DNA of 64,000 nucleotides from positions 1 through 64,000 of IMG/VR virus record IMGVR_UViG_3300035162_004467, one strand, 5' to 3'. Shown here one piece after another: positions 1 through 64,000 of this stretch. The translations under genes and the position numbers were made by a program. This DNA comes from a virus. Within the stretch, counting starts at the first letter, position 1, and each line of letters begins with the position of its first letter. Under the pieces are notes generated by a model. The model saw only the letters and a list, made by a program, of their open reading frames with translations, was not told the origin of the DNA and searched no databases.

Positions 1-83
1 CGGACCACCCTCCACGCACCATCAACTTTTTCTTGGATACTTAGGCATCGCTTGTGACGGTTGTAGTAAACTTTTATTTCCAT
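1..83 (-). CDS. Partial (5' end) small phage hypothetical protein
   Basis: Manual translation MEIKVYYNRHKRCLSIQEKVDGAWRVV..., open to the window edge. It sits behind the same promoter motif as the genes starting at 2076 and 5260. Confidence 0.7.
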   Translation of the reverse strand, partial: MEIKVYYNRHKRCLSIQEKVDGAWRVV

Positions 84-120
84 AACGAGAGTATTCTGAC
101 AGAATTTCGTTCTACAACAA
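84..120 (-). promoter_or_regulatory. sigma70-like promoter, near-leaderless
   Basis: TTGTTG-16-CAGAAT (TGn extended) then ACTCTCGTT-ATG. Near-identical copy at 2077-2113. Confidence 0.6.
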
Positions 121-156
121 GCCTTTTTAAATGTTTTTAATCTAAAAAAAACTTCA

Positions 157-231
157 TAAGTCACTGAACGATAAGGAGTTAGGCGGTCACGCCCCCCGCC
201 CCGCCCTAACCCGTTGACGCTCAACGAGTTA
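157..231. repeat. 25-25-25 element copy 1 (palindrome / GC-rich core / palindrome)
   Basis: TAAGTCACTGA-ACG-ATAAGGAGTTA (157-181), core GGCGGTCACGCCCCCCGCCCCGCCC (182-206), TAACCCGTTGA-CGC-TCAACGAGTTA (207-231). Confidence 0.9.
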
Positions 232-244
232 CGGGGGTTTTCAT

Positions 245-514
245 TTAATCGTCTACCTCTTCAAAGTTGCGCATATGAGATCTAGCATATCGATATACCT
301 TGTTCATAGCTTCGCAGACTTCTGTTCTTTCTATCAAAGCTTGATTCCAAGCCTCCTCTCCTAAAGGGTAGTAATCTCTCTGGTGGAAGTCTACTTCAAG
401 GAGTTTAGCCTGAGCATCTCTTACCGCGCAAAACAAATCGTTGTATCGTCTGCGGAGGCTTTCTTCATCCGATCCATTCATGTGAATGACGGGGAATGTT
501 AATTTTTTAATCAT
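245..514 (-). CDS. Hypothetical phage protein (89 aa)
   Basis: ORF track. 4-nt overlap with the upstream ORF. Confidence 0.75.
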   Translation of the reverse strand: MIKKLTFPVIHMNGSDEESLRRRYNDLFCAVRDAQAKLLEVDFHQRDYYPLGEEAWNQALIERTEVCEAMNKVYRYARSHMRNFEEVDD

Positions 515-738
515 ATGAATTTGTTGTAGCCTTTTGGGTGGATTTGCGTAAAGCCTAACTTTCTAAATGTATCGGCCAACTTGGTCGCGCCGTGTGTCGA
601 GATAGGGATGCGAGTTTGCTCCTTATCAAAATCCCATTCAATGGAATATTCTAAGCCCTTATAGCCATTCTCTTCCTTTTTAACGCTAAAGGTTTTATCG
701 AAATGTCCTGTCAATTTAATTGTTGGTGTTTCGTTCAT
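511..738 (-). CDS. Hypothetical protein (75 aa)
   Basis: ORF track. ATGA-type overlaps on both sides. Confidence 0.7.
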   Translation of the reverse strand: MNETPTIKLTGHFDKTFSVKKEENGYKGLEYSIEWDFDKEQTRIPISTHGATKLADTFRKLGFTQIHPKGYNKFI

Positions 739-920
739 CTTGTTTTATTTTCTTTTTCTTTTTCTCGCTTTCTCCTATCCCCGAACCAAGAAGGGTCAGG
801 GACTTCCATGTTTCTACGTCGCCAAAAATTATTGTAGGCTTTGTTGAACTGATCTGTGAATCCTCTATTTAAGGCAGCGAACTTGTTTGCTTCTGAGAAG
901 TCTGGTTTTATTGGTTCCAT
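735..920 (-). CDS. Hypothetical protein (61 aa)
   Basis: ORF track. Coupled to the next gene. Confidence 0.65.
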   Translation of the reverse strand: MEPIKPDFSEANKFAALNRGFTDQFNKAYNNFWRRRNMEVPDPSWFGDRRKREKEKENKTR

Positions 921-992
921 TCTATTTTCTTCTGAGTATTAACGATATTAAGGTCATTAAAAGGACAACGGCAGTTTCTAATTCTCCTTTGT

Positions 993-1703
993 TCATTTAG
1001 GCTCAACAACAAATCCTGTTTCGTCTTTCTTTGCAAGACCTTTCTCGACTAATCCGACAACCACGCCCTTGGGATCTTTAAACCGCAAATCGTTCTCATC
1101 TCCATTCACAACGGGGGAGCCAAGATAAGTTTTAGGAAGAGAACCACGGAAAACGACGGCGACGTTGCCGCCTAGCGAAAGAATCTTTTTTATTCTGTCA
1201 TCGCTAGTCTCTTCACTGCGGGAGAATGTTAGATGATAGTTGTCAGGCATTTTACCATCAAGCCAAGCTCTCATTCTATAAAAGCCTTTTGTATAATCAT
1301 AAAAATTCACCTGTGGGAACTCTTCCATGACGTTTATTTTATCAGCCCTATGCTTTCGGATATTCTCCCAAGGAATGTCGCTTGTGAGGTTAAGGCGAAA
1401 ACAAGGAGTAAGACTTTTCTTCGCCGCGCTTTTGATAGCCTTGCCGATTTCAATCCTGAGATCCGACATGAAAGCGAAGTTATCCTTAAAGAATCTTTGC
1501 GTTTTCGCGATCCTAGCGGTTTGGACGTTGGACATACAACCGCGACCGGCAGTATCCAAACACGCTGCACGGCATCCCGCGCTTGACCATTGACAGACGT
1601 TGAATCCTGATTTAGCAGCAGGGGATAGATGGAGTCCGAACGTGCGGAATCCAACCTTTTCGCCCTTGAGTGTTTTGGCATTGCCTTGATTTAGTAATTT
1701 CAT
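993..1703 (-). CDS. GP88-family (radical-SAM-like, Cys-rich) phage protein
   Basis: N-terminal NAKTLK, then CQWSSAGCRAAC, RLNLTSDIPWE, FYDYTK, YHLTFS and NGDENDLRF, which recall the phage Gene product 88 family. Confidence 0.7.
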   Translation of the reverse strand: MKLLNQGNAKTLKGEKVGFRTFGLHLSPAAKSGFNVCQWSSAGCRAACLDTAGRGCMSNVQTARIAKTQRFFKDNFAFMSDLRIEIGKAIKSAAKKSLTPCFRLNLTSDIPWENIRKHRADKINVMEEFPQVNFYDYTKGFYRMRAWLDGKMPDNYHLTFSRSEETSDDRIKKILSLGGNVAVVFRGSLPKTYLGSPVVNGDENDLRFKDPKGVVVGLVEKGLAKKDETGFVVEPK

Positions 1704-1725
1704 CGTGTTTTTTTATATTAAAAAT

Positions 1726-2076
1726 TTACCACCAGCAAGAATAAAAGACTTTTTCTCCATTATTAATGGCCTTGAGACCGGCCTTGGTAAAGTCGAGATC
1801 CTTCTCTTTGCGCCAATCATCTTGGCTACTGTCAGGACCGTAAAAGAAACCTTGCGTTTCTGGCAAATCGCCAGCTTCGACGACTGACCGGAGAATCTTT
1901 AAATCCTCGGCAGTCAATTCCATGGGCTCACCATTCAATTCACTTTCTGGCTTCCCAGTTTTAATCGCCCAGAGTTTTTCCATCCACCCTTGCAAGGCGT
2001 TGTGCTTCCTCCAATCACAGATTTCAAAATCTTCTCCATTGGAGTCCCGACTGTTTGCGTATTGATCTAATCCCAT
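1726..2076 (-). CDS. Conserved phage hypothetical protein (MGLDQY...WRKHN...GFFYG...YSCWW type)
   Basis: Motif pattern common in phage early regions. Has its own promoter. Confidence 0.8.
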   Translation of the reverse strand: MGLDQYANSRDSNGEDFEICDWRKHNALQGWMEKLWAIKTGKPESELNGEPMELTAEDLKILRSVVEAGDLPETQGFFYGPDSSQDDWRKEKDLDFTKAGLKAINNGEKVFYSCWW

Positions 2077-2113
2077 AACGAAAGTATTCTGACAGGATTT
2101 TCAACTCGGACAA
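2077..2113 (-). promoter_or_regulatory. sigma70-like promoter, near-leaderless
   Basis: TTGTCC-16-CAGAAT-ACTTTCGTT-ATG. Confidence 0.6.
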
Positions 2114-2187
2114 GCCTTTTTTAATGATTATTAATTATTTTTTAGTGCTTGACTTATGCGGATTAAACACTAAGCAGAAAACCTTCC

Positions 2188-2262
2188 TAACTCACTGAGT
2201 GATAGCTAGTTACGGGGTGCGGCGGGGGCGCGGCCCCTAACTCATTGATACTCAACGACTTA
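2188..2262. repeat. 25-25-25 element copy 2
   Basis: TAACTCACTGA-GTG-ATAGCTAGTTA (2188-2212), core CGGGGTGCGGCGGGGGCGCGGCCCC, TAACTCATTGA-TAC-TCAACGACTTA (2238-2262). Confidence 0.9.
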
Positions 2263-2288
2263 CAGCGATTTTATTTTATTTTATTAAC

Positions 2289-2327
2289 AAAAGAAAAACC
2301 CCGCCCCCCATGCAGAGGGGACGGGGC
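2289..2327 (-). terminator. Intrinsic terminator
   Basis: Minus strand GCCCCGTCCCCTCTGCATGGGGGGCGGGG followed by TTTTTCTTTT, just after the DUF932-like stop. Confidence 0.8.
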
Positions 2328-2345
2328 TTGCTATGTCAAGGAAAT

Positions 2346-3143
2346 TTAAGCGGGAAGCACTAGGGCCGAATTTTTATCTGCCTCAGTAATCAAGGAAGGA
2401 TTCGCGACCCTGTCAAGAATATTTTGAGCCTCCATTGTCATGCGTGGAAGGTGCATGACATTGTTAGCGGTTAGACCTTTGTAAGACTCTGTGATAGCAT
2501 TAAAGATATTCCAAAGTGTTCCACGGTATTCGTGGAAGGCTCCTTTAGTGCCATCCACATCGACACCGCCATTCTGAACAAGGTCGAAGAACTCACCAAT
2601 CTTGGTCGGCTTGACGAGACCAGCCTTGAGGAGCTTATTGATTACCTCGACCTCATTAGCCTCAGTATTTTTGTAAGCATCAATGCGCTTTCCTTCATTG
2701 TCCCAAGTCTGCTGGATGGACTGGATCGCGTTGTTCATGATAAGCGGGAGATCTGCAAAGATGTTACGGGTGTGCTTACGCGACAAGGTGATATCAGAAG
2801 AGAAGCAAAGGTTTTCACACACAAGCATCGAAGAACCAACCGCGACAGAACTAGAGAACTTCTGATTGTGAGAGTTCCGAAGACCAAAGACAAGCTCGCG
2901 GTCGGTATTGTCGAAGTCTGATTTGCGAATGGCGAAACCAGAAAAGCAATTCATGCCTTTCTCGGAAAGCCCGTGCTCCTCTTGTGCAACATCGAAGCCA
3001 TTGGCCCCCAACTCACGCTTGGCGATATCAACCAACTCGTGATGGTCGATAGGGAAGTGACGCGAACCCATAGGCGCAGGCTTTTTGATTTCCTTGAGCT
3101 GATCGTAGCTGACTTTATTGGAGGAGTAGATTAGGTTTTTCAT
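2346..3143 (-). CDS. DUF932-like phage/plasmid protein
   Basis: GLRNSHN...MLVCENL...RKH and TLWNIFNAITE motifs typical of DUF932. Confidence 0.7.
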   Translation of the reverse strand: MKNLIYSSNKVSYDQLKEIKKPAPMGSRHFPIDHHELVDIAKRELGANGFDVAQEEHGLSEKGMNCFSGFAIRKSDFDNTDRELVFGLRNSHNQKFSSSVAVGSSMLVCENLCFSSDITLSRKHTRNIFADLPLIMNNAIQSIQQTWDNEGKRIDAYKNTEANEVEVINKLLKAGLVKPTKIGEFFDLVQNGGVDVDGTKGAFHEYRGTLWNIFNAITESYKGLTANNVMHLPRMTMEAQNILDRVANPSLITEADKNSALVLPA

Positions 3144-3196
3144 AGTAGTAGTTTCTAATTGGTTGACTGTCAGAGAACTGCCTCTGAACTGGTGAG

Positions 3197-3225
3197 AGTA
3201 TAAACCATTTTTTTATCAAGCACAA
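3197..3225 (-). promoter_or_regulatory. sigma70-like promoter with a ~50-nt leader containing a hairpin
   Basis: TTGTGC-17-TATACT. The leader carries the hairpin TCAGAG-GCAGTT-CTCTGA. Confidence 0.6.
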
Positions 3226-3387
3226 TACCTTTTTGCGTTAAAAGTGATTTTTTTTTGGGCCAACAATGCCAAATATTTTTACAAATAATCTTGACAAACA
3301 TCGCCAGATATTTAAGCAAATAATTGGTTAAGGTCACTAAGGTTAAATGCAAATAAGCCAAATATATAGGCCCAGATCTATAAGAGA

Positions 3388-3506
3388 TAACCTACTGATA
3401 CTCAGTGAGTTAAAGTTCACGAAAAACGTCCTAAGTCACTACTACTCAACGAGTTAGAGCCGGGCGCGGGGGCTTCCGCGCTAACTCACTGATATTCAAC
3501 GAGTTA
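3388..3506. repeat. 25-25-25 element copy 3, plus a third palindrome
   Basis: Palindromes at 3388-3412, 3432-3456 and 3482-3506. 19-bp AT-richer gap, then 25-bp core GAGCCGGGCGCGGGGGCTTCCGCGC. Confidence 0.9.
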
Positions 3507-3578
3507 CAGCGTTTTTTTCTAAAATGATTTTTGCGAGGAGGTCAACTAAAAAAGAATTTATTTTTTGCTTGCAAGCAC

Positions 3579-3609
3579 AAAAAAAACCTGCCCCCCGCAG
3601 GGGATAGGC
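3579..3609 (-). terminator. Intrinsic terminator
   Basis: Minus strand CCTATCCCC-TGCG-GGGGGCAGG followed by T8. Confidence 0.75.
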
Positions 3610-3617
3610 CGATCATA

Positions 3618-3776
3618 TTATTTAGAGGCTTTTAGGATTTGAGTTTTCTTTTCAGAAATTAACTTTTCTCCCTCAAGGGTGGAAAGGCCGTAGGATTTGA
3701 GCTTTCTTAAACCTTCTTTCATTCCTCTCAATTCTGCTTTATACATTCTTACTGTCCAGTTATCGTTTTCGCTCAT
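3618..3776 (-). CDS. Small basic hypothetical protein (52 aa; not in ORF track)
   Basis: Manual translation MSENDNWTVRMYKAELRGMKEGLRKLKSYGLSTLEGEKLISEKKTQILKASK*. Fills the gap before the terminator. Confidence 0.6.
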   Translation of the reverse strand: MSENDNWTVRMYKAELRGMKEGLRKLKSYGLSTLEGEKLISEKKTQILKASK

Positions 3777-3796
3777 GGGTATGTATTTAATTTAAT

Positions 3797-4009
3797 TTAA
3801 TTTTGAATGCGTGAGAAGTGGAGAGTTCTGAAAATTTGCTTCTTGCCGGTTTTGCTGTCATGGCTCACATCAACCACTTTGCAAACTGCGAATTCCTTAG
3901 TAGAACGCTCAACTCCGCGAAGTTGATACATACGGAGATTTTCATTGTTGGAAGTAGTATAAGTGAACTGCTTCTTGATTAGGCGAGTGATATTGTCTTG
4001 GTTTGTCAT
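3797..4009 (-). CDS. Small protein, possible WYL-like/Sm fold
   Basis: FTY...R...VD...FRTLHFSRI. Shares its motif with 4889-5260. Promoter TTTTAA-17-TAAAAT-6-ATG at 4010-4044. Confidence 0.7.
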   Translation of the reverse strand: MTNQDNITRLIKKQFTYTTSNNENLRMYQLRGVERSTKEFAVCKVVDVSHDSKTGKKQIFRTLHFSRIQN

Positions 4010-4073
4010 GTGGATATTTTACTTTAAAAACGCAGAAATTAAAAGGTTTTTCTGTATGTATTTTAATCTTTTT

Positions 4074-4253
4074 TTAAGGGAGAAATCTTCCGTCTTGCTC
4101 TGGGGCATCTGGGAGAACCGCTTGGAATTCTTTTTGGGATGCTTCGCAATCTTTTATGAACTGGCCCGAAACCTCGACAGTCTCATCCACCATTTTGTTC
4201 CATGCTTGTTCTGCTTTTGCCATTGCTGCGAGGGCTTCTTGTGATGTGGTCAT
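4074..4253 (-). CDS. Small hypothetical protein (59 aa; not in ORF track)
   Basis: Manual translation MTTSQEALAAMAKAEQAWNKMVDETVEVSGQFIKDCEASQKEFQAVLPDAPEQDGRFLP*. Confidence 0.65.
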   Translation of the reverse strand: MTTSQEALAAMAKAEQAWNKMVDETVEVSGQFIKDCEASQKEFQAVLPDAPEQDGRFLP

Positions 4254-4277
4254 AATGTCAGTGTTTTTATTGTTTTT

Positions 4278-4526
4278 TTATCCTTCAAAGTAAAGACCCA
4301 ATCCCTTTTCAGTGGGGATGTAGTGATTTTGATTTACCCAAGCAAAGCAAGTGATCAAGCCCAATTTGGTCAAGAGATCTCTGGAGTCGCTAGACTGGCA
4401 CTGCAATGCCCATTCATTCGGATAAAGCGCATCTTCCGTTCCCTCCACGCTGGCAGCAGGGCGACAGATTTTGATCAAGAGTTTAGCAGCGGAGAAGGGG
4501 AGTCTGGTTTGGTTCAGGTCGGACAT
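4278..4526 (-). CDS. Hypothetical protein (82 aa; start re-called to MSDLNQ)
   Basis: Promoter TTTTAA-17-TATACT-6-ATG (4527-4561) lies inside the longer ORF call. The C-terminal L-L-KLGLI...YIPTEKG is winged-helix-like. Confidence 0.65.
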   Translation of the reverse strand: MSDLNQTRLPFSAAKLLIKICRPAASVEGTEDALYPNEWALQCQSSDSRDLLTKLGLITCFAWVNQNHYIPTEKGLGLYFEG

Positions 4527-4644
4527 GGGCATAGTATAAAGGAAAATCTCAGAGATTAAAAGTTTTTTCTGCATGTATTTAATCTTTTTTTTTATTTAAA
4601 AAGGCTTGACATAGGCGAGCTATAGAGTAGGGGGAAAAGCCTCG

Positions 4645-4719
4645 TAAGTCGTTGATACCCAACGAGTTAGCGCCCAAGGGGGGGCGCTCCGCTCTAAGTC
4701 GTTGTCGCTCAGTGAGTTA
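4645..4719. repeat. 25-25-25 element copy 4
   Basis: TAAGTCGTTGA-TAC-CCAACGAGTTA (4645-4669), core GCGCCCAAGGGGGGGCGCTCCGCTC, TAAGTCGTTGT-CGC-TCAGTGAGTTA (4695-4719). Confidence 0.9.
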
Positions 4720-4831
4720 GAGCGTTTTTATTTAAATGTTTTTTATTTACTTTTTTAACCCTGAAAGGCTTGACACTCTCGCCATTCTGATTTAAGGTGA
4801 GGTGACACCCTCGTTCCAAGAGGCCAGCCGC

Positions 4832-4868
4832 AGAAGAAAACCCGCCAGCCTCCGAAGAGACTGACGGG
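4832..4868 (-). terminator. Intrinsic terminator (cUUCGg loop)
   Basis: Minus strand CCCGTCAGTCTC-TTCG-GAGGCTGGCGGG followed by TTTTCTTCT. Confidence 0.85.
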
Positions 4869-4888
4869 ATACACACTTAACACAGAAA

Positions 4889-5260
4889 CTAGTAAACTGA
4901 TTTCGCCAGTGCAATGGCCGTGGCCAAGCGGCCTTTTACTTTGGTGATCCCTGCAACGTGCAGGGTGCGGAACTTAGCCTCGCCTCCATCGTCTAGGTCT
5001 TGGACTTTGCCTTGGATGTAGCGACGGCCCGTACTTTTAGCATAGCCAGAGCGCTCAATTTCTTTGATTACTAACTGACGGATTCCGTCAGCCTTAACAG
5101 TAGACTCGCCTTTATTAAGGTAGGTCACGACACGATTGGTCAACTTGTTCTTGAGGTCTTCGTCACTGAGGCGATAGAGGGGATTCCCGCCAGTGCCGAC
5201 CCAGTGATCGCAGCGGGAGGAGGTGGAGGAGGTGGAGGAGGTGGTAGTGTTGTTTTTCAT
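4889..5260 (-). CDS. Hypothetical protein, possible WYL-like/Sm fold
   Basis: VTY...R...QD...KFRTLHVAGI. Promoter TTGTAA-17-TAAAAT-9-ATG at 5261-5298. Confidence 0.75.
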   Translation of the reverse strand: MKNNTTTSSTSSTSSRCDHWVGTGGNPLYRLSDEDLKNKLTNRVVTYLNKGESTVKADGIRQLVIKEIERSGYAKSTGRRYIQGKVQDLDDGGEAKFRTLHVAGITKVKGRLATAIALAKSVY

Positions 5261-5317
5261 AACGAGAGTATTTTAACTTATTTTTGGACTGCTTACAAGG
5301 ATTGTTTTGCAGTTTTC

Positions 5318-5563
5318 TTATTTTATTTCGTAGAACTTCTTCAAGGTGAGATCTCCTATCACTAGGAGAACCGCGCCGACAATGCTCGGCAGGAACATGA
5401 CAGCGAGAAAGTCAAGGCCATCCCATCCGTGCAGCACGGACGCTAAGAGTTCAGGGCCAGAGCCTAGCAAAATGACAGAGACTATGGCTACGAGATTGAA
5501 GCTTACGCATATCATCATGGAGAAGAGGAAGCGATCTACTAGGCGGTTGATTATTTTTTTCAT
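5318..5563 (-). CDS. Small membrane protein (2 TM)
   Basis: Two hydrophobic stretches with basic termini. Confidence 0.65.
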   Translation of the reverse strand: MKKIINRLVDRFLFSMMICVSFNLVAIVSVILLGSGPELLASVLHGWDGLDFLAVMFLPSIVGAVLLVIGDLTLKKFYEIK

Positions 5564-5607
5564 GTGGGTAGTTGTGGTTTAATGTTTGGTGGAGTTAAGT
5601 AAGGTGA

Positions 5608-5799
5608 TTAGAACCAATGCTGATCTCTGTCTTCCTTGTGCTTTGCGAGAACTTTCTCAAGTCTTTCTTTGATCTCAGGGTTGTCGAATGTCAGGAGACC
5701 AGTGATATAACAAAGTTCGTAACGCATGTCGCTTGCGGCAGTGCTCTCTTTAATGAACATGTCAAAGTAGTTTTTTTCTGTGTCGGTCGTCTCAGTCAT
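5608..5799 (-). CDS. Hypothetical protein (63 aa; start re-called to MTETTD)
   Basis: Consensus-like promoter TTGACA-18-TATACT-6-ATG at 5800-5835. Confidence 0.7.
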   Translation of the reverse strand: MTETTDTEKNYFDMFIKESTAASDMRYELCYITGLLTFDNPEIKERLEKVLAKHKEDRDQHWF

Positions 5800-5856
5800 G
5801 GAAGTAGTATAGTTGAAAAGCGGGGGGATTGTCAACCCCCCTTTTAAATGTTTTTT

Positions 5857-6051
5857 TTAGGAAGTGAAGACTTTCCAGAAGGTTTTATTTGCATGGCAGC
5901 ATTTTACTTCGAAGGTCTCGCCTTGGTAGCAAGTGACCGATCCTAATTTTTCAGCACACATTTGCTTGAACTCTTCAGGGTTTTCGCCCCATCCGTTCAT
6001 TGTGCCTAGGTTTTTGTACGTGTCTTGGATTTGTTTCAGTGTCATTCTCAT
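5857..6051 (-). CDS. Hypothetical Cys-containing protein (64 aa)
   Basis: ORF track. Promoter TTGCAA-17-TAAACT-6-ATG at 6052-6086. Confidence 0.7.
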   Translation of the reverse strand: MRMTLKQIQDTYKNLGTMNGWGENPEEFKQMCAEKLGSVTCYQGETFEVKCCHANKTFWKVFTS

Positions 6052-6096
6052 GTGGGTAGTTTACTTTATTTTCTTGAGTGTTGCAAGCTTTCTTTG

Positions 6097-6345
6097 CTAG
6101 TAAATTGCTTCCTCTAATTTCTGGCAGAAAAGGTCTGTGTCTTCCATGATGAAGTCGAGCTCTTCTTCCGATGCCTTGCGCCATGCACCATCGAACTTGC
6201 GGATGCTAGCTGAAGTGATAAAAGCATCGCAGAAGTCAGGGGCATCGCTGGCATCGATGCCGTCGATCACGATATTTTCGACCTCGTAGACCTCGTTGAT
6301 GATGTTGACCCTGTCGGCTTTGGCGCTGTAGTTATTTTTTTCCAT
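6097..6345 (-). CDS. Acidic hypothetical phage protein (DGID..D.PDFCDAFI type)
   Basis: ORF track, start re-called. Promoter TTTTAA-17-TATACT-6-ATG at 6346-6380. Confidence 0.75.
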   Translation of the reverse strand: MEKNNYSAKADRVNIINEVYEVENIVIDGIDASDAPDFCDAFITSASIRKFDGAWRKASEEELDFIMEDTDLFCQKLEEAIY

Positions 6346-6571
6346 GGGCAAAGTATAACCTAAGCAGCTCAGATTTAAAAGCTTTTTCTTGTACTATTTC
6401 AGCTTTTTTTTATAGGGGGGGGTTTTCTGAAAGTTTTTGCTTTTTCACTTGACTCGCACACAGCAGGGGGGTGGTGAACACTATAAGTAAACTTTTTTTA
6501 TAACTAATGGAGGATACGTCATATAATAAAATACAGCTACAAGGATAAACCCGTGTAATAGATAAAAACAA

Positions 6572-7246
6572 ATGGCAAGAGATAATAGCTTATTGTTGGG
6601 TCATATAGAATTGACAGAGAAACAAAGAGAATTCTATGACATCATGACAGATGACAAAACACGAATAGTGTTTATTGGGGGTCCAGCAGGAACCGCTAAG
6701 ACATTCCTTTCTGTTTACTCCGCATTAGATTTATACAATAGCGACAAAAGCTTAAAAATATTGTATTTGCGTAGTGTGGTGGAGAGTGCGGATAGGGGGA
6801 TGGGTTTTCTGAAAGGAGACATTGATGATAAGTTTGGGCCATATATGGCTCCGCTTTTAGATAAGATCGATGAGTTGCTGAATAAGCCAGAGAAAGACCA
6901 ATTAAAAAATAAAAGGGTACTGGAAGCGGAACCGATAAACTTTTTGCGCGGATGTACTTGGAGGGAAAAGGTGGTTATTGTGGATGAAGCTCAGAATATG
7001 AGTGTGAGAGAATTGACTACTGTGCTTACAAGGATAGGTCGGGGTAGTAAGTTATTTCTATGTGGGGACAGTTTGCAGAGTGACATTAGGAATAGTGGTT
7101 TTGCTAAGTTGGCTGATTTATTTAGAGACGAGCGGAGTTCCGAAAAAGGGGTGCATAGTGTCGAATTTAGCAAAGAAGATGTGATAAGAGATAAAATTAT
7201 CAGTTATATTGTAGAAAAAATTGAATTATTAGCAAGAAAGCACTAA
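6572..7246 (+). CDS. phoH: PhoH-family ATPase
   Basis: GPAGTAKT Walker A, MGFLKGD, FLRG.T, VDEAQN, LTRIG, GDSLQSD, DVIR. Confidence 0.92.
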   Translation: MARDNSLLLGHIELTEKQREFYDIMTDDKTRIVFIGGPAGTAKTFLSVYSALDLYNSDKSLKILYLRSVVESADRGMGFLKGDIDDKFGPYMAPLLDKIDELLNKPEKDQLKNKRVLEAEPINFLRGCTWREKVVIVDEAQNMSVRELTTVLTRIGRGSKLFLCGDSLQSDIRNSGFAKLADLFRDERSSEKGVHSVEFSKEDVIRDKIISYIVEKIELLARKH

Positions 7247-7254
7247 AATTTCAT

Positions 7255-7629
7255 ATGAATAAAGTTTTCTGCTCTTCCTGCGGTCACAAAAACGTGTACG
7301 AAGTGACCAAGTCTAAGTTTTGTACGGCGTGTGGTTCTCCGATTGGATCGGCTACTCCTGAACCAGCTCGTAAAGAAGCTGTTGCAGGAATCGAACATGA
7401 AGAAGAGGGTTCCACCTCTTTTGACTTACGTAAAATGAAGAATGATATTGTTTCTGAAGCGAACACACAACAAACCACTTTAACTGATCTTTGGAAATCT
7501 GCGACTCCTGAAGACGCTAACAAGAGTAAGGTTTCTAGGCCAGCATCAAATTTGCCTGATGGCGATGCTATAATTAAACAAAATCAAACTGACTGTGCGT
7601 CATCTAGAGTCCAAGACATTGATGGTTAA
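7255..7629 (+). CDS. Zinc-ribbon protein
   Basis: FCSSCG...KFCTACG at the N-terminus. Confidence 0.75.
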   Translation: MNKVFCSSCGHKNVYEVTKSKFCTACGSPIGSATPEPARKEAVAGIEHEEEGSTSFDLRKMKNDIVSEANTQQTTLTDLWKSATPEDANKSKVSRPASNLPDGDAIIKQNQTDCASSRVQDIDG

Positions 7630-8296
7630 GACTTACGAAGACCTCATCCCAGAAATCGAAGAACTTTTAAGTAGGTATAGGACCAAGTGGCAGCTTAACT
7701 CCATAGCTTGGTTGGATTATGATGATGTATCTCAAATAATCCGTACTCATCTTTTTAAAAAGTGGCATTTGTGGGACCAGAAGAGAGCATTCAAGCCTTG
7801 GGCTTCTATGTTGATTAGTAATCAGATAAAGAATCTGGTAAGGAATCATTATGGGAACTTCGCTAAACCATGCTTGCGTTGTTCTTTTTATTTTGGGGGA
7901 GATGAATGTGGTTTTACTAAGAGTAGGGTGCAGGATGAAGAGTGTGGTGATTTTGCTAAATGGAAGAGTAAAAAGCAGAGTGCATTTCACTTAAAAATGC
8001 CAGTATCTTTAGATTCATTAATTTCTGTTAAAGACCGAATGAACGAAGATGAATTAGACTACGACAAGAAAACGGCTAAGATGCATAAGTTGGTCATGTC
8101 TGAATTGAATGATAAACATAAAGAGATATACAAGTTATTATTTATAGACCACATGGATGAAGTTGAGGTTGCCAAGCAGTTTGGGTTCAAGCGAGATACA
8201 AGTAAAAGAAAAACGCCTAGATACAAACAAATAAACAACCTGAAGAAGAAGTTTTATAATATAGCCGCGAAGTTAATAAAAGAGGAAGATTTGTAA
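7622..8296 (+). CDS. Phage sigma70/ECF-like sigma factor with a Cys-rich insertion
   Basis: Region-2-like DYDDVSQ...WDQKRAFKPWASMLISNQIKNLVR. Region-4-like LNDKHKEIYKLLF...EVAKQFG. CLRC...C...C lies between them. Confidence 0.7.
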   Translation: MVKTYEDLIPEIEELLSRYRTKWQLNSIAWLDYDDVSQIIRTHLFKKWHLWDQKRAFKPWASMLISNQIKNLVRNHYGNFAKPCLRCSFYFGGDECGFTKSRVQDEECGDFAKWKSKKQSAFHLKMPVSLDSLISVKDRMNEDELDYDKKTAKMHKLVMSELNDKHKEIYKLLFIDHMDEVEVAKQFGFKRDTSKRKTPRYKQINNLKKKFYNIAAKLIKEEDL

Positions 8297-9354
8297 TGAT
8301 ATATGATTTAACGGAGGAGCAGAAAGAGGAAATCTTAAAACTGTTTAAAAAAAACCCTGACTTAATGTTTATAACCCGCAAGATATTTGGGGATGAGACT
8401 ATTGATGGGAGGTCTAAACAAGGTCGTGCCGTGAGGAAGTTCTTAGCAGGACAAGACAAGAAAGCGAATACATCTCTTGTCCCCAAAGTAGAGCAGATTC
8501 ATTTGACAAAAGAGCAAAAAGAGTTCTTGATGACTGACAATATCGAAGTTGGCATGAATGCTTTAGAAATTGCCAGACTTACTTTCAAAGATCGTGACGT
8601 TCAACCCTTGAGTATTAAGCACAGAATCATTGTTGATTTCTTAAGAACTTACAGGCCAGAGGTTGTAGACGATAACGAAATTATTACAAAAGAGAAGTGG
8701 ACTCCACCTAAGTCTATAAACAGAGCGATTGTTAAGATAAATAACTTCTGCGGCACTCGTCTAGAGGAACTGAACCTCCAAACAAAACAAAAGAGATTAG
8801 TAGAGCAATTAATTCTTTATTTTAAAAGTCCTCGCTTCAACCATTTTATTAATCAGTATGCGACTATAGCTGACAGAAGCTTATTCGAAAGCGAGTTTGT
8901 CCGTGCTGTTTGGGACAAGCCTGACCTCACTAACGACGAATTGAATCTATATGTGACTGTATGTGCTAACTACGTGCGCCAGAAACACATCCAGATGCGT
9001 ATTGACAAGCTTAATGCACTACTAGACGACCAAGACAACGAAAGGGACATCACAATGCGTCTGACGGAGATTATCAAGGCGACCAGTGAAGAGCTTAACC
9101 AGTGCGAGAAGCGTATTGAGTCTTTAACAAAGGACTTGAATGGATCTAGAACTGCAAGGCTGAAGGCCAAGGGAGAAGAGAACGGTTCTATCTTCGCTTT
9201 GGTTGAGGCTTTCCAAGACCGTGAAGAGCGTGACCGTATGATCATGATGGCTGAACTTCAAAATAAATTAATTGAAGAAGAGGCTGATAGGTTGGAGAGC
9301 ATGGACGATTATAAAGCAAGGATCTTGGGAATATCCAAAAAAGAATTATTATGA
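8296..9354 (+). CDS. Coiled-coil protein, candidate terminase small subunit
   Basis: Two repeated LT.EQKE helical units and a coiled-coil C-terminus. The position upstream of TerL is inference only. Confidence 0.45.
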   Translation: MIYDLTEEQKEEILKLFKKNPDLMFITRKIFGDETIDGRSKQGRAVRKFLAGQDKKANTSLVPKVEQIHLTKEQKEFLMTDNIEVGMNALEIARLTFKDRDVQPLSIKHRIIVDFLRTYRPEVVDDNEIITKEKWTPPKSINRAIVKINNFCGTRLEELNLQTKQKRLVEQLILYFKSPRFNHFINQYATIADRSLFESEFVRAVWDKPDLTNDELNLYVTVCANYVRQKHIQMRIDKLNALLDDQDNERDITMRLTEIIKATSEELNQCEKRIESLTKDLNGSRTARLKAKGEENGSIFALVEAFQDREERDRMIMMAELQNKLIEEEADRLESMDDYKARILGISKKELL

Positions 9355-10304
9355 ATGAGTTTGTTTGCAGAGTGTGCGGTAAGTCCTTTGATAATCGCAG
9401 GAGTTTCCACGCTCACCTTAAAGCGCATAGTACTTCTATTGGGGAGTATTATGTGGAGCATTATGCTAAAAGAGATCTTTATACAAAAGAATTATTGCAA
9501 TTCAAAAACTACGACCAATATTTCTCAGAGGATTTCAACAATGTAGATAACTATTTGTCTTGGCTGAAAACGACTTCCCCTATCAAAGCAAAAAAATACT
9601 TAATCAAGCATATCCGCGAAAGGTTTGAGAAGAAGGACGTTAGGTTCACTCCACCAGACTTATACTATATGTTGGCTCAAATGCCCAACATCGATTACTA
9701 TCGAAAAATGTGGACATCTTACTCTGAGTTCTCTGAGGACTTGGGAATAAAATCTTGGTTTATCAAAAATTTGCCCAAAAACTTCTGGGAGCAAGAGATT
9801 GAAGATATGCAGATATTTGTCGATACTAGAGAGCAAAAGCCCCTTAACTTCGATAATAGTGTAAGTAATAAATTAGACTTCGGTGATTACACCGCCGCTG
9901 GAGAGTATTACTCAAAAACCTTTGTAGACAGAAAAGCTCAAGATGATTTCAGACAAACATTCGGAAAAGATATCGAAAGGTTCAGGCGTGAAATGGATCG
10001 TTGTGTCCAGTTTAATTCTTACATGTTCATTGTTGTCGAGTCTTCTATTGAAAAAATCGAAGAAGATAACAAGGTATCGAAGTTCAAATCGAATTTAGGT
10101 TACTTGTGGCACAATGTTCGTAGTCTTATGATAGACTACCCAGAAAACATACAGTTTGTTTTTGCTTACTCAAGAGCGGGTGCAAAGAAAATTATCCCGA
10201 AGATACTACATTCTGGACAGCGTCTTTGGCACGTTGACGTTCAATATCATTTAGAAAAAAAAGTTTATGGCATGGCAGAAAGGAAAACAGCGGTATCGAA
10301 ATGA
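9351..10304 (+). CDS. C2H2 zinc finger + ERCC4 (XPF/Mus81-type) nuclease
   Basis: CRVC...HAHLKAH. VDTREQ, LDFGDY, DRKAQDDF (ERKxxxD variant), FIVVE. Confidence 0.8.
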   Translation: MNEFVCRVCGKSFDNRRSFHAHLKAHSTSIGEYYVEHYAKRDLYTKELLQFKNYDQYFSEDFNNVDNYLSWLKTTSPIKAKKYLIKHIRERFEKKDVRFTPPDLYYMLAQMPNIDYYRKMWTSYSEFSEDLGIKSWFIKNLPKNFWEQEIEDMQIFVDTREQKPLNFDNSVSNKLDFGDYTAAGEYYSKTFVDRKAQDDFRQTFGKDIERFRREMDRCVQFNSYMFIVVESSIEKIEEDNKVSKFKSNLGYLWHNVRSLMIDYPENIQFVFAYSRAGAKKIIPKILHSGQRLWHVDVQYHLEKKVYGMAERKTAVSK

Positions 10305-12174
10305 ATACTCCGCTACGGAATTTAATAATTACTTAAAAACATTTGAAGGCGACTTGCCTGACGAGGAAGCGAAGTATTTGTTGTATAAATTCTTAAGGGC
10401 TAATATTGCATTTACCACTGAGTTATTTTTAGGAGTAAAGTTGTTCCCATTTCAGGCTATGGCCATTAAGGGGATGATGGTATCTGACTACTCTATGTTC
10501 GTATTCTCACGGGGTATGTCGAAAACCTTCTCTACAGCTATTTATGTATTACTTGAATGTCTACTGAACCCTAACGCTAATATTGGTGTTATTGCAGGTA
10601 GCTTTAGGCAATCAAAACAAATCTTCCAGAAGATGGAAGACATCCTTTGTAAGCCAGAAGCGAAGCTCGTAAAAGAATGCGGAGTTAAAATAACAAAAGG
10701 AACTGACCAGTGGACCTTAAGAATTGGTAATAGCCGCGCTATAGCTTTACCGTTGGCTAACGGAGAAAGATTACGTGGATTTCGATTTAATAGGATTGTA
10801 TTGGATGAGTTCTTAACAATACCAGAAAAGATTTTCAATGAAGTTATTATTCCATTCCTTGGCGTAGTGGAAAATCCAATTGAAAGAGAGGAATTACATA
10901 AACTGGAATCCCGCCTTATCGACAAAGGCGAGCTGAAAGAGAGTGAGAGGTATGTATGGCCCAATAATAAATTAATAATACTTTCATCTCCATCCTTCAA
11001 ATTTGAATACATGTTTAAACTCTACAAGAAGTATGAGGGGCTTATTCTTGGAGAATTTGATCATAATAAAAATCATGATGATGAGGAGGATGAGGAACAA
11101 TCTGCTGATGATGCTTACAGATTAATAATGCAATTAAGTTATGATTGCGCCCCTGCTAGGTTATACGATCAAAACCTACTCAAACAAGCAAAAGAAACCA
11201 TGTCTGAAATGCAGTTCAAACGAGAGTTTGGCGCTCAATTTGTGGACGAGAGTGACGGTTACTTCAGGTTATCTAAGATGGCAGCTTGCACTATTGCTGA
11301 TGGAGAATTTCCTGCTGTTGAGGTGGTTGGAAACCCAAGTGACGACTATATTCTTGCTTTTGACCCCAACTGGGCTGGCAACACAAGTGCTGACCACTTC
11401 GCGATGCACGTATTTAAGGTTCTGAGAGACGACCAGAAGGTTTGCCTTGTCCATAGTTACGCTTTGGCTGGAGTGTCCTTAAAAGACCATATGAGGTATT
11501 TCTTATATCTCCTAGAGTCTTTCAATATTGTGGGTATATGTGGTGACTACAACGGAGGGGTCCAATTTATTAATTCTTGTAATGAAAGTCAATTGTTTAA
11601 AACAGCCAAGGTCGATATTGGCGTTATAGAAGTAGACTTAGAAAAACCTGACCAATGGCATAATGACGTACTTAGTTTCAAGAACCAATATAATCAGAAA
11701 GAAAGAAAATACTGCATCTTAAGAAAACCTACAGTTAACTGGATTAGAAGCGGTAATGAGATGTTACAAGCAGCCATAGACCATAAAAGAATACTATTTG
11801 CTTCCAGAGCGGTGGATGACCACTTCGACCAGCAGAGAAAAAAGAATTTACCTATTGATGAGATAAAGTGGGACAATAAAATTACAGCCAGTTCTAAAGG
11901 CGCTAAAATGATTGACCTTATTGACCAACAGAAAAGTAACATTGAACTTACAAAGTCAGAATGCGCCAACATTGAGGTCACCACAAACCCCCAAGGGTCA
12001 CAGTCATTTAATCTACCGCAAAACATCCGAAGACAAAAAGGGCCGAATAGAGCGCGTAAAGACTCTTATTCTGCCTTGATTCTAGGGAATTGGTTTGCTA
12101 AAGTGTATTTCGATTCTTTACACGTTAAGCCTGAGAAAAAACCTACTTCTACATTTATACCGTTTACTATTTGA
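10267..12174 (+). CDS. terL: Terminase large subunit
   Basis: LFPFQ Q-motif, SRGMSKT Walker A, LRG.R, IVLDE Walker B, LSSP motif III, RNase H-like LAFDP...D...KD.YSA. Confidence 0.9.
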   Translation: MAWQKGKQRYRNEYSATEFNNYLKTFEGDLPDEEAKYLLYKFLRANIAFTTELFLGVKLFPFQAMAIKGMMVSDYSMFVFSRGMSKTFSTAIYVLLECLLNPNANIGVIAGSFRQSKQIFQKMEDILCKPEAKLVKECGVKITKGTDQWTLRIGNSRAIALPLANGERLRGFRFNRIVLDEFLTIPEKIFNEVIIPFLGVVENPIEREELHKLESRLIDKGELKESERYVWPNNKLIILSSPSFKFEYMFKLYKKYEGLILGEFDHNKNHDDEEDEEQSADDAYRLIMQLSYDCAPARLYDQNLLKQAKETMSEMQFKREFGAQFVDESDGYFRLSKMAACTIADGEFPAVEVVGNPSDDYILAFDPNWAGNTSADHFAMHVFKVLRDDQKVCLVHSYALAGVSLKDHMRYFLYLLESFNIVGICGDYNGGVQFINSCNESQLFKTAKVDIGVIEVDLEKPDQWHNDVLSFKNQYNQKERKYCILRKPTVNWIRSGNEMLQAAIDHKRILFASRAVDDHFDQQRKKNLPIDEIKWDNKITASSKGAKMIDLIDQQKSNIELTKSECANIEVTTNPQGSQSFNLPQNIRRQKGPNRARKDSYSALILGNWFAKVYFDSLHVKPEKKPTSTFIPFTI

Positions 12175-12220
12175 AAAGTTCTAAAGTAACTTCTATAACT
12201 TTAGTGTAACAATTGTTAGC

Positions 12221-14182
12221 ATGGCAAAGCGTAAGTATATAAAGAGGTCAGAATATTGGAGTCAGTTTAAAGACAGCACTCCTAATCACAATTTAGAAGA
12301 CATAACCAATCAATCTTTGGCAGAAGAGTTCTCTCCTGAACTGGTCGGAGAATCGTTATATGAGGCTACAGCCTCTCGTCTTGCAGACCCCTCAAGGCGT
12401 TCTAGCTCAAGGACTAACAGTATTACTCAGAGCTATACTAAAAATAGATTTAAGAATATTGATGATGGACTACTTCCGTTTGATTACTCGCGTGATTCAG
12501 TAAATGTCCGTGATGCTATCCAGTTATGCCAAAAAGCTTACTTTAATGTCCCTGCATTCAGAAGTACAATTGACATGCTCTCTGACTTTGCTGATTCTGA
12601 TTTGTTTTTAGAGGGTGGATCTGCTAAAGCTAGAAACTTTATAAACGCTTGGTTTAAAAGAATTAAAATTCATGATATCAAGTCACAATACTTCCGTGAA
12701 TACTATCGCTCAGGCAATGTTTTCATGTATCGTGTTGATGGTAAAATCAAAACCTCTGATACAGGAAGGGTTTTGGAAACCTATGGGGCTACTAAGAGCG
12801 TCCCTATTCCAATCAAGTATTTGATTGTAAACCCAACTGATATTGCCACAAAGGGTTCTATTTCATTTAATGATTTTCAGTATTTTAAAGTTCTGACTCC
12901 ATATGAAATCTCTAGACTCAAAGATCCCAAAACTGAGCATGAGATTGAAATGTACAATTCTTTACCAGAAGATGTTCAGGTAAGAATCCAAAACAACACT
13001 GCTACTACCACTGAGCGTCTTTATATTAAATTAAATTCGGAGCTATTGCATGTTGTGTTTGCTAAGAAGCAGGACTATGAGCCGCTTTCTGTTCCATATG
13101 CTTTCTCTGTGCTTGATGACATCAATAAGAAACTAGAACTTAAGAAAATTGACCAAGCCATCTCTCGTTCCATTGAGAATGTTGTTTTATTGGTTACTAT
13201 GGGCGCAGAGCCAGATAAGGGTGGAGTTAATCATAAAGCATTAGCTGCGATGCAAAATATTTTCAAGAATCAAAGTGTCGGGCGTGTTCTTGTATCTGAT
13301 TATACCACAAAAGCTGACTTTATTATTCCTGATCTCCGTAAAGTAATTGGCCCTGAAAAATATGAGATTTTGAACCGTGACATTCAAGAGGGGCTTCAGA
13401 ATGTTCTCCTTGGAGATAACAAATATGCAGATGGACAGCTTAAGATGAAGATATTCATCCAGCGTCTTGAAGAATCTCGTAGCCAATTTGTTAAAGACTT
13501 CCTACAGCCAGAGATCCGCCGTATTTGTAAAGCTGCGGGTATGCGTTCTTGGCCAGAAGTTAAATTTGTTAAAACAGATACTCTTGATAACTCTGATATG
13601 ACTAGGCTTGCTACTCGCATGATGGAGCTTGGAGTTCTTACCCCAGAACAAGGTATGAGCGTTGTCCATAATGGGATATTCCCCAAAGCAGAAGAATTAG
13701 TGCCAGCTCAAGACAAGTTTAAAGAGCAGAGGGAAGATGGTTATTATATGCCTCTAGTAAATAGTATTAACCTTTACCAAAACGAAGAAGACTCCGTTCC
13801 AGAGGCCAAGCCAGAAGCTGCTCCTATTGCGCCTTCTGGCGGTCGTCCTGTTGGAGTGTCTAATTCGAACTTCTCCAAAAAACATATCGTTGAAGCTACC
13901 CAAATAGTTAGCGAATTCGAACTTAGAGCTTATCGCGACTTCGCTCTTAAGTTTGGCTTAGAAGAACTTGATGAAGAAAGGAGAGATTTAGTTTCTCGCG
14001 CTTGTGAGTCGATTATTGTTTCTAAACCACTGGTGGAATGGGATGAGACCTTGTCTAGTATTGTAGATAATTTAGACAATCTTTCTAAACTAGATGTTGC
14101 TCCAGAAGTATTAGATATGGGTTCTAAACATCAGCTTGATGACATGTCTGCTGCAATTTTATATCACTCAACCAAAATTTAA
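12221..14182 (+). CDS. Portal protein
   Basis: Directly follows terL. Size and YREYYRSGNVF-type motif fit a portal. Confidence 0.8.
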   Translation: MAKRKYIKRSEYWSQFKDSTPNHNLEDITNQSLAEEFSPELVGESLYEATASRLADPSRRSSSRTNSITQSYTKNRFKNIDDGLLPFDYSRDSVNVRDAIQLCQKAYFNVPAFRSTIDMLSDFADSDLFLEGGSAKARNFINAWFKRIKIHDIKSQYFREYYRSGNVFMYRVDGKIKTSDTGRVLETYGATKSVPIPIKYLIVNPTDIATKGSISFNDFQYFKVLTPYEISRLKDPKTEHEIEMYNSLPEDVQVRIQNNTATTTERLYIKLNSELLHVVFAKKQDYEPLSVPYAFSVLDDINKKLELKKIDQAISRSIENVVLLVTMGAEPDKGGVNHKALAAMQNIFKNQSVGRVLVSDYTTKADFIIPDLRKVIGPEKYEILNRDIQEGLQNVLLGDNKYADGQLKMKIFIQRLEESRSQFVKDFLQPEIRRICKAAGMRSWPEVKFVKTDTLDNSDMTRLATRMMELGVLTPEQGMSVVHNGIFPKAEELVPAQDKFKEQREDGYYMPLVNSINLYQNEEDSVPEAKPEAAPIAPSGGRPVGVSNSNFSKKHIVEATQIVSEFELRAYRDFALKFGLEELDEERRDLVSRACESIIVSKPLVEWDETLSSIVDNLDNLSKLDVAPEVLDMGSKHQLDDMSAAILYHSTKI

Positions 14183-14196
14183 GTGTATAACATTTT

Positions 14197-15720
14197 ATGG
14201 ATTTAAAAGATTTTGAGGTAAGTAGCTTTGATTGTAACATCAAGGCTCTCAAAGAAGCTGACTACGAGAAATTCGGAGTATCGGAAGGGTCTATTGCAGA
14301 AGCAGCTAAATCTTTACTGCCTGACGACTTTGACCCATCCGCGAATGTAGATGTATTACCTGTAGTATTTAACTTAGCCCTCGTCAACGAATTTAACAAA
14401 AACGGTGACGGCATAGATTCTAAAACAGCAGTAGAAGCCGTAAAAAGATTTATTAATAAGCCAATTAACATCGAACACAAGAAGCATAAGATCGTAGGCC
14501 ACATGATCAATGCTTCTTTCTCTATGGAGGAATATGATTTTAAAGATAACGCCATCGAATCATATGCCGACGAAAAAGAGCCATTTTATATCAACGCTGC
14601 TGGTTTAATTTATAAAAATATTTTTCCAGAGTTAGCAGAAGCTATTGAAACAGCCGAAAAAGAAGAGAATGAAGAATATCAGAGTATTGCTACTAGTTGG
14701 GAACTTGCATTTAAGAGCTATAAAGTCGTCTATGGATCTAATAGATTGGACGAGTGCGAAGTTGCCGAAGGTTCAAAGAAAGAAGAGCTGAAGCAGTATG
14801 TAAAAGGTTTCGGCGGCAAAGGCGTAGATGAAGATGGCATACCAGTTCATCGGTTAATACATGGTGAAACTTATCCCTTGGGAGCTGCATTAACATATAA
14901 ACCTGCTGCTAGAGTTAAAGGAATTTATACATCAGAGCTAGAAAAAAATGAAAAGCCTGTTGATAATTCTTTAGCAAAACAAGATAATATTAATATTAAA
15001 AATTCCCTAAACAAAAAAAACGCTGTAACAGAAAACAAATTCGACATTTTAAACATGGATAAAGAACAATTCGAAACACTAATGACACAAGTTGCGGAAA
15101 GCGTAGCTTCTGTGGTCAAGAAGGACGATCAAGCCAACTCTCTTGGTGAGATTATGCGTAATGCTCTTACTGAGCATTCTGAAAACTGGAAATCTAAAGT
15201 TCAACTTGAAGCCGAAGCTCGTGAGAAAGCAGAAGTAGATCTGACTGAAATGAAAGCCTCTTTTGATGCTGTTCAGACAGAACTCTCCGCTCTTAAATCT
15301 GAGATGGAAGCTCAAGCTGCTGTTGAGTTATTTAACTCTCGCATGAACTTTATCGACTCCACATACGAACTTACTGAAGCAGAGCTTAAGTTGGTCGTAG
15401 ATGAGTTGAAGGTTGTTGAAGCTTCTAACGAGGCTTTCGATACCTTTAAAGAAAAACTTTCTATTCTTTTAGCAAGCAAGACTAAAGAGTCTATTGCAGC
15501 TCAGGAAGAGGTAATCAAAGCTAAAATCGAAGAGGCTATCGCTTCCAAGATGGCAGAAGATACCCCTGAGAATAAGGAAGAAGTTAAGGCTAGTGAAGAT
15601 GAGTTGGAAGTTGAAGAGGTTAAGGCCGCTTCTATCCCCAACAATAATGCTGAAGCCTCAGAAAAAATTTCTTTGGTTGAAAAACTTAAGGAGAACTTCT
15701 CTGTTGAAGTTACAAAATAA
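14197..15720 (+). CDS. Prohead protease with C-terminal scaffold
   Basis: NKNGD, KPINIEH, IVGH and SWE protease-like motifs. Acidic Ala/Glu/Lys coiled-coil C-terminal half. Confidence 0.75.
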   Translation: MDLKDFEVSSFDCNIKALKEADYEKFGVSEGSIAEAAKSLLPDDFDPSANVDVLPVVFNLALVNEFNKNGDGIDSKTAVEAVKRFINKPINIEHKKHKIVGHMINASFSMEEYDFKDNAIESYADEKEPFYINAAGLIYKNIFPELAEAIETAEKEENEEYQSIATSWELAFKSYKVVYGSNRLDECEVAEGSKKEELKQYVKGFGGKGVDEDGIPVHRLIHGETYPLGAALTYKPAARVKGIYTSELEKNEKPVDNSLAKQDNINIKNSLNKKNAVTENKFDILNMDKEQFETLMTQVAESVASVVKKDDQANSLGEIMRNALTEHSENWKSKVQLEAEAREKAEVDLTEMKASFDAVQTELSALKSEMEAQAAVELFNSRMNFIDSTYELTEAELKLVVDELKVVEASNEAFDTFKEKLSILLASKTKESIAAQEEVIKAKIEEAIASKMAEDTPENKEEVKASEDELEVEEVKAASIPNNNAEASEKISLVEKLKENFSVEVTK

Positions 15721-15743
15721 AAATCTAATTATAATATAAAATT

Positions 15744-16322
15744 ATGGCTAATGAAATTACCAAATTGCTACCATTTCGCCAATATGACGATAACGATGTT
15801 ATCAACATGTTCGCTTATGAAGGCACTAATGTAGGGGCGGGTACTGTTGTTAAAGTATCTGCTGCTAATCTCGACAACGATCTTATCGATCTTGTTGACG
15901 GTGGAAGCGCATTCCTGACTTCTCAGGGCAATGCTTACTCTCCACTTGCTGTGAACCCACTTCGTGTGGCTTCTGCCGCTTCTGGCAATTCAGCTATTGG
16001 AATTCTCCTTCGCGACGTTCGCGAAACAGATGAAAATGGCGAGAAGCTTCGCTTCTACCCCCAGAAGAAAGAAGAGCTTCAGTGCGTTCTTTCTGGAGAG
16101 ACTGTCCCTGTTGCAACGAAAGGAACGTTTACTCTTTTAGAGGGAGCTTTCTCTGGTTCGCTTCTCCCCGCCCCAGCTGCTGAACTCGGACTTCGTGCTA
16201 ACGGTCTGCTTGCTACTGCTGTTGCCGCTGACACTGTTGTCGGTAAGGTTCTCGCAACTGGATCTCGTGCTGCTGGTGATACCCATGCAGGAGGATACGC
16301 AATTGTCAGCATCAACTTCTAA
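15744..16322 (+). CDS. Head decoration/cement protein
   Basis: Ala/Gly-rich beta protein between scaffold and MCP, with strong codon bias. Confidence 0.65.
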   Translation: MANEITKLLPFRQYDDNDVINMFAYEGTNVGAGTVVKVSAANLDNDLIDLVDGGSAFLTSQGNAYSPLAVNPLRVASAASGNSAIGILLRDVRETDENGEKLRFYPQKKEELQCVLSGETVPVATKGTFTLLEGAFSGSLLPAPAAELGLRANGLLATAVAADTVVGKVLATGSRAAGDTHAGGYAIVSINF

Positions 16323-16337
16323 TTCAAATCACAGATT

Positions 16338-17432
16338 ATGAAAATTACTATTAAAAGAACTGAAGATCAGTTGGCCCTAGTTCGCGCTATGGGTTCAAAT
16401 AATCGTGAAGAAGCTTACGAGGCTCAGGCCGCTGTTGCAGAACTTCTTGGGCCTGTGGTCACTGAAGTTATCAACAACGCTGTTACCGTTGGAAATCTTT
16501 TCACCACCTTGACTTATCAAGCTGATGATAATCCTTCCCTCCCTCTTGATCTCTTCCACGACATCACTGATGAAGATTATGTACAAGTTTACTCTCAGCA
16601 AGTTGCTGGAGGACTTCCTTACAACCAAGTGTTCCCAGCTCATAACGAGCTGAAATTTAGCACTTACACTCTTGATAGCGCACTCGCTTTCGACCGTAAG
16701 TATGCTAAGAAGGCTCGTGTTGACGTTGTTTCTAAGACCTTCACTCGCATGGCTCAGGAAATTATGCTTAAGCAGGAGCGCACTGCATTCAACGTGCTTG
16801 CTACCGCTCTTGTTGGTGGGAACAGCTTGACTGCTACTGCTGGTGACCATATCACTGCTGCTGCTGGCACTAGCCTTGTTCTTGATGACTTGAACAAGCT
16901 TATCACACTCTCTAAGCGTGTGAATAGCTCGTTTGTCGGTGGAACTCCTGTTGGCGGCTCCAAGTCTGGCGTTACGGATCTTCTCGTTTCTCCCGAAGTT
17001 ATTGAAGATATCCGGGCTATGGCATACAACCCTATTAACACTCGTCAAGCAACTTCTGGAACTACCAGTATGGCTGCTCCTGAAGAACTTCGTTCTCAGC
17101 TTTACAGTGCTGCTGGACTTCCAAGCTTCTATGGTATCAATATCATCGAAGTTCTTGAAATGGGCAAAGGACAGCGTTTCAATAAGATCTTTGATGCTGT
17201 TAAGGGTGGCGTGAGCTTTACTCAAGCTTCTGAGCAGATCCTTATCGGTGTTGATCGTTCTCGTGACGCTCTGCTCCGTCCTGTCGTTCTTGACGAAGGT
17301 TCTACTGGTGAACTCAGCGTTCTCGTTGATGACCAGTTCTCCGTCCGTCAGAACAAGATTGGTTACTACGGTAAAGTCGAAGAGGGTCGCGTTTGTATCG
17401 ACGACCGCGCTCTTTGTGGAATCATCCTCTAA
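16338..17432 (+). CDS. Major capsid protein (HK97 fold)
   Basis: Synteny, 364 aa, strongly biased codons, DLLVSPE motif, followed by a terminator. Confidence 0.85.
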   Translation: MKITIKRTEDQLALVRAMGSNNREEAYEAQAAVAELLGPVVTEVINNAVTVGNLFTTLTYQADDNPSLPLDLFHDITDEDYVQVYSQQVAGGLPYNQVFPAHNELKFSTYTLDSALAFDRKYAKKARVDVVSKTFTRMAQEIMLKQERTAFNVLATALVGGNSLTATAGDHITAAAGTSLVLDDLNKLITLSKRVNSSFVGGTPVGGSKSGVTDLLVSPEVIEDIRAMAYNPINTRQATSGTTSMAAPEELRSQLYSAAGLPSFYGINIIEVLEMGKGQRFNKIFDAVKGGVSFTQASEQILIGVDRSRDALLRPVVLDEGSTGELSVLVDDQFSVRQNKIGYYGKVEEGRVCIDDRALCGIIL

Positions 17433-17451
17433 TTGAGGTTTCCTAAATTTA

Positions 17452-17483
17452 AGGGTCGCCCTACGGGGCGGCTCTTTTTTTTT
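17452..17483 (+). terminator. Intrinsic terminator after MCP
   Basis: AGGGTCGCCC-TACG-GGGCGGCTCT followed by a T-tract. Confidence 0.85.
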
Positions 17484-17515
17484 GATTTTTTTAGTATAAT
17501 CTATTATGATAAGAT

Positions 17516-17899
17516 ATGGCAAACAAAAAGGAATTTTTAGAAGAGTTCAACGTTATTGACGGCAAAGAACGTTCTGAGCGAGAAGATAAGATCCAAAAAG
17601 TAAAAGAATTAGAAGATCTTTTGGGGATCAAGGATGTTAACTCATATGGAACAAATAACAAAGATGTTTTTGCTAGTAATCTTGGTAGCATGTCTATCGG
17701 AGAAATGACGACTCTTGCTCAAAGGGTCGGTCTACCAGCTTCCTCTATTGATACTCCATCAGTATTAAAAAAGAATTTACTTAAGTCTTTCGATATTTAT
17801 GTCCAACAAAATAATGTGACAGTGGCTGGAATAGCGGAACCTGCTGTTGATCCAAAGTCTGAGAATTACGATGAAGTAAAGAAGCTGTTTGAGCTGTAG
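17516..17899 (+). CDS. Hypothetical protein (127 aa)
   Basis: ORF track. Preceded by TTGATT-17-TATGAT-5-ATG (17482-17510). Confidence 0.75.
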   Translation: MANKKEFLEEFNVIDGKERSEREDKIQKVKELEDLLGIKDVNSYGTNNKDVFASNLGSMSIGEMTTLAQRVGLPASSIDTPSVLKKNLLKSFDIYVQQNNVTVAGIAEPAVDPKSENYDEVKKLFEL

Positions 17900-17936
17900 A
17901 GTTCCCTAAATGGCTGTTTTACTGTAAGATTATTTA

Positions 17937-18458
17937 ATGAATGATCTTGGCTCACTAGCAACAAAAATAGTCAATTACGAATTTTCAGAAGACAGGCAGA
18001 GGTTTCCTGTGTCCTATGTTTCTGGTTGGCTTGAGGTTAATATTGGTGAGCTCAATGGACTGACTAATGAGGAATTTTATGTTAATAATACTGGAGCGAT
18101 AGAGGTTACTACTGGTTCTAGCTTATTGCCCATTGAAGAAAATATTTTCTCGACCCTTTATGAAATTCACTATTACGAGAAGGCTTCTAGAGACTCTCTT
18201 CGCGGCTTTACTTACGGAGGAGATACAGATTGGATAACTCTAAAAGAGGGTGACACCACCATTCAAAGACAAAACAAAAACTCTGTTGCTAAAACATACA
18301 GAGACTTGAAGGTTGATGCCACTGATCGTTTAAATGACTTGGTTGGTCGCTATAACCAATACAAGTCTTCTCCCTTGCAGGTGTTTGGTCGAGATGGGGT
18401 TGATCCTGTTGACAGCATTGACTCCTATCAATCTACAAGTTCTTACAGATCATTATAA
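17937..18458 (+). CDS. Putative head-tail adaptor
   Basis: Synteny after MCP. Helical, with a ...EGDTTI... hairpin. Confidence 0.55.
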   Translation: MNDLGSLATKIVNYEFSEDRQRFPVSYVSGWLEVNIGELNGLTNEEFYVNNTGAIEVTTGSSLLPIEENIFSTLYEIHYYEKASRDSLRGFTYGGDTDWITLKEGDTTIQRQNKNSVAKTYRDLKVDATDRLNDLVGRYNQYKSSPLQVFGRDGVDPVDSIDSYQSTSSYRSL

Positions 18459-18907
18459 TGGCTTCATTGCTTACATCTTCTCAAAAGTCAGCGATCCAAA
18501 GTGCGTTAGGCGAAGTTCATGATACTTTCGCTAGAGACATTTATGTTTACATCGAAAAGAAGGTTTCCACAAGACCCTCTAATTTGAACTATAATCCATT
18601 GTATGGCCGTACTAAGGACGACTCTAGGTTGAGTTCACAAACTACGCTAGTCAAGCACACAGTGAAAGCTAGAGTCAATTACACGCCAAATCAGGGAGAG
18701 TCTGTCGTGGATGGTGGAGCACAATTTAATTTGACCGCTTCTCATGGCAAGGTGAGGATCAAAGTTGATTCAGATGGCCACGACAAGGTGAAAGATTCTA
18801 GTAGGATTGAAATTGATGATATTTTATTTACCGTAGATACTGATGCCAAAAATGTGGGGCCATTCTCGACTCAATACTACACTGTGTTCCTTAAACGAGA
18901 AAACTAA
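18458..18907 (+). CDS. Putative head-closure protein
   Basis: Synteny. Beta-rich C-terminus (RIEIDDILFTV...YYTVFLKR). Confidence 0.55.
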   Translation: MASLLTSSQKSAIQSALGEVHDTFARDIYVYIEKKVSTRPSNLNYNPLYGRTKDDSRLSSQTTLVKHTVKARVNYTPNQGESVVDGGAQFNLTASHGKVRIKVDSDGHDKVKDSSRIEIDDILFTVDTDAKNVGPFSTQYYTVFLKREN

Positions 18908-19533
18908 TGTCTAAAGCATTTATATCAGCAACCAAGTTTAAAGTAACTATAAATAAGGCCGCACTTCTCAACGAAGTGACTGCTGGCAGAAATGGTAAGA
19001 TCACTGGGCGAGAAGTAAGAAGTTATGTTCTTCCTATTATTGAAAAAGCACAGGAAGTGTTGGTTAGGGATTTTTACAATCACCCTGTTACAAAAGAAGT
19101 CCAAGCTGGCGCAAATGCTTCAAATAGCTCTGGCACTCTGGGTGGTTACGGGAACCTTTTTGCATTCATTGGTTTCGATAGTGGTGATAACCCCACCCAA
19201 GGTATAGAAGAAATTTTAAAACAAAAGCTCTCTGTTACAGTCAGGGCTATATCTAATGGTAGATTTCGAATATCTATTTTAAATGCTGCATCAAAAGATG
19301 ATATTTTTAGCGTATCTCAAATACCTTGGGCTAGCGGTTCTAGTTGGACAGAAGGAATAGAGAAGGGACTCTCTAATCTTGGTTCGTTTTTATACAGCAA
19401 TAAGGGTATATCTAGATCTAAATCTGGAACAGGTATACAAGTGTTAAATGATTTAAGATCTACTAATTTTAAAACTCAACCTTACATCTCTAACATTATA
19501 AATAGATTCTACAAAAACGTTACAAATTTTTAA
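18907..19533 (+). CDS. Putative neck/tail-completion protein
   Basis: Synteny. Basic, with PW...EKG and QPYI motifs. Confidence 0.5.
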   Translation: MSKAFISATKFKVTINKAALLNEVTAGRNGKITGREVRSYVLPIIEKAQEVLVRDFYNHPVTKEVQAGANASNSSGTLGGYGNLFAFIGFDSGDNPTQGIEEILKQKLSVTVRAISNGRFRISILNAASKDDIFSVSQIPWASGSSWTEGIEKGLSNLGSFLYSNKGISRSKSGTGIQVLNDLRSTNFKTQPYISNIINRFYKNVTNF

Positions 19534-19536
19534 AAC

Positions 19537-20415
19537 ATGAAAGCTCAATTTGATCAAAATTTATTATCCAGCTTTTACTTATGGTTAGAGAACCGTTTGT
19601 TAAAATCTGACACAAAGGCTTATATTACCGGATTAGAAAATAATTTTCGTTATGTTGATTTCGATGATATTCCTTCAGATATGGTTGGGTATCAAGGTGA
19701 GTATAGGCAGCTAGTAGCAGAGTCTAGTATAGACACAGTTAATTCAGGTTTTTTTGTTGGAAATGATTTTATTACGGGAGATTCAAGTGCGAATGGAAAT
19801 GTGTATACAGATTACAATAATGGTCGTATCTTATTCCCTACGGCTTCTGGGACTGGGTTAAATATATCTGGAACCTATTCTGTAAAAGAAGTGAATACTT
19901 ACATCTCTCACGATGATGATGTAGAATTTTTAGTTCATTCTGATTTCTTAGAAAATGGGCAAGATTCCCCCTACTTCTATAATGAAACAGGAGTTCTTGA
20001 TCAAGGGTCTTATTTCCTTCCAGCCTGTTTTGTTTCCTTAGCTTCTTCTCAGAATGAAGAATTCTCATTTGGTGGGGAGGAAGACACTCAAAGTAGGGTT
20101 CGTGTAATGGTACTAACTAAAGATTCTTATGTTTTAGATTCTGTTATTTCTAGACTTAGAGACACAGTAAGAGAGAAGGTCACTCATATTCCTTATGAGA
20201 ATTTCCCATACGCTTATTCTTACTCTGTAAAAGATTTCCCCTATACCTATACTGGCGTTGTAGGAGACCAAGGTAGTAACCCCTTATGTTCTTACATTAA
20301 TAATGTCACAGCTTCAAAAGTTGTTTCTGAAGCTTTGAGAGAAAAAATAAACAAAGACTTCTCTATAGCGTTCTTAGATTTCGATTTATCAACATATCGT
20401 TTCCCAAGGACTTAA
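19537..20415 (+). CDS. Putative tail terminator/neck protein
   Basis: Immediately upstream of the tail tube. LPACFV...FSFGG motif. Confidence 0.5.
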   Translation: MKAQFDQNLLSSFYLWLENRLLKSDTKAYITGLENNFRYVDFDDIPSDMVGYQGEYRQLVAESSIDTVNSGFFVGNDFITGDSSANGNVYTDYNNGRILFPTASGTGLNISGTYSVKEVNTYISHDDDVEFLVHSDFLENGQDSPYFYNETGVLDQGSYFLPACFVSLASSQNEEFSFGGEEDTQSRVRVMVLTKDSYVLDSVISRLRDTVREKVTHIPYENFPYAYSYSVKDFPYTYTGVVGDQGSNPLCSYINNVTASKVVSEALREKINKDFSIAFLDFDLSTYRFPRT

Positions 20416-20450
20416 ACGAGTGTATTTAAAATAAACCCTTTTATATAAAT

Positions 20451-21689
20451 ATGGCCACAAGAACAAGAGTAATTTCACAAAACAAAGCTGTCTATGTCAC
20501 TCCCACTGGCTGGGCTTCACACACCGCACTGACCCCTGTAACGGGCAGAAGTCAGATAAATGCAAAGCACCTTCATCGTGTAGATACATTTTCTTTTGAA
20601 ATGGATCTTGCTGGAGCGCGTCAAGATGTAAGAGAATTTGGCCAGTTGGCACGAATCGGAACTGTTAACCTTACCGAAATTAATCCGACTTTGAGTTTCG
20701 GATACTTTTTGGGAGACGGAGAAAATGAATTAGCGCTTGGTTTCCAAAAATCGATTAATGCTATCGGCAGTTCTGAAGCGGTTGAAGGTCAAATGTGTTC
20801 TGGCCAATTAAAAGAAGACTCAATCTTGAAAGAACGCAATGTTTTCCTTTTAACGGTTGAAGAAGGGGAAGATGCTTTCGCATCGACCACTCCGGCTTTA
20901 ATGGCTGCTAATGAAAATAAGCATGATGTTGTTGGATTCGGAAACTGCTTTATTTCTAGCTACAGTGCAAACTTTAGCGTTGGAGAAATTCCAAGGGCTG
21001 ATATTGAGATGCAAGCTTCTAATGTTGTTTTTTACACTGGCGTTAATTCTGGACTCATTAATCCATCACTTAACCTAGAGGGACAGAGAACCGACTCTGG
21101 TATTACCAATCTTCCCTCTCCAAGTTCTGATGTTGATAATCTTCCATTGGTTCTTCGTCCTCAAGATGTTACTGTCACTTTTGGTGATGCAGGTGATGGT
21201 GTTTCCCCAATTGGTGGACCTTCATTTAGTCAGCTACCAATTCAAAGTGCCTCTATCGAACTACCATTGGCTCGTGAAGTTATTGAGGCTCTTGGTAACG
21301 AGCTTGCTTACGCTAAACTCCTTGAATTCCCAATTGACGTAACCATGAGCATTAGTTCACTTACTAGGGACTTTGCTTCAGGCGCACTTGAGTATGCTTT
21401 GACTGGAACTGCTGAGAATAATAAGACTGACATCACGTTGGATGTTAAAGAAGAGGGAGCTGATAAGCTAAAATACGTTCTCAAAGGAGCTGTTCTTGAT
21501 AATCAGTCATTCTCGCAAGGGCTTGATGACAACGAGACTGTTGATCTTACCTTCTCTGCTCAGATTGGTGGTGCTGCTACCACTGACCAAGGTTTGTTCT
21601 TCTTCCCACAAGCTACTGTCCCTCCATTTGCAGTTGTAAGTGGAGCTGCACACAAAGAGACGGCCCAGCCGATCTCTTTCATTTCGTAG
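20451..21689 (+). CDS. Major tail (tube) protein
   Basis: Synteny, beta-rich with two similar halves, followed by a terminator. Confidence 0.7.
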   Translation: MATRTRVISQNKAVYVTPTGWASHTALTPVTGRSQINAKHLHRVDTFSFEMDLAGARQDVREFGQLARIGTVNLTEINPTLSFGYFLGDGENELALGFQKSINAIGSSEAVEGQMCSGQLKEDSILKERNVFLLTVEEGEDAFASTTPALMAANENKHDVVGFGNCFISSYSANFSVGEIPRADIEMQASNVVFYTGVNSGLINPSLNLEGQRTDSGITNLPSPSSDVDNLPLVLRPQDVTVTFGDAGDGVSPIGGPSFSQLPIQSASIELPLAREVIEALGNELAYAKLLEFPIDVTMSISSLTRDFASGALEYALTGTAENNKTDITLDVKEEGADKLKYVLKGAVLDNQSFSQGLDDNETVDLTFSAQIGGAATTDQGLFFFPQATVPPFAVVSGAAHKETAQPISFIS

Positions 21690-21720
21690 AGGAGCAATAA
21701 AAAACTATAAAACTCACAAA

Positions 21721-21752
21721 GCAGCCTCACCGAAAGGTGGGGCTGTTTTTTT
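21721..21752 (+). terminator. Intrinsic terminator
   Basis: GCAGCCTCACC-GAAA-GGTGGGGCTG followed by T7. Confidence 0.88.
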
Positions 21753-21768
21753 GTGTAATATATAGAGA

Positions 21769-22155
21769 ATGAAGGTTTATCAGCAAGTAACAGGTAAAGA
21801 AGAGTCAATTGTTAATTTAGATATATTAGTCGAGAATACTTACTCTGGATTCTATGTAGCTGCTGGCACTGGAGATGTTGTTACTGGAGAAGGAGGTAGC
21901 ACAGGATTACTTAACAGTGGCTTTGTGTTTTCTGGATATGAGGGGTATGTGTTTGATCAGTCTGGCAGGTTTGTTGGAGGATATGCACCAAATGTCCCAG
22001 TCAATATTTCCGTTCATATGAAAAGCGACGACACTTACTCTTATTTTATCGATGATGTGTTGATCGCCAATAATGTTTCGGGTTCGACTGGATTTGATTA
22101 TATTGAGTTTGAAAAACATGGGGATGCTTCTCTTAATATTGAGTATATTTTTTAG
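21769..22155 (+). CDS. Small S/T-G-rich putative virion protein
   Basis: 10 SG/TG dipeptides in 128 aa. Lies in the tail cluster. Confidence 0.6.
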   Translation: MKVYQQVTGKEESIVNLDILVENTYSGFYVAAGTGDVVTGEGGSTGLLNSGFVFSGYEGYVFDQSGRFVGGYAPNVPVNISVHMKSDDTYSYFIDDVLIANNVSGSTGFDYIEFEKHGDASLNIEYIF

Positions 22156-22206
22156 TATTTGTTGATATATTCTTTTTTTTTACGATAATATGTCGTTGAA
22201 AAGCAT

Positions 22207-22989
22207 ATGAAAGAGCTGTATTCATTCCAAATTAAAAGAAAAGCAAAGCTTAAAACCATTGTCCAGAAAGAGAATGCGAAAGGGAAGATTGTAGAGTCTA
22301 CAAAGACTACAACTAAAACCATTTCTCACAAAGTTATTTTTGCTAAGCCCTCTTACGCAGAAATTGAAAATGCAGAATTCTTTTATGGGCAGCAATATAA
22401 TGATTACATTAATGCTGGGTATCTTACTAGATACTTATTAAATAAGAAAATTGAGGATGCTGGAGGAGGTTCTTCTAAGTCAAGTAATGATTTCATTAAT
22501 AAAGCTTTTGTTGACAATATGGAGGCAGCTAAAGTTATTGAGTTCTACGAAGGTCAAAAAGATTTAGATGAGGAACAAAAGAAAAAATTAGAGGGAGCTA
22601 AAGAGGTATTTGTTGAAACACAAAAAAATGTATCGGATTTCGAAGAGTTCCATAGAATCCAATATAATCAGACAGCAGAAGCAAAATCTGAACAAAAGCT
22701 TATTGAGTGGTTTATTTTTAATTTTTCTTACTATGAAGATAAAATACAAGACTCTACTGAGACTTTCCCGCTTTTTGTAGGGGATGATTTCACAGAAAAA
22801 AGAGAGCATTACTTGCAACTTTGTGAAGATGAGGAGGATCTAGAAGACCCAACTATCTTGAAGAACAAAGGTATTTTTGACCTTTCTTTCGAGACCTTGG
22901 CTAAAGTGGCGAACTTGTGGTATAACAAGATGGGTTCAGGCCAAAAAGAAATTGAAGAGAGTATTAAGGAAGTATTTGGTGATGGATGA
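22207..22989 (+). CDS. Putative tail assembly chaperone 1
   Basis: Helical, charged protein between tube and tape measure. Confidence 0.5.
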   Translation: MKELYSFQIKRKAKLKTIVQKENAKGKIVESTKTTTKTISHKVIFAKPSYAEIENAEFFYGQQYNDYINAGYLTRYLLNKKIEDAGGGSSKSSNDFINKAFVDNMEAAKVIEFYEGQKDLDEEQKKKLEGAKEVFVETQKNVSDFEEFHRIQYNQTAEAKSEQKLIEWFIFNFSYYEDKIQDSTETFPLFVGDDFTEKREHYLQLCEDEEDLEDPTILKNKGIFDLSFETLAKVANLWYNKMGSGQKEIEESIKEVFGDG

Positions 22990-23846
22990 GCGAACGAACT
23001 TCATTGCTACTCTTAGATATATTAAGGGGTTATAGTAAAATAACCTATAAATATAAAAAATACTATTTTAAACACTTCAAGATATACGATAGTCTAAAAC
23101 TTGAAGAGTTTGAGTCAGATTGTATACATCAAGCTAAGAAACAGGGCATTAAGGGTGAAAAGCAACTCTTAGAACAAGCTATTAAAAGAGGCAATTGGTC
23201 GAAGGAGGAGGAAGCTTCACAGAAAGATTTGAAGTGGATGATTGATAAATCAAGAAAAGCCTCTTTAAAGATAGCAGATAATAATACGAAAAAAAGTTTT
23301 GAGGATTCTATTCGGAAACAAGTTGATGAACTTGCCGAACTAGAAATTAAAAAAAATCAATTCATCATTCATAGTGCTGAAAATTTAGCCAGAAGGAAAA
23401 GGGTAAATGAAGAAATTAGTCTGAGTCTTTTTTACAATGAAGAGATGACAGAAATTATTAGTGAAGACGACCTAATTTTATTACTTCCCGAAGTTAACTT
23501 ATTAATAAATGACCTAAGTAATTCTGAAAAGATACTTAAGGTTTCTTACGATCCTTCTTTTTTTGATATCTATTGTTTAAATTATAGACAGCCGAACAAG
23601 ATAATAGACAAAACCATTTATGACATAACTATATGGCAAAAAAATCTGTTGTCTTACGCTTCTGTTCTTTTAAATAAGCTGCAAAACTATGATATTCCTG
23701 ACGATGTTAAAGAGGATGCATTGAAATTATATAATTTCCAGCAAAAAGAGGACTCCTCGAAAGAAGATAAAGTCACAGAAGGGGTATCTGATCTGAGGGC
23801 TAAAATGGCGCAAAATGGAGGAAAGCTGACAGCAGAAGACTTTTAG
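22986..23846 (+). CDS. Putative tail assembly chaperone 2
   Basis: ATGA overlap with the previous gene. Directly precedes the tape measure. Confidence 0.5.
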   Translation: MSERTSLLLLDILRGYSKITYKYKKYYFKHFKIYDSLKLEEFESDCIHQAKKQGIKGEKQLLEQAIKRGNWSKEEEASQKDLKWMIDKSRKASLKIADNNTKKSFEDSIRKQVDELAELEIKKNQFIIHSAENLARRKRVNEEISLSLFYNEEMTEIISEDDLILLLPEVNLLINDLSNSEKILKVSYDPSFFDIYCLNYRQPNKIIDKTIYDITIWQKNLLSYASVLLNKLQNYDIPDDVKEDALKLYNFQQKEDSSKEDKVTEGVSDLRAKMAQNGGKLTAEDF

Positions 23847-23860
23847 TGTATTAAATTGCG

Positions 23861-26800
23861 ATGCCTGCTCCAATTAATATTAATGCTAATTTAAACTTAA
23901 ATCCAGCTAGTATCAATGCCTCTGCCAAGCAGGTGCAACAAGCTTTAGGTAGAATTACAGGCCAAGCTTCTGAGTTTCAAAAATCTCTAGATGCGTCTAC
24001 CGCTCGTGTCTTTGCTTTTGGAGCTACTACTACTGTGATTAACGGGATTACCCAATCTTTTAGGGCATTAGTGTCAACCACTATTAATGTAGAAGCGAAG
24101 TTAAAAGAGATTAATTCTATCTTAGGTGCAGGAGCTTCAGAGTTCAACAAATATAGAAATTCAATTTTTCAGGTAGCTAAAAGCACAGGGCAATCGTTTA
24201 ACACTGTAGCAGAAGGTGCTGCTGAACTTGCTAGGCAAGGTCTTGGTGCAGCAGAGAGTGCTAAAAGATTAGAAGCCGCTCTTGTTCTTACTAGGATTTC
24301 TGGACTTGGAGCGGAGCAATCAGTGAAGGCTCTAACAGCAGCAATGAATGGTTTCACTTCTGCTGGGTTAACTGCGGAGCAAGTGGTTAACAAAATTGTT
24401 GCTGTTGATACTGCATTTGCTGTTTCTGCTCAAGACCTTGCCGATGGTTTTAGTCGAGCTGGATCTACGGCAGAAGATGCGGGAGTTTCTTTCGATGAAC
24501 TGCTTGGTTTAATTACCGCTGTTGAGCAGAGGACTGCGCGAGGTGGAGCTGTTATTGGTAACGCATTTAAATCAATTTTTACTCGCTTGAGCAGGGGTTC
24601 TACAATCGAAGATCTACAATCATTGGGCGTTGCGATAGATGCAAACCAGTCTGGTGTACAAAAATTAAAATCTTTATCTGACGCATTGGAAAAGATATCT
24701 GATCCAACTATAGCAAGTCAAATCAAAGAACTCGCTGGTGGTGTGTTCCAAATTAACGTTGTTAGTGCCGCATTAAAAGATATTGGCAACGATGCTTCTA
24801 TTTTTGGGGAGGCCACCACGACTTCTTTTAAGGCTATAAACGAAGCTACGGAAAAAAATAATGCTCTTAATGATACACTGAAAGCCAACTTAAATTCTCT
24901 TGTTGTTAGCGCGACAAGCCTTGGAGAGAAGATAGGCCAGCTTACTTTCGCTCCTTTGTTGGGGAGCCTAGTTGGGATTGGGACAACCTTAGCAGAAGGG
25001 CTAGATAAAGCTCTTGATCCAGAAAAAGGCAATAAATTTGTTCAAGGATTATTCAAGATTATTGGAGGATTTATCTCTGGTCCGGGGTTAGCATTATTTA
25101 CATTAGCTTTTGTTAAGATCTTTAAGACCGTCCTCAGATTCGCTAGAGAAGGATTTAAGACGGTAATGGAAATGGGTTCTGCTGCCGAAAGAGTCAAGAA
25201 TATTGAAGGTGGTATTGTTGGCTTATTACAGAAAGATGCTGGCTTAAGGAAGAAACTTGTAAGCACTACTGCGACACAAGCTCAAAAAGAACAAGCTGTA
25301 ATCGCGGCCATTAAAAAAGAGAACAGCTTATTAACTCAACAAGAACAGCTAGTAAGAAGGATTGCGAAGGCAACAGCTGCAAGAGGAGTTAGAGGGTATG
25401 GTGGATCAACTGGTTTCACTGGCAAGCGAGGGAAGCGTTTCGCTGCTGGAGGGGAGGGACAAATGGAGCCGAACTTGATGACCGCTATGGCGAAGGAGGC
25501 TAGAGATGCTCCTAGTGGAGCGTCTCCTTTTGTAACTAATTTTAGAGGCAACCCTGCTGTTATGAACACTTCCGAAATGCAAGTTCGCATTAATGGAAGA
25601 GAACAAATCTTGCGCGAAGATCAAATCCCTAGATTTAACAAAGGTAGCGGGAAGAAGAACAAATTCAAAGGTCCAAAAGCGGGAGCCACAGGGACTAAGG
25701 TTGCGAATGATAAAGAATTTGGAGATCGTTTCGTGATGTTGACTCCGAAAATAGACGAAAGAAGTCATTTCGGTCCAATGACGGTGGATGATAAGAAGCA
25801 CAAGGCGACGCATCAAGTTCATGGAATAAAGTCATCTCAAATTAAAAAAGCGTCTGACAAGGAAGAAAATTCTCTAGAGAAAAGAGTTAAAGACAATTTA
25901 TTTAAAGAGGCTGCTGATTGGACTTCAAGAATAAAGCCATTAGATAAATCTGCACCAGTATCTGAAATAGCAAAAGGATTTGATAGTACTCGTGGGGCCA
26001 AAGGAGCTTTACAAGCTGCTATTGGGTCTGCATTTGAAGTGGGCATAAGCAAATCTTTAAAGTATGAGGCTAGAGAGAGAGATCAGGGTGGTGATTTCGA
26101 TGTTAGAGGAGGGCCAAATATCAGCCAAATTCAAAAGCTTTTTGGGATACGTCAGACTATTGGTGATTTTAAAAATGCTAGCTCTGATGGAAACAAGAGA
26201 TCATTCGTAAGAAAAGTAAGAAGAGAGAAACTGGCTGGAGCATTTACTAAAGAAGAGGCCGATCAACAAGCTGCAAAAGCAGCCGACAAAAAAGGAACGA
26301 ACCTTAGATCCGAAAAGAGGAAAGCATATAGCGCACAAAGAGCGAGTAGAATGCCAAACTTACGTCGTAGAGTCCCAACTAATGCGAAAGGTTCATTGCC
26401 AAATTTAAAGTTAAACAAACATGTCCCTAATTACGCAGCTGGTAGTCTAATAAGACCTTTGCTAGGTCTTCTCAAAGGAGGGGGGAGAAGTAGTAAACTT
26501 CTTGGAGGAGGGGCGAGGAAAGCTTCTTTTGGGAAGAGAGCGAAACACCTTGTAGGCAGAGGGGTTGAGGGCGCAAAGCAGAGAGTCAAGGGTAGCGGAA
26601 GTTTAGGCGCGAGTATCGGCTTGAGCATGTTGTCAACCCAACTGCAAGAGGCGAACAAAGCAATAGAAGGTGAAGCGATAACTACCAAGCAAGCTCTTAC
26701 GACTGTCGGGACTGAGATGGCTAGTTTCGCTGCGACCGGAGCAGCGATAGGGGGTCCGATTGGTGCAGCTGCTGGAGCTTTAGTTGGTTTAGGAATAGGC

Positions 26801-28258
26801 TTATTTAAAAATAAATCAGCTTTGGAAGAATACGGGGCAGCGTTGAAAGCTAATGAAGAGAAACAAAAGAAGCTTCAAAAAATAACGATAGCTCAAAGCG
26901 AAGGCTTTCAAGGGCGGAGTAAAGATACTGTCATGAGCCAATTAAGCAAGGTTGGTGGGGCAGGTTTCGAGAATCTTGATCTTAGAGCACCACTCCAAAA
27001 TTTAGAGAACCAACTAAAAGCATTAACAATGGAAGCTCCTACAGAAGAAAGGGGGCAGGATCAGATTGATAAGGAGCATGCAGCCACTTTAGTACAATAT
27101 ACAAAAAAAACAAAAGAAGCAGGGGCAATAGCAGCAAAAACTGGGGAAATAATAAGAAAAGTAAATAAAGTAAGAGAACTTGAAGCAAAAATATTAAAAT
27201 TTAAAAGCCAAAACGAAGGAAAAGCATTAAAATCAGCAGTAGCAAAACAGAGATCGAAACTTGATGATGCGTCAGACTTAATGAAAGGAGTCCAAGGGCC
27301 ATTTGCAGGGATTATAAACAGAGACCTTGATGTTGGAAAAAAACAAACAGATGCGGCTGATGCGAGGGGTGATCTTGAAGATTTAAAAACTCAGTTAAGA
27401 GTAACGCAAAATCCAACCGAAAGGCTCGCGCTTAATGCAGAAATAAATAAGGCATCAGAAAACTTTAGCAAAAAAGTAAAAGATGCCGCTATTTTCATGG
27501 TGCAGAAGCAAACAGAAATAGCGAATAGACAAGCAGAAGTTGCTAAAGAGTCTGCTAAATTACAAACTGAAGCTATTCAGACTGCTATATCAGGCATCTC
27601 CAAAGGAGTCCGAGGCGAAAAGATTAATCTCAACAATATATCAGATTTCAGGAAAGATTTCAAGGGCGCAAAGACAGACGAAGACAAGGCCAAGCTTATT
27701 GCTGAATTTGAAGGAACGACACTTTCTGGTTTGTCTGAAGCAATGAAAGAGGCTTTAAGGAAAGCGGCTGGATTAGCGTCTGGAGACAGTAGAGAGCTAA
27801 TAGGCGAAAGTGGTCTAACGAGCCTTAATGAAAGTGCTCGTATCGAAGGAGGGGACAAGCTAGATAAAAAATCAAGAGATGATATCTATAATTCGATGCC
27901 ATCAAAAGCTAATGACAAAAGAAGGAACGATTTGGACCAAATTGCAGCAGCATTAAAAACACAAGCTGATGGATTAGCGACAAAAATGAAGGACTTCGGG
28001 AAAGCATTTCAGGCTGAAGCCGTAACAGCTGAGATGGCGAAAGTGGGAGCGGCATTGAACAAAGCAGCTGAAAATGCAGAAGCATTAGCTGGGGCGACAG
28101 GTGTAGTTACCAGCATAGCAACAAAGGTCAATGGACTAATAACTAGGGTCGATGTAAACCTTGATGTCCAAGCGAAAAGACTGGATGTACTTGAAGGACA
28201 AAGAGATACAACGAACGCACAAGTGAACGACATGGCTGAAGCTCTAGCACCCAAATGA
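23861..28258 (+). CDS. Tail tape measure protein (TP901-type N-terminal domain)
   Basis: 1465 aa, Ala/Gly-rich. ELARQG...LADGFSRAGSTA...G.VIGNAFKSIFTRL pattern. Confidence 0.9.
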   Translation: MPAPININANLNLNPASINASAKQVQQALGRITGQASEFQKSLDASTARVFAFGATTTVINGITQSFRALVSTTINVEAKLKEINSILGAGASEFNKYRNSIFQVAKSTGQSFNTVAEGAAELARQGLGAAESAKRLEAALVLTRISGLGAEQSVKALTAAMNGFTSAGLTAEQVVNKIVAVDTAFAVSAQDLADGFSRAGSTAEDAGVSFDELLGLITAVEQRTARGGAVIGNAFKSIFTRLSRGSTIEDLQSLGVAIDANQSGVQKLKSLSDALEKISDPTIASQIKELAGGVFQINVVSAALKDIGNDASIFGEATTTSFKAINEATEKNNALNDTLKANLNSLVVSATSLGEKIGQLTFAPLLGSLVGIGTTLAEGLDKALDPEKGNKFVQGLFKIIGGFISGPGLALFTLAFVKIFKTVLRFAREGFKTVMEMGSAAERVKNIEGGIVGLLQKDAGLRKKLVSTTATQAQKEQAVIAAIKKENSLLTQQEQLVRRIAKATAARGVRGYGGSTGFTGKRGKRFAAGGEGQMEPNLMTAMAKEARDAPSGASPFVTNFRGNPAVMNTSEMQVRINGREQILREDQIPRFNKGSGKKNKFKGPKAGATGTKVANDKEFGDRFVMLTPKIDERSHFGPMTVDDKKHKATHQVHGIKSSQIKKASDKEENSLEKRVKDNLFKEAADWTSRIKPLDKSAPVSEIAKGFDSTRGAKGALQAAIGSAFEVGISKSLKYEARERDQGGDFDVRGGPNISQIQKLFGIRQTIGDFKNASSDGNKRSFVRKVRREKLAGAFTKEEADQQAAKAADKKGTNLRSEKRKAYSAQRASRMPNLRRRVPTNAKGSLPNLKLNKHVPNYAAGSLIRPLLGLLKGGGRSSKLLGGGARKASFGKRAKHLVGRGVEGAKQRVKGSGSLGASIGLSMLSTQLQEANKAIEGEAITTKQALTTVGTEMASFAATGAAIGGPIGAAAGALVGLGIGLFKNKSALEEYGAALKANEEKQKKLQKITIAQSEGFQGRSKDTVMSQLSKVGGAGFENLDLRAPLQNLENQLKALTMEAPTEERGQDQIDKEHAATLVQYTKKTKEAGAIAAKTGEIIRKVNKVRELEAKILKFKSQNEGKALKSAVAKQRSKLDDASDLMKGVQGPFAGIINRDLDVGKKQTDAADARGDLEDLKTQLRVTQNPTERLALNAEINKASENFSKKVKDAAIFMVQKQTEIANRQAEVAKESAKLQTEAIQTAISGISKGVRGEKINLNNISDFRKDFKGAKTDEDKAKLIAEFEGTTLSGLSEAMKEALRKAAGLASGDSRELIGESGLTSLNESARIEGGDKLDKKSRDDIYNSMPSKANDKRRNDLDQIAAALKTQADGLATKMKDFGKAFQAEAVTAEMAKVGAALNKAAENAEALAGATGVVTSIATKVNGLITRVDVNLDVQAKRLDVLEGQRDTTNAQVNDMAEALAPK

Positions 28259-28279
28259 TTAGCTGATAATTTTTTTTAA

Positions 28280-29824
28280 ATGAGCCTTTTAGTAAATAAT
28301 GTAGTCGATTCTAACTCGCAAATCTCGTACTCTTATTTAGAGAGTGAAGATGTCTTTGGGTATTTAGTTACTTTAAACTATACTTTAAAAATAGAAGATG
28401 TGCTTTTCGATAATAACGATGGAGTTCTTCTTTCTGGTAGAGCAGCAATTAGGGCAGCTTACAAAAGACAAAATATAACAGCAAGGATCGCTGGTGACGA
28501 AATCCTTAATGGATTAATTACTAACGTTTCCTTTGGAGAAGGATCTCTCAATGGTGAAGATACAGTTAGTATTGGGATTCAAGAAAGGAGGAGATTAGAT
28601 GATTACAGTTCAAAGACTTTTGCGAAATACATCCCTAACCCTCATTTATTAGAAAGCTTCGCAGAAAGCTATACATTCAGTAGGTCTGGTTCAGATTACT
28701 CATATTCAAGGAATATATCTATTAAGTATTCTCAAGATGCAGGAAATCAATTTTTGACAAACGCCAAGATATTTCTCACTAACTATTACTACTCTAATAG
28801 GCCCAACTTAGGATACTATGAAGATGGTATATCTGAAAACGCTAGGTTTAATGATAATTATAATGGAACTCTCAATCAGGCAATAGATTTAGTAAACTTA
28901 TCTGTTAATCTTCAAGAAAATTTTGACTCTTCTTTTATTGTTGATTCTGAAAATGTATCTAAGAAAATTACTAATTCAATCTCTATTGATCAAAGAGGTT
29001 ATTTGGAGAAAGTAATTAATGTTGAATTTACTTCTATAAAGTATGATTCATCTAATGTTTTAGGTTCTGCTATCGCGTCAACAATAGATAGCATAATTTC
29101 TGACGAACAGACTAAATTTGGGAAGCCATTTTCAATAGAAAAAGGGATAGCCAAAGATTCAAGAAGGGCTAATCTATCTATTAGCTTCTCTACTAACCCA
29201 GCGCTATCACAAGATAATAGCGTTATTTATAACTGCGCCAAAAATAAAGCTGGAGCATTTTTTGAATACGATTTGAGTGTTACATACAAAGCTAAAGATA
29301 AGAACTCTCAAACAAGATATGACAGCGTTTTAGCTTTATGGACCTCCAACAAAGATAAAAATGAAAGCAAGGTTGTAGGTTTGTTTTCAGAAGCCACAGA
29401 CATATACGAGAAATCAAGATCGTCTACAATTGATAAACCCAAAGGGTTAGTGACAGAAAATATAAAATATACTACTGATGACTCGTATGACTCTGGTCCT
29501 TTACCAAAAGGCATATTAAAATTCAATATTTCGGTTCAGAAGCAAGATAAGGTTAAAAGAAGTTCTGTTGTTCTTGATTTAACAAATCTAAAGCAAAAGC
29601 TCGTGACTTCCGATTTAAATAAGCTGGGTTCAGCTACTGTCACAGCTACCGTTACTTCAGACCCAGCATACGGGAACTTTCATGGGAAGGACTTCTTAAA
29701 TGGGAAAACCTCAGAAATGAATGCATTTTTAGAAGAGACAACCTTTTATGCTGCGAGTGATATTGTATCATCTAATTTGTCAGATGGGACTACAACTCGT
29801 GTAATACAATATATAATCGCTTAA
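28280..29824 (+). CDS. Putative distal tail/baseplate protein
   Basis: Follows the TMP. Ser/Thr/Tyr-rich beta strands. Resembles the next gene. Confidence 0.55.
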   Translation: MSLLVNNVVDSNSQISYSYLESEDVFGYLVTLNYTLKIEDVLFDNNDGVLLSGRAAIRAAYKRQNITARIAGDEILNGLITNVSFGEGSLNGEDTVSIGIQERRRLDDYSSKTFAKYIPNPHLLESFAESYTFSRSGSDYSYSRNISIKYSQDAGNQFLTNAKIFLTNYYYSNRPNLGYYEDGISENARFNDNYNGTLNQAIDLVNLSVNLQENFDSSFIVDSENVSKKITNSISIDQRGYLEKVINVEFTSIKYDSSNVLGSAIASTIDSIISDEQTKFGKPFSIEKGIAKDSRRANLSISFSTNPALSQDNSVIYNCAKNKAGAFFEYDLSVTYKAKDKNSQTRYDSVLALWTSNKDKNESKVVGLFSEATDIYEKSRSSTIDKPKGLVTENIKYTTDDSYDSGPLPKGILKFNISVQKQDKVKRSSVVLDLTNLKQKLVTSDLNKLGSATVTATVTSDPAYGNFHGKDFLNGKTSEMNAFLEETTFYAASDIVSSNLSDGTTTRVIQYIIA

Positions 29825-29825
29825 A

Positions 29826-31439
29826 ATGGCAACTTCGATCACATACGGGAGCTACTCTTTCCCAGAACCAATACCTCTTTTCTCCGAAGAAGATCAGGTT
29901 GTGAAACTTGCTGGCCTTTCGGATCATAGCACAATTAGGGTGAATTTGATTGGTTTTCTCACTGGGAGTGATTTAAGTGGATTATATTTGCAAAAAATGC
30001 AAATGGTTAGTGGTTTTCTAAATGAATATGAAGACTTAACTATTACAATTGGGAATGAGACTAAAACTTGTCCTTGTTCCTTCGTAGAGGGTGTTGAGTT
30101 CGGTCAAAGTGACTCTACTACAGTCCTACCATATAACTTAACTGCACTATATTATTCTGGAGAAACTTTTTCAGAATATTTTGGAGTTACAGACCCACAA
30201 AACTCTTGGTCTTATGACGAGGGGGATAATAAAGTAATTACCGCTACTCATACTCTTTCGGCGAAAGGACTGAAAGTAAATTCTGAAGATCCCTTTAGTA
30301 ATGCTCGTACATTTGTGGAAGGGAAGCTTGCTGATGGATTTGAAAATATCGCTTTATTCAATAGTGGCGATAATGCCTTCTTGATATCTAGGACGGAAAA
30401 TGTAGATAAAAAATCTAATGTTTATGGAGTCACTGAGGTATACTCATACTCTGCTGCTGATAGAGATAACTCTGCTAGATCTTATTCTGATAGTGGCGTT
30501 GTAGATCTTTCAACTTCTATTAGCTTTAGTAACGATAGTCAACTTTCAATTGCTGTTAATGGGAGTATCAAAGGCAGTATAGATGCAAACACAGGTACTC
30601 AAGTTGGGTTATTAACTACTGGGAATTTTACTTCAGCACAAGCGACTGATGTTGCGATGAATGCGCTAGTTAATTCCTACTCTGATTATGAATCAGGGGT
30701 TTATAGTTTTGTCCAAGAAGGTCCAACTGCGTTTAATTACAATTTAAATACTGGAGCTAATTTACTTGAATTTTCATTCACTTTCGATGACGCTGATAAA
30801 GTAGATTTAATAAATGGTAACGTTTTACATTCCTACGTTTCCTCTATTAGTTTGTCAAAAGATTCTGCTGTGTCTTCTGTCTCCATCCAAGGAGATCTAA
30901 AATATTTTGGGACTTTGTCTATTGACTCGACAGGAGAATTTGAAAACAATGCTCGCTTTCAGGCTATAGAATCAGCCCTCAGTGAAGTAGATCAATATTC
31001 AATAGCTGTATCTGCCATTCAAGATTTCTCTGGAGTAGCTACTGGTTACGAAATTAATTCATCTTATATCAAAGTCGAGCCAGAATCTTTCTCTATATCG
31101 AAAGATCCTGTTGAAAATACCATTTCATATAATTATAATTATAATAACCAAATAGACTTTTCGACAGGGCAATTAAAAAATTTATCTCTTAACATTCAGG
31201 ACAAACCACCTCTTGTTATTAATAGTGTCCAAGAAACAATAAGTGGATTCCAAGCTGCTGAAGTTATATCTAGAAGTTTAGGCAATTATTCTATTTCGGC
31301 AACCTGTAATAATGATGGGAGTAAATTAGATACGTTGAGGGGGCTGATATCTGGTTATTGCACTGGAGTTTATGTCATATCAGAGTCTTATTCTACAGGA
31401 CAAAATTCAATATCATATAATTTAGCAAAATATTACTAA
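29826..31439 (+). CDS. Putative distal tail/baseplate protein (likely paralog of previous)
   Basis: Similar size and repeated ES/SWSY...TLS strand pattern. Confidence 0.55.
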   Translation: MATSITYGSYSFPEPIPLFSEEDQVVKLAGLSDHSTIRVNLIGFLTGSDLSGLYLQKMQMVSGFLNEYEDLTITIGNETKTCPCSFVEGVEFGQSDSTTVLPYNLTALYYSGETFSEYFGVTDPQNSWSYDEGDNKVITATHTLSAKGLKVNSEDPFSNARTFVEGKLADGFENIALFNSGDNAFLISRTENVDKKSNVYGVTEVYSYSAADRDNSARSYSDSGVVDLSTSISFSNDSQLSIAVNGSIKGSIDANTGTQVGLLTTGNFTSAQATDVAMNALVNSYSDYESGVYSFVQEGPTAFNYNLNTGANLLEFSFTFDDADKVDLINGNVLHSYVSSISLSKDSAVSSVSIQGDLKYFGTLSIDSTGEFENNARFQAIESALSEVDQYSIAVSAIQDFSGVATGYEINSSYIKVEPESFSISKDPVENTISYNYNYNNQIDFSTGQLKNLSLNIQDKPPLVINSVQETISGFQAAEVISRSLGNYSISATCNNDGSKLDTLRGLISGYCTGVYVISESYSTGQNSISYNLAKYY

Positions 31440-32821
31440 TGAGCGATATAGGTTTACTTTTTAAATTGCAAGATAAGCAATCGTCTAACCAGAAGCTATC
31501 AGCTTTTTATGATTTTACATTTGACTCTTCAGATGAAGCCAATGTACAAGGAGATAGTAGTAGTTCGACTTACACAGGAGTGCAAGTCAACTCTACTTTC
31601 GCCAATGATACTTCTTTACATACTGGATTTTTACTTGGGTCTATAGATAGTAGTGAAGCTAGTTCACTGATAAAGGCTTCGGGTATATTGCAAGGAAATA
31701 AGCTAAATTTAACTTCTGGAAATTTTCAAGTTCCTTTCGATGGTTTGAACGCAAACGATATATCAGTCTTGATCGATTTCGAGTTTGCTGACGGAGATTT
31801 TGATGATGGAATTATCATGGGTTGTTTCAAAACTGGAGAAGAAACGATTAATTCCTTAAATATAGAAACTTCTGAAGGATTCAATATTGGAGTTACCGAT
31901 AGGGGTCATTTGTTTTGTCAAACTTTTGGACCTAATGGTGATGCGATTAATATAGCTCACCCTATAGAGCTATCTAAAAGAAATTTAATTTCAGTATCTA
32001 CAACAGATACTTTTATCACACTTAGTTATTTTGATTATTTCAATGACTTAGTGAGAAGCTTGGCGTTGCCTGTAGATAGAAATTATATTTCCTCTACTTC
32101 AGTGTTGAATTTCGGAGGTAGCGATACTTATTTTAGATCAACGGACAATGAAACTGCAACATTTAGCGGGAGTTTAAATAGTCTAGCCATTTTCTCTGGT
32201 TACATAGAAGAAGAGTTTTTAAAAGATTTGGGGGAAGGTATGCTTGGTAGTTACAGCTTTACTGCTGGGTCTACAGTCACAGAGCAAAGACTTACTGGAT
32301 ATGCTGATACAATCAGTTATAAAACTGGAATAACTGGCTATGATTATATCTCTACTGGCACATTAGAGATAATTACAGGAAGAGAAGAATTTACTGGTAG
32401 TACATCACCGGCTTCTCCAGACAGTAAAAAAGAAGGGGAGCGTTACTACAAGTATTATACGTTAAATAATGGTAACGTTAAAACATTCTATAAAGAAGAG
32501 TTGGGCCAACTCCATTCAGATTCTGGATATATTTATTATCCAACGGGAGAAGGCGCTTTTGACACTTTAGGTTTAAACGATATATCTGAATCAATAGATG
32601 CTTATACAGAGCTTACTGGGATGACTCAAGATAAAATAACGATTGATTTGTTTGGGAAGACTCCTTTGACTGGCACACTTTCTGAAGTCAGTGGAGTTGT
32701 CCAGACTGCTTTGGAAGAAACTTATTCTATATATACCCCAAGTTCTTCTGGAGTAACTCTTGAAGAAGATAGCGAAGATTTTAAGAAAAACTTTATTTAT
32801 TACATGGGAGGTCGGTCATGA
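31439..32821 (+). CDS. Tail protein with LamG/ConA-like domain
   Basis: LSAFYDF...LNFGG...FSGSLNSLAIFS pattern. TG-rich C-terminal half. Confidence 0.6.
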   Translation: MSDIGLLFKLQDKQSSNQKLSAFYDFTFDSSDEANVQGDSSSSTYTGVQVNSTFANDTSLHTGFLLGSIDSSEASSLIKASGILQGNKLNLTSGNFQVPFDGLNANDISVLIDFEFADGDFDDGIIMGCFKTGEETINSLNIETSEGFNIGVTDRGHLFCQTFGPNGDAINIAHPIELSKRNLISVSTTDTFITLSYFDYFNDLVRSLALPVDRNYISSTSVLNFGGSDTYFRSTDNETATFSGSLNSLAIFSGYIEEEFLKDLGEGMLGSYSFTAGSTVTEQRLTGYADTISYKTGITGYDYISTGTLEIITGREEFTGSTSPASPDSKKEGERYYKYYTLNNGNVKTFYKEELGQLHSDSGYIYYPTGEGAFDTLGLNDISESIDAYTELTGMTQDKITIDLFGKTPLTGTLSEVSGVVQTALEETYSIYTPSSSGVTLEEDSEDFKKNFIYYMGGRS

Positions 32822-33624
32822 CTTACAATTATATTGTATCTACTGGAGACTCTACTATATCAGGTAGTGTTCTAAATATTTTGGATAACAATCAAATCTC
32901 TTATTCTAGACAACAATATGAAAAAGATATATATGTCATTCGAGACGAGGATGGGGAACAAAAAGAAAACCCATTTTATTTTAATGATTCTATAATCACG
33001 GGATCAAATTGCTCTTTATTAAGCCTCAACTCTCAAACTTTACTTGAGGGAGGATTTTCTATCACAACTGGGGCAAACAAATATTATTATAATATAAATG
33101 ACTCTGGTAATTATGTTGTTGATGCAGAGAATTCAAAAGGTAATATTATTTTTGATCCAGTTTTAACCTTAGGCTATCAGGATTTCATCCTTTATGATAA
33201 AAGAGATTTTGCTACTGGAATTTTAATTTACTCTACTTCTTCTTTTGATTTTATAGCTATTGATGCTCTTAGATCTAAAGTAGATTCTGCTTATTCTAAT
33301 GCTTCGACAGCAGGGCTTTTATTTGATAATTACGATGTTTTTTTTAATGGGCAAAAGTTAAAGTTATATGAATACCCCAATTCTACTGTTACAGGGAACT
33401 TCTTTGCTATCCCCAAAAAAGATGGAATAATTGATGTGCATTCTGATGAGCCTGATTTATTCGGGTCAGGATTTGTAGAGCACCACCTTGATCTTTATTT
33501 AAATGGAATGGAGCAAGATAATCAAGATTGTCTTCAATTGTATACTGGAGTGTATATGATAGAGACAGGGGTGAACTCTTCGTTCACTTTGGTTAGTGAA
33601 GAAACAGAAACTTATGTATTGTAA
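32818..33624 (+). CDS. Putative tail protein
   Basis: Repeated VFFNGQKL / LYLNGMEQ motifs. Lies in the tail operon. Confidence 0.55.
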   Translation: MTYNYIVSTGDSTISGSVLNILDNNQISYSRQQYEKDIYVIRDEDGEQKENPFYFNDSIITGSNCSLLSLNSQTLLEGGFSITTGANKYYYNINDSGNYVVDAENSKGNIIFDPVLTLGYQDFILYDKRDFATGILIYSTSSFDFIAIDALRSKVDSAYSNASTAGLLFDNYDVFFNGQKLKLYEYPNSTVTGNFFAIPKKDGIIDVHSDEPDLFGSGFVEHHLDLYLNGMEQDNQDCLQLYTGVYMIETGVNSSFTLVSEETETYVL

Positions 33625-36140
33625 TGGCTATTATTGGTGAAAGAGAAACATTAACATCTTTAGACTTTAATTTCTCCAGTTCAGGAGGTAATCATTCTGC
33701 AACTGTTCAAAGCGTTTTTGACGCAAAAGATTTGTCTGATTCAGAAAGTGAACTTGGGACATTGATTGGTTCTAGTGCTGGTAAGGTTACATTTTCTAAT
33801 GATGAAATTGATAACTTGATGAAGAATTTCATACAAGTTGAGAAGACCGTGCAACAAGATGGAAACAAAAAAACAGTTTCTAGAAAACTTCAAGATTCAA
33901 CATCTCTAAGATTAAAATCTCACTGTTTTATTGTCAGAGGTAGGGACTCCCATCCTCATGATAAGGGGGTTTCTGGAATAAGTAATGCTCAAGTAAGAGA
34001 TTTGACTGCTTCTGGAATGCTGATTGACGGATTGGGGATTTCTAAGCCTAGAGTTTCTTCTGGAGCAGGAGCAGAAGTAATTCTTCCTTATTTCGGAGAA
34101 TTACCTAATAGCCCAATAACAAGTTCTGCACAAAGATTTCCCTTCAGGAGACCGACAAGGTTGAATGGTAGTGGGGTTATAGCAATTGGGAATGTTTATA
34201 ATGAAGAAAGCTCTGTAAATTCTGACGGAAGAAAAACTTCTTTGTCTTATCAAAGTGGGGATCTGAAAGAGAAGATTAGTTTCAACGAAGAGTACGTAAG
34301 TACTTTTTATAAAGACAATCCAGATTTATCTAATTACGACTTGAATTTTGGCTACACTTTGCGGGAAGCGAAGCGAGGTTTCGGTTTGGCTGGCATCACA
34401 TTGGCAGGATTGCCAGAATCAGCCACAGATGAAGTCTTGTTTAGCGAGTCTGGAACTTTAGATTCAATAGCGTCAAGCATTGCTTCTAAATATGGATATT
34501 ATTGGTTTATCGATCCATTTAGCTTTGGATTAATAAAATTCATAAACTCAGCTTCTGCTTCTCAATTAGGTATAACAAATCCATTGACGCAATCAGGAGA
34601 TCTTCAAGAAAAATATGTAAACGCTTCATTCACGCAAAGCAATCTATCCCCAAAGATAGTCAATGCCTTTGGTTCGACAATTGAGAAACGGACTCAAACT
34701 TTTGATTTTGCTGAAGGCCAAAGATATGTTCGTTTCCATAAGCTGCAAATGAAGGGGATGAGTCAGTTTTTTAAATTTGATGAAAGTTTATTAGGATTAT
34801 TTTATGGATTATATCTCTCTGGTAAATTTGATGCATTTACTTTCGATGCTTTAGCTCATTATGCTACCTTTATAGACAAAAACAATAATGTTGAATGGGG
34901 TGACAATTGGGGAAATTCAGATCAAATCCGTGATGGGAAAACATGTGGATGGGGTACTTCTATAGCTGGTACGACAGTTAGAAAATACATGGAAGATCAA
35001 TGGGATGGAGATTTCAATTTAAAAACTGGAACATATGTGACGTTCCGAAAAAGTGTTGGCGGTGTGACAGGGGGGGGGAGGTTAACCAACCCATCTAGAA
35101 ATAAGATATTTGGAAATCTAAAAGATTTTTTCGATTTAATATCTAGTTCTATTTATGTGTCTAACAAATTCTCACAATATAAAGCTAGAAGAATGCAGTG
35201 GGGAAGCTCAGATATGAGCATCTCTGGTCCTTTCGACATTCACGATAAGGACATCTCAGAGGTAGATGGACTTCAAACATTATACTCAGTATTAGAGTTA
35301 AATGGATTTGGAAATAAGAAATTAAATGATATATTTGCAAAATCAGACTCTTCTGGGACAGGGGGAAACCATGGATTTGTTGGAATAATTAAGGGGAACC
35401 AAAGACTTGCTGCGGGAAATAGCAAAAAAGATTTTGATTACGAGGCCGTTAATGATGAAAATTTTATTTTCATCAAAAATCCTCACACTAACGAAAACTT
35501 TTTTGGTTTCTCTAATAAATTCAAGAACAGCGTAGATAATTTGATAACGAAATCTGTTGGGATGTATCAAAAAATTAAGGCATCGGAAAGCCGAGATGCT
35601 CCAAACACATCAAAAGCTTATTATACTAGAGTTAGACAGCCAACAGATGAAGAAGGAACAGAAGAAGACAGAAAGCAGGAGGAAGCCAGAAATAGAAGGC
35701 AAGCAGGACTTGATGCCGCTGCTGAAAAACTCTCAGAGGTAGCGGAAAGATTTGATATAAGATACTTTAACGTTAAAACGAATGGGGCTTCTGGTGATCC
35801 GCTAGTTCCTATTACTCTTGACACAAAGAATGGGAAAATTTCAGACATCAAAGCTTTAGAAGCAGCGAACTTTTCCGCAAGGCAATCTAGCTCTCAAAAA
35901 ACTGCAACTTCTAGTAGGACTATAGTTGGTATCAGTTTACCGGATGTTTTTTCTGTTACACTTTCTGGCCTGACCCTAAAGCTGGGCAGTTCTGGAGTGA
36001 CCACAACGATTCAAGAATCGACGATGAAGCTATTGAAGCCTGATGAACAATTAATAATCAATGATGGCCAAAGAGCAGCCTTGGCTACAAGTTTCAATAC
36101 TAATTTCTCTGCGAAACAGAAAAACTTCTTGGGGCTATAA
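33624..36140 (+). CDS. Putative tail hub/tip protein
   Basis: Last gene of the tail operon. IASKYGYYWFIDP and C-terminal SGVTTTI hub-like motifs. Confidence 0.55.
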   Translation: MAIIGERETLTSLDFNFSSSGGNHSATVQSVFDAKDLSDSESELGTLIGSSAGKVTFSNDEIDNLMKNFIQVEKTVQQDGNKKTVSRKLQDSTSLRLKSHCFIVRGRDSHPHDKGVSGISNAQVRDLTASGMLIDGLGISKPRVSSGAGAEVILPYFGELPNSPITSSAQRFPFRRPTRLNGSGVIAIGNVYNEESSVNSDGRKTSLSYQSGDLKEKISFNEEYVSTFYKDNPDLSNYDLNFGYTLREAKRGFGLAGITLAGLPESATDEVLFSESGTLDSIASSIASKYGYYWFIDPFSFGLIKFINSASASQLGITNPLTQSGDLQEKYVNASFTQSNLSPKIVNAFGSTIEKRTQTFDFAEGQRYVRFHKLQMKGMSQFFKFDESLLGLFYGLYLSGKFDAFTFDALAHYATFIDKNNNVEWGDNWGNSDQIRDGKTCGWGTSIAGTTVRKYMEDQWDGDFNLKTGTYVTFRKSVGGVTGGGRLTNPSRNKIFGNLKDFFDLISSSIYVSNKFSQYKARRMQWGSSDMSISGPFDIHDKDISEVDGLQTLYSVLELNGFGNKKLNDIFAKSDSSGTGGNHGFVGIIKGNQRLAAGNSKKDFDYEAVNDENFIFIKNPHTNENFFGFSNKFKNSVDNLITKSVGMYQKIKASESRDAPNTSKAYYTRVRQPTDEEGTEEDRKQEEARNRRQAGLDAAAEKLSEVAERFDIRYFNVKTNGASGDPLVPITLDTKNGKISDIKALEAANFSARQSSSQKTATSSRTIVGISLPDVFSVTLSGLTLKLGSSGVTTTIQESTMKLLKPDEQLIINDGQRAALATSFNTNFSAKQKNFLGL

Positions 36141-36911
36141 TTTTCTGATCGCAGCCCTTATCTTCCGAACTTCTTTTACTGGGATATCGCTAAAATCATT
36201 CCAGTTTTGAGCGTCTTCATTTTTATAAATTTCTTGCTTCCATAAAGAACGCAAAGCTCCTTTTTTAAAGTCTTCAAAATTGTGGCCTCCACCAGTTTGA
36301 TCTTGCCAGTCTTGGAATAGTCTTGCATGAGGAGAAAGAATACGATCTATACTTTCATCGCTACAAGATTCAATTGATTGCGAATTGACAGCTCCTTTCG
36401 ATTTATCAATCTCATCAGCTCCAACGATATGAATGTTCAGGAAGTTACGGACACATCTTACGAAAGCTCTATTACAAGCAATAGTCTCTAGAAACTTTGC
36501 CGCGAAAGAACCTGTATTTTGCAATGTAGCATTCGCCACATCTTGGTAACCAATGCGCTCTTTGTTGCTTTCATAGTTAGGAGACCAAACAATTTCACAA
36601 CTAGCCACAACATAAGTATCGTTAAGGTGGTTAGTATCGAATGAGACGCTTTCAAATCCTCTGAGTCGGGCCAACTCTTTAATGCCTCCTAACATAATCA
36701 AGAGCTGTTTATCATCCAAGCCTTCTGAAGAAGTGGGGACATCTTTTTTGCGAGCTTCAAACCAGTCCTTGTTTGGATAAAGGAACTCTGATTTAATCAT
36801 TGCCCTCCAATCTACAGAACCATCCTCGCTAAATTCGTATTCTACATTTTCTAAAAGCCCATGTTCATTGCGCTTGTAAAGATCAGGTCCGTAAATTTTT
36901 TTATCACTCAT
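36135..36911 (-). CDS. Putative Rad52/Sak-like ssDNA-annealing protein
   Basis: LGGIKELA...VASCEI...A.A...ETIACNRAFVRCVRNFLNI resembles the SSAP core helix (A.TRA..RA.R). Confidence 0.5.
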   Translation of the reverse strand: MSDKKIYGPDLYKRNEHGLLENVEYEFSEDGSVDWRAMIKSEFLYPNKDWFEARKKDVPTSSEGLDDKQLLIMLGGIKELARLRGFESVSFDTNHLNDTYVVASCEIVWSPNYESNKERIGYQDVANATLQNTGSFAAKFLETIACNRAFVRCVRNFLNIHIVGADEIDKSKGAVNSQSIESCSDESIDRILSPHARLFQDWQDQTGGGHNFEDFKKGALRSLWKQEIYKNEDAQNWNDFSDIPVKEVRKIRAAIRKL

Positions 36912-36912
36912 T

Positions 36913-38022
36913 TCAATCAGTATAAAGCATAAGTTTATCTAAGTCAACGAAAATATCGTCTAAATTTTCTTCGCTGTTAGCTTCGAAAAGAGAGTGATAC
37001 GCTTTTCTATTCTTGAAGTAAATTGTATAAGATTTTATTTTTAAATTCTTTTTAGGCAGTTTTAGCTGTTTTTTATTTTTTTCTATTTTTTCAGATTCGT
37101 CAATTAGAGCGATCTGATCATCAAAAAACTTATACCTTTCCTCTTCGAGAGTTTCTTCGTTTGTGCAAAACAAACGCAAAGCAACTCCTTTCTTTTTAGC
37201 TTGTTCGATGAACTCTGCATCAAAGCGATCAGAGAAATAATTTATACAGTTTATGTTTTTTTGACTTAAAACTTGGTCCCCTAAAGGTTTGTTGGTAACG
37301 ATTGAAATTTGGTTGTCTTTGAATAAATGAAGAGTATTTTCTTCGTTATGAAGTAAATCAAACCTAAGGACTATCTTTTTGGAAGATGCATCATATTTAT
37401 GATCTGGTATAATATGAATGAATTCTTCTTTATATTTACCCCCAATAAAAATCGTTTTTCTAGAACTTTTATTTTTACCTAATTTTTTAAGAATAGCATT
37501 AGCTATTTGCTCTGGATTAATTAAGTTAATTTGTTTGGGGTTCTCTTTCAAAGAGTAGGATGGTTTCTTCCCATTTCTATGAGATTCAATTATCGCATGG
37601 TTCTTTTTCGAACCCCAAACTGGACTGCAAGTAGAGGCATGTGTGTGCGCGTATATCGCAACAATAGGCTTGTCAAAAGAAGAGGCAATGTGAACTGGCA
37701 AACTATCTATCCCAACATGCATAAGCCCATTCTTAATAATGTAAGCAGATTGCTTGATACTTTGAGTAGCAGCGAACTTTGTAACGTTTTTTATTTTTGG
37801 TTCTCCCCCAGAGCCTATTTGAATAAACTTAATATCTGGAGCTTTTTGCTTGACTAAAGATATAACCTCCTCCCAATAATCGTATTCTTTAGATTGAACT
37901 TTATTATCATTGTGAATGGTAATATAATTCTCTTCAAGAAGAGGAAAAAAATGAGGTTTAAAATGTGGTTCACCAATCTTAACTCCCAAATCTTTTGCGT
38001 AAACTTCTACTAGGTGGCTCAT
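36913..38022 (-). CDS. Glycosyltransferase, GT9 (heptosyltransferase)-like
   Basis: K.YDYWEEV, IQIG, HVGIDSLPVHIASSFDKPIVAIY. Confidence 0.75.
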   Translation of the reverse strand: MSHLVEVYAKDLGVKIGEPHFKPHFFPLLEENYITIHNDNKVQSKEYDYWEEVISLVKQKAPDIKFIQIGSGGEPKIKNVTKFAATQSIKQSAYIIKNGLMHVGIDSLPVHIASSFDKPIVAIYAHTHASTCSPVWGSKKNHAIIESHRNGKKPSYSLKENPKQINLINPEQIANAILKKLGKNKSSRKTIFIGGKYKEEFIHIIPDHKYDASSKKIVLRFDLLHNEENTLHLFKDNQISIVTNKPLGDQVLSQKNINCINYFSDRFDAEFIEQAKKKGVALRLFCTNEETLEEERYKFFDDQIALIDESEKIEKNKKQLKLPKKNLKIKSYTIYFKNRKAYHSLFEANSEENLDDIFVDLDKLMLYTD

Positions 38023-39731
38023 CTTAATCTAAATTGAATTTTATCTTTCCCGTTGTGGTTGTAGCTGTATGTTTTTTGAGTCATGCAGTGTGGTAAGAAA
38101 GCAATATCGAAAAGACCTTCGTGGTCGCCCCTACCCTCAAGTACATACATATTATCAAGAGAGTCAGAATATGGTATAACTTTGTGGACAAAAGGATTGT
38201 CATTTATAAGGTCATAAAATTCTGGCTGAGTAACGAAGAATATTTTTTTATTAGGATAAAGGTTATGCAGATTCTCCATCAGAGAGTTTGCCATTAATAC
38301 ATCTCCTGCTGACCTTGGAAGAACTACAGCGATTCTATCTTTGAGAGGCACATCTTTTAGGAAGTCTTCTAGTTTCGGTTTCTGAGCTTTCGGCTCTTCT
38401 TCCTTTTTCTTCTTTGTTCTTAATTCAACTGATTTAATAAAATGCTTTAATCTCTCTGTTGTGTTTTGAACTGAGAATCTTTCTTGAACATATTTTTTGC
38501 CAGTTTCAATGAGTTTTAATTTAGACTCTTCGTCCATTTCGTAAACTTGCTGTAGCCTCTCGCAAATACTATCTGGACATGTCGTGGCTTTGATGAACTG
38601 AGTGCTTGGTTCTCTATATTCATTCCAAGCTAAAGGAATCCCACCTTGATGCTCATATGCGGAGTCAGTCCCGCAAGAGTAGTCTGTAACGAGAGTAATA
38701 AGACCAGCGGCTTTAGCTTCTTGAATAGGTAGTTCTTGCCCTCCACTTGTAAATGGATGGCAGTAAACATCCATCATGTTGTATAGTTCATTTAACTCCT
38801 TCTCTCCTACCCCCTTACCGCTATTTTTAGTTTTTACAGATTTCTTAGAACCGCAAGAAGAGCAATCTTTATCTTCTCCAAAATATGGTTGAACAAAGTA
38901 GTCATCGCATTTGTGGCAGATATAAGTCGCCAAGACACTTTTATCTTCAAGATTCTTCTCTTTTAGGTATCTTGGAATATCCCACCCTTGTTGTTTCTCT
39001 CCCCAGTCTGTATGGAGTAGGAGTTTAGCTGATACCTCTGGATTTTTTGCTTTGAATTTTTTAAATCCTTCAAGTAGGTTTGGAACGGACTTCCTGAGTT
39101 GATTTTTGAAAACAAACCCAACCACAAAATCGTCTTTTAGCCCATGAAGCTCTCTTAGCTTATCTCTATCGTCTAGTGGCTTGAAATGGCTGTAATCTAC
39201 GGCCCCGTGGACAGTTTCCACTGTAGAATGCCCAAGTTCCTTCATTGCCTTCTCAGCAAAGCTAGCCCAAACTAGCATTTGATCACATTTAGGTTCCATG
39301 TCGATAGCTTGATCTAAAATCGGCAAGCTATCTAAAGTTGTCCAAATTATTTTCCTTGTTTCATCCCACCAAGATTTTTTTTCATAATCTCTAAACGCCC
39401 AAACATCTTCAATTCCTAAAAATACATCTGGCTTAACTTTTTCTACAATTTTGTCGATTGAATAGAATCCATATTGAGCAGCTCTCTTTCTTACTGGCTC
39501 CTTCTCTATTTCGATTAAAGTTTTCTGGTCCGAAGGATATGTCCCATAAGATTCCCAAGGCGTATAGATGTCTCTACCGTATGGGACTCCATTGGCAGCT
39601 TCTACTACTTCAATATCTGGATCATTATGAAGAGCTAAGAGAATATTTTTCATATTCTTCCCAAACCCCGTTACCATACGGGAATAATTAGATTGAACTA
39701 ATACTTTAATTTTAGAAGGGGACATCATCAT
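38019..39731 (-). CDS. Glycosyltransferase, GT4-like, with a Zn-ribbon insertion and a C-terminal GT9-N-like domain
   Basis: TGFG, HGAVD, NQLRKS, YNMMDVY...GGQELPIQEAKAAG. CHKC...CSSC insertion. SAGDVLM...NPFV at the C-terminus. Start uncertain (39725-39743). Confidence 0.8.
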   Translation of the reverse strand: MMMSPSKIKVLVQSNYSRMVTGFGKNMKNILLALHNDPDIEVVEAANGVPYGRDIYTPWESYGTYPSDQKTLIEIEKEPVRKRAAQYGFYSIDKIVEKVKPDVFLGIEDVWAFRDYEKKSWWDETRKIIWTTLDSLPILDQAIDMEPKCDQMLVWASFAEKAMKELGHSTVETVHGAVDYSHFKPLDDRDKLRELHGLKDDFVVGFVFKNQLRKSVPNLLEGFKKFKAKNPEVSAKLLLHTDWGEKQQGWDIPRYLKEKNLEDKSVLATYICHKCDDYFVQPYFGEDKDCSSCGSKKSVKTKNSGKGVGEKELNELYNMMDVYCHPFTSGGQELPIQEAKAAGLITLVTDYSCGTDSAYEHQGGIPLAWNEYREPSTQFIKATTCPDSICERLQQVYEMDEESKLKLIETGKKYVQERFSVQNTTERLKHFIKSVELRTKKKKEEEPKAQKPKLEDFLKDVPLKDRIAVVLPRSAGDVLMANSLMENLHNLYPNKKIFFVTQPEFYDLINDNPFVHKVIPYSDSLDNMYVLEGRGDHEGLFDIAFLPHCMTQKTYSYNHNGKDKIQFRLR

Positions 39732-40302
39732 CGTCGTCCTCAACTACGGACGCTTTAGGTGCAGATTTCTGATAAGTTTTTTGTGACTGTTCCTGTTTAT
39801 AATCCTTCTTGTAAGCTTCTGATTGAGCAATCAGGCTTTCTTTAATATACCCTTCAAGGAGAACCGCTAAACATTCAGCTTCTCCAGCTTCAATTGGTAG
39901 CTTGAAGAATTGTGAAGAGTTTTTTGTAATAGTTAAACCCCAAGCTGGAGATTTGAAGGTTTCTTGGCCATCTTTGTTCTTGATAATGCGATTTTTATCC
40001 CAAGGAGTAAATTTAATGATGGTGGTTTTTTCTTCTGTTTTATGAAAGCCCACAAAAGGAATGCGTGTTTTCATGCAAGACAGGAATTCGCCAGCTTCAT
40101 TTTCTGTTAACTTAATCGTAGTTGACTTATCTGGATTTTTAGCATTTTGCTTAAAAGAGCCTGTTTTCGTCTGATCATTCCAACTGTGTTGTAGGATCAT
40201 TGAAACAAAAAGTACAGACTTCCCATTTCTGTCTTTAGTAGAATCAAAAGTGAAAGCAGATCCAGTATTCTTAGCATTTGGCTTATAAAGTGTAAATTTC
40301 AT
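39712..40302 (-). CDS. Putative single-stranded DNA-binding protein (non-OB, PC4/Whirly-like) with SSB-type acidic tail
   Basis: C-terminus EDDDDDVPF. Two beta-beta-beta-beta-alpha-like repeats ending L.E.EA. Confidence 0.6.
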   Translation of the reverse strand: MKFTLYKPNAKNTGSAFTFDSTKDRNGKSVLFVSMILQHSWNDQTKTGSFKQNAKNPDKSTTIKLTENEAGEFLSCMKTRIPFVGFHKTEEKTTIIKFTPWDKNRIIKNKDGQETFKSPAWGLTITKNSSQFFKLPIEAGEAECLAVLLEGYIKESLIAQSEAYKKDYKQEQSQKTYQKSAPKASVVEDDDDDVPF

Positions 40303-40340
40303 AGAAAAAGTGTATTCTTATTTAGATAATCTATTGTAAC

Positions 40341-41333
40341 ATGGCATTTACTAAAATTCAACCACAACAATTACAATTACCTACTTTTACTAGTCCTAGT
40401 GGTGATTTTTCATTTACTGATCTCTCCACTGGAATCCAGATCAATTTAGATAGGACTATCACTGGTCCAATGGTCATCACTGAACTCAAAACCAGTGCAG
40501 AAACAACTATTCTTACTGTCGCAGATAATAATTCATTTTCGGAAAATTCAATTTGCATTGCTGGCGTGAACAATCGTGTTTCAGGAGATAATAATGTTTT
40601 ATTAAACGGACGATCCACAACTGAATTTTCAGGATCATTTAACACTCTTGTTAACGGAAAATCAGTTAATTTTGGGGCGAGTGGACAGCAAAATACAATT
40701 TTAGGTGGAGACGGAGTCTCTTTTGCCGATCAAGTCACAGGATCAGTGATATTAGCTGATCACGAGACAGCTGTAACTAATAGCACGAATCATTCTTTAA
40801 TGGTTTCTTTTGAAAGCGGGGTTACCTTCCAAAATGGTGATGTCCAATTCAATGGTGATAATGCTAATTTTAGCTCCCATCTAAAAGTTGATTCAAGTCA
40901 CTCTGGAATATTTAGCGGAAATTGCTCTATAGGAGGGGCTCTAGATGTACACGATCTGATTGTTACTGGAGCCACTCAATTTTCTGGATCTGTTGATATG
41001 GATGATCCAGTAAGATTTCACGACAGTGTACTTTTACAAGACTCTTCGGAAGCAGCATCACAGACTTGGGTTAACGAAACGGGAGTTAAGTTGCTAATGG
41101 GCGCACCCGGAAATTCAGCTTTAGCGCCTTACTTAAATACTGCGGTTGGAACTAGTTTCGGAACGAACGCTTTTTCTAAAATGGGTACGAATGATACCTT
41201 GTCAGGCCATTTATTAGTAGATACTATTGGAGACCCAGACAAGGCAAGATTAGTATTCACCTGCCATGGATTTACAGGAGTAATTGCTTTTGACGCTTTC
41301 CAAACTGGAGCGATTCCCGAACACTTTCCTTAG
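40341..41333 (+). CDS. Putative virion fibre/beta-helix protein
   Basis: G.NN.V.G / N.IL.G beta-helix-like repeats. 16 SG/TG dipeptides. Lone plus-strand gene in a minus block. Confidence 0.55.
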   Translation: MAFTKIQPQQLQLPTFTSPSGDFSFTDLSTGIQINLDRTITGPMVITELKTSAETTILTVADNNSFSENSICIAGVNNRVSGDNNVLLNGRSTTEFSGSFNTLVNGKSVNFGASGQQNTILGGDGVSFADQVTGSVILADHETAVTNSTNHSLMVSFESGVTFQNGDVQFNGDNANFSSHLKVDSSHSGIFSGNCSIGGALDVHDLIVTGATQFSGSVDMDDPVRFHDSVLLQDSSEAASQTWVNETGVKLLMGAPGNSALAPYLNTAVGTSFGTNAFSKMGTNDTLSGHLLVDTIGDPDKARLVFTCHGFTGVIAFDAFQTGAIPEHFP

Positions 41334-41358
41334 GCGCATCAATATCTTCTCCAACATC

Positions 41359-41742
41359 TTAATCAAGATCTATCTTTATCTTGGGAGTTCCGATAGCCTT
41401 TTGTTTGTCGGACATGTGCTTTTTGCCCACTTTCTTTTCGTAGTCATTAAAAGCTTTCCTTTTGACTGGATCTTCTCCACCGTTAGCTCCTGCCCTTTTC
41501 TCTGACAATTCTGAGGAATAATCCAGAACATCACCTATAGTTCCTTTCATTTTGCCAGTTTTCTCTACAAACCCATTGTGATCCCAAGCGTCATCTTTAG
41601 TGTCAATTGATGCATGAGGGGCTATAAATACTCTTTTCCATTCTAGGCCGAACTCATCAATATGGATGTGTTCTTCATTCATTCCTTGAACGACTTCTTT
41701 GTGTTCTCCTGTCTCTGGGTGTTTGTAGATATAAATGGCCAT
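41359..41742 (-). CDS. FmdB-like protein lacking Cys ligands
   Basis: MAIYIYKHPETGEHKEVVQGM aligns by eye with MP.YEY.C..CG..FE. Confidence 0.55.
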   Translation of the reverse strand: MAIYIYKHPETGEHKEVVQGMNEEHIHIDEFGLEWKRVFIAPHASIDTKDDAWDHNGFVEKTGKMKGTIGDVLDYSSELSEKRAGANGGEDPVKRKAFNDYEKKVGKKHMSDKQKAIGTPKIKIDLD

Positions 41743-41743
41743 A

Positions 41744-42826
41744 TTAGTAGATTTTTTCTAGAATTTTTTCAATACTTTTTTCGTAAGTAAACTCTTTCTG
41801 CAATTTTAATCCCTCTGTATTTTCTGATTTAGCCATCTGGACGGATTGATCAATTGATGCTGAAATCTGCTCTCCGTTGAGTCTGTAATATTCTCCTTGA
41901 TTGAATTTAGCTCCTTGGTGGAAAAAGATATTATCATAGCAGGGTTGTTTGCCTATAGGATTTAAAAGTAAAGAATTATTTTCATTAGCCCAATCTTTAT
42001 GTGAGCTGCAATTACTGACTATAGACCACTTCCCCAAAGCTGTTGCATTAAATGCTGGCAAGTTCCAACCCTCTCCATTGGATAAACCAGACAAGTCAAT
42101 ATCAATTGAATTGATTAAATCATTTACCTCGCTGTTTGTTTTAAGTCGGGGCAAAAAGTTTACATTTGAATATTTTTGATTATTCGTCGCTTGAACGCAC
42201 ATTTGATGCATTTGTTCTTTTTTTAAGAACGGGTTTCCGACTAAACAAGTTAGTTGATACCTTGGATTGTTACCAAATTTATTACACCATAGCTGTATGA
42301 GAGCTTGGGTGTTTTTTCTACGTTCCATCTTCCCAATAAGTCCAAAATGTATTATATCCTCACCAAGGTATTCTTTATTTGTCTTGTGGAAGTCTGGGTC
42401 AAAACCAAGGGGGACATAGGACACATTATTACACCCCTTATCCTTAAATGATTGAGCAGCCTCAGAGCAAGAAAAGAAAACATGGTTTTGAGCTTTTACA
42501 ATGCTAACCTCCTCTTCTGTAGGAGAGTCCACTTCATAAAAAGTATATAAAAATTGATTATCTCCGATCTTTTTTTCTGATCCGTTAATATGCCAAACTT
42601 TTAGAGTGGGGGTTGACCTATCTAAACGACTTACCGCTTTGTCGGCATTTTGAGTTATGTAGTCTTGGTCTTCTTTTGATAACTTGTCAAAGGCTGAGAA
42701 GTCTAAATTGCCTATTGGGAAGATGTTTAGATCTAAATCTTTTTTCTTTAATTGCCTAAGAAAGTTTAAAGAAACATTCCCTAAGCTTAAAGAGTTGAAT
42801 GGTGCATTGAGGTTCAGCTTATGCAT
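41744..42826 (-). CDS. Glycosyltransferase, GT4-like
   Basis: VPLGFD, IGKMERRKN, SNGEGWNLPAFNATALG. Confidence 0.8.
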   Translation of the reverse strand: MHKLNLNAPFNSLSLGNVSLNFLRQLKKKDLDLNIFPIGNLDFSAFDKLSKEDQDYITQNADKAVSRLDRSTPTLKVWHINGSEKKIGDNQFLYTFYEVDSPTEEEVSIVKAQNHVFFSCSEAAQSFKDKGCNNVSYVPLGFDPDFHKTNKEYLGEDIIHFGLIGKMERRKNTQALIQLWCNKFGNNPRYQLTCLVGNPFLKKEQMHQMCVQATNNQKYSNVNFLPRLKTNSEVNDLINSIDIDLSGLSNGEGWNLPAFNATALGKWSIVSNCSSHKDWANENNSLLLNPIGKQPCYDNIFFHQGAKFNQGEYYRLNGEQISASIDQSVQMAKSENTEGLKLQKEFTYEKSIEKILEKIY

Positions 42827-43406
42827 TTTTTTTAATTTGTTTTTTAAATTCTTGTAGAGACTTGTGGTGTATGTTTATACATCCTTGGGCAGATATGCCG
42901 ATCTTATCTCCAATATTCTTCCAAGTGTTGAGTTTACCTCTCTCTCCTCCGAAATATCTTTCTTTAAAAATAATTTTTACTCTTTCGTCACGATGGTTAT
43001 TTATCAAGTCAATGATTGCGGTGAAGCTTTCTCTGATTTGACAGCTTTGATCTGGGTGTAAATCCTTAGACTCTTCAGAATAATCAATAGAATCGAAAGA
43101 CAGAGTGTTTTTGTTTTTTTTCCTAGCAGTCTTTCTGCTTAAACAGAGGTATTTGGCTTTATTGCCAACATGGGTCGAAAATTTAGCTTTATTTTCATCA
43201 TAATCTAAAGCTGCCTTATAGATAATATAATCTTTGTCGTTGATAATATCGGCTATGTCATTGGTGGGAAGAGACTTGGATGCGTACCTCCTAACCATAT
43301 CAATGTATATGCCAGAGTGTCTGCATATTAAAAGATTTAATGCTTCCTCGTGATCTTCCTCTTTGATCAAGTTTGTTAATTCGGGGTCGGTAGATTGATT
43401 ATCCAT
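42819..43406 (-). CDS. Second phage sigma70-family factor
   Basis: EALNLLI...YKAALDYDENKAKFSTHV (region 2). IIFKERYF...TWKNIGDKIGISAQ (region 4 HTH). Confidence 0.78.
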   Translation of the reverse strand: MDNQSTDPELTNLIKEEDHEEALNLLICRHSGIYIDMVRRYASKSLPTNDIADIINDKDYIIYKAALDYDENKAKFSTHVGNKAKYLCLSRKTARKKNKNTLSFDSIDYSEESKDLHPDQSCQIRESFTAIIDLINNHRDERVKIIFKERYFGGERGKLNTWKNIGDKIGISAQGCINIHHKSLQEFKKQIKKNA

Positions 43407-43463
43407 GCTTAACTATGGATTATGCTAGGGGTATTCTGGTAAAAATCAAGTAATTTTTTTTTG

Positions 43464-43620
43464 TTGACGGATTTTTTTCCACCAATAGAATAGACGTATT
43501 GGAAGCCGCATCAGTAAGGATACGAACCTTTGCAGTACAGTAAGGATGCGTAGTAAAGATACGTATTCTATTAATACTCACTTCGTTCGCATTAATAGAA
43601 TAGCTTCGCCAGATTTTTTC
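43464..43620 (+). other. Structured intergenic element (promoter, three 12-bp direct repeats, 12-bp perfect hairpin)
   Basis: TTGACG-16-TAGAAT. AGTAA(G/A)GAT(A/G)CG at 43513, 43539 and 43552. TATTCTATTAAT (43564) / ATTAATAGAATA (43591). Confidence 0.55.
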
Positions 43621-43665
43621 ATTTTTTCCTTGCCTATCAACTCCGCTGGTGTAATTAGATAGGAA

Positions 43666-44637
43666 ATGATTTTTGAAGAGCAAGTATCACGCAAGCCTGA
43701 CCACTATTCTTGGGCAGGAGATTTTATCGAAGCAATGCACAACGGGTTTTGGACCGACAAAGAATTTAGTTTCACCTCTGATTTGCAAGACTTCAACGTG
43801 TCATTAAGTGAGCAGGAAAAAGAGATCATTGTCAGGACTCTTTCAGCTATTGGGCAGATCGAAGTCGCTGTTAAAAAGTTTTGGAGTAAGTTGGGAGATA
43901 ATTTGCCTCACCCATCATTGAGTGATTTGGGATTTGTTATGGCGAACGTAGAAGTTATTCACAATAATGCTTACGAGCGGTTGCTTCAGGTGTTGGGCTT
44001 AGAAGAAGTATTTGAGGAGAACCTAAAATTAGATTTTATTGAGGGGCGGGTGAATTATTTGCGGAAGTATACGCACAAGTTTTATAAGAATAGTAAGAAG
44101 CAATATGTTTATGCCTTAATTCTATTCACCCTTTTTGTGGAGAATGTGTCGTTGTTTTCCCAATTTTACGTTATAAACTGGTTTGCCCGTCATAAGAATG
44201 TATTAAAGGACACTGATCAACAAGTTAAGTATACTCGTAACGAAGAGAACCTCCATGCTTTTGTCGGAATGAAGATAATTAATACCATCCGCGAAGAACA
44301 TCCTGAGCTTTTCGACGAAGAGTTAGAAGCGCGTGTTCTTGATGAAGCCCAAGAAGCTTTCAATGCTGAAAGCAAGATTGTAGATTGGATGATTAATGGT
44401 ATTCGTGAGAAAGGATTAAACGCAATTGTACTCAAGGAGTTCATTAAAAATAGAATTAACGATTCTTTGGATAAAATAGGCTTCAAACAAGCTTTTGATG
44501 TTGACAAAAATCTGCTGAAAGATACCATCTGGTTTGAAGAGGAGTTGCTTGGAAATAATGCCACTGACTTCTTTTATGCTCGACCAGTCGAGTATTCAAA
44601 AAATTCGCAGACGTTCAACGCCGACGACTTGTTTTAA
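43666..44637 (+). CDS. nrdB: Ribonucleotide reductase beta subunit, class Id (NrdBi)-type
   Basis: FW, IGQIEVAVK (E66, K70), EVIHNNAY (E96, H99, Y103), VENVSLFSQF, EENLH, DFF...VEY. Confidence 0.9.
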   Translation: MIFEEQVSRKPDHYSWAGDFIEAMHNGFWTDKEFSFTSDLQDFNVSLSEQEKEIIVRTLSAIGQIEVAVKKFWSKLGDNLPHPSLSDLGFVMANVEVIHNNAYERLLQVLGLEEVFEENLKLDFIEGRVNYLRKYTHKFYKNSKKQYVYALILFTLFVENVSLFSQFYVINWFARHKNVLKDTDQQVKYTRNEENLHAFVGMKIINTIREEHPELFDEELEARVLDEAQEAFNAESKIVDWMINGIREKGLNAIVLKEFIKNRINDSLDKIGFKQAFDVDKNLLKDTIWFEEELLGNNATDFFYARPVEYSKNSQTFNADDLF

Positions 44638-46284
44638 ATGACTGATTACTATTGGCTAAATGATAAATCAAGGTTATTCCTTGAGCGGGGATATCTTGAA
44701 AAAGGAGAAACTCCAGAACAGAGGATTCGTGATATTGCAGATACTGCCGAAGCGTATCTCAATATGGACGGGTTTGCTGACAAGTTCGTAAGTTATATGA
44801 AGCGGGGGTTTTTCTCTCTAGCTTCTCCTGTATGGTCTAATTTTGGTCGTGATCGTGGCTTGCCTATATCTTGCAATGGAGTTTATGTGCCAGATAGGAT
44901 GGATGGCATTTTAGCTAAACAGTGTGAGGTGGGCATGCAGACAAAGTATGGCTCAGGGACATCTGCTTACTTCGGAGATCTTCGCGAGCGTGGCGCACCA
45001 ATCAATTCTGGAGGAGAATCTTCTGGGGCCGTCCATTTTATGGAACTGTTTGATAAGGTCGCTGCTGTTGTTTCTCAGGGGAATGTTCGTCGTGGTTCTT
45101 TCGCGGCTTATCTCCCTATCGAACATCCTGATGTAAAAGAGTTTCTCCGCATTAAGAGTGAGGGTAACGCTATTCAAGAGATGTCTTTCGCTCTTACTGT
45201 AACTGATGATTGGATGGAAAGCATGATTGATGGTGATCAAGAAAAGCGTCAGCTTTGGGCTTCTATAATCAGAAAGCGTTTCGAGACTGGGTATCCATAC
45301 ATCTTTTTTCAAGACACTGCGAATAAGAATGCGCCTGATTGTTATAAAGACAAAGGCATGAAGATTTATGCTTCTAATCTTTGCAACGAGATTAGCTTGC
45401 CGTCTAAAGAAGATGAGTCTTTTGTTTGCTGTTTATCCTCTTTGAATCTAGTTAGATGGGATGATATTATAGAGACTGATGCCATTGAAATCTTAGTCAA
45501 GTTCCTTGACGCAGTAATGGAGGAATACATCCTGAAAACAAATAATATGCCGTTCATGGAGTCTTCCCATAACTTTGCCAAGCGTCACAGAGCTTTGGGC
45601 ATGGGAGTTCTTGGTTGGCACTCTTACCTACAAAGCAAGATGATCAGCTTTGAAAGTATGGAGGCTAAAATGCAAAATAGTTCTATTTGGAAGACTATCC
45701 GTCAACGTGCAGATAAGGCTACAGAAGAATTGGCTCAAGAGTTAGGGGAACCTATGTATTGTGAGGGCTATGGTCGTCGGAATACCACCACCCTAGCTAT
45801 CGCCCCGACTACAAGTAGCTCGTTTATCTTGGGTCAGGTTTCTCCGTCTATCGAACCTCTCAATGGTAATTATTTTACTAAAGCCCTCGCCAAAGGTAAA
45901 TTCACCTTTAGGAATCCTTACCTCAAAACCCTCTTGGCCGAGAAGGGTAAAGATAATGACGAAGTTTGGATGAGTATTCTAGGAACAGGAGGGTCAGTGC
46001 AGCATTTATCCTTCTTTTCTGAGGAAGAGAAGGAAGTATTCAAAACTTTTGGAGAGATCAGCCAAAAAGAAATTGTTATTCAAGCAGCCCAAAGACAAAA
46101 GTATATTGATCAAGGGCAATCTTTAAATCTCATGGTTGCTCCTAAAGCTCCCGCGAAAGAAGTGAACCAGCTTCTAATTTATGGATGGCAGAATGGCATC
46201 AAAGGATTCTATTATCAGAGAAGTGCTAACCCTAGCCAAGAACTAGCAAGATCCATGATGGAATGTAAATCTTGTGAAGGGTAA
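44638..46284 (+). CDS. nrdA: Ribonucleotide reductase alpha subunit (no ATP cone)
   Basis: SPVWSN, PISC, QGNVRRG, SNLCNEI, CCLSS, APTTSS, DQGQS, C-terminal YY and CKSCEG. Confidence 0.93.
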   Translation: MTDYYWLNDKSRLFLERGYLEKGETPEQRIRDIADTAEAYLNMDGFADKFVSYMKRGFFSLASPVWSNFGRDRGLPISCNGVYVPDRMDGILAKQCEVGMQTKYGSGTSAYFGDLRERGAPINSGGESSGAVHFMELFDKVAAVVSQGNVRRGSFAAYLPIEHPDVKEFLRIKSEGNAIQEMSFALTVTDDWMESMIDGDQEKRQLWASIIRKRFETGYPYIFFQDTANKNAPDCYKDKGMKIYASNLCNEISLPSKEDESFVCCLSSLNLVRWDDIIETDAIEILVKFLDAVMEEYILKTNNMPFMESSHNFAKRHRALGMGVLGWHSYLQSKMISFESMEAKMQNSSIWKTIRQRADKATEELAQELGEPMYCEGYGRRNTTTLAIAPTTSSSFILGQVSPSIEPLNGNYFTKALAKGKFTFRNPYLKTLLAEKGKDNDEVWMSILGTGGSVQHLSFFSEEEKEVFKTFGEISQKEIVIQAAQRQKYIDQGQSLNLMVAPKAPAKEVNQLLIYGWQNGIKGFYYQRSANPSQELARSMMECKSCEG

Positions 46285-46322
46285 AATTCCCCAAGATTCT
46301 GGATCGTGTATATACATGCACT

Positions 46323-46424
46323 ATGACTGAACCGGAAATTAATTTTACAGACGAGGTAGAACTCGACGAAACAATAGCATTTATACTAGACCGTATCGAC
46401 GAAGCACAATTCGGCGAAGATTGA
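46323..46424 (+). CDS. Very acidic microprotein (33 aa; not in ORF track)
   Basis: MTEPEINFTDEVELDETIAFILDRIDEAQFGED*. GTGTAT motif 11 nt upstream, as for other genes. Confidence 0.5.
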   Translation: MTEPEINFTDEVELDETIAFILDRIDEAQFGED

Positions 46425-46503
46425 TTTAGTATATCTCTATTGTCTGAGAATTTCCAGCACCCAAATGGGGCTAGAAAAACAAAAACTAACTAAAAATAGT
46501 AGT

Positions 46504-46929
46504 ATGACAATGATGATAAACAAAATGTTGGCTCCCTTGGTTTTCGAGGGAGATATCTTTAAGCGTATGCAGTTGTTAGCTAATGAAGCTAATGCTCCAT
46601 TGTATTCAGGCTCTGAGCCTTTTGATGCTTATAAAGACAAGGATGATAATTTTATTCTTGAGTTTGCATTGGTCGGATTAGATCAGAAAGATATTTCTGT
46701 ATTTGTAGCTGGTCAAACCTTAAAGATTGAGGCAGGATCTCAGCAAAAAGATAACGATGCTGAATTCTACCATAGAAAAATATCTCGACGCTCTGTCAAG
46801 AAGCACTTTACCTTGCACCAGAACGTTGATAAGGATTCCATTGAGGCAGAATATAAAAATGGCCTATTAAGAATCAAAATACCTCTTGAGAAAGAGGAAC
46901 AAAAAGATATAATGATCAAAGTTAAGTAA
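46504..46929 (+). CDS. Small heat-shock protein (Hsp20/alpha-crystallin)
   Basis: P.D...FILEFALVG...I.V...L.I...YHRKISRRS..KHFTL...AEYKNGLLRIKIP. Start uncertain. Confidence 0.92.
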   Translation: MTMMINKMLAPLVFEGDIFKRMQLLANEANAPLYSGSEPFDAYKDKDDNFILEFALVGLDQKDISVFVAGQTLKIEAGSQQKDNDAEFYHRKISRRSVKKHFTLHQNVDKDSIEAEYKNGLLRIKIPLEKEEQKDIMIKVK

Positions 46930-46951
46930 GGCTTTGAGGTGACTTGTATCG

Positions 46952-46989
46952 CTCCTTCTAGGTTGTGCTTACCTAGAAGGAGTTTTTTT
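46952..46989 (+). terminator. Intrinsic terminator
   Basis: CTCCTTCTAGGT-7nt-ACCTAGAAGGAG followed by T7. Abuts the next ATG. Confidence 0.8.
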
Positions 46990-47604
46990 ATGATCACTTA
47001 CGGCATAACAGTAGCAGACGAGTTTTTCGAATTTAAAAGATTAATTAATTCACTTGAGCCATATGTTTTACCAGATGAGGAGATTGTCATCTTGGCAGAT
47101 CAGAACAAAGTAACCAAAGAGATCGAAGAGTTTTGTGAGCTTTGCGGGTTGGAAGTGAACTATTTTGATTTCCAAAAAGATTTTTCTGAGTTTAAAAACA
47201 CTTTGTTTGACTTGTCTACTAAAGACTACTTGATGCAGATAGATGCTGATGAGCAGATACCCCCTTCTCTACTACATGCTTTGAGGACTGTCGGCCAACA
47301 AAAGCCAGAGATTGACCTCCTTTGGATACCAAGAATTAACGTTGTTCGCGGGGCGACAGGAGAGCATATCAAAAAATACAACTGGAAAATAGACGATATG
47401 GGCTGGGAAGGATTTCCTGATTTTCAATCTCGTTTTGCTTCTACCAAAGGCCATATTAAGTGGGAGAATAAAGTTCACGAGGTTTTAGTGGGATCGAACA
47501 ACCCATCAAAACTTCTTGAATTCCCAGTTGAGAATTTTTCTATCCTTCATGTTAAGGATATTCAGAAGCAAGAAAAACAAAATGAACTCTACGAAACTAT
47601 ATAA
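46990..47604 (+). CDS. Glycosyltransferase, GT2-like
   Basis: DFSEFKN...DYLMQIDADE, PD.Q.R, W.NKVHE. Confidence 0.85.
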   Translation: MITYGITVADEFFEFKRLINSLEPYVLPDEEIVILADQNKVTKEIEEFCELCGLEVNYFDFQKDFSEFKNTLFDLSTKDYLMQIDADEQIPPSLLHALRTVGQQKPEIDLLWIPRINVVRGATGEHIKKYNWKIDDMGWEGFPDFQSRFASTKGHIKWENKVHEVLVGSNNPSKLLEFPVENFSILHVKDIQKQEKQNELYETI

Positions 47605-47606
47605 TT

Positions 47607-48182
47607 ATGAACATTAATTTTGAAGGTATTGAACGTATTAACCATGTTTGTGAAGTTGGTTGTTTTTTGCCAGACACTATTCAATCAAAACAGTTTTTAG
47701 GCACACACGTAAAAACAACTTTAATAGAGCCAAATCCAAAAGCATTTAAACAGTTGCAAAAGTCTTTTGGTAGTCATAAAAATGTTTCATTGTTGAATTT
47801 GGCGATTACGGATAAAGGGGGAAAAGTAAAAATGTATAATAGGTGGGATGATGCAGATGCTTCTTGCTTTGTCGATTCGGAGTTTAGTCCAGCTATTGTA
47901 AATGATCAATATGTAAAAAACGATGAAGATAGCTTTATGGTAGATTCTGTATCCTTTGATAAAATTGATAATGGTAATATAGATATTTTATCCGTTGATA
48001 CAGAAGGTCATGAATGGTTTGTGATTAAAAACATGAAGAGTAGACCAAAGTTTATAATCTTGGAAACTCATGGTCAAAGTTATATTAATCCGTATATTAA
48101 TAATATCACAATGTGGATGAATCAAAACGGTTACGTTGTCTTAAAAAAAGATGAGTCAGATACATTATACTCAAAGACTTAA
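47607..48182 (+). CDS. FkbM-family methyltransferase
   Basis: EVG, LIEPNP, NLAI, IDILSVDTEGHE. Confidence 0.8.
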   Translation: MNINFEGIERINHVCEVGCFLPDTIQSKQFLGTHVKTTLIEPNPKAFKQLQKSFGSHKNVSLLNLAITDKGGKVKMYNRWDDADASCFVDSEFSPAIVNDQYVKNDEDSFMVDSVSFDKIDNGNIDILSVDTEGHEWFVIKNMKSRPKFIILETHGQSYINPYINNITMWMNQNGYVVLKKDESDTLYSKT

Positions 48183-48984
48183 TATTTTAGTTAGAGTTGA
48201 AGGTGGGTTAGGAGATTGCTTACTTTCTAATAGATTTATTCCTGCCATCAGGGAATATCACTCTGATTGTCATATTACTTTCGCATTCGATAATGATAGG
48301 GGAGAGGGTTACCAACTAGATGTCTTAAAAAAATTCTATCCAAGCATATCTGATAGATATTGTTTTTGGGGTGAGATTGATAAAAGTGATTATGATTTCT
48401 TTTATGATCTCCATATCGACAAAATGGAATGGACGACTTATGATTTTGATTGGTTGAGTAGATTCTATTATTTCCCCAAGCCAGAGATTACAGTCCAAAA
48501 AGGAGATTATGTTTGTTTGCATTTGACTCATAATTTATGGGAGCCAAAAAATCTTAAGAAGGATTATGTCACCAAACTGGTCAACTCTCTTTATGATACT
48601 GGCAATAAGCTAGTCGCGATTTGCACAGAAAAAGAAAAAGAGCGTTACTCTGATGTTTTGGATAAAGTTAAAATAGTTTGCTCTAGTATTGATAAAGCAT
48701 GTATTACCGTAATGGGAGCTAAAGCTTTTGTAACTATTGATTCTGGTTTTAAATATATAGCTTATGCGAATGGAGTTCCGACTATTGAAACAGCAGATTA
48801 TTATTCTCAAGTCGGGGCTACTCATCCAATGATTAAAGCAAGGTGGTTGCCATTCCAAGAGCGTGGTTTACCACTTTATTCTGATCCTGAGTATTTCTTA
48901 GTTGGTTTGAGAAGCATTTTAGAAAATAGAATTTCTTCTATATTCCCTTATAATAATTCCAATAAAAAAACATTTAAACTATGA
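48151..48984 (+). CDS. Glycosyltransferase, GT9-like
   Basis: GGLGDCL, FVTIDSGFKYIAYANGVPT. Confidence 0.75.
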   Translation: MSQIHYTQRLNILVRVEGGLGDCLLSNRFIPAIREYHSDCHITFAFDNDRGEGYQLDVLKKFYPSISDRYCFWGEIDKSDYDFFYDLHIDKMEWTTYDFDWLSRFYYFPKPEITVQKGDYVCLHLTHNLWEPKNLKKDYVTKLVNSLYDTGNKLVAICTEKEKERYSDVLDKVKIVCSSIDKACITVMGAKAFVTIDSGFKYIAYANGVPTIETADYYSQVGATHPMIKARWLPFQERGLPLYSDPEYFLVGLRSILENRISSIFPYNNSNKKTFKL

Positions 48985-49700
48985 ATAAGTTACAAATAGT
49001 AGAAGGTATACTTGATGAGTTAAGACCATATGCGATTCCTTTCACTATGCGTAGGTATGGCAATCCAAATAGAGATGGTGGATATGGTTTACTAAAAAAA
49101 ATTACTGAAGAGTCTCCAATTGTTTACTCTCTAGGCGTAGGGGTGTTTATTGAAAATATTTTATTCGATTTACAAATGGCTGACTCTGGGAAAAGGGTAT
49201 ACCTATATGATGATAACTTAGATGAGCTACCCAAAAACCACGAAAACTTTACTTACAAAAGAAGTTATGTCTCTTCTGAAAATGCGTCAAAGCATATTGA
49301 AGAAAATGGGCATAAAGATGAAACAGATATTCTCGGACAAATAGACATTGAAGGTGCTGAGTATGAATTATTTTCTGAAGTAGATGAGTCTTATTTCAAA
49401 CATTTTTCTCAACTAAGCGTAGAATTTCATGATCTTCACGAGCCTACGGTTGAAATGTTGAATGTATTTAAAAAGTTAAATAAGTATTATTATATTTATC
49501 ATATTCATGCTAATAATAATAGAATGGTGTTTGATTCAGAAAAAGGGATTCTTCCGCAAGTTTTGGAGATTTGTTTTTTAAGAAAAGATAAGTTGGATTT
49601 TAATCCTTATTTCTGTAAAATACCTCGGCCTATTAACGGTATAGATAAACCTTGCAGGATTGAAGATCCAGATATTTTTTTACAATGGTGGTGTGATTAG
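48981..49700 (+). CDS. Methyltransferase (FkbM/Methyltransf_22-like)
   Basis: DGGY, VYSLGVG, DIEGAEY, QLSVEFH, HIHANN. Confidence 0.75.
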   Translation: MNKLQIVEGILDELRPYAIPFTMRRYGNPNRDGGYGLLKKITEESPIVYSLGVGVFIENILFDLQMADSGKRVYLYDDNLDELPKNHENFTYKRSYVSSENASKHIEENGHKDETDILGQIDIEGAEYELFSEVDESYFKHFSQLSVEFHDLHEPTVEMLNVFKKLNKYYYIYHIHANNNRMVFDSEKGILPQVLEICFLRKDKLDFNPYFCKIPRPINGIDKPCRIEDPDIFLQWWCD

Positions 49701-49702
49701 TT

Positions 49703-50443
49703 ATGGAAAAATTAGGAATAGTAATACCAGAGATACTAGGAGTAGGAGATAAAGTTCAATTTTCTCATATTCCAGAAAATTTCTATAAAAATCATGGTAT
49801 TAAATTAATTGATATTTCTAAATGCTGGACTCTTGATAAAAATCCATACATTCAAAGAGGAGTCAAGCCTGATAAAGTTCTTGATTTGTGGAAACTATCT
49901 TGTAGTTCTGGCCATTACTTAAGCAGGGCAGAATTAATGAATTCCGTTTTAAAATTTGAAAAAATATATTGTCGATCTCCTAGACTTTATTTTAACGAAG
50001 AGCCGAAATATGTTATACAAAATAAAATTTGTTTACATTCTCAGGGAGTTAGTTCAAAATCAATTTTTTCTGATAAGATAATCAAAACTATTAAGGAGAG
50101 ATATCCTAATTATCATATTGTTCAGATAGGAGGGGGAGGTGATGTTGATTGTGGTGTAAATGATTTGCGTGGGTTAAATATGTGGGATACTGTTAGAGAG
50201 ATTTCGACTTCTGCTATTTTTATTGGTGTTAATAGTGGGATGATGAATATAGCTAATTGCTACCCGCATATAAATAAAAAACTCATAATTGATTTGTCTT
50301 CTGGAGAATTTGATCAAAATTTGAATAAATTTCATCCCTTATCCTTTAATCATCATTTATTTTTATGGGTGGATTATGGTTGGCAATATTACAATGATTC
50401 CGAAATTGATATTGGATGCACTTATTCTTACAATAAAATATAA
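49703..50443 (+). CDS. Glycosyltransferase, GT9-like
   Basis: GVGD, NPY, VQIGG, DLRG, FIGVNSGMMNIA. Confidence 0.7.
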   Translation: MEKLGIVIPEILGVGDKVQFSHIPENFYKNHGIKLIDISKCWTLDKNPYIQRGVKPDKVLDLWKLSCSSGHYLSRAELMNSVLKFEKIYCRSPRLYFNEEPKYVIQNKICLHSQGVSSKSIFSDKIIKTIKERYPNYHIVQIGGGGDVDCGVNDLRGLNMWDTVREISTSAIFIGVNSGMMNIANCYPHINKKLIIDLSSGEFDQNLNKFHPLSFNHHLFLWVDYGWQYYNDSEIDIGCTYSYNKI

Positions 50444-50784
50444 TGATTAAGTTAAAAGTAGATGAGGGATACGCTTTTGATTACTTAGCTATCCTAGAGG
50501 TTAAGAAGAACAATAATGCAGAACAGACAGAACTTTGGCTAAATTGCTCTGCTTATTTATCAAGTCAATTTTCTAAAGAGTTTTGGGACAATTTAATCTC
50601 GTCCAAAGAATACGAGGATATGGTTTTAGTTAACCAGAAAACTTTTGATGCAGTTGATAAAGCTCGTTATGGAGAAATAACTGCCAAAGAAGTTGATGAT
50701 TGTAATATGGAAAGATATAATGCTAAACAAACCTTCCTCAATAAATTTTTTCCAGAAAGTGGCCAGCAAGAATTCAAAACATAA
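50443..50784 (+). CDS. Small helical protein often found near glycosylation genes
   Basis: G.AFD.LAILEVK...N...D...N.ER..K pattern. Confidence 0.6.
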   Translation: MIKLKVDEGYAFDYLAILEVKKNNNAEQTELWLNCSAYLSSQFSKEFWDNLISSKEYEDMVLVNQKTFDAVDKARYGEITAKEVDDCNMERYNAKQTFLNKFFPESGQQEFKT

Positions 50785-51484
50785 TCATAAAAGAGCATTT
50801 GATAAAACGATATCTCTTTTTACTTATATTTCATCAGAAGATGAGGTAGAGATAACCTTGGGGGTTGTTGAACATTGCACTTCTGTTTTCGAATTTGATG
50901 ATATAGTTATCTGCTCAAAAATTCCTAATCTAGATACCTCTAAATTTGAAACACTTGGAGCTAGATTCGTTTTTGAAGATGACTTAGACTCCAGTTATGA
51001 ATCCTATAATTTTTTTAAACTTAATCGTTTAGATGATCATATAAAGACGGATTTTGTTTTGACGGTAGAAAATGATGGCTTTATCATTGATGCTTCACTT
51101 TGGAAAGATGAATTTCTTGATTATGATTACATCGCCCCCCCTTGGTATGACCCAGTAGATGATCCTAAATATAGAGTTGGGAATGGGGGCTTTTCTCTTA
51201 GAAGCAAGAAATTATTGGAGGCAACTAAAATAATAACAGATTCTCGTGATGGCCCCTTTGGTAATGAAGATATATTCATTTGTTGGAAGTCGAAAAAAGT
51301 GCTGGAGTCCTTCTATAAAGTCAAATTTGCTCCAGTTGAGTTGGCAGCTGAATTCGGAGTTGAGAATAATCTTTGCCCAGAACAGAATCACGTTGTAATG
51401 GACAACCTCTCAACTTATGACACATTTGGGTTTCATGGTTTTGAACATATACCTTTGATGCATTCTACTTTTTTAAAAAAATAA
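50693..51484 (+). CDS. DUF5672-like putative glycosyltransferase
   Basis: DFVL.VENDG, EFLDYDYIAPPW, VGNGGFSLRS, EDIF, FGFHG. Start uncertain. Confidence 0.75.
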   Translation: MMIVIWKDIMLNKPSSINFFQKVASKNSKHNHKRAFDKTISLFTYISSEDEVEITLGVVEHCTSVFEFDDIVICSKIPNLDTSKFETLGARFVFEDDLDSSYESYNFFKLNRLDDHIKTDFVLTVENDGFIIDASLWKDEFLDYDYIAPPWYDPVDDPKYRVGNGGFSLRSKKLLEATKIITDSRDGPFGNEDIFICWKSKKVLESFYKVKFAPVELAAEFGVENNLCPEQNHVVMDNLSTYDTFGFHGFEHIPLMHSTFLKK

Positions 51485-51487
51485 GAT

Positions 51488-52516
51488 ATGAAAAAAATAA
51501 TTATTACAGGAGTAACAGGGCAAGATGGTAGCTTCATGGCAGACTACCTTTTGAAGAATACTGAACATGCTATTGTCGCTGGAGTTCGACGTTTGAGTGT
51601 AAAAAACCATGGTAACATTAATCATCTGGTAGATAATCCACGATTCAAGCTCATTGATCTTGACGTTGCAGATCAGGCTAATACAGAGGCAGTGATAGAA
51701 GAGGAGAAGCCAGATTACTTCATTAATTTCGCCGCTAATTCTTTTGTCGGTGTGAGTTGGAAAATGCCAGTTAATCACATGGAGACAAACGCGATGGCTG
51801 TTCTTTATCAACTAGAAGCTATAAGGAAGCATCGCCCTAATTGCCGCTACTACAACGCTGGCTCCTCAGAGGAGTTTGGGGACGTTTTACATTCTCCTCA
51901 GTCAGAGCTTCATCCTTTGCGTCCAAGAAGCCCCTACGGGGTTTCTAAGGCTAGCGCGAGGCACATGGTAAAAGCATGGAGGGATTCTTATAACCTTTAC
52001 GCTATTCAGGGCTGGTTATTCAACCACGAAGGAACTCGTCGCGGGGAAGAATTTGTTACCCGTAAGATCACCAAGAATGTCGCTCGTATCAAATACGAGT
52101 ATATTTTAAATGATTTTAAACCCCTTGAGTTAGGCAATATTGATGCGAAGAGAGACTGGAGCGATGCTGAAGATTTTGTTGAAGGCGTTTGGTTGATGCT
52201 CAACCAAGAGTACCCAAAAGAATACGTGCTTTCTTCAAACGAAACTCATACCATTCGTGAATTTGTTGAGGAGGCTTTTAATTTTGCAGGGTTTGGTTCC
52301 GAGAAGTGTCGTTGGGAAGGCCGTGGAGTTGATGAAAAATATTACCACGGAGATAAGGTGCTGGTGCAGATCAACCCTGAATTCTATCGTCCTGCTGAAG
52401 TAGACCTCCTTTTAGGAGATTCCTCATTAGCAAGAAGAGAGCTTAACTGGAACCCTCAGACTGATTTTCTAGAATTAGTCAGAAAAATGGTTGCACACGA
52501 TCTCAGGGAGTGCTAA
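51488..52516 (+). CDS. gmd: GDP-mannose 4,6-dehydratase
   Basis: ITGVTGQDGS, SSEEFG, PRSPYGVSK, LFNHE, FVTRKI, LGNIDAKRDW, YRPAEVDLLLGD. Confidence 0.95.
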   Translation: MKKIIITGVTGQDGSFMADYLLKNTEHAIVAGVRRLSVKNHGNINHLVDNPRFKLIDLDVADQANTEAVIEEEKPDYFINFAANSFVGVSWKMPVNHMETNAMAVLYQLEAIRKHRPNCRYYNAGSSEEFGDVLHSPQSELHPLRPRSPYGVSKASARHMVKAWRDSYNLYAIQGWLFNHEGTRRGEEFVTRKITKNVARIKYEYILNDFKPLELGNIDAKRDWSDAEDFVEGVWLMLNQEYPKEYVLSSNETHTIREFVEEAFNFAGFGSEKCRWEGRGVDEKYYHGDKVLVQINPEFYRPAEVDLLLGDSSLARRELNWNPQTDFLELVRKMVAHDLREC

Positions 52517-52525
52517 CCTAGATTC

Positions 52526-52972
52526 ATGCCAAGAGGTAAAAGGGAATGTCCAAAGTGTTCTGCTTCATGTTCTACCCGCGCTTCAGTGTGTGAGTGCGGT
52601 TTTAGTTTTAAAAGCCAAAAAAAAATACCCAAAAAGCCTACTTATTTTAAAGAGAGGCAACAGTTTATAAGGAAGATGCTGAATGATCAGTCTTCTATTG
52701 ACTATAAACTGGATATGATCGCAGCTACAAAGCTGTTCAAGCATTTCAAAAATGAGGTTGACTTTTTGCTGAAGGTTAAAGCTCCTTTCAAGTTTGATCG
52801 TTCAATAAAATATTTTTTATCCAAGGAGGGTTTAGATTATTTAGATAAAAAACATAAAGAGTTTCACTATAAGCCAAAAAACTCTGAGAAAATGGTTGAC
52901 CAAAAGGTCAAATCAGGAGAGGATATGTTGATCGAAAAAAGAAAAACCCTGAGAGATTTTTTAGATGAGTAA
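52526..52972 (+). CDS. Zn-ribbon hypothetical protein
   Basis: CPKC...C.CG. Promoter TTGCAC-17-TAACCT-6-ATG (52491-52519). Confidence 0.7.
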   Translation: MPRGKRECPKCSASCSTRASVCECGFSFKSQKKIPKKPTYFKERQQFIRKMLNDQSSIDYKLDMIAATKLFKHFKNEVDFLLKVKAPFKFDRSIKYFLSKEGLDYLDKKHKEFHYKPKNSEKMVDQKVKSGEDMLIEKRKTLRDFLDE

Positions 52973-54092
52973 GAAAAGTACGAAAGAAACAGTTGGGACT
53001 TCGGAATTCATGTCGAAGTTTTTTAAGAGCAATAAAGATTACCATTACAACTACGAAGAAACTGCGAAACCTTATGTGGTTTCAACTGGCTCTCTAATTC
53101 TGGATCAGTTTGTAGGTGGTGGTCTTGGAGCTGGACTCCAGCGTTTTATTGGTTGCAATGAGGGGGGCAAAACAAATGAAGCACTTCATGTTATGAAGAA
53201 TATGCTTGAGACTGTAGAAAAAACAAAAGGTCTGTATATTAAAGCGGAAGGTCGTTTGTCAGAAGATATTCAAAAACGTTCTGGCTTGAAATTTGTGACC
53301 GACCCAGAAGACTGGGAATTGGGTAATTGCCTTGTTTGGGAGTGCAATATTTATGATGTAGTTTTCGATGGCCTTAGAGAACTACTAAAGAATAACCCAG
53401 ATAAAGAAAAATTTTGCATTGTCATCGATAGTATGGATAGCTTGCTTCCTAAATCTGATCTAGAGAAGACCACCAGTGACGCAGCAAAAGTTGCAGCAGG
53501 TGCGTCTCTAACTTCAGATTTCCTAAAGCGAGTTAGTCTTGGTATGGGTAAGTTTGGTCATATGTGCATTATGATCTCTCAGGTTCGGTCAACTATTAAA
53601 ACGAGTCAGTATGCGGCTAGTGATCCAAACAACCAAACTAATTCTAGCGGTGGCAATGCAGCTCTTCACTATCCAGACTGGATTATAAACTTCGAAAGAA
53701 GAAATCAGTCTGATTTGATTTTACAAGATCAAAAAGCAAGACCAAGCCCAGAGAATTCTATCATAGGCCATTATGCGAAAGTTCATATTCAGAAGTCTAC
53801 GAATGAAAGCACTGGGATGCGTATCCGTTACCCAATCAAGCATGGTCGTACTGACGGGAAGTCTATTTGGATTGAGCGAGAGATTATTGAAATGCTTTTA
53901 ATGTGGAACTTCATTGAGAAGGCTGGTTCTTGGTTCAAGATTGATGATGAGCTTATTAAGTATCTCGCTGATAGGGGAGTTGAAGTTCAAGAGAAGTATC
54001 AGGGAATGAAATCTCTCTATGACCTTTTGGAGAACAATGAAGAAACAGCCAAAGGAATGCACTTGTTTATTGCTGAGAATATTTTTGTATGA
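52965..54092 (+). CDS. recA: RecA/UvsX-like recombinase
   Basis: STGSLILD, GCNEGGKT, VIDSMD, ISQVR, SGGNA, IEKAGSWF. Confidence 0.85.
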   Translation: MSKKSTKETVGTSEFMSKFFKSNKDYHYNYEETAKPYVVSTGSLILDQFVGGGLGAGLQRFIGCNEGGKTNEALHVMKNMLETVEKTKGLYIKAEGRLSEDIQKRSGLKFVTDPEDWELGNCLVWECNIYDVVFDGLRELLKNNPDKEKFCIVIDSMDSLLPKSDLEKTTSDAAKVAAGASLTSDFLKRVSLGMGKFGHMCIMISQVRSTIKTSQYAASDPNNQTNSSGGNAALHYPDWIINFERRNQSDLILQDQKARPSPENSIIGHYAKVHIQKSTNESTGMRIRYPIKHGRTDGKSIWIEREIIEMLLMWNFIEKAGSWFKIDDELIKYLADRGVEVQEKYQGMKSLYDLLENNEETAKGMHLFIAENIFV

Positions 54093-54496
54093 TTTTTCTG
54101 ACGACAACTGGTCGTGAACAGAAGCTGAAAAACTCTTCGAAATATTTAATCAACTGGGACGAGAAATGTCGTAGTAAAATCCAAAAAAGAGTAAAAGACC
54201 TTTTGCACTCACACTGGATCTCTGATATAGTTTTTGAAGAGTTCCCTGTTCTTGGGACTAGAATGACTATAGACTTCTACAACGCAAATAAAAAACTTGC
54301 AATAGAAGTCGATGGCAATCAGCATTACAAATATAATAAATTTTTCCATTCAAACTCTAGGCAGAATTTCTTGTCACAATTGCAGAGAGATGAGAAGAAG
54401 GAATATTTTTGCGAAATCAACAAAATTAGACTTGTAAGAATACTGGAGAAGGATACTCTCAATGAAGATCTGCTGAACAAGTTAGACGTAATATGA
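54089..54496 (+). CDS. Vsr/DUF559-like endonuclease
   Basis: EEF...IDFY...AIEVDG.QH...RD..K..FC...I.LVRI. Confidence 0.8.
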   Translation: MIFLTTTGREQKLKNSSKYLINWDEKCRSKIQKRVKDLLHSHWISDIVFEEFPVLGTRMTIDFYNANKKLAIEVDGNQHYKYNKFFHSNSRQNFLSQLQRDEKKEYFCEINKIRLVRILEKDTLNEDLLNKLDVI

Positions 54497-54714
54497 ACTT
54501 TTTTGACAAAACAGACAATACCTTACCTCAAAGCATTCTTACTAAATTGTTCGACTGCACTGGCTCCCCAAGTGGAGGAAACAAAGGGTTCTTCCTATTT
54601 TACATAAATGAAGTTGGTCATCCTACTCTCTCGACTAAAACAGACAATACTTGTGTTGATATGGCTCTCTCTAAATTAGTCGAAATATCTCAACAGCAGG
54701 AGGTGAGCGAATGA
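54493..54714 (+). CDS. Hypothetical protein (73 aa)
   Basis: Coupled by 4-nt overlaps on both sides. Confidence 0.7.
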   Translation: MNFFDKTDNTLPQSILTKLFDCTGSPSGGNKGFFLFYINEVGHPTLSTKTDNTCVDMALSKLVEISQQQEVSE

Positions 54715-56258
54715 TAGCTAGCTTAGACTTAGAGAAGACGGTTTTAAAGGGACTTCTCCAACATCCCAATAAGTGGGCTGAAGCTTCAGTATTCTTAAAT
54801 CAAAAAGATTTCTTTAGCGATGATTCTGTTGTAAACCTCTCTATCTTTAAACTCATCCGAAATGCTCTGGATAATGCAGAGACTATAGATGACACTATAC
54901 TCATACCAAGGTTAGAACAACTCAAGGTTAGTTTCCCAGACAGCATCGATCTTCCAGAATACATACGGTCTTTGGTTTACCACAAGATAACCGAAGATAT
55001 CTTTATTTCTTCGGTTAGAGAATTAAAGAAGTTCTCTGCTCGTAGAGAAATTTATCGTGCTGCGAAAGACGTTGCGTCTTACGTTAAGAAGGTAGACCCA
55101 AATCTCAAGTATTCAGAGATTATTGACAAGTCAGACGAAATTTATAACAAGAATATAAAAGAGTTTGAGTTCAATGATGAAGGTCCAATCAACCTATTCG
55201 ATATTATGGAAGAGTTGGTTGAAGGCAGGGGGAACAATCCGATTGAAGAAGCTGGTCTAATGGGGCCGCACCAACGCATCAATGATATTTACGGTTCTCT
55301 ACTTTTAGAAGGTAACATCTCTGTTATTGTTGCTCGCTCTGGTGTTGGTAAAACTCAGTTCTGTATGGACTATACAATTAGAACTGGAGCTAAATACAAT
55401 ATCCCTATTCTTCACTTCGATAATGGAGAGATGAGTGAAGAAGAGTTAACTCTTCGCCAGTGTTCTGCAATGACAGGTATACCAATTTATCTTTTGCAAA
55501 GTGGTAAGTGGAGAACATCTAGTTATAAAGACTGGACTGTAGAACAGGTTATAGGAAAAGTTCGTAGTGCTTGGCAGCAGATTAAGGAAGGTAAGATGAA
55601 ATTCTATTACCAAAATGTTGCTGGTATGTCTGCTGAAGAGATGTGTTCTTATTTGAAAAGGTTTTATTACTCTAAAGTTGGTAGGGGGAATAAGATGATT
55701 TTTAGCTTTGATTACATTAAAACAGACTTTAATAATCTGGGTAAAAACGAAGGTTGGCAACAAGTAGCCTCAATGGTTCATTTGTTTAAACAAACGATTC
55801 ATAGGGATTTGTGTTTTGATGGCAAACCTTGCGTCTCAATGATGACTTCTGTTCAAGCGAATAGGCTTGGGATAACAGGGAATAGGGGAGTAGATTCGAT
55901 AGTCGATGATGAAAGCGTAGTCTCTCTTTCAGATGGCATCACTCAGTTTTGTTCTCATTTGTTTTTATTGAGGAAAAAAATACCAGATGAAGTTCATGAA
56001 GATGGAGATCGTTTCGGCACTCATAAGCTAGTTAACCTAAAGGCTCGGCACTTGGGTAAAGATGCCCTTCGTGCGATCAATCCTGTAGAAATGCCAGATG
56101 GCTCTAATCGTAAAAACTTCATCAACTTGAATATTGAAAACTTCAGGGTTGAGGAAAGGGGCGACCTTCAAGATGTTGTAAACTCTGCCAATAATATTGA
56201 CGTTTCTTTGGAGACTAATGAAGAGAATGACGATATCCCAATGGTTCTTTCGCGATGA
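54711..56258 (+). CDS. dnaB: Replicative DNA helicase
   Basis: ARSGVGKT, EMS, FDYIK, QANR, KAR, and a DnaB-like N-terminal domain. Confidence 0.9.
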   Translation: MIASLDLEKTVLKGLLQHPNKWAEASVFLNQKDFFSDDSVVNLSIFKLIRNALDNAETIDDTILIPRLEQLKVSFPDSIDLPEYIRSLVYHKITEDIFISSVRELKKFSARREIYRAAKDVASYVKKVDPNLKYSEIIDKSDEIYNKNIKEFEFNDEGPINLFDIMEELVEGRGNNPIEEAGLMGPHQRINDIYGSLLLEGNISVIVARSGVGKTQFCMDYTIRTGAKYNIPILHFDNGEMSEEELTLRQCSAMTGIPIYLLQSGKWRTSSYKDWTVEQVIGKVRSAWQQIKEGKMKFYYQNVAGMSAEEMCSYLKRFYYSKVGRGNKMIFSFDYIKTDFNNLGKNEGWQQVASMVHLFKQTIHRDLCFDGKPCVSMMTSVQANRLGITGNRGVDSIVDDESVVSLSDGITQFCSHLFLLRKKIPDEVHEDGDRFGTHKLVNLKARHLGKDALRAINPVEMPDGSNRKNFINLNIENFRVEERGDLQDVVNSANNIDVSLETNEENDDIPMVLSR

Positions 56259-57304
56259 CTGATTACAGATCTATTTTAGAGGACTTAGGTTATAAGCTAA
56301 AAGACCACGGCTCTTATTGGAGAACTAGTGCAGTCTACAGGTCTGGGGGCAATAATACTGCCCTTCAAATTTACAAAGACACTGGAGTCTGGAAAGATTA
56401 TGTGGAGGATTCTATATTCCTTCCGTTTGAAGCGTTACTTCAAAAAACTCTCAATACAAACGATAAGAATGTTTTAAGTTCTTATTTAAAGACTGATGGT
56501 GTAAATATATATGAACGCACCAAAAAAAAGCATCTTTTGAGTGAGGAAAAAACATACCCAGACACTTGTTTGAATAGGCTATTGCCTCATTATGATTTTT
56601 ATTTTAATAGAGGAATCTCAGAAGATACTCTCAAAAAATTTAAATGTGGGCTAGCTATGTCTGGCAAAATGTATCAGCGAGTTATATTCCCTATCTCACG
56701 CTCTGATGGTAAGATACATGGGTTTTCAGGTCGCAAGGTAACAGATGACCCTAGACCTAAGTGGTTACACAATGGGCGTTGTTCAGACTGGTTCTATCCT
56801 TACTATACTATAGATGATGTTGCTGCTGCAATTCAGGAGCATCGTTGCGTATATGTCGTAGAATCTATTGGAGACTGTATTTCTTTGTTTGATGCTGGAG
56901 TCAAAAATGTTCTTGTTTCTTTTGGGTTGAATATTTCGCCAAAGTTTATTTCTAAACTACATGGCTTGCCTTTGGATAAAGTCATCATTGCTTTTAATAA
57001 TGATTTTAATTCAGGTTCCAACAGAGGATTTGAAGGTTCGATCAAGTCTATATTTAAACTCTGTGATCAAATTGATTTTGACAAAGTATTCTTTTCTCCT
57101 CCTCCAGAAAATGACTTTGGGGACATGAGCGAGAAGCAAATACATAAATATGTTGAATATTGTGCGTCGATTCAGCATAATGAATCGATGGCTAACGTTA
57201 TTGATTTCGCCAAAGAGATGAATAAGCGAGGAGTCAACAAAACTTTCTCTAGTAATTTGAGAAAGCTTGAAAAGAAATTCGACTTCCATTATGGAGAAAT
57301 CTGA
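56255..57304 (+). CDS. dnaG: DNA primase (Toprim)
   Basis: RGIS, RVIFPI, GFSGR, PKW, VVESIGD, FNND, NDFGDM. Confidence 0.85.
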   Translation: MTDYRSILEDLGYKLKDHGSYWRTSAVYRSGGNNTALQIYKDTGVWKDYVEDSIFLPFEALLQKTLNTNDKNVLSSYLKTDGVNIYERTKKKHLLSEEKTYPDTCLNRLLPHYDFYFNRGISEDTLKKFKCGLAMSGKMYQRVIFPISRSDGKIHGFSGRKVTDDPRPKWLHNGRCSDWFYPYYTIDDVAAAIQEHRCVYVVESIGDCISLFDAGVKNVLVSFGLNISPKFISKLHGLPLDKVIIAFNNDFNSGSNRGFEGSIKSIFKLCDQIDFDKVFFSPPPENDFGDMSEKQIHKYVEYCASIQHNESMANVIDFAKEMNKRGVNKTFSSNLRKLEKKFDFHYGEI

Positions 57305-58337
57305 AAATAAGCCCTTATCAGCATCTCGCATCAAAACGATGCAAACCTGCACTTGGCAATATTGGGCGAAGTATCACTTGCGTTTGCCAGACAAGTCTAA
57401 TCACGGCTCTCTTCGTGGAACCATTTGTCACGCAGTATTTGAGAATCTAGGAAATCCTCGTCATAGAAAGCACTATAGAGCGATTATAAAGGCTCAAGAT
57501 ATAAATGTCAGTTCTTCGATCAAGAGAATGGTGGAAGCTTATGCCAAAAAGTATGAGATAGACGATTTCGAAAATATGGATTTGATCAACAAGATGACAG
57601 TTGAGGGTCTAAATTTTGATTTCTTTGGAGACACAGATAGTAAGCCCACAGAATCCATCTCTGAGAAAGATTTCGATATATCTGTAGCAGATGGAGATAA
57701 AAACTATAGAATCTTAGGATTTATTGACAAACTCTTTTTGTTCAAGAGGAGGAAGACTGCTATCATTAGAGACTTTAAAACTTCTAAAAGTATTTTTGAG
57801 GGCAAAGAGTATTCGGACAATATGCAGGACTACATGTATTGCCTTGCGGTAAAATATCTATACCCAGAATACCTAAAACGCAAGATGGAATTTTTATTTT
57901 TAAAATTTGACCTTGAAGGGGAAGGTTGTTTGGAAATGCAACCACTAGACGACTTAGATTTAGAGGGCTTCGAATACTTCTTAACTGACATCCAAAAAGT
58001 CATCAATAACTTTAATGAAAAAACAGCCGTAAGTGGACTTGCTTGGGACAAGGGATACCCTGCAAAAGAAGATGGGTTTGCGGGTAAGATTGTTTGCGGT
58101 AGGGCGACTTACGTTGGTCAGTTAAAAAAGAATGGAGACTTGATGTGGCATTGTCCGTTTAAGTTCCCATTTGATTATTATCATCTACTTGGCGACAACG
58201 ATAAGTTCATTAAATCCTCTTATGTCAAAAAAGACTTGCAATACATGCTCGACGAAGGAGTGGGAACTCATATCGAAAGCAAAAAATATTCAGGATGCCC
58301 TTCTTTTTCATTTGACAAGTCGGTAGATCTTATTTAG
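57291..58337 (+). CDS. PD-(D/E)XK exonuclease, Cas4/RecB/AddB-like
   Basis: LSASRI...C, GTICH, E..F, GFIDKL, DFKTS, Q...Y, and three C-terminal Cys. Confidence 0.85.
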   Translation: MEKSENKPLSASRIKTMQTCTWQYWAKYHLRLPDKSNHGSLRGTICHAVFENLGNPRHRKHYRAIIKAQDINVSSSIKRMVEAYAKKYEIDDFENMDLINKMTVEGLNFDFFGDTDSKPTESISEKDFDISVADGDKNYRILGFIDKLFLFKRRKTAIIRDFKTSKSIFEGKEYSDNMQDYMYCLAVKYLYPEYLKRKMEFLFLKFDLEGEGCLEMQPLDDLDLEGFEYFLTDIQKVINNFNEKTAVSGLAWDKGYPAKEDGFAGKIVCGRATYVGQLKKNGDLMWHCPFKFPFDYYHLLGDNDKFIKSSYVKKDLQYMLDEGVGTHIESKKYSGCPSFSFDKSVDLI

Positions 58338-58346
58338 GATCTAGCC
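58312..58346 (+). promoter_or_regulatory. sigma70 promoter, leaderless
   Basis: TTGACA-17-TAGGAT-6-ATG. Confidence 0.7.
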
Positions 58347-59048
58347 ATGGTTCCTCTTTTTAAGAGTCAATTCAGTGTAGGAAAGTCTATCCTCACCTCA
58401 GAGAAAATATTAGACATAGCTAAAATAAACCAATTAGAAAAGGTTGTTTTATTGGAGGATACTTTTTATGGGTTTAGGGTATTCAATAAGCTCTTTCAGG
58501 AGGAAGGAATCCCTCTTGTTTTTGGATTGAGAATATCTGTTGTTAATACGGATGGAGATTTTAATGAAAAACCTAGCAAGCTAGCTATTTTTGCAAAAAA
58601 TAATCAAGGAATACAAGATTTAAAGAGGATATCTTCTAATGCAGCTTTGAATGATCGGAACTCTCTAGTCTTGTCTGAATATGGCGAAAGTGATTTTGAG
58701 AATCTAAAGGTTTGCGTCCCCTTCTACGATTCTTATGTATTTAATAATTTATTCCACTTTGGGCTATCCCACATAGATATTAAACATTTAGATCCAGTTT
58801 ACTTTATCGAAGATAATAATCACCCATTTGATTTCCAAATCAAGTCTGTTATTGACAATCTGGGAGTAAAAACTCAAACTGCAAAAACAATCCTCCACCA
58901 CAACAAAGATGAATTTGAGGCTTTGCAAATGTATAAGGCTTCTTGTAGTAGATCTCAAGGACGAGCGCCTACTTTTCAAAGACCAAACTTAGACCACTTC
59001 TGTTCAGATAATTTCTGTTGGGAGTCTTATAAAGATGTTACCGTATAA
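58347..59048 (+). CDS. Stand-alone PHP domain of DNA polymerase III alpha (probably metal-site degenerate)
   Basis: PLFKSQFSVGKS, I..G.R, LAIFAKNNQGIQDLKRISS, matching the DnaE N-terminus. Confidence 0.75.
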   Translation: MVPLFKSQFSVGKSILTSEKILDIAKINQLEKVVLLEDTFYGFRVFNKLFQEEGIPLVFGLRISVVNTDGDFNEKPSKLAIFAKNNQGIQDLKRISSNAALNDRNSLVLSEYGESDFENLKVCVPFYDSYVFNNLFHFGLSHIDIKHLDPVYFIEDNNHPFDFQIKSVIDNLGVKTQTAKTILHHNKDEFEALQMYKASCSRSQGRAPTFQRPNLDHFCSDNFCWESYKDVTV

Positions 59049-59649
59049 TCAAAAATATTTAGTATTCGATACTGAGACGGAGGGTTTGAATCTTCATTCT
59101 TCTCGCACTTGGCAAGTCTCTTGGCTTATATGTCAGGGAGGTAGGGTTTTGAAAGAAAATGATCGGTATATAAACCACAACAATCTACAGATAAATTCAG
59201 TTGTAGCTAAATTAACGGGTTTTTCTTGGGAAGAATATGATCGAAGGAAGGAGCCTTTGAAAAATGTCTGGTCTGATTTTAAAAAAGATTTATTCAATCC
59301 TGAGTATAAGGTTGTTGGTCAAAATTTATTAGGTTTTGATGTTTATATGGTAGCAGCGATGCAAAGAGCTTTGGGTGAGATCCCAGACTATAGTTACTTA
59401 GAAAGAATTTACGATACTAGAGCTTTCGGCAAGGCTTACAGGGAAGATCTTGGCAAACCCAAGAAGGATTTATTGAGTTGGCAGTATAAGATAATTCATG
59501 ACCGATCCCTCAAGGCGAGAGTTTCTCAAAATCAGTTGCTCAAATTCTTCGGTATAGAATTTGAGGAAGATAAACTGCATGATGCCTTATATGATAACAA
59601 GATGTGCTTTAAGGTTTTTTCTGCACTTAAAAAAGAAATGAATTTGTGA
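59035..59649 (+). CDS. DEDDh 3'-5' exonuclease (epsilon-like)
   Basis: FDTETEG, QN..GFD, YDT, HDALYD. Confidence 0.88.
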   Translation: MLPYNQKYLVFDTETEGLNLHSSRTWQVSWLICQGGRVLKENDRYINHNNLQINSVVAKLTGFSWEEYDRRKEPLKNVWSDFKKDLFNPEYKVVGQNLLGFDVYMVAAMQRALGEIPDYSYLERIYDTRAFGKAYREDLGKPKKDLLSWQYKIIHDRSLKARVSQNQLLKFFGIEFEEDKLHDALYDNKMCFKVFSALKKEMNL

Positions 59650-62210
59650 TGTTTGAAGATTTTTCTATTTATGATGATTGTGAGCCGCTTGGTGTGGAAT
59701 TGCCAAAGACTTCAGTGAGCGAAACTGTTTTGAAGAGCATCGACCTTGATAAAAAAAGCTCGACTAAAGAGATCATGTATGAGCTTGCTCGTAAGGGTTT
59801 ACGAGACAAGGGCATTACAAACTTTAGTAATAAAAAAGAATATTTTGATAGGACTATACAAGAGCTAGAAACTTTCGAAGAGCTTGGGTTTACAGATTAT
59901 ATTTTGTTGAACTGGGATGTTCTAAACTTCTGTCATGAGAATAAAATTCCTACTGGAGCAGGTCGCGGCTCCGCTGCTGGGTCTTTAGTTTTGTATTTGC
60001 TTGGGGTCACTAATATTGATCCTATCCCTCATAATTTGTTCTTTGAACGTTTTGTATCAAAGAGTCGTGCTAAAAAAGTTTACGATAAACGAAACAAAGA
60101 GTTCCTTGTTGGTAGTCTTCTTCCTGACGTTGACTCAGATATTAGTTACGATCAGAGGCAAAAAGTGATTCAATATATTGAAAAAAAACATGAGGGCAGG
60201 ACAGCAAAGATCTTAACCTTCAACACTTTTAGTTCCAAGCTTTGCATCAGAGAAGCCACTAAGTATTTTGATGAAGCTAAGGAAGACCAAGCTAATTCGG
60301 TTAGTGACATGATCCCCAAGCTTCATGGTAAGGTGTCCTCTTTAGAGAGCGCGAGAGAAGAGAATGAAAGGTTTGACAGTTGGGCAATTAAACATGATAG
60401 GACTTTTGTCAATGCTAAGAGGATTGAGAATCTAATTAAAAATACGGGTGTTCATCCATCTGGCATTGCTATTTGCTCACAATCAATCGGAGATGTTGTG
60501 CCTCTTCAAAAGACCAAAGATGGAGACTTGATAACAGGCTATAACATGCATGATGTCGCTGACCTTATGGTTAAGTTCGATATTCTTGGACTAAGAACAC
60601 TTACAATCGCTCACAGAACTTGTGACAAAATTGGGATTAGCGTAGATGATATAGATGCTAATGACTCATTCATATACGATAAACTTCAAAGTTACAACCA
60701 CCCAGAAGGTCTTTTCCAAATCTCTGCGGATACTAACTTTAGGGTTTGCCAAGAAGTTAAGCCAGATAATCTAGACGAGCTTTCTGACGTTGTCGCTCTG
60801 GCTCGCCCCGCTGCCTTGCAATTCGTTGCTGAGTATTGTAACCAGAAGATGGCTCCTTCTGATTTGAATCTTCACCCAGAGTTAGATAAGATTCTTTCTT
60901 GGTCTAAAAATGTTATCTTGTACCAAGAGCAGTTGATGCAAATTGCTCACAAGGTGTTTGGGTTTACACTTGAAGAGGCTGAAACACTTAGGCGTATCGT
61001 TGGTAAGAAGAAAGTTGATGAGATGCCAGCATGGGAAGAAAAAATTTATACTGCTGGAGAAAAGCTTGGTCTTGGAGAAGAGATTTGTAAATTCTACTGG
61101 GACGCTCTTGATGCTTCTGCGAACTATTCCTTTAATAAGTCCCACAGTTTTGCTTACGCTGAATTAGCAGCGAAGACTGTATACTTAAAATACAAATACC
61201 CTAGAGAGTTTTTCTTATCTGTTCTTGAGTCTTCTGAGTTCGACCCAGATCCTTTGGGAGTTGTCTCTTCTGTCCATCAAGAGTTAGACTACTTTGGTAT
61301 TAAATTACTTCCCCCGAATTTATTTAAATCGAAAATGAATTTTTCTATTGAGGGAGATGATATCAGATATGGTCTAAATGGCATTAAAGGCATTTCCTCT
61401 AAATCTAAAGAGGGTCTTTTGTCTTTCAAAGGGTCAGATGGTTTTGAAGGTAAGTATGATGTATTCGCTGCTGCAAAGAATTGTGGCATTAACATTTCGG
61501 TATTAGCTGCTTTGATCCAAGCAGGAGCTATGGACGAGTCTACAAACAAAAGAGGAAGACTAGTTTTAGAGGCTCAAGCTTTCAACATCTTGACAGATAG
61601 GGAGAAGAGAAATTTTAATCTATTTAAAGAGAGGTTCGGCGATGATATTCTAAAAGCAATATCAGAAGTGATGAGGGTAAATGCTGTTGCTGATGATGGC
61701 CGTCCAATAATGAAGGAGTCTAGGTTTGAGACTTTTAAGAGGAACTTCAAGAACTATAAAGAAATTTTTGACAAAAATAAGCCATTCCAGAAGTTTTGTA
61801 ATTGGTGGTATGAGAACACTTTGCTGGGCTATAGTTACTCTTTCGATTTGAGAGATTGCTTCGAAGATGAATTTGGCTCCATGAGCTGTTTAAGAGACGT
61901 AGATGAAATCTCAGAAAGAACAAGCTTCAAGGTGGTTTGCCAAGTAAAAGATTTTTTTACGAACATATCTCAAAGCGGTAATAAGTATATGATGATTCAT
62001 GGTTCTGACAATACAGGATCAGCTAAATTCTTAATTATGGATAATTCTAGATCAAGCACTCTCTCTGATTTTCTCTCACAATACAAAATATCAAAAGATT
62101 GCATTTTGGTCTTGAACGCCAGCAAGGGTCGTGGTACTAGTTTTGTGAACTCAGCGAGGGTGGTCGATACAAAGATTATGATGAAGCTGAAAGATCTGAA
62201 TAAAAAATGA
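59646..62210 (+). CDS. dnaE: DNA polymerase III alpha catalytic subunit (PHP-less)
   Basis: GRGSAAGSLV, LFFERF, PDVDSD, GVHPSG, KFDILGL, YQEQLM, YSFNKSH, and a C-terminal OB fold. Confidence 0.93.
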   Translation: MMFEDFSIYDDCEPLGVELPKTSVSETVLKSIDLDKKSSTKEIMYELARKGLRDKGITNFSNKKEYFDRTIQELETFEELGFTDYILLNWDVLNFCHENKIPTGAGRGSAAGSLVLYLLGVTNIDPIPHNLFFERFVSKSRAKKVYDKRNKEFLVGSLLPDVDSDISYDQRQKVIQYIEKKHEGRTAKILTFNTFSSKLCIREATKYFDEAKEDQANSVSDMIPKLHGKVSSLESAREENERFDSWAIKHDRTFVNAKRIENLIKNTGVHPSGIAICSQSIGDVVPLQKTKDGDLITGYNMHDVADLMVKFDILGLRTLTIAHRTCDKIGISVDDIDANDSFIYDKLQSYNHPEGLFQISADTNFRVCQEVKPDNLDELSDVVALARPAALQFVAEYCNQKMAPSDLNLHPELDKILSWSKNVILYQEQLMQIAHKVFGFTLEEAETLRRIVGKKKVDEMPAWEEKIYTAGEKLGLGEEICKFYWDALDASANYSFNKSHSFAYAELAAKTVYLKYKYPREFFLSVLESSEFDPDPLGVVSSVHQELDYFGIKLLPPNLFKSKMNFSIEGDDIRYGLNGIKGISSKSKEGLLSFKGSDGFEGKYDVFAAAKNCGINISVLAALIQAGAMDESTNKRGRLVLEAQAFNILTDREKRNFNLFKERFGDDILKAISEVMRVNAVADDGRPIMKESRFETFKRNFKNYKEIFDKNKPFQKFCNWWYENTLLGYSYSFDLRDCFEDEFGSMSCLRDVDEISERTSFKVVCQVKDFFTNISQSGNKYMMIHGSDNTGSAKFLIMDNSRSSTLSDFLSQYKISKDCILVLNASKGRGTSFVNSARVVDTKIMMKLKDLNKK

Positions 62211-64000
62211 TTGATTTAACTTTTACTCCTCAAATTAGGTCTGTATTCGAAAAGTCTCGTGACTTGTCTCTTGATTTGAAGAGGAACGGTGTGGATATGG
62301 ACATATTCTTCCACTGTTTCATTCATGACCTTAGTTTGTCTTGTCAGACTATACTGGATAAATATAGATGCCTCAATGCCTTGAAATTGGCCTCTAAGAA
62401 GGTTATGTCCGAGAAGAAAGAGACTAAAGTAATTTCTAAGAGATACACCCCCAAGTTAAATAAATTTATTGAGTATTGTGAAATAACGCAGTTGGAGTTT
62501 TTTGGAGGAGATTATATTTCGCCAGAAATAATCCTTTTAAACTTTCTTAATGAAGACTATACTCCCAAGGCTTTTTCTGAAGTTTTAGATCAGGACATAC
62601 ATACAGATTTGGTTTATGATATATCAAAGTTTTGTCGGGACGAGGATGTTGAAGAAGAGATACAAGATGGTTCATGGGAATCTCTTTCCAAAGATGTCAC
62701 AGAAGATTGGATAGACATGTTTGATGAAAACCCAACTCTTGATCAGTTCGCAGAAAATTTAAATTTGAAAGCTTCCCGCCAAGAGTTTGATAAAATAGTA
62801 GATTTTGATGATAAAATATCAGAGATAGCCACCATCCTTTGTCGGAAGAAAAAGCCAAATGCAATTTTAGTGGGACCAGCGGGAACTGGTAAAACATCTT
62901 TGATTGAAGGATTAGCGTCTCAAATCGTCAATGGAGAAGCTCCAGAGCTTATTGCTAATAAAGTGATCTACTCTCTTAGCTTGTCTAGTATGGTTGCTGG
63001 AACGCAGTATCGTGGTCAGTTTGAAGAGAGGTTGGAAAAGTTTGTGGATGAAATTAAGAAGTACAATAATATTATTTTGTTTATTGACGAAGTCCATACT
63101 CTTGTCGGGGCTGGAGGAACTACAGAAAATTCTTTAGAAGCTTCTAATATACTCAAGCCTGAGCTTGCTCGTGGTACTATTAGTTGCATTGGAGCTACCA
63201 CAATTAACGAATATACAAACACGATTAAAAAAGACTCTGCTTTAGATCGTCGTTTTGAAAGAGTGGTCATCAAAGAGCCTTCCAAGTTCCAGATGAAGGA
63301 GATCCTACCTACTATAGCTTCTCACTACGAAGACTTTCATGCGGTAAAGTATACTGAAGATTTTATTGATCATGTTATTGATTTCTGTGAGAAATATATC
63401 CCCAATAAATTTTATCCAGATAAGGCGATTGATGTGATTGATCATTGTGGAGCGCAAGCTAAAGTTTCTCACTGGGGAAGCGATAGCTCATTAAAAGACT
63501 TGCGGAAAGAAATAGAAGATAGTGATGTAGATCTTGCCTCAACAGAATCGTTATTGTCATTTGTAACAGGGAAATTATCAGATTGGTCTGAAAGTAAGGA
63601 TGTTGAAGACCCAAATGTTACAATAAAGCATCTTAAAGATTTCTTTTCAAAGAAAGAGAACCCTCTTAGGAAACCAAAAAATTTATCTGACCTCTCTACG
63701 GGCTTGAAGAAAAAGCTTATAGGTAATAACAAGGTTATCGATTCTCTTATTGGATCGATCTCTCTATCTAATTACGGGATGCATAAAAAAGGGGCAGCTC
63801 CTAGTATTTATTGTATCACTGGAGTAGAGTCTAGCGGCAAAAGCTTTTTCTGTTCAACTTTGAAGGATTCTCTTGAGAAAAGTGGGATAAATGTGCTGAA
63901 CTACAGCGGAGTCCATTTTTCTGACGAGTTTGCTAAGTTCAAAGTTTTGCCAGAAGTGATGAACAATACTTCTCTATGTGAGAAGATCAATATCCACCCC
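62207..64000 (+). CDS. ClpA/ClpB/ClpC-family AAA+ ATPase (3'-truncated; not in ORF track)
   Basis: ATG 62207 overlaps the dnaE stop. MIDLTFTPQ Clp-N-like start. In-frame CRKKKPNAILVGPAGTGKT, AGTQYRGQFEERL, LFIDEVH, DSALDRRF, PDKAID. Confidence 0.9.
   Translation, partial: MIDLTFTPQIRSVFEKSRDLSLDLKRNGVDMDIFFHCFIHDLSLSCQTILDKYRCLNALKLASKKVMSEKKETKVISKRYTPKLNKFIEYCEITQLEFFGGDYISPEIILLNFLNEDYTPKAFSEVLDQDIHTDLVYDISKFCRDEDVEEEIQDGSWESLSKDVTEDWIDMFDENPTLDQFAENLNLKASRQEFDKIVDFDDKISEIATILCRKKKPNAILVGPAGTGKTSLIEGLASQIVNGEAPELIANKVIYSLSLSSMVAGTQYRGQFEERLEKFVDEIKKYNNIILFIDEVHTLVGAGGTTENSLEASNILKPELARGTISCIGATTINEYTNTIKKDSALDRRFERVVIKEPSKFQMKEILPTIASHYEDFHAVKYTEDFIDHVIDFCEKYIPNKFYPDKAIDVIDHCGAQAKVSHWGSDSSLKDLRKEIEDSDVDLASTESLLSFVTGKLSDWSESKDVEDPNVTIKHLKDFFSKKENPLRKPKNLSDLSTGLKKKLIGNNKVIDSLIGSISLSNYGMHKKGAAPSIYCITGVESSGKSFFCSTLKDSLEKSGINVLNYSGVHFSDEFAKFKVLPEVMNNTSLCEKINIHP

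Follow-up and report, generated by a model that had tools for sequence, protein, structure and literature searches.

The window analysed here, a stretch of 64,000 nucleotides from the genome of an uncultured marine phage (positions 1 to 64,000 of IMG/VR record IMGVR_UViG_3300035162_004467), contains nine 25-bp palindromes between positions 157 and 4719, arranged as four units of 25-25-25 geometry, which set apart small early gene units, and one solo copy. A pattern search allowing at most 3 mismatches placed their starts at 157, 207, 2188, 2238, 3388, 3432, 3482, 4645 and 4695 and gave 17 strand-hits against 0.03 expected, with 17 or more in 0 of 100 shuffles. When the whole 85,310-bp record was scanned, no palindrome was found outside these nine places, and the reversed-pattern control gave none. 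Start-to-start spacing is exactly 50 bp within all four units, and a repeat search grouped the units as 103-nt copies (146-248, 2177-2279, 3421-3523 and 4634-4736) that are 61-71% identical to the reference copy. The G+C of the cores of copies 1 to 4 is 23, 24, 22 and 21 of 25; judged by palindrome search, spacing and core G+C, the coordinates and anatomy given in the original prediction are correct, and the genome, there called AT-rich, is so only relatively, at 32-45% GC in 2-kb bins of the window. The cores of copies 2, 3 and 4 carry G5, G5 and G7 on the plus strand and that of copy 1 carries C6, and copy 1 is therefore inverted in its core relative to copies 2-4. The features are:

144-241, no strand assigned: module 1 (A-run 144-151, palindrome 157-181, core 182-206, palindrome 207-231, T-run 238-241)
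2149-2283, plus strand: module 2 with inward promoter-like site (-35 TTGACT 2149-2154, 16-nt spacer, -10-like TAAGCA 2171-2176; palindrome 2188-2212, GC core 2213-2237, palindrome 2238-2262, T-rich run 2269-2283)
2296-2329, minus strand: canonical terminator-like hairpin and T-run of ORF 2346-3143, upstream of module 2 in gene direction
3388-3412, no strand assigned: solo palindrome, 44 bp ahead of module 3
3432-3518, no strand assigned: module 3 (palindrome 3432-3456, GC core 3457-3481, palindrome 3482-3506, T-run 3512-3518)
3587-3604, minus strand: terminator-like hairpin and T-run of ORF 3618-3776, upstream of module 3 in gene direction
4606-4729, plus strand: module 4 with inward promoter-like site (-35 TTGACA 4606-4611, 16-nt spacer, -10-like TAGGGG 4628-4633; palindrome 4645-4669, GC core 4670-4694, palindrome 4695-4719, T-run 4725-4729)
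4841-4868, minus strand: terminator-like hairpin and T-run of ORF 4889-5260, upstream of module 4 in gene direction

Module 1 starts 13 nt past the stop codon of the minus-strand ORF 245-514 and has no inward -35. The solo palindrome takes the position held by the inward promoter in modules 2 and 4, and palindrome 3482-3506 of module 3 matches the consensus without mismatch on either strand. As had been proposed, copies 2-4 lie downstream of a terminator-like hairpin in the minus-strand gene direction (2329-2296, 3604-3587 and 4868-4841). The modules themselves escaped the terminator scan, and whole modules fold as RNA modestly better than shuffles (z -0.1 to -4.0).

The paired palindromes in other genomes

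An exact-pattern scan of IMG/VR extended the family to at least 119 stretches, with 590 sites among the matches listed. The strict spacing is kept in relatives, as predicted: among the matches listed, neighbouring sites lie exactly 50 bp apart in 153 cases, and 148 of the 226 distinct double units have a 25-bp core. The order is A-run, CG, 25-bp palindrome, 25-bp GC-rich dyad core, 25-bp palindrome, CG and T-run, and this geometry is repeated in hundreds of copies across uncultured phages. Core GC is 88% against 40% for the background of the loci, the units are symmetric, their inner arms reading TAAC in ~82% of cases and their outer arms being mixed, and A- and T-runs flank the units on both strands at ~60% per position (all among the matches listed). 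There are 4-7 copies per genome, and a complete relative carries two clusters of units, at 24-27 kb and 140-143 kb. As a single copy, the palindrome is also present in a cultured Bacteroides phage and in scattered bacteria from several phyla, which suggests a universal reader. One Saprospiraceae MAG has ~53 copies, against 1-4 in four other genomes, and the element was found in 0 of 150 other Bacteroidota genomes. Of ~138 single palindromes in bacteria, 26 lie no farther than 45 nt from a tRNA or tmRNA 3' end, most of them then running into a T-run, and 0 lie 5' of such a gene. The element has no Rfam match, and no earlier description was found in Rfam or in the literature, where PeSLs and BIMEs come near in concept; the units belong to a large family that is apparently undescribed so far, and the original prediction, too, named no description of the element.

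About a third of the units possess an inward sigma-70-type -35. Among the matches listed, TTGAC starts exactly 39 bp before the palindrome, pointing into the unit, in 66 flanks, against 12 for the next best position and no peak for the reverse word; window copies 2 and 4 have it at -39. It is present on one side of 58, both sides of 18 and neither side of 145 of the 221 units, is mostly antisense to the adjoining gene (43 of 57 units), and has a poor -10, with T at the sixth position in ~37% (all among the matches listed). By its sequence, palindrome 1 would sit at about +5 to +29 of this promoter-like site, and the suggestion that the elements are operators or enhancers for early-gene control gains a new argument from this fixed placement.

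Palindromes as probable protein sites, and the core

The IHF-type consensus noted earlier in four of the nine palindromes was recovered in full. Perfect matches to WATCARNNNNTTR number exactly four, where 0.33 would be expected in 1982-5006. All four are minus-strand matches inside the palindromes at 2238 (2238-2250 in module 2), 3388, 3482 and 4645; 0 occur in 1-1731. Conserved and variable positions of the family logo track WATCAR-N4-TTR, and conservation reaches 93-95% at two of its four "N" positions (both among the matches listed); this high conservation argues for a reader more specific than IHF. No HU/IHF gene was found in the two genomes searched, G000 and G006, so the reader would be host-derived or of another kind.

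Among 554 listed family sites, Watson-Crick pairing at 4-22 occurs in 251 (262 expected) and at 8-18 in 358 (359 expected), and in 46% of sites pair 4-22 is a G.G or C.C mismatch. The arms vary independently, and each palindrome looks like a protein site on duplex DNA. A protein-DNA architecture, as first envisaged, is therefore the better reading of the palindromes; the core covaries as a dyad (pairs 26-50, z 6.8; 32-44, z 5.6; 28-48, z 4.4), a feature that a duplex-only model does not need.

Gene order and strain differences

Units lie at breaks in gene order. Among the matches listed, gene adjacency over a unit is common to 0.73 other loci and unique in 52% (n=33), against 3.39 other loci and 33% unique for other gaps of at least 150 bp (n=33), and 773 of 998 module-locus pairs are homologous on one flank only. 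Cross-locus alignments end at the far edge of the module. One feature is defined by its absence from a contig of another marine run:

4585-4738, no strand assigned: 154-bp unit of inward promoter, module 4 and T-run

The joint in that contig is 4584->4739, with 6 letters common to both sides. Some contigs of other runs skip whole cassettes, and their breakpoints also hit ordinary promoters and terminators beyond the modules; those from the single RNA run span nothing but coding parts, which weighs neither for nor against a transcript of the module. A comparison of 200 modules across loci revealed no precise empty site. None of three genomes, among them a 100% complete one, encodes a tyrosine recombinase/integrase (PF00589) or a resolvase (PF00239). 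The proposed shuffling of cassettes finds support as homologous, PeSL-like exchange, given the order breaks, the one-flank homology and the module-less contig, but not as integron-like site-specific recombination.

Possible roles and comparison with known systems

We tentatively propose, with somewhat less than even confidence, that the module is a protein-bound insulator and recombination linker, PeSL- or BIME-like, with IHF-type sites. Each element would be a protein-organised boundary module in a hyperplastic early-gene region. The palindromes would be bound as duplex DNA by a protein that is dimeric or bends DNA, most likely one of host IHF/HU (DNABII) type, because the IHF core consensus can be read in every arm and one word recurs in very different phages. 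The stiff GC core would keep two bound proteins 50 bp apart, and the loaded module, with its GC hairpin and A- and T-run flanks, would block read-through both ways and, because of where palindrome 1 lies, also occlude the inward promoter; each leaderless cassette would thereby be transcriptionally insulated. As the palindromes are the sole sequence common to unrelated cassettes, they may be the linkers through which co-infecting relatives recombine homologously, as with the PeSLs of T4-type phages. That three of the four window copies already sit after a canonical terminator counts against this reading. Further points against it are the dyad covariation of the core, the failure of the terminator scan to call the modules, their modest folds, the poor -10 of the inward promoter, the breakpoints in ordinary promoters and terminators, and the lack of a precise empty site among the 200 modules compared.

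It is conceivable, though unlikely, that the inward promoter belongs to a small-RNA minigene transcribed by sigma-70 from ~4 nt before palindrome 1 to the T-run, the product being a structured RNA of ~95 nt, antisense-, sponge- or guide-like, whose variable GC hairpin is flanked by two constant ones. Such a gene agrees with the fixed promoter distance (66 flanks at -39), the antisense orientation (43 of 57 units) and a G-rich promoter-sense strand in 41 units against 12 (all among the matches listed), with TA at -16/-15 and a T-run past the unit, with the covarying core and three further covarying base pairs that extend palindrome 2 immediately ahead of the T-run (z 2.6-3.0), and with gain or loss of promoter, module and T-run as one 154-bp block. 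However, the promoter is absent from 145 of 221 units, including window copies 1 and 3, and a strong T-run occurs in only 14 of 58 (both among the matches listed); the palindrome stems lack compensatory change, G.U shows no clear excess over A.C on the promoter-sense strand (135 vs 108), and there is no Rfam family. The same stems, with one pair mismatched in 46% of sites, make it rather improbable that the module is a compound bidirectional intrinsic terminator, acting at the RNA level only through three adjacent hairpins with A- and T-run flanks, without a dedicated protein, its sequence kept by descent and gene conversion among copies. Across distant phages sequence is kept and not structure, modules are not called by the terminator scan, fold z-scores are modest, and the rigid 50-bp spacing and fixed inward -35 are left unexplained. 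What such a terminator would explain are the A- and T-runs on both strands (~60% per position), which covary weakly (z about 3-3.7), copy 1, which starts 13 nt past a stop codon as the sole terminator-like structure at that place, and the bacterial palindromes 3' of tRNA/tmRNA (26 of ~138 within 45 nt, mostly with a T-run); PeSL stem-loops are proven terminators, according to the accessible part of PMC2839356.

A non-autonomous mobile element (REPIN, BIME, PATE or MITE-like) moved by a hairpin-reading transposase would suit the pairing of palindromes with a short spacer, a 154-bp unit that strains either have or lack in full, its joint marked by short direct repeats, the ~53 copies in the Saprospiraceae MAG against 1-4 in four other genomes, and the sporadic spread over phyla, yet 0 of 150 other Bacteroidota genomes. 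We find it highly doubtful: Y1 transposase/RAYT (PF01797) is absent from 3 of 3 phage genomes, one complete, the GTAG-type head is absent, a precise empty site occurs in 0 of 200 modules, and the arms do not show the constraint on hairpin pairing that recognition as a single strand would lead one to expect. We give very little credence to a transcription-primed replication origin or R-loop, in which the inward promoter would produce G-rich RNA on a C-rich template flanked by two initiator sites; the core is GC-rich, unlike an unwinding element, each genome has 4-7 copies, the promoter is missing from most units, and the RuvB-like gene was not found in the window's own record, which is 62% complete. 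It would fit the G-rich promoter-sense strand (41 units vs 12) and a RuvB-like AAA+ protein with winged helix near units in 12 of 119 loci (both among the matches listed), the clustering of G at fixed core positions, and the presence of this protein in G006 and G008 and not in G007, which has no double unit. Scarcely credible either is a site-specific recombination site (integron attC-like or res-like) or a T5-like injection-stop or condensation signal, even with a cassette-like layout, two dimer-size sites 50 bp apart and an array at one contig end. Tyrosine or serine recombinase is found in 0 of 3 genomes, cassettes have their own promoters, and the palindrome centre is odd, at 3 bp. In T5, according to the accessible part of preprint 10.1101/866236, the signal is a single long untranslated stretch that carries eight DnaA boxes, whereas 1-6000 contains none, the units are dispersed, and those of the complete relative form two separate clusters (24-27 kb and 140-143 kb); the injection role suggested earlier is not supported.

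Returning to the insulator and linker that we favour, the consensus WATCAR-N4-TTR was used for IHF site prediction in the part of PMC9452768 available to us. The palindromes are like IHF sites in having ATCAR-N4-TTA in each arm, with the leading W-A on a given strand in about half of family sites (among the matches listed). They differ in being a perfect dyad of two overlapping consensus cores, in the 93-95% conservation of two "N" positions, and in that no A/T tract was seen upstream of the core.

BIME-1 (RIB/RIP) and IHF were reportedly the subject of a study by Boccard and Prentki in 1993. BIME-1, one of the REP/BIME elements of enterobacteria, binds IHF and, as far as the accessible text of PMC2817692 describes it, is likewise a composite extragenic element at 3' ends of transcription units, with GC-rich imperfect palindromes and an IHF-type site in a regular ~100-bp layout. 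The order is inverted, two IHF-like palindromes around one GC dyad against two REPs around one IHF site. Unlike REP/BIME, the module lacks a GTAG-type head, the three phage genomes searched contain no RAYT gene, and the element resides in phages, being seldom seen in bacteria (in none of 150 other Bacteroidota genomes).

The PeSLs of T4-type phages differ, on what is accessible of their description, in that the module's GC stem-loop lies between two 25-bp palindromes at rigid 50-bp spacing, its position-fixed promoter points inward and mostly antisense to the genes, and the neighbouring genes are leaderless, without a Shine-Dalgarno block. The phage itself is not T4-type, its large terminase being at most 26% identical to that of any cultured phage. 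The likenesses, within the same part of Arbiol et al. 2010 (PMC2839356), are those of ~100-bp conserved intergenic composites in hyperplastic regions rich in small orphan genes, with a GC stem-loop of G tract then C tract, an AT-rich stretch and sigma-70-like promoters, whose copies mark insertions, deletions and replacements between relatives.

Anatomy of the units and their occurrence in other phages

Direct reading of positions 1-6000 together with repeat finding delineates four related units of about 103 nt, in each of which two 25-bp palindromes start exactly 50 bp apart, so that the 25-25-25 geometry claimed in the original prediction holds for all four. At up to three mismatches, the consensus pattern occurs at nine places only (17 strand-hits against 0.03 expected, a number reached by 0/100 shuffles), and the rest of the 85,310-bp IMG/VR record, of which the window is the first 64 kb, contains no further palindrome match. 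The cores in the window are 21-24/25 G+C with runs of G5-G7; the run of copy 1 is C6 on the + strand, meaning that its core is inverted relative to the other copies. All plausible genes in 1-6500 lie on the minus strand, and among the early ORFs 7/10 have no Pfam hit and 7/10 no PHROG hit. Copy 1 starts 13 nt past a stop codon, and canonical terminator-like hairpins stand before copies 2-4, as had been claimed. The four perfect IHF-consensus matches claimed earlier are likewise exact; each of the 4 (0.33 expected) falls within a palindrome and reads on the minus strand.

Units, solo palindrome and preceding hairpins in the window
146-248: unit, copy 1
2177-2279: unit, copy 2
3421-3523: unit, copy 3
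4634-4736: unit, copy 4
3388-3412: extra solo palindrome
2329-2296: canonical terminator-like hairpin preceding copy 2
3604-3587: canonical terminator-like hairpin preceding copy 3
4868-4841: canonical terminator-like hairpin preceding copy 4

Contigs from two DNA runs reach more than 1.1 kb beyond the left end of the window and carry another copy resembling 1-241 ('goes back 241'); the array probably extends past the contig end. On the minus strand of 84-6400, the early ORFs begin 7-12 nt past -10-like hexamers (e.g. repeats D5, D10 and D14) without a Shine-Dalgarno block and therefore look leaderless. A 37-nt promoter block (D4) is repeated at 4039, 4556 and 6375.

An exact-pattern scan of IMG/VR recovered the palindrome from at least 119 stretches; the taxon shares of these and of the bacterial matches listed are not representative. 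Among the matches listed, the 119 loci hold 590 sites at up to four mismatches, with neighbouring sites exactly 50 bp apart in 153 cases, 48-52 bp apart in 47 more and 58 bp apart in 30, and they yield 226 distinct double units whose core is 25 bp long in 148 and 19-35 bp in the others. The spacing from which the original prediction had argued is thus conserved in relatives. In the same matches listed, cores of the 25-bp class have a GC content of 0.88 against 0.40 for the loci, and the longer cores are plain GC hairpins. Several genes of the window are common to it and to element-bearing loci, including, among the matches listed, those for DUF932 and GP88 proteins and the following.

Window genes common to element-bearing loci, among the matches listed
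4889-5260, minus strand: 123-aa protein, 35/119 loci
6572-7246, + strand: PhoH-like ATPase, 46/119 loci
7255-7629, + strand: zinc-ribbon protein, 38/119 loci
7595-8296, + strand: sigma-70-like (region-2) protein, 33/119 loci

The PhoH-like, zinc-ribbon and sigma-70 region-2 genes (6572-8296) lie directly to the right of the array and are the commonest genes near units in relatives, among the matches listed. The large terminase shares at most 26% identity with that of any cultured phage, blastn of window 1-8000 found no match among GenBank phages, and DNA of the phage was detected in marine and brine metagenomes of 13 studies. The element carriers are a broad uncultured clade. One relative, a 100% complete genome (G008), has seven units in two clusters at 24.0-27.0 kb and 140.3-143.0 kb, and another (G006) has seven units of 52-bp spacing at 25.5-32.4 kb. 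The module appears to be among the commonest rigid cis-elements of uncultured tailed phages.

Palindromes, inward promoter-like site and candidate readers

In 554 family sites, the two arms of the palindrome vary independently. At pair 4-22, 251 sites have Watson-Crick partners where 262 would be expected, and 46% have G.G or C.C; for pair 8-18 the figures are 358 and 359. The sole excess, a modest one, is at pair 7-19 (283 against 228). A long hairpin between the two palindromes was rejected, as no covariation was found (Watson-Crick counts are 71 for pair 22-54, with 75.9 expected, and 38 for pair 4-72, with 53.2 expected). The arms adjoining the core read TAAC in about 82% of units and the outer arms are mixed, which gives a symmetric pattern. 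Because arm positions do not covary, pairing between the palindromes is not supported and the unit is symmetric, we take the palindromes as putative half-sites recognised on double-stranded DNA, a reading that favours the protein-DNA architecture put forward in the original prediction. Across the dyad of the core, covariation reaches z-values of 6.8 (26-50), 4.4 (28-48), 5.6 (32-44) and 3.5 (33-43), and a 3-bp covarying extension of palindrome 2 immediately ahead of the T-run reaches 2.6-3.0, all of these being upper bounds since the z-values ignore relatedness; the A- and T-runs covary weakly.

A logo built from 147 units of 50-bp spacing, oriented by the G-rich core strand, extends beyond 75 bp and reads A-run, C.TCG, palindrome, CG, a G-rich and then C-rich core with position-specific G clusters, CCG, palindrome, CA..G and T-run. 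Upstream of the unit it retains TTGA at -38 to -35 and TA at -16/-15. Counted without regard to orientation, 66 flanks have a unit-facing TTGAC whose first base is exactly 39 bp ahead of the palindrome, with 12 at the runner-up position; in the same flanks its reverse complement has no positional peak (maximum 6). The spacers between the -35 and TA differ between units, indicating that the inward promoter region is not one copied block. An inward site is present on one side in 58 of 221 units, on both sides in 18 and on neither in 145. The promoter-sense strand is the G-rich strand in 41 units against 12, and the next downstream gene is opposite in strand to the inward promoter in 43/57. The inward -10 is weak, its sixth base being T in about 37% of units. 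If transcription began about 7 nt past the -10, palindrome 1 would occupy about +5 to +29, an operator position.

Inward promoter-like sites in the window
2149-2154 (TTGACT) and 2171-2176 (TAAGCA), + strand: copy 2, antisense to all neighbouring genes
4606-4611 (TTGACA) and 4628-4633 (TAGGGG), + strand: copy 4, antisense to all neighbouring genes

A second promoter-like site lies on the + strand in 4768-4940 (TTGACA at 4768-4773, 17 nt, TAAGGT) and is followed by a + strand terminator-like hairpin at 4916-4933; together they could yield an RNA of about 130 nt complementary to both the 3' end of ORF 4889-5260 and the minus-strand terminator of that ORF (4868-4841).

The palindrome also occurs in bacterial contigs (at least 120 stretches, L130-L249). 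Among the matches listed, these are mostly from Bacteroidota and Fibrobacter, with some from Lentisphaeria, Verrucomicrobia and others; 104/120 loci have one site, and 26 of about 138 sites lie 2-33 nt (≤45 nt) 3' of tRNA or tmRNA genes of many identities, none being 5'. Most of these tRNA- or tmRNA-adjacent palindromes have a T-run and therefore look like terminator hairpins there. Four bacterial genomes carry 1-4 copies, and one Saprospiraceae MAG carries about 53, within a longer repeat that breaks its contigs. None of 150 other Bacteroidota genomes has the palindrome at up to one mismatch. A conserved host regulon site was rejected: in Fibrobacter as in other taxa, the palindrome stands beside housekeeping genes that have no relation to one another, the sole recurrent neighbours among the matches listed reflect Fibrobacter synteny, and 7 other Flavobacterium genomes have ordinary hairpins, built on other stems, as their orthologous tRNA-Arg terminators, so that the word is sporadic in bacteria. 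The att site of an integrated element was rejected as well, an integrase being 1/10 genes beside tRNA-adjacent palindromes. Cultured Bacteroides phages also carry the word as single intergenic copies. In one of them, BT709P1 (L129, OP172730.1), a 600-bp intergenic region (2700-3306) contains single palindromes at 2758 and 3003 and a half copy near 3069; as these are interspersed with about eight CATCTATCC-like short iterons, the region resembles an origin or a control region.

That such different phages have the word in common points to a highly conserved reader. In the family logo, ATCA, R and TTA are retained, and since the arm fits the IHF core consensus WATCAR-N4-TTR position by position, a host protein of the DNABII type, which binds and sharply bends its sites, is the leading candidate on the strength of this sequence fit. 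However, two positions inside the unspecified N4 stretch are 93-95% conserved in the family, which counts against plain IHF. A PF00216 (HU/IHF) gene is absent from the phage genomes G000 and G006; Bacteroidota have IHF-like host factors. Sought as a reader, the 123-aa protein (4889-5260) gave no Pfam, PDB-profile or Atlas lead; it has a conserved beta-rich core of about 80 aa. A GGAGGAGGTGG-type repeat at 5210-5258 encodes its N-terminal Thr/Ser run, and reads seem to be cut there. Searches assigned no family to the other small shared proteins near units. Among the matches listed, a RuvB-like AAA+ protein with a winged helix is encoded near units in 12 loci, and an ERCC4-like nuclease with a C2H2 finger in 17. 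Of these two genes, the RuvB-like one was recovered from G006 and G008 and not from G007, a phage genome with one solo palindrome only, or from the incomplete own record. As candidate readers, both are leads only.

RuvB-like / ERCC4-like genes
L042, 4154-5065
L043, 5072-6025
G008:C1, 11675-12127
G008:C1, 130358-130825
G008:C1, 32751-32969

Synteny at the units and the readings weighed

Among the matches listed, no site lies inside any gene adjacency found in at least five loci. An adjacency across a double unit is common to 0.73 other loci on average and unique in 52% of cases (n=33), against 3.39 other loci and 33% (n=33) for other gaps of at least 150 bp, and 12.4 for tight gaps. At the DNA level, one flank only is homologous in 773/998 module-locus pairs, and alignments entering a module from the shared flank stop at its far edge, with 128 ends at +70 to +90. 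In other marine/brine runs, one contig lacks the 154-bp block 4585-4738 and others have cassette-skipping joints (3572->4834, 3572->5794, 4729->5852 and 4054->4273); in one other-run contig, a copy-4-like unit replaces the unit at the copy-3 place. The cassette-wise variation that the original prediction had proposed to look for is therefore found, both as synteny breaks at units and as variants that skip modules or cassettes. Some of the joints fall in ordinary promoters or terminators, which indicates that the modules are not the sole linkers.

The modules may be a protein-bound insulator combined with a recombination linker; this is our best reading, a putative one that carries somewhat less than half of our confidence. 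We think it unlikely that, instead of serving as passive boundaries, they are self-contained small-RNA minigenes. The G-rich strand, mostly antisense to early genes, would then be transcribed from a host-type promoter at a fixed 39 bp from the first palindrome, and the product would be a family of about 95-nt RNAs or G-rich R-loops whose constant arms enclose a 25-nt GC core that differs from member to member. Such a variable core with constant handles could target, titrate or prime something specific, and the block of promoter, module and T-run would move or be lost as a unit. In promoter-oriented units, G.U pairs are not clearly above A.C (135 against 108), and the single RNA run has a word share of 0.06, its contigs lying on coding parts only, which is uninformative for small RNA. 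A protein-free compound terminator is rather doubtful. The T-run lies 5-6 nt past palindrome 2, a gap bridged in part by the 3-bp covarying stem extension, and the RNA folds of whole modules in the window outscore shuffled sequences by no more than a modest margin (z -0.1 to -4.0); a terminator consensus scan called neighbouring hairpins and not the modules themselves.

That the modules are a mobile element is improbable, and precise empty sites were not found among 200 modules compared across loci. We consider an origin or R-loop element highly improbable. There is equally little probability in a site-specific recombination or injection signal. The tyrosine recombinase family PF00589 and the serine recombinase family PF00239 are each absent from 3/3 phage genomes, so that the recombination role of the original prediction is not supported in an integron- or res-type form and, given the synteny breaks at units, is supported as PeSL-like exchange. 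The T5-like injection stop raised in the same prediction is disfavoured: as far as the available part of the account describes it, the T5 region is a single extended stretch of untranslated repeats that carries several DnaA boxes (10.1101/866236), whereas the units here are dispersed between genes, and the DnaA-box pattern matches twice in the window (37162 and 43955) and nowhere in 1-6000. The probability that remains belongs to something not considered. The observation behind the original prediction is confirmed and extended, and its interpretation is partly supported.

Were the palindromes super-sites for a universal DNA-bending protein, they would reveal how phages enlist nucleoid proteins of the host to divide up and insulate their takeover genes. 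As exchange linkers, the modules would explain the mosaicism of these regions and offer a sequence handle for locating early or anti-defence islands in metagenomes, and if the inward promoter makes RNA, they would represent a large unrecognised family of phage small RNAs. In all three cases, the module would serve as a compact part, open to testing, with which synthetic gene cassettes can be insulated.

Comparison with known systems

In line with the claim that the element is undescribed, no description was found in Rfam or in the article texts searched; the 11-mer matches examined in such texts were chance hits on a qPCR primer and on predicted IHF sites of Dickeya. Rfam has no match at the elements in window 1-9000 (E up to 1) or at single palindromes in 8 bacterial loci, and ARAGORN finds no tRNA in the window; a tRNA-like or other known RNA was rejected on these grounds. 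A CRISPR-like mini-array (repeat, 25-nt spacer, repeat) was set aside, because the two 'repeats' of a unit differ, the cores combine a uniform GC content of about 88% with dyad symmetry and G runs at fixed positions, and the bacterial matches are single copies (104/120 loci listed). Integron attC cassettes are promoterless, whereas the cassettes here have their own promoter-like sites and terminators.

In composition, the closest known system is BIME-1 of enterobacteria, which, in the part of its account available, lies at the 3' ends of transcription units and has an IHF-binding linker flanked by two REPs (PMC2817692). Set against that description, the order is reversed in the modules, and BIME-1 depends on RAYTs, whereas PF01797 (Y1 transposase/RAYT) is absent from 3/3 phage genomes, one of them 100% complete. 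Moreover, REPs and BIMEs are high-copy and species-specific in a bacterial chromosome, while the palindrome word spans phyla and phages and is found in 0/150 other Bacteroidota genomes.

In role, the closest known systems are the PeSLs of T4-type phages, cassettes of about 100 bp. In the portion of the report available, each joins a sigma-70-like promoter and an AT-rich stretch to a stem-loop terminator of poly-G/poly-C type, and the copies recombine, with mini-circles as a product, to shuffle orphan genes (PMC2839356). As described there, the PeSL promoter points outward, after the stem-loop, and drives the next gene via a Shine-Dalgarno site, whereas the module promoter points inward and is antisense to the downstream gene in 43/57 units, the genes being apparently leaderless; the modules also add two rigidly spaced palindromes. 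Within that same description, the two systems are alike in having a GC-rich intergenic stem-loop, given the G5-G7 runs and dyad covariation of module cores of 21-24/25 G+C, and in having copies beside orphan genes that mark insertions, deletions and replacements between relatives.
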